Positions 1 to 24,000 of a DNA stretch of 24,000 nt are shown piece after piece (within the stretch, counting starts at the first letter, position 1; each line of letters begins with the position of its first letter). The stretch comes from Casimicrobiaceae bacterium. GTDB taxonomy: Bacteria; Pseudomonadota; Gammaproteobacteria; Burkholderiales; Casimicrobiaceae. Location of the stretch: the NCBI GenBank assembly GCA_035499135.1, contig DATJZM010000043.1:18721-42720 (forward strand), read 5' to 3'. The translations under genes were made by a program, and so were the position numbers. The notes under the pieces were generated by a model. The model was not told the DNA's origin, made no database searches, and was given only the letters and a program-made list of their open reading frames with translations.

Positions 1-519
1 CTCAACGCAACGATCGACTGGGTCGACGCGGACGATCAGGTCACGCCGGGAGGTGGCGCCGAGGATGCATACTACCAGGCGCTTGCCGTGCCCGGCCTCG
101 CGGCCAACGCCCCGGTGCGCCGAGTCGCGGAACTGCTCACCGTTCGCGGCGTTGATCCGCAAACCCTCGCGCGGCTGCGTGGCTTCGTGGAGGCAGTCGA
201 TGCGCCCGCCCCCATCAACGTGAACACGGCTCCGGCGGAAGTGCTGATGGCGACGATCGACGGGCTCGATGCAAGCGCCGCGGCGGCACTCGTCGCGGCA
301 CGCGCGCAGGCACCCTTCACCAGCGTCGCCGATTTTCGCGCCCGGCTTGCGCGGCCCCAGCTCGTCGTAGACGAGACGCAGCTTGCCGTGCGCAGTGACT
401 GGTTCATCGTGACGATCGAGGCGCGGCAGGGCGATACGCTGGCGCACGCAAGAGCCCTGCTCAAGCGCACGACCAACGCGACCGAGTGGCCGGTCGTGAT
501 CTGGCAGACCGTGGAATAG
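1..519 (+). CDS. gspK: Type II secretion system minor pseudopilin GspK, C-terminal part (5' end lies outside the window)
   Basis: Frame 1 is open from nt 1. Translation LNATIDWVDADDQVTPGGGAEDAYYQALAVPGLAANAPVRRVAELLTVRGV... carries the GspK core signature (DW.D.D....GAED.YY....aN). TAG stop at 517-519. Followed directly by gspL/M/N. Confidence 0.8.
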   Translation, partial: LNATIDWVDADDQVTPGGGAEDAYYQALAVPGLAANAPVRRVAELLTVRGVDPQTLARLRGFVEAVDAPAPINVNTAPAEVLMATIDGLDASAAAALVAARAQAPFTSVADFRARLARPQLVVDETQLAVRSDWFIVTIEARQGDTLAHARALLKRTTNATEWPVVIWQTVE

Positions 520-587
520 AACGCCGGCAGCGACCCCGGCGCGTTCTGTCCGGGCGGAGCGGTCGAGTACAATCGGCGCGGATTTCC

Positions 588-1838
588 ATGGCGCTCACCA
601 TGCCGGCCGCGACGACCCTGCGCGTGTTCATCGATGACCTCCCCGAGGTCGGCCGCGCCGCCGAGTGGGTTCTCTTCGACGGAGCCGATCGCAGCGTGCG
701 CAGGGGATGCGACGCGCCGAGCGCCTGGCCGGCCGCAGACCGGCGCGAAGCCGTGATCGCGGCCGCTCGGGGCAGGCTCGCCGTCGTTACGGTGCCGGCG
801 CTGCCTGCGGCGCGCGCGAGCGCGGCCGCGCGCTACGCGCTCGAGGATCAGCTCGCCGGCGCCGCCGAAGCAAGCCACGTCGCGCTCGCTTCGCAGTCCG
901 AGGACGGAAGCGTGCGCAGCGCCATCGTCTCCGACGAGTGGATGCGTGCGTTTGCCGCCGCATCGAAGCGCTGCAGCATTACCTGGGACCGTGCGCTGCT
1001 CGAGAGTGACCTTGCTCCCGCCGCGCCCGGGAGCTGGCGCTGGTGCGCGCCCGCCGCGACGCAGGACGGCTTCACACGCACTGACCGCGGGACCACACTC
1101 GCGGTTGGCCCCGCCAGCGGTGACGCTCCGCCGGCGGAGCTCGCGCAAGCGCTCGCGAGTGCTGGCGACCGCCGGCCTAGCAGCGTGCACGTCGATGCCG
1201 CAGGCGCGACCGCGGCGCTGCTCGCCAAGGCGCGCGAGCGGACCGGGGTCGAGTTCGTCGCGGGTACTCCATGGCGCTGGGGCGACGCACCGCCGGCCGC
1301 CTTCGCGAGCGCCATCAATCTTCTTACCGGCGCGTACGGCGCATCGCCGCGCGCCCCTGCACCCAAGCTCGCCAAGATTCTGCAGCCTGCGTTGTGGGTT
1401 GCAGCGAGCGCGCTCGCCATTGCAGTGATCGCCGGTGTGGGCGACTGGCTGTGGCTGCGCTGGCAGGTTGCCTCAGCCGAGCGCGGGCTCGATGCGCTGG
1501 CGCGGGCCGCAGTCCCCGAGTACGCGTCAGGATCGCTGCCGGGACTGACGCCGTCGCTTGCGATCGCGCGCCGCGAGCGCGACCTCAGGCACCGGGCGGG
1601 ACTCGCCGCACGCGACGATCTGGTTCCGCTCCTGGCCGCGGCCGCACCGGCCCTCGGCGGGTTGCCGCCGGGGGCGCTGCGTGCGCTCGCGTACTCCGAC
1701 GGCCATCTCGTTGTGCAACTGCAGAAGCTCGATCCCTCGCAGACCTCGAGCTTGCAACGCGAGCTTCTCGACGCGGGCCTCGTCGCGATCGCCGCGTCGA
1801 CGGCCGCCGGCGCGCGAGTGCGCATTGGGCTGGACTGA
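588..1838 (+). CDS. gspL: Type II secretion system protein GspL
   Basis: About 416-aa ORF with high GC3. Position between gspK and gspM fits. N-terminal cytoplasmic region (MALTMPAATTLRVFIDD...) is followed by one hydrophobic segment (LQPALWVAASALAIAVIAGVGDWLWL) and a periplasmic C-terminal domain, as in GspL. Start taken at ATG 588; ATG 600 is also possible. The ORF-track start at 486 overlaps gspK and is unlikely. Confidence 0.75.
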   Translation: MALTMPAATTLRVFIDDLPEVGRAAEWVLFDGADRSVRRGCDAPSAWPAADRREAVIAAARGRLAVVTVPALPAARASAAARYALEDQLAGAAEASHVALASQSEDGSVRSAIVSDEWMRAFAAASKRCSITWDRALLESDLAPAAPGSWRWCAPAATQDGFTRTDRGTTLAVGPASGDAPPAELAQALASAGDRRPSSVHVDAAGATAALLAKARERTGVEFVAGTPWRWGDAPPAAFASAINLLTGAYGASPRAPAPKLAKILQPALWVAASALAIAVIAGVGDWLWLRWQVASAERGLDALARAAVPEYASGSLPGLTPSLAIARRERDLRHRAGLAARDDLVPLLAAAAPALGGLPPGALRALAYSDGHLVVQLQKLDPSQTSSLQRELLDAGLVAIAASTAAGARVRIGLD

Positions 1839-1842
1839 CCCG

Positions 1843-2349
1843 ATGTCCGCCACGATGCCCGTCGGCCGACGCGAGCGCCTCGCGCGCTGGTGGGAGCTGC
1901 GCGGCCGGCGCGAGCGCAGCGCACTGCTCCTCGCCGCCGCCGCCGTGGCTCTGCTGCTGCTCTGGGTCCTTGCGTGGCAGCCGTTGCAGCGCGACACCGA
2001 GCGACTCGAGCGCCAGCTCGCCGAGCAGCGGGTGGCGATGGCGACGGCTAGGCGGAGCGCGGACGAGATCGCCCGGCTCGCCCAGACCGCGCCGGCCCCC
2101 GCAGCCGGCGACGCGCGCGCTGCGATCGAGGGCACACTGGCACGCCTTGCGCTTAAGCCAATCTCCGGCGTCGAGCGCGTCGATGCCGACCGCTGGCGCC
2201 TGAGCTTCGATGCGATCACCCTCGAATCCCTGACAGCGCTTCTCGACACGCTGCAGCGTGAGGCCGGCGTGCGCGCCGTCGAGGTCTCGGTAACGGCGCG
2301 GGTCGAACCCGGCCAGGTGCGCGCTGAAGCAACGCTGGCGCGGAGCTGA
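1843..2349 (+). CDS. gspM: Type II secretion system protein GspM
   Basis: 168-aa product MSATMPVGRRERLARWWELRGRRERSALLLAAAAVALLLLWVLAWQPL... has the N-terminal basic stretch, single TM and size typical of GspM. It begins 4 nt after the gspL stop. Confidence 0.75.
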   Translation: MSATMPVGRRERLARWWELRGRRERSALLLAAAAVALLLLWVLAWQPLQRDTERLERQLAEQRVAMATARRSADEIARLAQTAPAPAAGDARAAIEGTLARLALKPISGVERVDADRWRLSFDAITLESLTALLDTLQREAGVRAVEVSVTARVEPGQVRAEATLARS

Positions 2350-2398
2350 AGGCGCTCGCATGCCGCGCCGCGCCGCTCACGGACATCGTTGATCGGCA

Positions 2399-3163
2399 AT
2401 GCGTCCGTGGCTCGCCATCGTCTGCGGTGCAATCCTCATCGTTCTCGCGCTGATCATCAGCGCGCCGGCGAGCTTGCTCGAGGGGCGCCTCGCCAAGATC
2501 TCCGGCGGCCGAGCGCAAATCTCGAGCGCAAGCGGGACGCTGTGGCAAGGCGCCGGCGAGCTGGTCCTCGACGACGGGGTCCGGCGGCGCGTCGCCTGGC
2601 GCCTCGACCCGTGGGCAGCGTTGCGCGGCGAGGTGCGCGGCACGCTGTCGGGCGACGGCGCGGCGCCCGGTGCGCGCTTCGCCCTAGGTCGCGACCGAGT
2701 CGAGCTCGACGGCGTTTCGCTGGCGATGCCGGTTGCTGCGTTGCTTCGGGCAGCGGGGGTGAGCTCGCTGCTCGCGACCGCTGGCGGCGATGTATCGATC
2801 CGCATCGATCGCCTCGTTCGTGACACGGATGCGCTCGATGTTCAACTCGCGCTGCAGTGGAGCGACGCCAGCGTCGCCGCCCCTGGCATCGTTCCGCGCA
2901 TGGCGCTCGGCGACATCCAGGCCGAGCTGTCGGGGCGCGGTGCCGAGGTGAGCGGTCCCATCACCAACCGCGGCGGCGAAGTCGAGCTCTCCGGCAAGGC
3001 AACTGCAAGCGCAAGCGGCAGCACACGTCTGGAAGCCGACATCCGGCCACGGCCCGGTATCGACAAGGCGCATTCGGATGCGATAGCCAAAGCGCTCGCC
3101 GCTGTGGGGGTCCCCGACGGACAGGGCGGCTATCGCGTTGTCTGGTCGGGCCGCACCCGATGA
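2399..3163 (+). CDS. gspN: Type II secretion system protein GspN
   Basis: 254-aa ORF MRPWLAIVCGAILIVLALIISAPASLLEGRL...SGTLWQGAGELVL with an N-terminal TM. The GTLW.G motif and the position after gspM are typical of GspN. Confidence 0.7.
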   Translation: MRPWLAIVCGAILIVLALIISAPASLLEGRLAKISGGRAQISSASGTLWQGAGELVLDDGVRRRVAWRLDPWAALRGEVRGTLSGDGAAPGARFALGRDRVELDGVSLAMPVAALLRAAGVSSLLATAGGDVSIRIDRLVRDTDALDVQLALQWSDASVAAPGIVPRMALGDIQAELSGRGAEVSGPITNRGGEVELSGKATASASGSTRLEADIRPRPGIDKAHSDAIAKALAAVGVPDGQGGYRVVWSGRTR

Positions 3164-3210
3164 GCCGGCGCCGCCGCCGCGGCTCGGCGCAGTCAGTCGA
3201 GCCCGCCCAT

Positions 3211-3918
3211 ATGCGCATGCAACCAAGACGCCTCGCGGGGATCGACGCGCTGCGCGGTTTCGCGCTCTGCCTCATGATGGCCTACCACTTCGTCTTCGAC
3301 CTCGGCTATTTCCGCGTGGTCAGCGTCGACTTCAACAACGATCCATTCTGGCTCACGGCGCGCGCGATCATCTTGAGCTCGTTCCTTCTCCTCGTCGGAG
3401 TGAGCCTCGTGCTCGCGCAGCGTGCCGGCCAGAGCGCGCGTGCGTTCTGGCGCCGCATCGGGCTGATCGTTGGCTGCGCGGCGCTGGTTACCGCCGCGAG
3501 CTACGTGATCTTTCCGAAGACCTTCATCACTTTCGGGGTCCTGCACAGCATCGCCGTCGCCTCGGTGCTCGCGCGACCGCTCGTCGGCTTACCACGCGCC
3601 TCCTTCGCTCTTGGCGCTGCGATCATCGCGGCGGGAGCCACGCTGCGTTTCCCTGTCTTCGACTTGCCGCTCTTGAACTGGGTCGGCATGATGACGCACC
3701 GGCCGCCGACAGAGGACTACGTCCCACTTTTTCCGTGGCTCGGCGTCGTCCTCGTGGGTGTGGGCCTCGGCGCCTGGCTGACCGCGCGCGACCGCGCACC
3801 ATTGGGATGGCTTGGACAGCGCGCCCCAGGCTGGCTCGCCTGGCTAGGGCGCCACAGCTTGCTGGTGTACATGGTGCATCAACCCGTGCTCGTCGGCATT
3901 CTCCGCGTGGTCGTCTAG
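3211..3918 (+). CDS. DUF1624 / heparan-alpha-glucosaminide N-acetyltransferase-like integral membrane protein
   Basis: 235-aa polytopic membrane protein starting MRMQPRRLAGIDALRGFALCLMMAYHFVFDLGYF.... The R..GID.LRG.A...M..YH motif is characteristic of DUF1624. The ORF-track frame extends upstream to 2857, but that part is Arg-rich and overlaps gspN. Confidence 0.7.
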   Translation: MRMQPRRLAGIDALRGFALCLMMAYHFVFDLGYFRVVSVDFNNDPFWLTARAIILSSFLLLVGVSLVLAQRAGQSARAFWRRIGLIVGCAALVTAASYVIFPKTFITFGVLHSIAVASVLARPLVGLPRASFALGAAIIAAGATLRFPVFDLPLLNWVGMMTHRPPTEDYVPLFPWLGVVLVGVGLGAWLTARDRAPLGWLGQRAPGWLAWLGRHSLLVYMVHQPVLVGILRVVV

Positions 3919-4051
3919 AAGGTCGCTGGGTTATAATGAGAACAGTCGCGAGCAGGATCAGCTGCGTGGCGTCCCGCAGCGAGGCGCCGATGAGGTACGG
4001 CGAGCGCCGAGCGAGGACGCGAAGCAGCCGGCCCGCACAGTTAGCTTCGAA

Positions 4052-4128
4052 AGGCGCGTAGCTCAGCTGGTTAGAGCACCACCTTGACATGGTGGGGGTC
4101 GTTGGTTCGAGTCCAATCGCGCCTACCA
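4052..4128 (+). tRNA. tRNA-Val (anticodon GAC)
   Basis: Cloverleaf folded by hand: acceptor AGGCGCG/CGCGCCU, D arm GCUC-AGCUGGUUA-GAGC, anticodon arm CCACC-UUGACAU-GGUGG, T arm GUUGG-UUCGAGU-CCAAU, encoded CCA. Confidence 0.95.
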
Positions 4129-4234
4129 GCGACACGAAGGCGCAACGGTCGGCAGGGAAAGGCAGCGTTATGACACCGCGAACGCGTAGGGGCACCGACT
4201 GATCGGAGCGCGAGCGCGCACGCTGTCTTAGCGG

Positions 4235-4264
4235 AAAAGTGCGGCTCGTCCGCACTTTTTTGTT
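4235..4264 (+). terminator. Rho-independent terminator-like hairpin after tRNA-Val, just upstream of the thrS ribosome-binding site (possible dual role as thrS operator)
   Basis: AAAAGTGCGG-CTCGT-CCGCACTTTTTTGT: perfect GC-rich stem flanked by an A-run and a T-run. AGGAG follows at 4267-4271 and the thrS ATG at 4278. Confidence 0.6.
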
Positions 4265-4277
4265 TCAGGAGCCCGTC

Positions 4278-6185
4278 ATGCCCGATATTCGTTTGCCCGA
4301 CGGCGCCGTCAAGCACTTCGACGCGCCGGTCTCCGTGGCCGCGATCGCCTCCGCGATCGGCCCCGGTCTCGCCAAGGCTGCGCTTGCCGGAAAGGTCGAC
4401 GGCAAGCTCGTCGATACGTCATACACTGTCGATCACGACGCCGAGGTCGCGATCGTCACCGACAAGAGTCCCGAGGGGCTCGACGTCCTGCGCCACTCGA
4501 CGGCGCACCTGCTCGCCTACGCGGTGAAGGAGCTTTTCCCCGAAACCCAGGTCACCATCGGCCCGGTGATCGAGGACGGCTTCTATTACGACTTCTCGTA
4601 CAAGCGGCCGTTCACGCCCGAGGACCTCGCCGCGATCGAGCAGAAGATGGCCGAGCTCGCAAAGCTCGATGAGCCAGTCCTGCGCAAGCTCATGGCACGC
4701 GACGACGCGGTGAAATACTTCGAATCGATCGGCGAGCACTACAAGGCCGAGATCATCGCGTCGATTCCCGCGAACGAGTCGATCTCGCTCTACAGCGAGG
4801 GCAAGTTCACCGATCTCTGCCGCGGTCCGCACGTCCCCTCGACCGGCAAGCTCAAGGTGTTCAAGCTCACCAAGCTCGCCGGCGCCTACTGGCGCGGCGA
4901 TTCCCGCAACGAGATGCTGCAGCGGATCTACGGCACCGCCTGGGCGAAGAAGGAAGACCTCGAGCAGTACCTGCATCGCCTCGAGGAAGCCGAGAAGCGC
5001 GACCACCGCAAGCTGGGACGCCAGCTCGACCTCTTCCACCAGCAAGACGAGGCGCCCGGGATGATCTTCTGGCACCCGAAGGGCTGGACGCTCTGGCAGC
5101 AGGTCGAGCAGTACATGCGCAGGGTCTACCAAAACAACGGCTACCAGGAAGTGCGCGGCCCGATGATCCTCGACCGTTCGCTGTGGGAGCGCTCCGGTCA
5201 CTGGGAGAACTACAAAGAGAACATGTTCACGACCGAGTCGGAGAAGCGCCTCTACGCGGTCAAGCCGATGAACTGCCCGGGGCACGTCCAGATATTCAAC
5301 TCGGACCTGCGCAGCTACCGAGACCTGCCGCTGCGCTATGGCGAATTCGGCTTCTGCCATCGCAATGAAGCCTCCGGCGCACTGCACGGGATCATGCGCG
5401 TGCGCGCCTTCGTGCAGGACGACGGACACATTTTCTGCACGCCAGAGCAGATCGAGTCCGAAGTCACCGCGTTCAACAAGCTCGCGCTGTCGGTCTACAA
5501 GGACTTCGGCTTCGAGGACATATCGCTGCGGCTCGCACTGCGGCCCAAGAAGCGGATAGGCTCGGACGAGGTCTGGGACCGGGCCGAGGCAGCGCTGCGC
5601 GGCGCGCTCAGGGCCTCCGGCAAGGATTGGACCGAACTGCCGGGCGACGGGGCCTTCTACGGACCGAAGATCGACTACAACTTCAAGGACTCGCTCGGGC
5701 GTGTCTGGACCTGCGGCACCATGCAGGTCGACTTCATGATGCCGGAGCGACTGGGCGCCGAGTACGTCGCCGAGGACAACACGCGGAAGATTCCTGTGAT
5801 GCTCCATCGGGCGATCGTCGGATCGCTGGAACGCTTCATCGGCATCCTGATCGAGCACTACGCGGGCGCGCTGCCGCTTTGGCTATCCCCGCTCCAGGTC
5901 GCCGTGCTGACGATCACCGACAGGCAGGCAGCCTACGCGGAAGGCGTGGCGCTACAGCTCCGACAGGCGGGATTTCGGGTCGTGACCGATTTGCGCAACG
6001 AGAAAATAACCTATAAGATTCGAGAACATAGCCTGCAGAAGCTGCCGTACCAGCTGATTCTGGGCGACAAGGAACTGCAGGCGCGACAGGTGGCCGTGCG
6101 TACCCGCACCGGCGAGGATCTGGGGGCGATGCCCCTGGATGCTTTCGTTTCCCGCCTCCGTTCCGAGGTGGCAGCGAAGCGCTGA
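4278..6185 (+). CDS. thrS: Threonine--tRNA ligase
   Basis: 635-aa product [24 protein letters not shown]...[17 protein letters not shown]...[10 protein letters not shown]... with TGS, editing and class II catalytic motifs. AGGAG lies 6 nt upstream of ATG 4278. The ORF-track start at 4239 falls inside the terminator hairpin. Confidence 0.97.
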
Positions 6186-6196
6186 CGAGTGTCAGC

Positions 6197-6233
6197 GCCC
6201 CGGCGAGAGCGGCGGGGCACGGCCGGTTTTTTC
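6197..6233 (+). terminator. GC-rich hairpin plus T-tract between thrS and infC (possible partial terminator or attenuator)
   Basis: GCCCCG...CGGGGC arms (6197-6202 / 6213-6218), then GGCCGGTTTTTTC. A second perfect hairpin GCTGAC-GAGT-GTCAGC (6181-6196) spans the thrS stop. Confidence 0.4.
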
Positions 6234-6252
6234 TCAACTGCAGGAGAGCACA

Positions 6253-6870
6253 ATAGCCCAGGAACGAGCGCAGCGAATCAACGGCGAGATCAACTCTCCG
6301 GAGGTTCGCCTGGTTGGTCAGGAAGGTGAGCAGCTTGGCATCGTGTCGATTGCGGACGCGCTGGCGCGCGCGGAAGCGGCGGAGCTGGATCTAGTAGAAA
6401 TCGCGCCGCTCGCGAAGCCGCCGGTTTGCCGGATCATGGATTTCGGCAAGTTCAAATACCGGGAAGCGAAGCGCGCGCACGAAGCGAAGCTCAAGCTGAA
6501 GCAGATTCAGGTCAAGGAAGTGAAGTTTCGCCCGGGAACCGACGAGGGTGACTACAAGATCAAGCTGCGGAACCTGATCCGCTTCCTCGGCGAGGGAGAC
6601 AAGGCAAAGGTCACGCTACGCTTTCGGGGCCGCGAGATGGCGCACCAGGAATTCGGCGTCAGGCTGCTCGAACGCATTCGCGGTGATCTCGAGCCTCACA
6701 GCATCGTCGAACAGTTTCCGAAACTCGAGGGCCGGCAAATGGTGATGCTGCTTGCCCCGAAGAAGGTTGCAGGGAAGCATCACCCGAACAAGCCCGAGGC
6801 CGGTCAGGCGTCAGCCAAGAAGGCGCAGAAAGCCTCTCCTCCAGAGAGCACCACCGTGGGCAGCAAATAG
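6253..6870 (+). CDS. infC: Translation initiation factor IF-3, probably with a non-canonical ATA start
   Basis: Translation ...[63 protein letters not shown]...[11 protein letters not shown]... is clearly IF-3. AGGAGA (6242-6247) sits 5 nt before ATA 6253. The only in-frame ATG (6139) is inside thrS and would add about 38 unrelated residues. Confidence 0.9.
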
Positions 6871-6883
6871 GAAACGGGAAGTC

Positions 6884-7081
6884 ATGCCGAAGATGAAAAC
6901 CAAGAGCGGCGCGAAGAAGCGCTTCCGCGTACGCGGAAGCGGCAGCGTCAAGCGCTCGCAGGCGTTCAAGCGCCACATCCTCACCAAGAAGACCACCAAG
7001 AACAAGCGACAGCTGCGCGGCGCGACCGGCGTTCACCGCACCAATGCGGACTCGGTCAAGGCCATGCTGCCGTACGCCTGA
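6884..7081 (+). CDS. rpmI: 50S ribosomal protein L35
   Basis: 65-aa [46 protein letters not shown]...; position after infC is conserved. Confidence 0.97.
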
Positions 7082-7093
7082 CGGGGAATCGCC

Positions 7094-8507
<1,414 letters not shown>

Positions 8508-8509
8508 GA

Positions 8510-10870
8510 ATGAAATTCTCCGAGCACTGGCTGCGCACGCTTGTCGACCCGCCGCTCGACAGCGCTGCGCTCGCGCACCGTCTCACTATGGCTGGTCTCG
8601 AAGTCGAGGAGCGCACGCCGGCCGCCCCGCCGTTCTCGGGTGTGGTCGTTGCACGTGTGCTCGAGGTCGCACGTCACCCGAACGCCGACCGGCTCACCGT
8701 GTGCACCGTCGACGCCGGTCAGCGATCTCCGCTCGCTGTCGTCTGCGGGGCGCCCAACGTCGTTGCCGGCATGACCACCGCCTGCGCTCTCGTGGGCGCG
8801 AAGCTTCCCGACGCAGTCGAGATCAAGGCGGCGAGCGTACGCGGCGTCGCTTCGCAGGGGATGCTTTGCTCGGCGAAGGAGCTCGGGCTCTCGGAGGATG
8901 CATCGGGGCTGCTCGCACTGGACTCGGCACTCAAGCCCGGCAAGGAGCTGCGCGCGGCGCTCGACCTCGACGACGCCCTGCTCACGCTGAAGCTCACGCC
9001 CAACCGCGCGGACTGCTTGTCGATCCTTGGAGTGGCGCGCGAGGTCGCCGCGGTCACGGGCGCGAAGCTCACGCCTCCGCCGCTTGCGAGGGTGCCGACA
9101 ACGAGCAAACGCCTGCGGCGCGTGCGCGTGGAGGACAGCACGGCCTGCCCGCGCTTCTGCGCCCGCGTGATCGAGGGCATCGACCCGCAGGCGCCAACAC
9201 CGGAGTGGATGCGCCGGCGCATCGAACGGTCAGGCATTCGCTGCATCTCGGCGGTGGTCGACGCGACCAACTACGTGATGCTCGAATTGGGACAACCGCT
9301 CCACGCGTACGACGATGCGCGCCTCGAGGGCGACATCGTCGTGCGTTTTCCGCACAAGGGCGAGAAGCTCACGCTGCTCAACGGTCAGACTCTGACCCTC
9401 GATCCAGATCTCCTGCTCGTCGCGGACGAGAGGAAGCCGCTGGGGCTGGCCGGAATCATGGGCGGCGAGCACAGCGGCATCGCGGACACGACGACCACCG
9501 TGTTCCTCGAGGGCGCGTTCTGGAATCCCGCCGTTATCCAAGGCAAGGCGCGCCGGCTTGGCTTCGTCACAGACGCAGGCTATCGCTTCGAGCGAGGCGT
9601 CGATTTCGCGAATGCGCCGACCGCGGTGGAGCGCGCTTCGCAGCTGATCGTCGAGATCTGCGGAGGCCGCGCCGGCCCGCCCGTCGACGTGCACGGCAAG
9701 CTCCCCGCGCCCAAGCCGGTGCGCGTTCGCGCGAGCCGCGTCGAACGGCTGCTCGGCGTGCGCATTCCGGCGGCGACCATAAAGAAGATCTTCACTCGCC
9801 TCGGTCTCAAACCGAAGCAGACCGGCGCGAACTTCGTCTGCACGCCCCCTTCTTTCCGCTTCGATCTCGCGATCGAAGAGGATTTCATCGAAGAGGTAGC
9901 GCGCATCTACGGCTACGAGAGCATTCCCGCCGCGCGACCCTCTCGTCCGCAGGAATTTCTGCCCGAGCCCGAGGAGCTTCGCCCGGCCGCAGCGCTGCGT
10001 GCTCGGCTCGTCGACCGCGACTATCAGGAGGTCATCACCTTCAGCTTCGTGAGCTCCGTTTGGGAGACGGCGCTCGGCAGCGACCCGCCTCCCGTCAAGG
10101 TGCTCAATCCGATGGCGAGTCACCTCGACGTGATGCGCACAACGCTGCTCGGCGGATTGCTCGACACGCTGCGCACGAACGTCAGCCGGAAGCTCGACCG
10201 CATCCGCATCTTCGAGATCGGACGCTGCTTCACCCGTTCCGCCGATGGTTACGAGCAACCGCTGCGCATCGGCGGGCTCGCGTACGGCCCGGCCGCGCCG
10301 GAGCAGTGGGGAGAAGCGAAGCGCGCCGTCGATTTCTTCGACGTCAAGGGGGATATCGAAGCGCTGGCGCTGCCGCTGCGGGTGACCACGGGGGCGGCGC
10401 CCCACCCGGCGCTCCGGCCCGGCCGATCCGCGCGCGTGCTAGTCGAAGGCGAGGCGGCCGGCTGGATCGGCGAGTTGCATCCGCGCCTCCTGCCGGCATT
10501 CGAGCTGCCGACAGCGCCAATTGCCTTCGAGCTCAGCCTGGAGTGCCTCGCCATGCTGCCGTTACCTCGGGCGCGGCCCGTGCCCAAGCTGCCGGTCGCC
10601 CGGCGGGATCTCGCGGTAGTCATCGACAAGGACATCCCGGTGCAGGCGGTGCTCGACGCGCTCATCGCCGCTAAGCGGCCGCCGGTCGACAAAGTGGCCC
10701 TTTTCGACCTGTATCGGGGCCAAACTGTTAGCCCAGATAAAAAAAGCCTTGCAATTCTGGTGCTTATGCAAGATACTGCACGTACTTTAACGGACGCCGA
10801 AATCGACGCCGCTGTAGCGGATCTGTTGCGAATTATCGAAGATCGATTCGGTGGCTCGTTGCGCCAGTAG
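8510..10870 (+). CDS. pheT: Phenylalanine--tRNA ligase beta subunit
   Basis: 786-aa product MKFSEHWLRTLVDPPLDSAALAHRLTMAGLEVEE.... ATG is 3 nt after the pheS stop. tRNA-binding, B3/B4, B5 and FDX-ACB regions are recognisable. Confidence 0.95.
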   Translation: MKFSEHWLRTLVDPPLDSAALAHRLTMAGLEVEERTPAAPPFSGVVVARVLEVARHPNADRLTVCTVDAGQRSPLAVVCGAPNVVAGMTTACALVGAKLPDAVEIKAASVRGVASQGMLCSAKELGLSEDASGLLALDSALKPGKELRAALDLDDALLTLKLTPNRADCLSILGVAREVAAVTGAKLTPPPLARVPTTSKRLRRVRVEDSTACPRFCARVIEGIDPQAPTPEWMRRRIERSGIRCISAVVDATNYVMLELGQPLHAYDDARLEGDIVVRFPHKGEKLTLLNGQTLTLDPDLLLVADERKPLGLAGIMGGEHSGIADTTTTVFLEGAFWNPAVIQGKARRLGFVTDAGYRFERGVDFANAPTAVERASQLIVEICGGRAGPPVDVHGKLPAPKPVRVRASRVERLLGVRIPAATIKKIFTRLGLKPKQTGANFVCTPPSFRFDLAIEEDFIEEVARIYGYESIPAARPSRPQEFLPEPEELRPAAALRARLVDRDYQEVITFSFVSSVWETALGSDPPPVKVLNPMASHLDVMRTTLLGGLLDTLRTNVSRKLDRIRIFEIGRCFTRSADGYEQPLRIGGLAYGPAAPEQWGEAKRAVDFFDVKGDIEALALPLRVTTGAAPHPALRPGRSARVLVEGEAAGWIGELHPRLLPAFELPTAPIAFELSLECLAMLPLPRARPVPKLPVARRDLAVVIDKDIPVQAVLDALIAAKRPPVDKVALFDLYRGQTVSPDKKSLAILVLMQDTARTLTDAEIDAAVADLLRIIEDRFGGSLRQ
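10749..10777 (+). promoter_or_regulatory. Candidate sigma70 promoter for ihfA embedded in the AT-rich 3' end of pheT
   Basis: TTGCAA-17 nt-GATACT inside a local GC dip (about 45% in line 10741-10800, against about 70% for the rest of pheT). Confidence 0.3.
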
Positions 10871-10888
10871 GGATTCCGGGGATCGCCA

Positions 10889-11200
10889 ATGACGCTAACA
10901 AAAGCCGAACTCGCCGATCTGCTCTTCGAGCAGCTTGGCTTGAACAAACGCGAAGCAAAGGACATGGTCGAGCGATTCTTCGAGGAAGTGCGCACCGCGC
11001 TCGAGTCGGGTGACAGCGTGAAGCTCTCCGGCTTCGGCAACTTCCAGCTGCGCGAGAAACCTCAGCGCCCAGGGCGGAACCCGAAGACCGGCGAAGAGAT
11101 TCCGATCACCGCGAGGCGCGTCGTTACCTTCCACGCGAGCCAGAAGCTCAAGGCGATGGTCGAGGCCGCCGCCAACCATGGCCGAACACAGGCTGACTAA
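10889..11200 (+). CDS. ihfA: Integration host factor subunit alpha
   Basis: 103-aa [88 protein letters not shown]... Confidence 0.97.
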
Positions 11201-11585
11201 GGCCGAGCTGCCGCCGATCCCCGCCAAGCGATACTTCACCATCGGCGAGGTCAGCGACCTGTGCGCAGTCAAACCGCACGTGCTCCGCTACTGGGAGCAG
11301 GAATTCACGCAACTCAAGCCGGTCAAGCGCCGCGGCAATCGCCGCTATTACCAGCACCACGAGGTGCTCCTCATTCGACGCATCCGCGACCTCCTCTACG
11401 AACAGGGTTTTACGATCAACGGGGCGCGGCACCGCCTCGAGTCGGAGACGCTGGGCCAGCCTCTTTTCCGGGACGCGGAACAGCGCAGCTCCCGCGCGTC
11501 CGACGGCCGGGCGGCGTCACTCTCTCCTGCCCAGCTTCGGCAGGCGATCGAGGAGATCCGGGAGCTCCTCGGTCCCAATAGCTGA
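11178..11585 (+). CDS. MerR-family (MerR-like HTH) transcriptional regulator, conserved neighbour of ihfA
   Basis: 135-aa product. [69 protein letters not shown] is a MerR-type HTH. Overlaps the ihfA 3' end by 23 nt. Confidence 0.85.
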
Positions 11586-11612
11586 ATGACGGTACAATCC
11601 ATGACCAACCGT

Positions 11613-11689
11613 CGGGGCGTAGCGCAGCCTGGTAGCGCACCTGCATGGGGTGCAGGGGGTCGTGTGTTCGAATCACATCGCCCCGACCA
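11613..11689 (+). tRNA. tRNA-Pro (anticodon GGG)
   Basis: Hand-folded: acceptor CGGGGCG/CGCCCCG, D arm GCGC-AGCCUGGUA-GCGC, anticodon arm CCUGC-AUGGGGU-GCAGG, T arm GUGUG-UUCGAAU-CACAU, encoded CCA. Confidence 0.95.
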
Positions 11690-11893
11690 CTTCCCCCCTC
11701 TGCGGGCGGCCGAAAAGGCCGCACGCCGGGCGGATTCTCGCGACGCGACTGCCGTCGCGGCAACGGCGGCGCTCCCGCAATCGGCCGCGCCTAGCCTTCT
11801 CCGGCCGGCCCTCCGAAGCGAGACAGTGTATCGTGCACGGCATAATAGTTGCTTCGGCGCAGGCCCACGCATTGTTTTGCAAGGACTTTCAAC

Positions 11894-13012
11894 ATGAGCA
11901 CGGCACAGCAGCGTGCCCCCGGCAAGCCGGGCGTTATTTCGGAACTGGCGCTCGCCAGGGCCCAGCGCAACACCGTCGTCATCATCGATGACCTGTTCAG
12001 CAGCCGACTGCTGCTGGCCGAGATCGTCCGGCAGATCGACGGCAAGCTCAACCTGGAACTGTTCGACACACCGAGCCGCGCGCTCGAATACGCGCGCAGC
12101 AACCGGGTCGACATGATCCTCACCGACTACAAGCTGCCCGAGTTCGATGGCGTGCAGCTCGTGCGACAGCTACGGGCACTGCCGCACTGTGTCGATGTGC
12201 CGATCGTGGTGATCACGGTGGTCGACGACCGCCGTGTGCGCTATCAGGCGCTCGAGGCGGGCGCCACAGACTTCCTGATCAAACCGCTCGACGAACATGA
12301 AACGCGAGCGCGCTGCGCCAACCTGCTGGAACTGCGTCGGCACAAGATCGTGCTTTCCGACCAGGCGCGAGTGCTCCAGTACCAGGTCGACAAGTCAGTG
12401 GCCGAGATCCATGAGCGCGAGCTGGAGACGCTCTCCAAGCTCGCCAAGGCGGGCGAATTCCGCGACCGCACGACCGGCAACCACCTCACACGCATGGCGC
12501 GCTATTCAGGGCTCATCGGCGTGAACCTCGGGCTTGCGCAGGAGACAGTCCACGTGCTGGAAGTCGCTGCGCCGATGCACGACATCGGCAAGATCGGCAT
12601 CCCCGACGCGATCCTGCTGAAGGACTCTCCGCTGACCGCCGCCGAGGACGAGATCATGCGGACGCACCCGCGTATAGGCTACGACATCCTCAAGGGCAGC
12701 CCCTCGAAATACCTGAGCATGGGCGCCATCATCGCGCTGGGCCATCACGAGAAATTCGACGGCTCGGGCTATCCGAACGGCCTGCACGGGGAAGACATCC
12801 CGATCGTGGCCCGCATCGTCGCCGTTGCCGACGTCTTCGACGCCCTGGTGAGCGAGCGTCCCTACAAGCACGCCTGGAGCATCGAGGAAGGCTTCGCTTA
12901 TCTGGAGTCCCAGAAAAGCAAGCATTTCGATCCGAGGTGCGTTGAGGCGTTCCTGGCGGGGGCGGAGAAGGTGCGGGAGATACACCGGGAATTCGGTGAT
13001 GTGACCGCTTGA
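11894..13012 (+). CDS. Two-component response regulator with REC + HD-GYP domains (RpfG-like c-di-GMP phosphodiesterase)
   Basis: 372 aa. Receiver motifs VVIIDD...MILTDYKLPEFDG...VVITV...IKP. HD-GYP motifs HDIGKIGIP...HHEKFDGSGYPNGL. GC is close to that of the flanking core genes. Confidence 0.9.
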   Translation: MSTAQQRAPGKPGVISELALARAQRNTVVIIDDLFSSRLLLAEIVRQIDGKLNLELFDTPSRALEYARSNRVDMILTDYKLPEFDGVQLVRQLRALPHCVDVPIVVITVVDDRRVRYQALEAGATDFLIKPLDEHETRARCANLLELRRHKIVLSDQARVLQYQVDKSVAEIHERELETLSKLAKAGEFRDRTTGNHLTRMARYSGLIGVNLGLAQETVHVLEVAAPMHDIGKIGIPDAILLKDSPLTAAEDEIMRTHPRIGYDILKGSPSKYLSMGAIIALGHHEKFDGSGYPNGLHGEDIPIVARIVAVADVFDALVSERPYKHAWSIEEGFAYLESQKSKHFDPRCVEAFLAGAEKVREIHREFGDVTA

Positions 13013-13058
13013 TGGTTCGTCCGCCACGCCGGCGCAGTGCTCGATTCCAGTCCTAGGG

Positions 13059-13085
13059 GCCCGTGCCAGCCAGGGCCTGGCGGGC
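13059..13085 (+). terminator. GC-rich hairpin downstream of the HD-GYP gene (possible terminator; no clear U-tract)
   Basis: GCCCG-T-GCCAG [CCAGGGC] CTGGC-GGGC: 10 bp stem with one bulge. The base composition drops sharply just 3' of it. Confidence 0.35.
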
Positions 13086-13121
13086 GCTTGATCCGATTAG
13101 GTAGTGTGCATCGCAGCGATG

Positions 13122-13154
13122 TGTAGGTATGTGTAGAATTGACTGTAGGCTACA
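13122..13154. promoter_or_regulatory. Phased TGTAG repeat array ending in the palindrome TGTAG-G-CTACA, interleaved with TTGACT -35-like hexamers; candidate operator/promoter upstream of the rpfF-like gene
   Basis: TGTAG at 13122, 13132 and 13144 (spacing 10 and 12 nt). Inverted copy CTACA at 13150-13154. Further copies at 13299 and 13322. TTGACT at 13139, 13158 and 13226. Confidence 0.4.
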
Positions 13155-13336
13155 TATTGACTTATCATCCCAGTATCGCTGGGGGGAAAAACTTAAGCAC
13201 ACCGGGCTAGCGATACGCCCCACTGTTGACTGGGGTATCTAGCATCAAGGCCGCTTGTGCGCCACAATAGCGAGCGGGAAAGAATTCGTCGACTCAATGT
13301 AGCCCACCGTCTTTAACCACCTGTAGGGAGGCCCCT

Positions 13337-14275
13337 GTGAATGCGATAGTCGATTTCCCGACTCTCACAACTCTAAATAGCTATGAGCAGATCGAGCTCG
13401 AGTTTGATTCCGAACTTAAGACGCTTTTTTCTTGGATGAAGCCTGAGCCAAGGCCCTGTTTTAATCCTGGACTGCTAGAAGAGATTCAGCATTGTGAACA
13501 GGCTATCGAGGTCCACCAAGGCCACTTCCACGACTCGGGGCGCCTCGCTCGGGTGAACTATGTCGTGTTTGGCAGCAAGGTCCCGGGTGTCTTTAATCTT
13601 GGTGGCGATCTAAGTATGTTTATCGATGCAATTATGCGCAAGGATCGCGAAACTCTCGTGTATTACGCACACCTCTGCATCGATAACCAATATCGTCGCG
13701 CGACTGGTTTTGGCGCGAGCATCACAACAATTTCGTTGTTACAAGGCAAAGCGCTGGGGGGCGGGTTTGAAGCCGCATTGGCAACCGACTTCATCGTTGC
13801 TGAGCGCAGTGTTTCTGTCTCCTTTCCAGAAATCCTGTTCAACCTCTTCCCCGGAATGGGCGCACTGAGTTTCCTTGCGCGGCGCATTGGTTTGAACAAG
13901 GCAGAAGAGATCATTGCCAGCGGGCAAATCTTCAGCGCGAGGGAGATGCTGGAGCTTGGGGTCTTCAACGAAGTCGTCGAAGACGGCCTTGGGCTTGAGG
14001 CGACTAGGCGCTTAATCCAGAATCGCCAGCGTCGCCAGAACGCATACAGCGCAATGCAGCGGGCAAAGAGCTACTACCAACCAGTGGCCTTATCAGACCT
14101 CAAAGGCATTGTTGATGTCTGGGTCGATGCCGCGATGCGACTGGAAACGCGCGACCTCCGGATGATGCATCGGCTGGTTCGAGCGCAAGACAGGCTAATG
14201 TCGGCGACACCAGAAGACGCCGTAGTCGAAACGCTTTACGCACCGGCCGAAATGGTCGCGGTTGGCAACGGCTAG
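13337..14275 (+). CDS. rpfF: RpfF-family crotonase (DSF-type cis-2-enoyl fatty acid signal synthase)
   Basis: 312 aa, GTG start 6 nt after GGGAGG. Blocks PRPCFNPGLLEEI, VFNLGGDL, GKALGGGFEAAL, FPEILFNLFPGMGALSF and VWVDAAMRLETRDLRMMHRLVRAQDRL match recalled Xanthomonas RpfF and Burkholderia BCAM0581. Both catalytic Glu equivalents are present (E145 at 13769-13771, E165 at 13829-13831). GC is much lower than in the flanks. Confidence 0.8.
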   Translation: MNAIVDFPTLTTLNSYEQIELEFDSELKTLFSWMKPEPRPCFNPGLLEEIQHCEQAIEVHQGHFHDSGRLARVNYVVFGSKVPGVFNLGGDLSMFIDAIMRKDRETLVYYAHLCIDNQYRRATGFGASITTISLLQGKALGGGFEAALATDFIVAERSVSVSFPEILFNLFPGMGALSFLARRIGLNKAEEIIASGQIFSAREMLELGVFNEVVEDGLGLEATRRLIQNRQRRQNAYSAMQRAKSYYQPVALSDLKGIVDVWVDAAMRLETRDLRMMHRLVRAQDRLMSATPEDAVVETLYAPAEMVAVGNG

Positions 14276-14284
14276 TCGCCAATG

Positions 14285-16882
14285 CTAGTGTGACGCGCCC
14301 CTTTTTTGGGTGTACGTGGTGAGGTGCGCCGAAGTAGCATCAAAGCATCGGCGCATCTCGGCGGCGAGTCGACGCAGTTGCTCGAACTGGGCACTCGCTG
14401 CAACTTCCTCTATTTCGACGCATTGAGCAGCAAGTTGTTCGGCACCGATGCCGAGCGCAACACCTCGGATCGCGTGCGTAATGTCCGTGAGCGTGGTCCG
14501 CTGCTCGGCGACAATTGCAGCATCTAGTCGTTTCAGCAAGCTTTCGACGTCACCTCGGAATCCTCGCAGGAGTTCCAGCAGGAACGTACTGTCACGCGAG
14601 ATACGCTCGACCTCTTGCATTCTCGCGTGATCGATCAGCTCAACAGTGGCAGGCCGGCTGGCTGCGCCGCTCCGAGCACGCTGCTGCTGTCCCTTGGTTG
14701 CCCGACGCGCTAGTCGATCGATCACCTGCAGAAGGCCCGCCGCCTCGAAGGGTTTGCCGACGAACTCATCTGCCCCAGCCTGCCTCGCTTTTTCTCTAGA
14801 TTCCTTTGTTACCGACGCGGACAAAATGATCACCGGCAAACGAGTACCAGTAGGCTCCATGGTCCTGATTGTAGTAACTACCTCGACACCGCTTCGCTCA
14901 GGCATATTGAAGTCAAGGATGGCGAGTTCCGGGTGCTCCGTTTCGTAAACATCTAGAGCTTCCTCCCCATCGGACGCAAGCAAGACCGTATGCCCGGCCG
15001 TCTCCAAGAGCTTGCGGATAATTGTCTGGTTTGTGGCATTGTCCTCGGCGACCAGGATGCGCTGTGGCTGTCTCTGTTCTTGCAGCACTTGACCGAGGTC
15101 GATGATTTCCGCGCCCTCAGTTGTCTCTCCGGTTGTTGCGGCATGAATTGCATTACGCAGGACTCGGGCCGAAATTCCGATGTCCAGACAGGTGACGCCG
15201 TCGATTCGACGTAACCTTGTCTTCTCCTGATCACTGAGTGGCCCATGCGACATGTAGATCATCGCCATAGGCCCTTTCTCCCGTTCAGCAGCAAAGACTT
15301 CAAACGTCTCGCACGCCCTGTTGACATCAGCCGCAACGATTAAGGCCTGCACCATGAGGTCTTGTTCCTTCAGGGCCTTCACTCGACGAAGCGCGCCCTC
15401 AGCAGATGTAGCGTGTTCAGCCCGATCGCAGACGGATGCTAGAAGCATATCAACTTGGGCTGTCGAAGCGTCGTCGGCAATAATCACCGCGACCGTCGGG
15501 CGCGCACCCGCTTCATCCGCCGACTGGCCGACAGGTGGTTGCAAGAGAACCTTAGTCTTCAGGAGTGGCAGCTCGAACCAGAAAGTACTGCCGGCGCCTG
15601 GGGTGCTCTTCAATCCTATGATGCCACCCATTAGTTCAACGAGCTGCTTGGCGATAGTAGTGCCCAGACCAGTCCCGCCATATCGGCGTGTCGTTGAATC
15701 GTCTGCCTGTACAAAACGCTCGAATATTCGCTGCTGTACAGCTGCATCAATCCCAATACCGGTGTCGCGAACCTCAAAGCGCAGGCGGAGGCCCTCGTCG
15801 GTTTCCGCGAGGAGCGTCACCTCGATACCCACTTCTCCGCGCTCTGTAAATTTGATCGCGTTTGAAAGCAAGTTTAGAAGCACCTGGCGCAGGTGATGGG
15901 GGTCGCCCCGAAGACGGTAATCGATTGCTGGGTCGATCATCGCTTGCAGCGCCAAACCCTTGGCTTGCGCATGCGGGCGTAACAGCTTTACTAAGCCATT
16001 AAGCGTTGCATGAAGATCAAAGTCGGCAATCTCAATATTCAATCTCCCCGCTTCGATCTTGGAGATGTCCAAGACGTCATCCACAAGTGAGCGCAGCAGC
16101 GTAACTGAATGGCGCAGCAAACGCATCAACTCAGTTTGCTGCGGACTTAGACTCGTCGTTTGTAGCAGGTCCGCCACCCCGACAATGCCGTTCAACGGCG
16201 TCCGCATCTCATGGCTCATGTTCGCCAGGAATGAGCTCTTCGCACGATTGGCGTCCTGGGCGCGAGCTTTCTCACGTAGGTTCACTCTTAAGAGCTTGGC
16301 CACGTAGAGCGGTAACAGGATCAGGGCGACCATCAGACAGATGCCAGCAGTGAAGTGGGGCTGCCAGAATGGCGCGTAGTTCAGAACTGAGGTAAACCCG
16401 GCGATGCACAGGAGTCCACACGCGAAGAGGTAAGGGATCCCGTAGCGAAAACCGTTTCCAAACGTGATAAACAAGTACACCCCAATCATCAGGAAGCCGA
16501 TTTCGTCCGTGAGAAACATCACGGCGGTTGCAGTTGCCGTATCGGCGAGCATCCCGATTAACCGGCGCGGAACGTTGGCTACTGGCCAGACGCAGATGCA
16601 AGCGAAGATTGCGAGCGCAAGGGCAAGATCAGCTTCGAGCACCATCAGAAGCAAGCTCGATGTGGAATGCCGCCATAACATGAGGGCCAACACTGCCCCC
16701 ACGATGACGATGCGAATGATCGCCTGCTCGGGCTCTGAGTCCGTGCGCGCGTTTAGGCGACGCCTGAAGACAGAAAACAGCGTGCCTAGCCGACTCAATG
16801 CGCGACCGCCTTCGTTCAGTTTTTGTGCGGTGTTATCCACAAGCTGTGACTTAGCAAGTAGCATGCCCACATCATGAAACAC
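14285..16882 (-). CDS. RpfC-like hybrid sensor histidine kinase (multi-TM sensor, HisKA, HATPase_c, degenerate receiver-like domain, REC, HPt)
   Basis: 865 aa. About five hydrophobic segments in residues 55-197, preceded by [14 protein letters not shown]-box [16 protein letters not shown] (H224). N/G boxes [21 protein letters not shown]. Receiver RILVAEDN...ILDFNMP (D657)...ILSAS...GKP. HPt-like [16 protein letters not shown] (H803). Start is uncertain: GTG 16882 or ATG 16864. Confidence 0.85.
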
Positions 16883-16904
16883 CTAAGTCATTGGTGCAGC
16901 ATAG

Positions 16905-16924
16905 GTTCTTATCTTGCCAAGAAC
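16905..16924. promoter_or_regulatory. 20-bp inverted repeat GTTCTT-N8-AAGAAC in the divergent kinase/luxR intergenic region (candidate operator)
   Basis: Perfect 6-bp arms (16905-16910 / 16919-16924), about 23 nt upstream of the kinase GTG start. Its size matches LuxR-type boxes, but its sequence does not resemble the lux box. Confidence 0.3.
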
Positions 16925-17084
16925 GAGTGTCGGACGCAAGGCGGCCAATAATGCCTGATTGGTCTGGGCACTTCGATGGGTACCCCTTGCAGATGGTGCT
17001 ATCGTCCTTAAGCCTAGCCGTACCCCTCGGTTGGCAACTGAGCTGCAAAGTCGGCGCGACCACACTTCCCTCACGAGCTACGAG

Positions 17085-17879
17085 ATGGCTTTCCATTCGC
17101 TGGAACTTCGGGGCCTCCGCGTACCGGATACTGGCACTACGCCATCGCTGCTCGCGCCACTTAAGGAGGCAGCGGAGCAGGGACGCGATTTGAGACCAGT
17201 GGTTGACGCTATTGTCAATTCTCTTGGTTTCGACAGCGTGATGTATGGGCTAAGTACGGCACTGCGCCCGGGCCAAGACAGTCTAGTCTTCTTCTTCACG
17301 AACGCATCTCTTGAATGGGTGCGTCGTTATGACCAAGAAGCTTACATTGAAGTGGATCCGAGGATAGAGCACGGAGTGGCATCAACGCTACCCCACATGT
17401 GGGACCAATCGACTGATCATGGTAAGTCGTCGCGTGTCGATGCGTTCCTGCGTGATGCAGCCGGTTTCGGTATCTGCAGCGGGGTATCCTTTATCCTTCC
17501 GGACACCCAGCGCGCGTCGGTCATACTGTGTCTGAACTCCAACCTTCGGCGCATCGATGATGAGCGAAGGGCTATGCTCGTGAGCAACTACGGCACGATG
17601 CTGATGTTCGGGTACTATTTTCATGAGCTGTTCATGCGCCACGTTGTTGATGCTGGAATGCCATCGCATCTGCAAGGGGCCCCCCTCACTGCACGTGAGC
17701 GACAGTGCCTCACTATGGCAGCGTGCGGGTTGACTACGGATGACATTGCCGAACGCCTGGGAATCAGGCCCAGAACAGCTCAGTTTCACTTCGACTCAAT
17801 CCGCACCAAACTCGCCGTCGCAACGCGGCACGAAGCCATTGCGCGCGCAGTGCAGACAAGACTTATCACCCTCAGCTAG
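17085..17879 (+). CDS. LuxR-family transcriptional regulator with N-terminal autoinducer (AHL)-binding domain and C-terminal GerE/LuxR HTH; no luxI in the window (LuxR solo)
   Basis: 264 aa. NASLEWVRRYDQEAYIEVDPRIEHGVASTLPHMWD...GFGICSGVSF reproduces the W57/Y61/D70/P71/W85/G113 (TraR numbering) pattern with identical spacing up to W85. C-terminus LTARERQCLTMAACGLTTDDIAERLGIRPRTAQFHFDSIRTKL is a LuxR-type HTH. The start at ATG 17085 is the best guess. Confidence 0.85.
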   Translation: MAFHSLELRGLRVPDTGTTPSLLAPLKEAAEQGRDLRPVVDAIVNSLGFDSVMYGLSTALRPGQDSLVFFFTNASLEWVRRYDQEAYIEVDPRIEHGVASTLPHMWDQSTDHGKSSRVDAFLRDAAGFGICSGVSFILPDTQRASVILCLNSNLRRIDDERRAMLVSNYGTMLMFGYYFHELFMRHVVDAGMPSHLQGAPLTARERQCLTMAACGLTTDDIAERLGIRPRTAQFHFDSIRTKLAVATRHEAIARAVQTRLITLS

Positions 17880-17955
17880 TTCGCTTAGCTGCGAGGCGTA
17901 GGGGGTCGCTAAGGAAGAATAGCCCATCCGTTCGAGCGCGGGCGGTGTTACTTAC

Positions 17956-18675
17956 CTACAACCTCCTCCACACCCCCTCCACCAGCCCCTCGATCGGCCT
18001 GAAGCTAGCCTTGTAGGCCATCTTACGGCTCTCGGCGATCCAGTAACCCAGGTACAGGTAGGGCAGCCCCAGCAGGCGACAGCGCTCGATCTGCCAGAGC
18101 ACGTTGTAGGTGCCGTAGCTCACCCCGGAGCCGCCCGGCTCGAAGAAGGTATATACCGACGACAGCCCATCGTGGAGACGGTCGACCAGGCTTACCATCC
18201 GTAGGCGGCCCTCCTCCCGAAACTCGAAAAGGTCGGTAGACACGTTGCTGTGCAGCAGGAAATGCTGGTATTGCTCGCGGCTGTCCTGGTCCATGCCTCC
18301 GCCGGGGTGCCGGTGGCGCTGATAGCGGAGGTACAGCGCGTAATGTTCGCTATCGAACTGCAAACTGCGCTTAACTGCCGCTAACTCGCCGTGCCTTTTC
18401 CAGGTCCGGCGCTGGCTGCGGGAGGGGGTGAACTCGCCTACCGCGACCCGGACAGGCACGCAGGCCCTGCAGTGGTCGCAGTAGGGCCGATACGTGAAAG
18501 CCCCGCTGCGCCGGAAGCCCAGCCGGACCAGGTCGGCATAGACCCGGGCGTCAATCAGATGGCTGGGGGTGGCCACCTGCGAGCGCGCCGCACGGCCCGG
18601 CAGATAGCTGCACGGGTACGGGGCCGTAGCGTAGAACTGCAGCGCGGCGAGTGGCAGGTCGTTGAGCTTGGTCAT
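17956..18675 (-). CDS. bpt: Arginyltransferase-family aspartate/glutamate leucyltransferase (bacterial N-degron pathway)
   Basis: 239-aa [37 protein letters not shown]...[25 protein letters not shown]...[19 protein letters not shown]. Its ATG overlaps the aat stop (ATGA). Confidence 0.9.
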
Positions 18676-19400
18676 CGCTTCGCGGCTTCGACCTCATCGG
18701 CGGGCGCCCACGGCTCAGCGGGCTGTGGGCAGTTTACCAACCGCGAAAGCCAGTCCGCAAACTGGCGTCGCGGAATCGGACGCGCACCAAACCGAGCCAG
18801 ATGTTGTGTTTCCTGCTGGCAATCAATCACCGGCATGTCCTTGGCCCTCAGCAGCGCCACGAGCGCCGCCAGAGCGACCTTGGAGGCGTCCGCTTCCTTG
18901 GCGAACATCGACTCGCCGAAGAACATGCGTCCGATCGCCACGCCGTAGAGGCCGCCGACCAGGCTTCCGTTGCGCCATGCTTCGACCGAGTGGGCATATC
19001 CCAGGCGATGCAGCCGCGCGTACGCGTCCACGACCGGCGGCGAGATCCACGTCCCGCTCTGGCCCTCGCGTGGCTCGGAGCAGCCTTGCATCACCTCGCG
19101 GAACGCGGTGTCCACGCGTAGATCGAAGGGACGCGTCTTCAGCTTCTTCTGCAGCGATCGCGGAACCCGAAACTCCTCGGTGAATAGCACCATCCGCGGG
19201 TCCGGGCTCCACCACAGGATCGGCTGCCCCTCGTTGTACCAGGGGAAGATGCCGTGTCGGTACGCTGCGAGCAGGCTCTCGGGCGAAAGGTCGCCGCCGG
19301 CCGCGAGCAATCCGTTGGGATCGCCGAGGGCGGCGTCGAGCGGAGGGAACGGCGAGCCGGAGCGCAACCAGGGGACCACAGCGCAATTCTGCCGCCGCAC
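18672..19400 (-). CDS. aat: Leucyl/phenylalanyl-tRNA--protein transferase
   Basis: 242 aa. [46 protein letters not shown]...[18 protein letters not shown] aligns with recalled E. coli Aat. Confidence 0.92.
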
Positions 19401-19444
19401 ACTGCGCTGAACAAGCTGCGCGATAATCCTGTCGGAGGACGAAG

Positions 19445-20020
19445 GTGATGGCTCAGCTGCGGCGCTGCGCGTGGGCGGGAACCGATCCGCGCATGATCGC
19501 CTACCACGACGAGGAATGGGGCGTCCCGGTTCACGACGACCGGCGCTTCTTCGAGTTCCTCACCCTCGAAGGCGCCCAGGCGGGGCTCTCGTGGCAGACG
19601 ATCCTCAACAAGCGCGAGGCTTATCGCGAGGCCTTCGCGGGCTTCGACCCTACCCGCGTCGCCCGCTTCGACCGTCGGCGCGTTGCGCGGCTCCTCACGA
19701 ACCCCGGCATCGTGCGCAACCGGCTCAAGGTCGAAAGCACGGTCAGCAACGCTCGCGCGTTTCTCGCCGTGCAGCGCGAGCATGGCGGCTTCGATCGCTA
19801 TGTCTGGCGCTTCGTGGGCGGACGCCCCAAGAGGAATCGCTGGCGAAGCCTGGCGGACGTGCCGGCGCGAACGCCGGAGTCCGACGCGCTCTCGGCTGCG
19901 CTCGCCAAGCTGGGGTTCCGGTTCGTTGGTTCGACGATCTGTTACGCGTTCATGCAGGCGACCGGGCTGGTCGACGATCACCTGGTGAGCTGCTTCAGGA
20001 AGTCTCGGCGTCGGCCGTAG
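19445..20020 (+). CDS. tag: DNA-3-methyladenine glycosylase I
   Basis: RCAWAGTDPRMIAYHDEEWGVPVHDDRRFFEFLTLEGAQAGLSWQTILNKREAYREAF...FVGSTICYAFMQATGLVDDH. GGAGG at 19434-19438. Start is either GTG 19445 or ATG 19448. Confidence 0.9.
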   Translation: MMAQLRRCAWAGTDPRMIAYHDEEWGVPVHDDRRFFEFLTLEGAQAGLSWQTILNKREAYREAFAGFDPTRVARFDRRRVARLLTNPGIVRNRLKVESTVSNARAFLAVQREHGGFDRYVWRFVGGRPKRNRWRSLADVPARTPESDALSAALAKLGFRFVGSTICYAFMQATGLVDDHLVSCFRKSRRRP

Positions 20021-21809
20021 CCTGCGTGTCCGACTCGTTGCCGGAGCCGAACTGCAGCTCGGCCAGTCGCCGGTAGAGCGGATCGTCGCGCAGCAGCGAC
20101 GCGTGCGTGCCCTCGGCGAGCAGCGCTCCGCCCTCGAGCACGACGATGCGATCCGCGCCGATCACCGTCGCGAGCCGGTGGGCGATGATCAGCGTCGTTC
20201 GACCTGACATGAGGCGCGCAAGCGCGAGCTGCACCATGCGCTCGCTCTCCGCATCGAGAGCGCTTGTCGCCTCGTCGAGCAGCAGGATCGGCCGTCGCGA
20301 GAGCACGGCGCGCGCGATCGCGAGACGCTGGCGCTGGCCGCCCGAGAGCCTCACGCCGCGTTCTCCCAATTGTGTTTCGAAGCCCTGCGGCAAATGGCCG
20401 AGGAACTCGGTCGCATACGCCGCATCGCAGGCCTTGCGCACGTCTTCGTCGCTCGCGTCGGTCCGCCCGTAGCGCACGTTCTCCCACACGCTGGCCGCGA
20501 AGATCACCGGCTCCTGTGGCACGACCGCGATCCGCTCGCGCAACGCGCGGGGGTCCACTCGTCTTACGTCGACCCCGTCCACGCGCACAGTGCCGTGCTG
20601 CGGATCGTAGAAGCGAAGCAGGAGCTGGAACACGGTCGTCTTGCCCGCACCGGACGGCCCCACGAGGGCCACGCGCTCGCCGGGCGCAATGCGCAGCGAA
20701 AGGCCGCGCACGGCGGGATCGTTGGGGCGCGAGGGATAGGTGAATGTCACCTGCTCGAGCGCCACGGTGGCAGGCGATGGGTCCGGCAGCGCGAGCGGAG
20801 TGGCAGGAGCCGCGATCTCGGGAACCGTGTCGAGCAGCTCCAGCAGGCGCTCCGTGGCGCCCGCTGCGCGCTGCAGCTCGCCGGCGACCTCGCTCACCGC
20901 CCCGACCGAGGTCGCGACGATTACCGCATAGAAGACGAAAGCCAGAAGCTGACCTGGAGACAGCCTCCCGGCAAGAACGTCATGACCGCCGATCCAGAGG
21001 ATGATTCCCACGGCGACGAAGACAAGAAAGATCACTGCGGCAATCAGCAGCCCCCGCTGCCGTATGCGGCGCACGCCTGCCGCGAAAGCGGCCTCCACCC
21101 GCTGCGCATAGCCACTGCTCTCCTCTGGCTCGTGCGCATAGGCCTGCACCGTCCGGATCTCGTGGATGGCCTCGTCGACGTACGCGCCGGTGTCGGCCAC
21201 GCGATCCTGGCTTGTCCGCGCAAGGCGGCGGACGCGGCGCCCGAAGAGGATGATCGGCAGGACGACGACCGGCAGCCCCGCGAGCACGAGCAGCGTGAGC
21301 TTGAGGCTGGTCAGCGTGAGCAACACCAGGGCGCCGATGCCGAGCACGACGTTGCGCAGTGCGAGCGAAAGGCTCGAGCCGATTACGCTCTCGAGCATCG
21401 TCGTGTCATTGGTCAAGCGCGAGATCACCTCGCCCGTGCGCGTGACCTCGAAGAAGCCGGGCGAGAGCGTAAGCAGATGGTCGAAGACCCGCCGGCGCAG
21501 GTCCGCCGTCACGCGCTCGCCGATCCAGGACACCGTGTAGAAACGCACGTAGGTGGCGACAGCCATTACCGCGATGATCCCCAAGAGCGCAATCAGTGCC
21601 TGGTCGAGCGCGTGGCCGTCGTTGGCGGTGAACCCGCGGTCGACGACGAGCTTCAGCCCCTGCCCCACGGCCAGCGTGCAGCCGGCGGCGATCAGCAGGG
21701 CCGTCCCAGCGATCGCGAATCGACCGCGATACGGCAGCAGAAACTCGCCGAGACGGTGAAAGCTGCGCAACTTCGGCGACACTGCATTCGCCTCGGAGCG
21801 GGAAGCCAT
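19995..21809 (-). CDS. ABC transporter, fused permease/ATPase (ABCB / MsbA-Atm1-like exporter)
   Basis: 604 aa from MASRSEANAVSPKLRSFHRLGEFLLPYRGRF.... Six-TM exporter domain, then Walker A GPSGAGKTT, signature LSGGQRQR and Walker B ILLLDEATSALD. The ORF-track extension to 22082 overlaps the MFS-like frame and is rejected. Confidence 0.9.
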   Translation of the reverse strand: MASRSEANAVSPKLRSFHRLGEFLLPYRGRFAIAGTALLIAAGCTLAVGQGLKLVVDRGFTANDGHALDQALIALLGIIAVMAVATYVRFYTVSWIGERVTADLRRRVFDHLLTLSPGFFEVTRTGEVISRLTNDTTMLESVIGSSLSLALRNVVLGIGALVLLTLTSLKLTLLVLAGLPVVVLPIILFGRRVRRLARTSQDRVADTGAYVDEAIHEIRTVQAYAHEPEESSGYAQRVEAAFAAGVRRIRQRGLLIAAVIFLVFVAVGIILWIGGHDVLAGRLSPGQLLAFVFYAVIVATSVGAVSEVAGELQRAAGATERLLELLDTVPEIAAPATPLALPDPSPATVALEQVTFTYPSRPNDPAVRGLSLRIAPGERVALVGPSGAGKTTVFQLLLRFYDPQHGTVRVDGVDVRRVDPRALRERIAVVPQEPVIFAASVWENVRYGRTDASDEDVRKACDAAYATEFLGHLPQGFETQLGERGVRLSGGQRQRLAIARAVLSRRPILLLDEATSALDAESERMVQLALARLMSGRTTLIIAHRLATVIGADRIVVLEGGALLAEGTHASLLRDDPLYRRLAELQFGSGNESDTQATADAETS

Positions 21810-21813
21810 GGCG

Positions 21814-22002
21814 TTACCGCAGCTGCGTCGTCTGGTCGCCTGCCGGAAAGAATTCGGACGCGAAGTAAAGCGCGGTAAACGAGTAGACGTAAAAGTCGTA
21901 CCACTCGACGAGATTCCCTGAGGATCCGCCAACGATCGCCCACACGCGGCGACCGGTGTCCGATTTGCCGATACTGCGCTGCGGGTGGGCGACGGTAGCC
22001 AT
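21814..22002 (-). pseudogene. N-terminal remnant (62 codons) of an MHS-family MFS transporter (KgtP/ProP-like)
   Basis: [62 protein letters not shown]. The G.GN.VEWYDF..Y......F...FFP..d motif is the hallmark N-terminus of roughly 430-aa MHS symporters. Strong AAGGAG lies 6 nt upstream. TAA stop is 4 nt before the ABC exporter ATG. Confidence 0.6.
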
Positions 22003-22196
22003 GGCGTTCTCCTTCTTTCCGGGGACGCCGTCGTTCTACACCGGCACGTCCTGCAAGCCAAGCTCCGGCCGGCAGTAGGCACGGCGCTGGCAACCCCTTA
22101 GAATCCGCAACTCGCCGCGCGAAGGACCCTGCTCACCGCCGGGATTGCACTTGCGGAGGCGGCTCACCTTCTATCGATTCGCTCCAGGGCTCCCCC

Positions 22197-23711
22197 ATGA
22201 CCGCTGATGCCGACTTCATCGAACTCAAGCAACGCCTGAAAACCATCGAGAGCCTGCGCGAAGCGGAGTACGCGCTGATCTGGGACCAGGCCACGTACAT
22301 GCCGCCGAGCGCCGCGCCGTCTCGCGGCCAGCAGCTCGCCTTGCTCAGCAGCCTGGCGCACGAGCGCATGGCCGATCCGGCGATGGGCGGGCTGCTCGAT
22401 GCGGTGGCGCCGTGGGCGGAAGCGCAGGGAACCGACTCCGACGCCGCCGCGCTGGTGCGCGTGACGCGCCGCGAGCATGAGCGCGCGAAGCGCGTTCCGC
22501 CCGCCTTCGTGCAGCGTCTCAGCCAGCATACGGCGGAGACTTACGACGTGTGGCAGCGCGCCCGCCCGGCCAACGACTTCGCGGCGGTGCGCGACCGGCT
22601 GGAGACTACGGTCGAGCTCAGCCGTGAGCTCGCGGCCTTCCATCCCAGCCACGGCCATCCCTACGATGCGCTGGTCGATCTCGCGGAGGACGGCATGACG
22701 GTCAGCATGGTGCGCTCGCTTTTCGACGAGCTGCGCCCTGGGCTCGTGTCGCTGATCGAAGCGATCCGTCGGCGCCCCGAGCCCGACACGCGATGCCTTC
22801 GCGGCGACTTCCCCGAGATCGGCCAAAAAGAATTCGGGGAAAAGGTCATCCGCGCGTTCGGCTACGACTTCTCGCGCGGCCGGCAGGACAAGACCGCGCA
22901 TCCGTTCATGATCAAGCTCGGGCGCGGCGACGTGCGCATCACTTCCCGCTATCGCGACGACGACCTGTCCGAGGGTCTGTTCTCGACGCTGCACGAAGCC
23001 GGGCACGCGATGTACGAGCAAGGCATCGACGACGCGCTGGAGGGCACTCCGCTCTACCATGGGACAACAGCCGGCGTGCACGAGAGCCAGTCGAGGCTTT
23101 GGGAGAATCTCGTCGGGCGCAGCCTGCCGTTCTGGCGCCACTGGTACGCGTCGCTCAAGCGAACCTTTCCGCGCGCGCTCGATCGCGTCGACGTCGACAC
23201 GTTCTACGGCGCCATCAACAAGGTCACGCCCTCGCTCGTGCGCACCGGCGCCGACGAGGTCACCTACAACCTGCACGTGATGCTGCGCTTCGACTTCGAG
23301 CTCGCCCTGCTCGAAGGCAAGCTCGCGGTGGCCGATCTTCCCGAGGCGTGGCGGGCGCGCATCAAGCGCGATCTCGGCGTCGTGCCTGCCGACGACCGCG
23401 ACGGCGTGCTGCAGGATGTGCACTGGTACGGCGGTGTCGTCGGCGGGGCCTTCCAGAGCTACACGCTGGGCAACATCATGAGCGCGCAGTTCTTCGCTGC
23501 GGCGAGACGTGACATTCCCGACCTCGAGGCGAAGATCGGCGCAGGTGATTTCGGCGCTCTACGCGGATGGCTCACCGAGCGCATCTACCGCCACGGGCGC
23601 AAGTTCACCGCGCCGGAGATCGTCGAGCGGGCGACCGGCGAGCCCCTGTCGATCGCGCCGTATCTGTCCTACCTCAATACGAAGTACGGCGCTCTCTACG
23701 GCCTGTCGTGA
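22197..23711 (+). CDS. Carboxypeptidase Taq-type (peptidase family M32) metallopeptidase
   Basis: 504 aa. HPF motif (KTAHPFM), zinc site HEAGHAMYEQG, plus HESQSRLWEN, DEVTYNLHVMLRFDFE and GAFQSYTLGNIMSAQ. Confidence 0.92.
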   Translation: MTADADFIELKQRLKTIESLREAEYALIWDQATYMPPSAAPSRGQQLALLSSLAHERMADPAMGGLLDAVAPWAEAQGTDSDAAALVRVTRREHERAKRVPPAFVQRLSQHTAETYDVWQRARPANDFAAVRDRLETTVELSRELAAFHPSHGHPYDALVDLAEDGMTVSMVRSLFDELRPGLVSLIEAIRRRPEPDTRCLRGDFPEIGQKEFGEKVIRAFGYDFSRGRQDKTAHPFMIKLGRGDVRITSRYRDDDLSEGLFSTLHEAGHAMYEQGIDDALEGTPLYHGTTAGVHESQSRLWENLVGRSLPFWRHWYASLKRTFPRALDRVDVDTFYGAINKVTPSLVRTGADEVTYNLHVMLRFDFELALLEGKLAVADLPEAWRARIKRDLGVVPADDRDGVLQDVHWYGGVVGGAFQSYTLGNIMSAQFFAAARRDIPDLEAKIGAGDFGALRGWLTERIYRHGRKFTAPEIVERATGEPLSIAPYLSYLNTKYGALYGLS

Positions 23712-23745
23712 GAGCCGCCTTCGCGCGAGCGCTCATCGGCGAGCG

Positions 23746-23774
23746 TTGCCGATGCTCATCGCCGCGCGTATCAT
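23746..23774 (+). promoter_or_regulatory. Candidate sigma70 promoter for tRNA-Arg
   Basis: TTGCCG-17 nt-TATCAT. The -10 element ends 29 nt before the mature tRNA 5' end. Confidence 0.3.
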
Positions 23775-23803
23775 CGCCGCCAAAATGCAGGTCGGCACAC
23801 TAC

Positions 23804-23879
23804 GCCCACGTAGCTCAGTGGATAGAGCGAGCGCCTCCTAAGCGCTAGGTCGCCGGTTCGACTCCGGCCGTGGGTGCCA
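23804..23879 (+). tRNA. tRNA-Arg (anticodon CCU)
   Basis: Hand-folded: acceptor GCCCACG/CGUGGGU (G1-U72), D arm GCUC-AGUGGAUA-GAGC, anticodon arm AGCGC-CUCCUAA-GCGCU, T arm GCCGG-UUCGACU-CCGGC, encoded CCA. Confidence 0.93.
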
Positions 23880-23916
23880 ACTGGCGCAAGCCGCAAGCGC
23901 CACGCGGAGCGGGCGC

Positions 23917-24000
23917 TCAGACCTTGACGGCGGGGTTCAGCGTGTAGACGCCGGTGAGGGTCGCCTGCGCGAGGACGTGCCCCGACGTCGCCGCCCGCGC
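23917..24000 (-). CDS. 3' end of an unidentified protein-coding gene (continues beyond the window)
   Basis: The minus-strand frame is open from the window edge to TGA (complement of 23917-23919). 27 codons have strongly G/C-biased third positions (...GHVLAQATLTGVYTLNPAVKV*). Too short to assign a product. Confidence 0.4.
   Translation of the reverse strand, partial: ARAATSGHVLAQATLTGVYTLNPAVKV

Follow-up and report, generated by a model that had tools for sequence, protein, structure and literature searches.

Our analysis indicates that the four adjacent genes at positions 11894-17879 of the window (that is, the whole 24 kb stretch of DNA analysed) quite probably constitute a genuine betaproteobacterial-type DSF locus, comprising RpfF, an RpfC-like kinase and an RpfG-like HD-GYP protein, in which a dedicated LuxR sub-family is a stable part of the cassette and may act as its transcription factor. 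As shown by comparative genomics, luxR travels with rpfF and the kinase gene as a single evolutionary unit: the three genes share an atypical composition, luxR stays adjacent to rpf genes in four gene orders, and canonical rpf loci lack it. To our knowledge, the AHL/LuxR and DSF/Rpf systems have hitherto been treated as separate and as meeting only through downstream regulation. The pairing is met repeatedly in uncultured relatives, so that the two main signalling families of Gram-negative bacteria appear to be wired together here, in a manner for which we found no description.

Organization of the locus

The window stems from an uncultured soil betaproteobacterium (a Casimicrobiaceae MAG), and all sequences compared with it are from MAGs or metagenomes. 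Pfam searches confirmed the gene set proposed in the initial annotation with all of its domain architectures, i.e., a regulator with REC and HD-GYP domains, a crotonase of the RpfF family, a polytopic hybrid kinase encoded convergently to it and a LuxR protein with Autoind_bind and GerE domains, and gene-caller coordinates on identical metagenome contigs agree with those of the four-gene locus. Its left border is a tRNA-Pro(GGG) gene (11613..11689, + strand; ARAGORN), which closes a conserved housekeeping block (thrS-infC-rpmI-rplT-pheS-pheT-ihfA-merR); this left flank is the same in the relatives L007 and L011. The rpfF and kinase genes converge with their stop codons 9 nt apart, and the luxR gene, transcribed divergently from the kinase, is embedded in the DSF cluster as had been described; no other gene of the conserved cluster has a DNA-binding product. 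Likewise in line with that description, neither an Autoind_synth (luxI) gene nor an AMP-binding (rpfB-like, acyl-CoA ligase) gene was found anywhere in the 24 kb window, and no luxI adjoins any member of the LuxR sub-family examined. The designation 'LuxR solo' thus holds for the neighbourhood only, that is, for the window and the surroundings of the relatives examined.

Synthase, kinase and HD-GYP regulator

The crotonase (312 residues, GTG start; 13337-14275, + strand) groups, as anticipated, with RpfF and BCAM0581 rather than with the hydratases of β-oxidation: (i) its crotonase fold is supported by Pfam ECH_1 (2.4e-21) and ECH_2 (2.4e-10), (ii) its best PDB matches are RpfF structures (6dgn/5fus, 6e-56; 3m6m, 4e-52), whereas the crotonase that follows them reaches 6e-15, and (iii) it scores 350 bits with NCBIfam PRK08788 (cut-off 177). 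Many close homologues carry the JGI name 'DSF synthase'. With 220 bits, the protein falls below the cut-off of 550 of the NCBI Xanthomonadales RpfF equivalog NF053515, and judged by these profiles it is a member of the broader RpfF family outside the Xanthomonadales orthologue group. The catalytic Glu pair of RpfF has been defined, together with G86/G138, as E141/E161 in the Xcc enzyme (PMC9040811); here, Glu145/Glu165, with the same spacing of 20 residues, as well as Gly89/90 and Gly141-143 are invariant among 20 RpfF homologues.

The RpfC-like hybrid sensor kinase (14285-16798, - strand) was delineated by Pfam HisKA, HATPase_c, Response_reg and Hpt matches and by hydropathy, which bear out the RpfC architecture first ascribed to it; the order is a polytopic membrane input, HisKA, HATPase_c, an insert of ~150 residues with no Pfam match, REC and HPt. 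Its translation contains the His box 'SHEMRTP', the receiver Asp in 'ILDFNMP' and the HPt motif 'HAIRG'. A Kyte-Doolittle scan placed 5-6 hydrophobic segments in residues ~55-198, consistent with a polytopic input; the RpfC input of most Xanthomonadales consists of five TMRs with very short loops (PMC4517397). Among stand-alone receivers, the kinase REC domain is closest to that of Xcc RpfC (3m6m_D; 78.6 bits versus 66), and a protein database search with the input region returned only short N-terminal homologue fragments with the automatic JGI label RpfC and no Xanthomonas RpfC. The start codon may lie at 16798, 16840 or 16864, with alternative starts reaching 16882. In L096, one of the relatives, translation of the conserved DNA ahead of the 16798 start gives MLLA and then a stop in the kinase frame; we therefore treated this DNA as regulatory and prefer the start at 16798. 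The convergent synthase/kinase layout, which is the rule in Xanthomonadales (PMC4517397) and had been pointed out as Xanthomonas-like in the initial annotation, is indeed kept in ~100 loci, i.e., in nearly all of the more than 100 inspected.

The REC+HD-GYP response regulator (372 residues; 11894-13012, + strand) has RpfG architecture, as proposed, with Pfam matches to Response_reg (6e-21) and HD_5 (7.5e-36; HD_5/HD) and with the HD motif 'MHDIGK' and the GYP motif 'HHEKFDGSGYP' intact in the translation. Its detachment from the kinase, which had been singled out as a difference from Xanthomonas, is real: the gene lies upstream of rpfF on the strand opposite to the kinase and is not co-operonic with it, and in more than 60 other betaproteobacterial loci its place is in the kinase operon, directly after the kinase. 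In most of the relatives that are complete, an orthologue is encoded no more than a few kb away from the cassette.

RpfF-family enzymes make a cis-2-unsaturated fatty acid, and a polytopic hybrid kinase senses this signal and phosphorylates a REC+HD-GYP protein. Going by this family knowledge, the crotonase of the present locus would produce such a fatty acid, the hybrid kinase would sense it and phosphorylate the REC+HD-GYP protein, and the phosphorylated phosphodiesterase would then lower c-di-GMP.

The LuxR protein and its ligand pocket

The LuxR-family regulator (264 residues; 17085-17879, + strand) combines a ligand domain (Pfam Autoind_bind, 1.8e-23) with an HTH (GerE, 1.1e-13) and belongs to a sub-family with an N-terminal extension of ~35 residues. 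Its AF2 model (pLDDT 87) yielded QscR, TraR, LasR, RhlR, SdiA and CviR as top Foldseek matches, and the AHL receptors LasR, QscR, RhlR and TraR are its best matches in both sequence and fold. A PLSDB plasmid search, conducted with the LuxR sequence, returned generic LuxRs only, the closest being just 31% identical.

The hallmark ligand-domain residues of AHL receptors are TraR W57, Y61, D70, P71, W85 and G113. Five of these six are kept in the window LuxR, the exception being G113, which is replaced by Val; at this position (Gly126) Val is found in 24/36 sub-family members and Gly in one. Across the sub-family, Trp60 is conserved in 34/36 members, the Tyr64 position is Tyr or Trp in 36/36, and the equivalents of Asp73, Pro74 and Trp88 are kept in 36/36. 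When the LasR residues contacting the AHL (PMC10613653) are considered, two of the four that form the hydrogen-bonding set (Tyr56, Trp60, Asp73, Ser129) are retained in the window LuxR, namely Trp60 and Asp73. The Tyr56 equivalent is Tyr in none of the 36 members (Ala, Leu or Val; Ala in the window LuxR), the Ser129 equivalent is Ser in 3/36 (Cys in the window LuxR), and the position of Thr75, in the head-group region, is Arg in 36/36 (Arg93 in the window LuxR). The label 'AHL-type' given to the protein is only half apt: the W-Y-D-P-W core is retained, but Tyr56 and Ser129 are replaced across the sub-family and an invariant Arg occupies the Thr75 position. Since the core is kept, two hydrogen-bonding residues are lost and an Arg has entered the head-group region, the predicted ligand could be an AHL of neighbouring bacteria, the cell's own fatty-acid signal or a derivative thereof, or another compound.

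Composition and recurrence of the cassette

The rpfF, kinase and luxR genes together with their control regions form a compositional island (13013..17955) with a GC content of 0.54-0.57 versus 0.64-0.69 outside. Their GC3 is ~0.61 versus ~0.83 outside; the HD-GYP gene is host-like in this respect (0.84) and the flanking genes range from 0.81 to 0.87. The same GC3 contrast was registered in four relatives (L007, L011, L009 and L153), and the rpfF-kinase-luxR block is inverted as one unit when the window is compared with L011. A recent horizontal transfer into this Casimicrobiaceae genome alone was considered and rejected, because the three genes have an equally low GC3 in the diverged relatives.

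Nine contigs with identical RpfF share the four-gene adjacency, as do many diverged relatives, and the adjacency is hence not due to chance. Within the survey of the LuxR sub-family, which was confined to metagenome loci of at least 5 kb (n=31), rpfF, kinase or HD-GYP genes lie alongside luxR in 23/31 loci; the other 8/31 are without rpf genes, some of them being located beside RepA/ParA genes. The LuxR protein is encoded in the window as well as in L007, L011, L012, L014, L015-L018 and L020. Four gene orders (A-D) were distinguished for the rpf-luxR association, and in orders C and D luxR is placed immediately beside rpfF, either divergent from it or upstream on the same strand. The linkage persists across all four orders and down to ~45% identity of both LuxR and RpfF. 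By contrast, a LuxR gene within 10 kb was found in 0/66 canonical rpfF/rpfC/rpfG loci of betaproteobacteria, a profile HMM search included. Similarity among the LuxR proteins is not mirrored by that among the RpfF proteins: the LuxR of L112 is nearer to that of the window than is the LuxR of L011, and for RpfF the reverse is true. Since the two similarities disagree across loci, strict co-evolution of receptor and synthase is not seen.

The initial annotation had also regarded a DSF locus with an embedded LuxR as undescribed. A full-text literature search indeed found no description of a DSF cluster with a built-in LuxR and no characterisation of the arrangement; yet the arrangement is not unique, but recurs in four gene orders within a lineage of uncultured bacteria.

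Candidate operators

Two palindromes are located upstream of rpfF. Site 1 (TGTAGGCTACA; 13144..13154), a candidate operator that precedes the rpfF start by 193 nt, reads TTGTAG-N-CTACAA in relatives, occurs once in the window (0.04 expected) and, as a conserved element upstream of rpfF, is confined to the lineage that bears LuxR. Site 2 (TTGTGCGCCACAA, i.e., TTGT-N5-ACAA; 13255..13267, + strand) precedes the rpfF start by 82 nt and likewise occurs once in the window (0.09 expected); GCCACAAT is conserved within it, and all four gene orders (A, B, C and D) have the motif between -52 and -89 relative to rpfF. Site 2 includes a -10-like CACAAT, is thus a candidate operator and/or -10 region, and may simply be the core promoter. 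Site 3 (GTGTTATCCACAA; 16830..16842, + strand), of the same motif class as site 2, is situated in the divergent kinase-luxR control region and is conserved in L007, L096, L100, L107, L108 and L109; its pattern, when one mismatch is allowed, gives 4 matches in the window versus 0.38 expected, while each site is itself unique there.

Several other elements were sought and dismissed. Classical lux boxes are 18-20 bp long and thus longer than the 13-bp palindromes described here; none (CTG-N10-CAG, 18-20 bp dyads) was detected in the two intergenic regions, in which an inverted-repeat finder reported short, unremarkable pairs only. A sigma-54 promoter at site 2 was discarded for its unsuitable GG/GC spacing, and a sigma-70 promoter near site 1 (TTGACT-18-TATCAT) was discarded for being unconserved in relatives and no more frequent in the window than chance would give (1 found versus 2.2 expected).

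In 104 non-redundant rpfF upstream regions, LuxR and motif coincide 22 times, LuxR occurs without the exact motif 8 times, the motif without LuxR 10 times and neither 64 times, a correlation that is confounded by shared ancestry. As 10 motif-bearing loci of the same lineage have no LuxR within 10 kb, the factor binding the palindromes could be another lineage-specific protein, or a LuxR encoded elsewhere in the genome. The chances appear about equal, for and against, that LuxR serves the cassette as its transcription factor and binds TTGT-N5-ACAA upstream of rpfF and in the kinase/luxR promoter region. On sensing a small ligand, LuxR would then set the level of signal synthesis, of the sensor and of LuxR itself.

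Possible roles of the LuxR protein

The comparative data show what looks to be a functional coupling of LuxR to the DSF cluster, and not the ligand, for which several readings have to be weighed. It is possible, if on balance somewhat unlikely, that LuxR is an AHL receptor without a synthase of its own, which senses the AHLs of neighbours and tunes the cell's own DSF production and sensing; that the locus in this manner joins two signal classes is to be judged with the same reserve. The conservation of Trp60, Tyr64 (as Tyr or Trp), Asp73, Pro74 and Trp88, the AHL receptors LasR, QscR, RhlR and TraR being the best matches, and the lack of luxI in the window or beside the relatives examined are all in accordance with such eavesdropping, as is the origin of the LuxR family from soil metagenomes, soil being expected to hold many AHL producers. 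Yet the Tyr56 equivalent is never Tyr, Ser129 is rarely Ser, Gly126 is mostly Val and Thr75 is replaced by Arg, and the tight, repeated adjacency to rpfF is more like that of a receptor-synthase pair than that of a free solo. We consider it rather doubtful, in turn, that LuxR has been re-tuned to the product of the adjacent RpfF, a cis-2-unsaturated fatty acid, or to a derivative of it, and equally doubtful that the two would form a cytoplasmic autoinduction loop in which LuxR activates rpfF beside the membrane-based RpfC route, in analogy to LuxR/LuxI with a crotonase as the synthase. The immediate proximity of luxR to rpfF in orders C and D, the palindromes upstream of rpfF in the LuxR lineage and, here too, the absence of a nearby luxI point in this direction. 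The invariant Arg93, taken with the missing Tyr56 and Ser129, would fit a ligand whose head group is a carboxylate. Moreover, LuxR-type pockets can hold non-AHL lipids, e.g., octanoyl-rac-glycerol in SdiA (4y13), and PluR/PpyS and PauR/DarABC are precedents for LuxR receptors working with non-LuxI synthases. However, the locus already encodes an RpfC-like sensor for the signal, LuxR retains the W-Y-D-P-W core, which PluR and PauR do not, and the similarities of LuxR and RpfF are incongruent across loci. The most explicit version of this pairing, for which our expectation is lower still, would make the LuxR sub-family a cytoplasmic receptor for a DSF-family fatty acid or close derivative made by the neighbouring RpfF, in a receptor-synthase pair that takes the place of LuxR/LuxI, with Arg93 binding the carboxylate and TTGT-N5-ACAA serving as an 'rpf box', such that direct autoinduction of rpfF would run parallel to the RpfC/HD-GYP c-di-GMP route.

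It seems distinctly improbable that luxR merely hitch-hikes in a recombination-prone cassette or controls unrelated targets while another factor binds the palindromes, and just as improbable that this binder is, for example, a c-di-GMP-responsive regulator downstream of the HD-GYP protein. Such an independent role would be compatible with the 10 motif-bearing rpfF loci without LuxR within 10 kb, with the 8/31 LuxR loci without rpf genes, some on RepA/ParA elements, and with the phylogenetic confounding of the motif-LuxR link. It is opposed by the survival of the linkage through four gene orders and at identities of LuxR and RpfF as low as ~45%, by the composition that luxR has in common with rpfF and the kinase gene but not with the HD-GYP gene, and by LuxR being the only DNA-binding protein of the conserved cluster.

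On our preferred reading, namely a DSF locus with LuxR as a constituent, uncultured soil bacteria of a widespread group would inherit a LuxR-family protein as part of the DSF cassette itself. Should LuxR bind AHLs, the cassette would be a hard-wired point at which one class of signal controls how the other is made and perceived. Should its ligand be the fatty-acid signal instead, the ligand range of LuxR proteins would extend to DSF-family acids, and a crotonase would have to be counted among the synthases that partner LuxR receptors.

Relation to known systems

The rpf cluster of Xanthomonas and Stenotrophomonas comprises rpfF and a convergent rpfC-(rpfH)-rpfG operon, and shares with the present locus a REC+HD-GYP protein and a synthase of the RpfF family whose gene converges with that of a polytopic HisKA-HATPase-REC-HPt kinase; in both, rpfF/rpfC is the variable, exchangeable part (for Xanthomonadales, see PMC4517397). 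The present locus differs in that the HD-GYP gene is outside the kinase operon and upstream of rpfF on the same strand, rpfB is lacking, the kinase has its extra ~150-residue insert, the cassette includes a LuxR-family gene and lineage-specific palindromes, and RpfF scores under the Xanthomonadales equivalog cut-off. The canonical betaproteobacterial rpfF/rpfC/(small REC)/rpfG loci (Methylophilaceae, Burkholderiales, Gallionellaceae and Sulfuriferula) encode homologous proteins (RpfF 42-49% identity) with convergent rpfF and kinase genes, but the 66 examined have neither LuxR nor TTGT-N5-ACAA sites, and their HD-GYP gene is right after the kinase. The closest solved structure is that of the BDSF synthase of Burkholderia cenocepacia, RpfF_Bc BCAM0581 (5fus/6dgn, 6e-56). 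The BDSF receptor of that species is the adjacent PAS-GGDEF-EAL protein RpfR, in place of which an RpfC-like kinase, an HD-GYP protein and LuxR are encoded here.

LuxR solos and receptors not paired with LuxI (PluR/PpyS and PauR/DarABC of Photorhabdus; SdiA, QscR and the PAB solos) likewise combine Autoind_bind and GerE without an adjacent luxI, and the fold predicted here is that of QscR, LasR, TraR and SdiA. As for PluR/PpyS and PauR/DarABC, the LuxR gene in orders C and D is directly beside the gene of a non-LuxI signal synthase; here, however, the partner would be a DSF-family crotonase, a combination that we did not find described, and the WYDPW core absent from PluR and PauR is retained. 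From the known solos the sub-family is set apart by its own signature (Arg at LasR Thr75; Ala, Leu or Val at Tyr56) and by the N-terminal extension. Finally, the genes that separate the kinase gene from luxR in relatives differ between loci and were left outside the conserved set; they encode an E1/E2 dehydrogenase, an alpha/beta hydrolase, an acyl-CoA dehydrogenase, KASIII, TctC and an AMP-binding enzyme.

Gene content of the locus

All four genes proposed in the initial annotation are present in the ORF listing and in Pfam scans: a REC+HD-GYP response regulator gene (11894-13012, plus strand; Response_reg 6e-21, HD_5 7.5e-36, with intact HD and GYP motifs), the ECH_1 crotonase gene rpfF (13337-14275, plus strand; 2.4e-21), a hybrid histidine kinase gene on the minus strand (14285-16798, with candidate starts extending to 16882; HisKA, HATPase_c, Response_reg and Hpt), and luxR (17085-17879, plus strand; Autoind_bind 1.8e-23, GerE 1.1e-13). 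The proposed lack of luxI and rpfB is likewise borne out, with neither an Autoind_synth nor an AMP-binding (rpfB-like) gene within the 24-kb window. The cluster is bordered on the left by the housekeeping block thrS-infC-rpmI-rplT-pheS-pheT-ihfA-merR-tRNA-Pro and on the right by an ate/aat pair. An RpfF protein identical to that of the window is encoded on nine metagenome contigs, and the six of these that were inspected all retain the gene order as far as each contig reaches; in NCBI the protein is assigned to a Casimicrobiaceae MAG. Farther to the left, positions 2399-3163 encode type II secretion (T2SS) protein N and 486-1838 give a weak T2SS-L match; an HGSNAT-type acyltransferase gene (2857-3918) and tRNA-Val (4052-4128) follow.

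Judged from its matches, the crotonase is an RpfF-family protein, as had been claimed. In the PDB it most closely resembles the BDSF/DSF synthases 6dgn/5fus (6e-56), followed by RpfF of Xanthomonas (3m6m; 4e-52), whereas the next crotonase reaches only 6e-15. The protein passes NCBIfam PRK08788 (350 bits vs. a cut-off of 177) and fails the Xanthomonadales RpfF equivalog model (220 bits vs. a cut-off of 550). The catalytic Glu pair and glycines defined for RpfF (PMC9040811) have as counterparts Glu145/Glu165, Gly89/90 and Gly141-143, which are invariant in 20 homologues.

Distribution and gene orders

One genome per species was screened with aligned RpfF homologues, yielding 80 loci to which a few more were added through exact-protein look-ups, and every locus was searched with the domains of the window and a LuxR profile HMM. 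Neither search detected a LuxR-type ORF within 10 kb in any of the 66 canonical loci (RpfF less than 50% identical to that of the window), whose hosts are Methylophilaceae, Burkholderiales, Gallionellaceae, Sulfuriferula and a few gamma- and alphaproteobacteria. Nearly all of these loci are laid out as rpfF> <kinase <(small REC) <REC-HD-GYP and thus share the rpfF/kinase arrangement of Xanthomonas, where rpfC and rpfF lie in contiguous convergent operons (PMC4517397). In a window-like clade of uncultured betaproteobacterial MAGs (RpfF at least 57% identical), by contrast, the HD-GYP gene is detached from the kinase gene, in agreement with its proposed location outside the kinase operon. Within this clade, LuxR homologues occur in the window and in the related loci L007, L011, L015, L016, L017, L018 and L020, with two copies each in L018 and L020, and none was found within 10 kb in L009, L010, L019, L021-L024 and L026-L028.

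The LuxR family is small and distinct (155 database matches, the named ones being Casimicrobiaceae MAGs), and the closest relative of the window LuxR on PLSDB plasmids is 31% identical. Scanning JGI metagenome contigs with an alignment of the family gave 80 loci at 42-100% identity, 31 of them at least 5 kb long; rpfF, kinase or HD-GYP genes adjoin luxR in 23 of these 31, and no luxI lies beside any family member examined. Four gene orders are observed: HDGYP> rpfF> <kinase luxR> (A; the window and L108), rpfF> <kinase luxR> <HDGYP (B; L011), kinase> <rpfF luxR> <HDGYP (C; nine loci) and luxR> rpfF> <kinase <HDGYP (D; five loci). In the latter two orders, rpfF directly adjoins luxR, and RpfF and kinase are merely ~45% identical to those of the window while the HD-GYP protein is as similar as it is inside the window's own clade. 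The arrangement is hence not unique, as it recurs in related uncultured MAGs and metagenome loci; its novelty holds insofar as full-text literature searches yielded no account of a LuxR-RpfF coupling or of a luxR gene sited inside a DSF/rpf cluster. The components themselves are all from known families. Such a LuxR-bearing DSF cassette is of interest since it is recurrent, suggestive of mechanism and directly testable with synthetic genes.

The eight LuxR-family loci of at least 5 kb that lack rpf genes often carry tandem LuxR paralogues, and two adjoin RepA/ParA genes. In L152 (460-4868) and L159 (6702-10867), tandem paralogues of the subfamily lie beside genes for a replication initiator (RPA) and a ParA-like protein, and part of the family therefore appears to reside on plasmids or integrated elements devoid of rpf genes. 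The variant locus L014 (1248-9648) comprises genes for a kinase, ACP, a ketosynthase, an RpfF-like crotonase of 322 residues, KASIII, LuxR and an HD-GYP protein without receiver, and the crotonase gene is preceded by two TGTA-N3-TACA palindromes; this gene set hints at acyl chains being supplied specifically for the signal. In L016, an AMP-binding (acyl-CoA ligase-like) gene (16988-18445), located ~1.2 kb downstream of luxR past a TctC gene, may encode an RpfB-like turnover enzyme absent from the window. The kinase, LuxR and HD-GYP ORFs are fragmented in the long-read-derived contigs L012 (270-7551) and L013 (8001-9823), which may reflect assembly-error frameshifts or real pseudogenes; luxR of L013 adjoins a DDE transposase gene, away from any rpf gene.

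Composition and history of the cassette

GC3 in the window is 0.607, 0.626 and 0.604 for rpfF, kinase and luxR, as compared with 0.836 for the HD-GYP gene, 0.850 for ate and 0.78-0.87 for the other flanking genes, and a matching dip at 13-18 kb is visible in the coarse GC profile. The low GC3 of the three genes (13013-17955) relative to HD-GYP is repeated in L007, L011, L009 and L153, and persists in relatives with RpfF just ~45% identical to that of the window; in L153 (10001-15671) the values are 0.55 for the kinase and 0.81 for the HD-GYP ORF, even though the two adjoin within a single operon. The contrast was not found in the canonical Burkholderiales locus L042. Moreover, the rpfF-kinase-luxR block is inverted as one unit between the window and L011. 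Taken together, the GC3 contrast and this inversion lead us to conclude that rpfF, kinase and luxR constitute one evolutionary module, with HD-GYP as a resident gene. A parallel is offered by the Xanthomonadales rpf clusters, whose most variable and exchangeable members are rpfF and rpfC (PMC4517397). The persistently low GC3 might result either from repeated cassette exchange or from selection on codon usage.

Candidate operators

Two palindromes stood out as conserved when rpfF upstream regions were aligned, namely site 1 (13144-13154, TGTAGGCTACA; TTGTAG-N-CTACAA in relatives) and site 2 (13255-13267, TTGTGCGCCACAA; of the form TTGT-N5-ACAA), which occur once each in the window (expected, 0.04 and 0.09). 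Site 3, a candidate operator of the same class (16830-16842, GTGTTATCCACAA), is located between the divergent kinase and luxR genes, in their control region, and is kept in order-A relatives, and a similar site precedes the HD-GYP/kinase operon in order D. Such palindromes are shorter than classical lux boxes. A -10-like CACAAT lies inside site 2. Three direct TGTAG(G) repeats at 10-12 nt spacing (13121-13150, tgTGTAGGtatgTGTAGaattgacTGTAGGctaca) run into site 1, and TGTAG recurs twice more, 39 and 15 nt ahead of the rpfF start (-39 and -15); the aligned relatives did not show the extra copies.

Among 104 non-redundant rpfF upstream regions, the motif is present in 22 loci with LuxR and 10 without, and no exact motif is found in 8 loci with LuxR and 64 without, a correlation that is confounded by shared ancestry. 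Several of the 8 contain one-mismatch variants, and all 10 motif-bearing loci without LuxR are members of the LuxR-bearing lineage. Motif-positive genomes with no LuxR nearby include L009, L010, L019, L021, L023, L027, L028 and L081. As the conserved cluster encodes no other DNA-binding protein, LuxR is the obvious candidate for binding the palindromes, a candidacy qualified by the shared ancestry, the shortness of the sites and the -10-like CACAAT of site 2.

Ligand pocket and possible role of LuxR

The predicted LuxR structure (pLDDT 87) best matches QscR, TraR, LasR, RhlR, SdiA, CviR and CepR2. In an alignment of 36 family members with LasR and QscR, LasR Trp60 is retained in 34, Tyr64 is Tyr or Trp in all 36, and Asp73, Pro74, Trp88 and Phe101 are invariant; Tyr56, however, is replaced by Ala, Leu or Val and never retained, Ser129 is Ser in only 3 of 36, Gly126 is Val in most members and Thr75 is Arg in all 36. 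The LasR autoinducer is hydrogen-bonded by Tyr56, Trp60, Asp73 and Ser129, while Thr75, Tyr93 and Ala127 contribute to the pocket lining (PMC10613653). With its core kept and LasR contact positions changed, the subfamily thus matches neither a textbook AHL receptor nor a type whose conserved core has been exchanged. A positively charged side chain near the head group would be compatible with a carboxylate ligand.

From what is known of the families, RpfF would make a cis-2-unsaturated fatty acid, and the RpfC-like kinase would sense it and then phosphorylate the HD-GYP regulator, which would in turn degrade c-di-GMP. The most likely role for LuxR, to which we give roughly even chances, is that it would bind the TTGT-N5-ACAA sites and control rpfF, the kinase gene and itself. 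Depending on its ligand, LuxR might gate DSF signalling by eavesdropping on AHLs or constitute with RpfF a receptor-synthase pair; we regard both pictures as conceivable but less likely than not, the former being marginally the more probable. That LuxR is a passenger in the cassette appears improbable, because its linkage to the rpf genes outlasts four rearrangements and deep divergence. What the genome comparison shows is that LuxR is an integral and co-inherited part of the synthase-sensor cassette.

The hybrid kinase

Residues ~55-198 of the kinase comprise 5-6 hydrophobic segments, and its receiver finds its best match among stand-alone PDB receivers in that of Xcc RpfC (3m6m_D; 78.6 bits). 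The automatic JGI label RpfC is attached to N-terminal-only fragments of kinase homologues. A ~150-residue stretch between HATPase_c and REC (15083-15532, residues ~450-600), for which no Pfam match was obtained, looks like a degenerate receiver ('VAVIIADD...' pattern); Methylophilaceae homologues are shorter (~720-740 residues) and lack it. Gene callers differ in the start, giving 837, 851 or 859 residues and leaving 16799-16882 in dispute. In the relative L096, the conserved DNA matching this segment reads, in the kinase frame, MLLA followed by a stop; the segment is probably regulatory rather than coding, and TTG at 16798 appears the preferable start.

Follow-up and report, generated by a model that had tools for sequence, protein, structure and literature searches.

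Composition and edges of the block

How did a block of low-GC DNA without mobility genes come to stand between conserved genes of a Casimicrobiaceae bacterium? A preliminary description of the window (the whole stretch of 24,000 nucleotides that was analysed, whose numbering is used here) had answered that the block is a recent islet from a donor of lower GC content, inserted between the HD-GYP gene and bpt and still unameliorated. The compositional observation behind this answer was borne out. In 500-nt windows, the GC content falls from 0.63-0.70 to 0.50-0.60 between approximately 13000 and 18000, and it is 0.559 over 12985-17955 against 0.667 in the rest of the window. The 60-nt lines that had been sampled do contain 41.7%, 46.7% and 58.3% GC, compared with 71.7% in a core line, and the codons that had been quoted are found at 13340-13378. 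The synthase, kinase and LuxR genes show GC3 values of 0.607, 0.621 and 0.599, respectively, which lie 5.5-6 standard deviations below the mean of the 15 other genes in the window (range 0.74-0.87; mean 0.818, sd 0.036).

The boundaries had to be redrawn. The left edge, previously placed behind a GC-rich hairpin, lies at 12984/12985, which is still within the HD-GYP gene, nine codons short of its 3' end. The supposed hairpin (13059-13085) is no more stable than shuffled sequence (z = 0.33) and lacks a T-run; it was rejected as an edge or terminator. The right edge had rightly been sought at bpt, where it coincides exactly with the stop codon (17956); however, the 76-nt spacer that had been named as the edge is part of the block.

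The statements that the block has neither an integrase or transposase nor an obvious flanking direct repeat both held. Pfam searches of the three cassette genes and both flanking genes revealed no integrase, recombinase or transposase, the gene tables of the syntenic loci listed none either, and no meaningful direct repeat was found. The nearby tRNA-Pro is away from the boundary, with the HD-GYP gene standing between it and the block. A 14-nt match of 86% between its T-arm region (11649-11662) and 17895-17908 was considered as a trace of integration, but this repeat contains two mismatches, and because a third copy is present inside the kinase gene, it was judged to be a chance match and the tRNA was rejected as an att site. 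The block is without the features of an integrase-mediated genomic island, having no integrase, no att repeats and, as described below, no empty site.

Table 1. Positions of the genes, the variable block and the candidate regulatory elements in the window
Feature	Position	Strand	Basis or remark
tRNA-Pro(GGG)	11613..11689	+	ARAGORN; conserved backbone, 1.3 kb left of block edge
RpfG-type response regulator (REC + HD-GYP)	11849..13012	+	Pfam Response_reg 43-154, HD_5 209-363
Variable cassette (low-GC, hyper-divergent block)	12985..17955	.	GC and identity drop, nucleotide-sharp edges
Sigma-70-like promoter match, TTGACT-18-TATCAT (candidate)	13139..13168	+	Consensus scan, 10/12 matches
Palindrome TGTAGGCTACA	13144-13154		Inside promoter match 13139..13168
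Palindrome TTGTGCGCCACAA (candidate operator)	13255..13267	.	About 70 nt upstream of synthase start
RpfF-like DSF-family synthase (crotonase fold), 312 aa	13337..14275	+	Pfam ECH_1
RpfC-like hybrid sensor histidine kinase, 865 aa	14285..16882	-	Pfam and hydropathy
LuxR-family regulator, 264 aa	17085..17879	+	Pfam Autoind_bind and GerE HTH
bpt (arginyl/leucyl-tRNA protein transferase)	17956..18675	-	Pfam ATE_N, ATE_C

A probable rpf-type locus composed of a cassette and a conserved partner

Judged by their domains, the HD-GYP gene and the three genes of the block together make up a quorum-sensing locus of the rpf type, here in a MAG of Casimicrobiaceae. The best PDB matches of the putative synthase were RpfF structures (6e-56 to 5e-49), with 6dgn and 5fus at 6-7e-56 and 3m6m at 4e-52, about 40 orders of magnitude ahead of ordinary enoyl-CoA hydratases (6e-15). 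The search returned molecule names only, and we take 6dgn and 5fus to be the RpfF proteins of Cronobacter and B. cenocepacia. The protein passes the crotonase-family model NCBIfam NF006452 (PRK08788; 350 bits, cut-off 177) and falls under the cut-off of the RpfF equivalog model NF053515 (220 bits vs 550). It is best described from these scores as RpfF-like and not as a strict RpfF equivalog, and because it fails the equivalog cut-off, its product may differ from the known DSFs. Both catalytic glutamates (E145 and E165) are invariant in 8 cassette synthases, and the JGI label on homologs is 'DSF synthase'. One homolog with 59% identity is labelled Acidobacteriaceae. A transfer of the synthase across phyla was also considered and dropped as having no basis, the clusters of distant homologs bearing almost no organism names.

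Upstream of the synthase gene, the palindrome TGTAGGCTACA inside the candidate promoter is kept between the window and its closest relative, L081, although the surrounding spacer has diverged. The second palindrome, TTGTGCGCCACAA, occurs once in the window, where 0.01 occurrences would be expected by chance, and the pattern TTGT[G/T]-N3-CACAA is found upstream of the synthase gene in L081, L083, L006, L010, L007, L013 and L003, but not in the cassette lineage of L093, L009 and L016. A possible lux-box, ACCTGTAGG at 13318-13326, was rejected as a half-site match only that overlaps the ribosome-binding site.

The kinase has about five transmembrane helices (residues 52-198, from hydropathy), followed by HisKA, HATPase, REC and HPt domains assigned by Pfam. 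The reading frame of the LuxR gene begins with an ATG at 17085 and is open back to a TTG at 16959; the downstream start is backed by a 264-aa gene call in the near-identical contig L091. An alignment with LasR shows W60, Y64, D73, P74, W88 and G113 retained and Y56 exchanged for alanine, so that six hallmark residues of the autoinducer pocket are present together with the GerE HTH. For the syntenic loci L081 and L083, the gene tables show no autoinducer-synthase domain over about 10 kb. With a canonical AHL-type pocket and no luxI listed in these tables, the regulator probably provides a second input, either regulatory or for eavesdropping.

The HD-GYP gene, whose translation contains the motif HHEKFDGSGYP, had been described as host-like and the locus as composite, and both descriptions proved sound. 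Its GC3 is 0.827, its product is 98% identical to that of L081 (dS 0.16), and it behaves as conserved backbone. The variable block takes only its last nine codons (12985-13012), and the C-terminal tail of the protein accordingly changes with each cassette. We presume that this regulator is at once the conserved left flank and the output of the system. On the right, bpt is equally conserved (GC3 0.85; 98% amino acid identity to L081).

By analogy with RpfF, RpfC and RpfG of Xanthomonas and Stenotrophomonas, the RpfF-like crotonase would make a cis-2-unsaturated fatty-acid signal from an acyl-ACP intermediate, and the five-helix input of the RpfC-like kinase would sense it. A HisKA-REC-HPt phosphorelay would then activate the adjacent REC-HD-GYP protein and thereby the hydrolysis of c-di-GMP.

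Occupancy of the slot in relatives

All of the sequences used for comparison were MAGs or metagenome contigs. Of the 17 closest loci from the bpt search whose contigs extend past bpt, 15 have the slot from the HD-GYP gene to bpt occupied by an RpfF/RpfC-type pair or a cassette LuxR (L003-L017 and L020; none in L012, L018 and L019). The slot is also occupied by an RpfF/RpfC-type module in L085-L087, which were reached through the synthase. The modules were seen beside bpt and/or HD-GYP-merR-ihfA, with RpfF/RpfC-type pairs beside bpt or HD-GYP-merR in L003-L011, L013, L014, L016, L017 and L085-L087; only a LuxR gene (L001, L015) or the start of a synthase (L020) was seen before the contig end in three loci. 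In the more distant relative L018, pyrD follows bpt instead. Some of the relatives' cassettes are inverted and some are without LuxR. The gene order of the window recurs in L081, L083, L005 and L088, and in L004 these three cassette genes likewise stand next to bpt, with LuxR inverted. In no relative does the HD-GYP gene directly adjoin bpt; wherever both are present, a cassette lies between them.

These comparisons bear directly on the hypothesis of a recent islet. The strong GC and GC3 deficit, the sharp edges and the host-like HD-GYP gene speak for it, and Casimicrobiaceae-related MAGs of lower GC content (L018, 0.54; L011, 0.59) could have been donors. However, the junction into which the islet was said to have been inserted was found in no relative, and neither an integrase nor an att site is present. 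In addition, the cassette genes of L083, L005 and L004 show GC3 values of 0.54-0.64, the same low range as in the window, although these are species-level relatives whose synonymous sites are saturated with respect to it (pS 0.75-0.89). Low-GC3 cassettes of the same order at this depth indicate that the arrangement is older than the split from these species and that there was ample time for amelioration. Synteny thus largely refutes the recent islet, which we regard as improbable: the composition, the lack of mobility genes and the composite locus stand, whereas the insertion into an empty junction does not. Comparison shows the slot to be old and usually cassette-occupied in the family, and the best reading of the event is a replacement in a standing slot, not an insertion.

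Divergence of the block from the closest relative

The window and L081 share 92-97% of their nucleotides in the flanks, compared with 58-88% in the block, and the drop falls exactly at the block edges. The dS values are 0.69-1.00 in the block vs 0.07-0.29 (about 0.18) in the flanks, and dN/dS in the block is 0.06-0.14. The excess in dS was not a compositional artefact, because in a composition-independent control the number of G<->C changes per GC-GC fourfold site was 0.193 in the block vs 0.053 in the flanks, which is still 3.6-fold higher. Within the kinase, the transmembrane sensor is 57% identical in amino acid sequence (dN 0.37), while the kinase core, REC and HPt domains are 90-93% identical (dN 0.04-0.08); the receptor diverges most in its input domain. 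No dN/dS >1 was found in the parts of the kinase in this comparison, and positive selection on the sensor was not demonstrated. The synthase, sensor and LuxR genes thus appear, from these rates, to evolve as a unit separate from their flanks, as expected of a composite locus.

The cassettes of the window and L081 are reciprocal closest relatives, and the excess divergence could therefore reflect faster in-situ evolution or retained old alleles and not import. A purely vertical history, in which the three genes never left this place and a local mutation hotspot or relaxed codon selection lowered their GC3 and raised their dS without any cassette exchange, is in line with this relationship. It also agrees with the faster divergence of the block than of the flanks at every depth sampled and with the low dN/dS, which is expected under conserved function. 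However, the excess of G<->C transversions is unaffected by GC bias, and by our own mutation-bias estimate, the GC3 difference alone would give less than an approximately 1.7-fold difference in rate. Together with the differing cassettes described next, this leaves a purely vertical history unlikely.

Alternative cassettes at the same breakpoints

Two contigs, L093 and L099, carry other cassettes at the breakpoints of the window. Their placement in its species rests on short flanks only, of 0.79 + 0.37 kb in L093 (98.9% and 97.0% identical to the window) and 0.59 kb in L099 (bpt, 97.8% identical). Between the flanks of L093 lies a 7.7-kb cassette encoding a synthase, a ketoacyl synthase, a kinase, a hydrolase and a desaturase, without LuxR, and its synthase and kinase are only 40% and 35% identical to those of the window in amino acid sequence. 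L099 presents a third cassette arrangement. Neither cassette is related to that of the window at the nucleotide level. The L093 cassette belongs to the lineage of L009 and L016, with synthases 69-73% identical. The same pattern is seen in another pair of relatives, L009 and L086, whose flanks are 84% identical and whose synthases are only 38% identical. A window-type contig (L092) and L093-type contigs have the JGI prefix Ga0335085 in common. Such differences in gene content and such divergent synthases within near-identical flanks argue against a purely vertical history. They also qualify a possibility that the preliminary description had allowed for, that orthologous low-GC genes at this position in relatives would indicate an ancient, merely unameliorated locus: the orthologous genes are there, but 'merely unameliorated' does not describe a block that is swapped in near-identical backgrounds.

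Could L093 and L099 be artefacts of assembly or binning, in which window-like flanks were joined to a foreign cassette? These are short-read metagenome contigs with short flanks, but a double assembly chimera is an unlikely source of L093, as it needs two independent switches at exactly both cassette edges and the flanks, at 97.0-98.9% and not 100%, are not reused window reads; with L099 independently showing a non-window cassette at the same right breakpoint, with the bpt proteins of L009 and L016 (78-82% identical) too divergent for common assembly k-mers, and with the contrast between the window and L081 independent of both contigs, this explanation is the least credible of all and highly improbable. 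As far as short flanks on metagenome contigs can tell, near-identical backgrounds therefore seem to hold alternative, deeply divergent synthase-plus-receptor alleles at one locus. The different accessory enzymes of the cassettes (ketoacyl synthase, desaturase and hydrolase) suggest a different signal chemistry.

In L093 and L099, GC3 is 0.58-0.67 in the cassettes and 0.84-0.92 in the flanks. L009 has the same cassette lineage as L093 but a GC3 of 0.96-0.99. All cassettes found in the slot of the window lineage have a low GC3.

Origin of the block

The block is probably, in this Casimicrobiaceae betaproteobacterium, the exchangeable cassette within a chromosomal quorum-sensing locus of the DSF family (rpf-type), one that is old, exchanged by recombination and polymorphic in the manner of pherotypes. 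Comparison revealed several deeply diverged cassette lineages, whose orientation varies, as do their accessory genes (LuxR, ketoacyl synthase, alpha/beta hydrolase and fatty-acid desaturase), and which replace one another at fixed breakpoints. Such replacement would rest on homologous recombination within the flanks, which are conserved, in the way of capsule and pherotype loci. For the low GC3 there would be one of two sources, either exchange with a lower-GC gene pool in the family or a local equilibrium resulting from suppressed recombination, in which a block too divergent to recombine would receive no GC-biased gene conversion.

A bolder hypothesis takes the second source as its starting point. 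A single soil betaproteobacterial species may keep a balanced polymorphism of DSF-family 'pherotypes' with chemically different signals, in the form of alternative synthase-plus-sensor cassettes that are exchanged at fixed breakpoints by recombination in the flanks, one cassette type with LuxR and another with ketoacyl synthase, desaturase and hydrolase, and the uniformly low GC3 would be the footprint of long-term suppressed recombination and not the signature of a donor. We put this forward tentatively, as possible but doubtful.

Comparison with known systems

The exchangeable rpf-type locus proposed here resembles the rpf cluster of Xanthomonas, Xylella and Stenotrophomonas in having a crotonase-fold synthase with both catalytic glutamates adjacent to a five-helix HisKA-HATPase-REC-HPt kinase and a REC-HD-GYP regulator. 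It differs in its host, a betaproteobacterium, in a cassette that includes a LuxR with an autoinducer-binding domain, and in that no rpfB-type acyl-CoA ligase is listed in the gene tables of its syntenic loci. The synthase, which is under the RpfF equivalog cut-off, is slightly closer to 6dgn and 5fus than to the Xanthomonas-type 3m6m. These two are its closest solved homologs, a likeness to the RpfF-RpfR BDSF system of Burkholderia cenocepacia and Cronobacter. However, the receptor of that system, RpfR, is a cytoplasmic PAS-GGDEF-EAL protein, whereas the receptor predicted for the window is a hybrid kinase of the RpfC type that sits in the membrane and feeds into an HD-GYP regulator.

In S. 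maltophilia, rpfF and rpfC are the most variable genes between rpf-1 clusters and rpf-2 clusters within one species; the input region of the sensor varies between them, and a horizontal exchange marked by breakpoints of recombination has been proposed (PMC4517397). Compared with these variants, the divergence here is far deeper (40% amino acid identity for the synthase and 35% for the sensor between cassettes), the gene content differs (LuxR vs ketoacyl synthase, hydrolase and desaturase), the edges of the cassettes and not the interior of the rpf genes hold the breakpoints, and the cassettes have a strong GC3 deficit.

The Gram-positive pherotype loci agrBDCA, comQXPA and comCDE hold highly divergent synthase-plus-receptor alleles at one locus with conserved flanks, and the receptor input domain is their most divergent part. 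The window locus is alike in both its divergent synthase and receptor alleles and its most divergent receptor input. However, its signal is presumably a fatty acid and not a peptide, and its alleles differ in gene content besides sequence. To our knowledge, most known examples of DSF signalling come from Xanthomonadaceae and Burkholderia, and most of those of allelic 'pherotype' diversification concern Gram-positive peptide signals. In the collection of literature that was searched, no paper connected DSF to pherotypes, or rpf clusters to metagenomes of Betaproteobacteria. The literature found on Casimicrobiaceae consisted of ecological surveys.

The locus is also a clear exception to the rule by which a low-GC region that lacks mobility genes is read as a recent island: a low-GC block stands in an old slot, and its long-diverged orthologs keep the same low GC3. 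It suggests that, in uncultured soil Betaproteobacteria, fatty-acid quorum sensing can also take the form of alternative, non-homologous cassettes that occupy one chromosomal slot. If the cassettes do differ in their chemistry, they would offer a system in which social discrimination through lipid signals can be tested.

A predicted DSF quorum-sensing locus of low GC content

The window belongs to a Casimicrobiaceae MAG. The crotonase between the HD-GYP gene and bpt, identical to NCBI protein HTP46037.1, matched the RpfF structures 6dgn, 5fus, 3m6m and 7zq7 at 6e-56 to 5e-49, compared with 6e-15 for ordinary enoyl-CoA hydratases. Its two catalytic glutamates are both invariant and it passes NCBIfam NF006452; against the strict RpfF equivalog model it fell below the cut-off (220 vs 550 bits). 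The kinase has the RpfC architecture, with HisKA, HATPase, REC and HPt domains C-terminal to about five TM helices, and the LuxR protein keeps six hallmark AHL-pocket residues, with Ala in place of LasR Y56. Because these proteins occur together with an RpfG-type neighbor, we predict from sequence that the locus combines a DSF quorum-sensing system of the rpf type with a LuxR. If the paradigm of the family applies, a fatty-acid signal would be perceived via the membrane hybrid kinase, a phosphorelay would lead from there to the HD-GYP protein, and the latter would then hydrolyze c-di-GMP.

Features of the window and of related loci
Feature	Position	Strand	Remark
thrS-infC-rpmI-rplT-pheS-pheT-ihfA-merR-tRNA-Pro			left of block, in this order
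14-nt motif, copy 1	11649-11662		in tRNA-Pro
REC-HD-GYP gene	11849-13012	+	RpfG-type, adjoins block
Variable block (cassette)	12985-17955
Final nine HD-GYP codons	12985-13012	+	within block
Sigma-70-like promoter match	13139-13168		includes next feature
Palindrome TGTAGGCTACA	13144-13154
Palindrome TTGTGCGCCACAA	13255-13267		about 70 nt upstream of synthase start
Crotonase (synthase)	13337-14275	+	RpfF clade
Hybrid kinase (HK)	14285-16882	-	RpfC architecture
HK residues 446-605	15068-15547		~160 residues between HATPase and REC; no Pfam match; by eye resemble a degenerate receiver domain
14-nt motif, copy 2	15892-15905		interior of HK gene
LuxR	17085-17879	+
14-nt motif, copy 3	17895-17908		spacer ahead of bpt
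bpt-aat; tag; ABC		-; +; -	right of block
ABC ORF, 695 aa	19995-22082		probably starts near 21809, as L081's 604 aa
Long ORF	22164-23423	-	atypical GC1, 0.86
Peptidase M32 gene	22197-23711	+	real gene, by synteny with L081
L081 extra segment	L081:15541-16694		~1.15 kb between ABC transporter and peptidase M32 genes, overlapping a called MFS transporter gene; lacking in window (about 21811)
L085 rearranged slot	L085:11863-15824		HD-GYP gene shrunk to 94-aa HD_5 fragment
L087 LuxR stretch	L087:12650-14752		two tandem LuxR (Autoind_bind) genes and KAS III C-terminal fragment

The two long ORFs at the right-hand end of the window lie on opposite strands and overlap, a typical situation in high-GC DNA.

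The low-GC anomaly proved real. In 500-nt windows, GC content dropped from 0.63-0.70 to 0.50-0.60 at about 13000-18000, and it was 0.559 across the block vs 0.667 in the rest of the window. The GC3 values of the three block genes were 0.607, 0.621 and 0.599, which by calculation is 5.5-6 sd below the 15 other genes of the window (0.74-0.87; mean 0.818, sd 0.036), while that of the HD-GYP gene was host-like (0.827). The spot GC values of the preliminary description (41.7%, 46.7%, 58.3% and 71.7%) and its quoted codons were accurate, and its view of a composite locus lacking mobility genes was borne out.

Divergence of the block from its flanks

Outside the block, nucleotide identity to L081, the closest relative, was 92-97% (89% in one 200-nt window), and it dropped to 58-88% exactly within it, the switch taking only a few bases. 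The left switch follows ...GGGAGATACA, nine codons ahead of the HD-GYP stop, and the right one lies at the bpt stop codon. The boundaries first proposed were approximately right, except that the GC-rich hairpin taken as the left edge is insignificant (z = 0.33) and the edge lies elsewhere. Because the terminal HD-GYP codons fall within the block, the C-terminal tail of the regulator changes from cassette to cassette: the window has ...REIH-REFGDVTA, L081 has ...REIQ-RQFGDEAA and the metagenome contig L093 has ...REIQ-KIYADA.

The dS values relative to L081 were 0.69, 0.88 and 1.00 for the synthase, kinase and LuxR genes, compared with 0.07-0.29 for ten flanking genes. G<->C changes per GC-GC fourfold site amounted to 0.193 in the block and 0.053 in the flanks, which rules out excess divergence as a by-product of GC bias. 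The dN/dS ratios of the block genes (0.06-0.14) indicated purifying selection; dN/dS exceeded 1 nowhere, and diversifying selection was therefore not demonstrated. Within the kinase, the TM sensor was 57% identical to that of L081 vs 90-93% for the catalytic, REC and HPt parts. These contrasts mark the block as an evolutionary unit of its own, sharply delimited on both sides.

Short motifs were also observed. The palindrome TTGTGCGCCACAA, a candidate operator for some regulator, occurs once in the window, against a chance expectation of 0.01. The form TTGT[G/T]-N3-CACAA lies 5' of the synthase gene in L081, L083, L006, L010, L007, L013 and L003 and is common to three cassette lineages; it was not found upstream of the synthase in the L093/L009/L016 lineage. 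TGTAGGCTACA is kept in both the window and L081 although the surrounding spacer has diverged. The 14-nt motif GG(T/C)G(C/A/T)(A/T)GGGGGTCG, considered as an att remnant, was judged a chance match, as it has three copies, one within the HK gene.

Slot occupancy and cassette replacement

Among the relatives' loci, all from MAGs or metagenome contigs, 80 were retrieved via bpt and others via the synthase. The order HD-GYP, synthase, kinase, LuxR, bpt recurs in L081 (flank genes 93-100% aa identical to the window), L083 and L005; in L088 it was seen up to the kinase, where the contig ends, and in L004 the three cassette genes adjoin bpt with LuxR inverted. In these five loci, the cassette genes showed GC3 of 0.51-0.64 vs 0.72-0.89 in the flanks. 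Synonymous sites of the cassette were saturated between the window and L083, L005 and L004 (pS 0.75-0.89); the gene arrangement, low GC3 included, is therefore much older than these species, and the recent acquisition implied earlier is not supported. Nor is the idea of an inserted islet supported, given this shared order and the fact that HD-GYP abuts bpt in no retrieved locus.

Other relatives carry other cassettes in the slot: an inverted RpfF/RpfC-type pair with a hydrolase (L003, L007, L013), a synthase adjoining bpt without LuxR (L006, L008, L010, L017, L085, L086), or a cassette of another lineage that includes a ketoacyl synthase (L009, L016). The L014 synthase is just 41% identical to the window's, and between L009 and L086 identity is 84% for the flanks and only 38% for the synthase. 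Several of these cassettes have host-like GC3 (0.78-0.99). In L018, a more distant relative that was also checked, pyrD follows bpt. L085 has 2-oxoacid dehydrogenase E1/E2 genes between its HD_5 fragment and kinase, which is slot decay or rearrangement in one lineage. In the more distant L087, the tandem LuxR genes, located between an RpfC-like kinase and a truncated HD-GYP gene, indicate that LuxR genes recur as cassette cargo.

A scan of JGI metagenomes for an exact pattern, the conserved bpt 3' end, yielded seven contigs. The window-type contigs L091, L092 and L096 were 99.7-99.9% identical and came from the same sample series. L093, which shares the JGI prefix Ga0335085 with L092, was 98.9% identical to the window in the HD-GYP 3' part and 97.0% in bpt, with no nucleotide similarity in the 7.7 kb between. 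There, it encodes an RpfF-like synthase and an RpfC-like hybrid kinase (40% and 35% identity to their window counterparts), a beta-ketoacyl synthase (KAS), an alpha/beta hydrolase and a fatty-acid desaturase; LuxR is absent. By sequence identity (synthase 69-73%, KAS 65-68%, kinase 61%), this cassette belongs to the L009/L016 lineage. In L099, the gene order after bpt (97.8% identical) differs again, with a hydrolase, a desaturase and a kinase. In these comparisons, the breakpoints coincide to the nucleotide with those found for L081. Judged by their short flanks, L093 and L099 probably belong to the window's species, and they offer direct evidence that cassettes have been replaced. Cassette genes of both have GC3 of 0.58-0.67 and flanks of 0.84-0.92; the same lineage in L009 has 0.96-0.99.

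Origin of the block and its low GC3

The best-supported reading is that the slot is old and in most cases occupied, its content being one of several DSF-type cassettes that have diverged deeply. Because neither mobility genes nor att sites were found at the block and the identical breakpoints lie at the limits of homology, the cassettes would have been swapped through homologous recombination in the conserved flanks. This pattern resembles pherotype loci and the S. maltophilia rpf-1/rpf-2 variants, in which rpfF and rpfC are most variable and horizontal exchange with recombination breakpoints has been proposed (PMC4517397). A literature search returned no report of DSF pherotypes or Casimicrobiaceae rpf clusters, which is not proof of novelty.

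The differing accessory enzymes suggest that the cassettes may differ in signal chemistry. Two options may explain the low GC3. The family, whose MAGs span 0.54 to 0.72 GC, may have a gene pool of lower GC in which the cassettes circulate. Alternatively, we hypothesize a local equilibrium, in which the over-divergent, non-recombining block is spared GC-biased gene conversion and the flanks become homogenized; if true, this would account for the excess divergence as well as for the uniform GC3 that unrelated cassettes show in the window's lineage.
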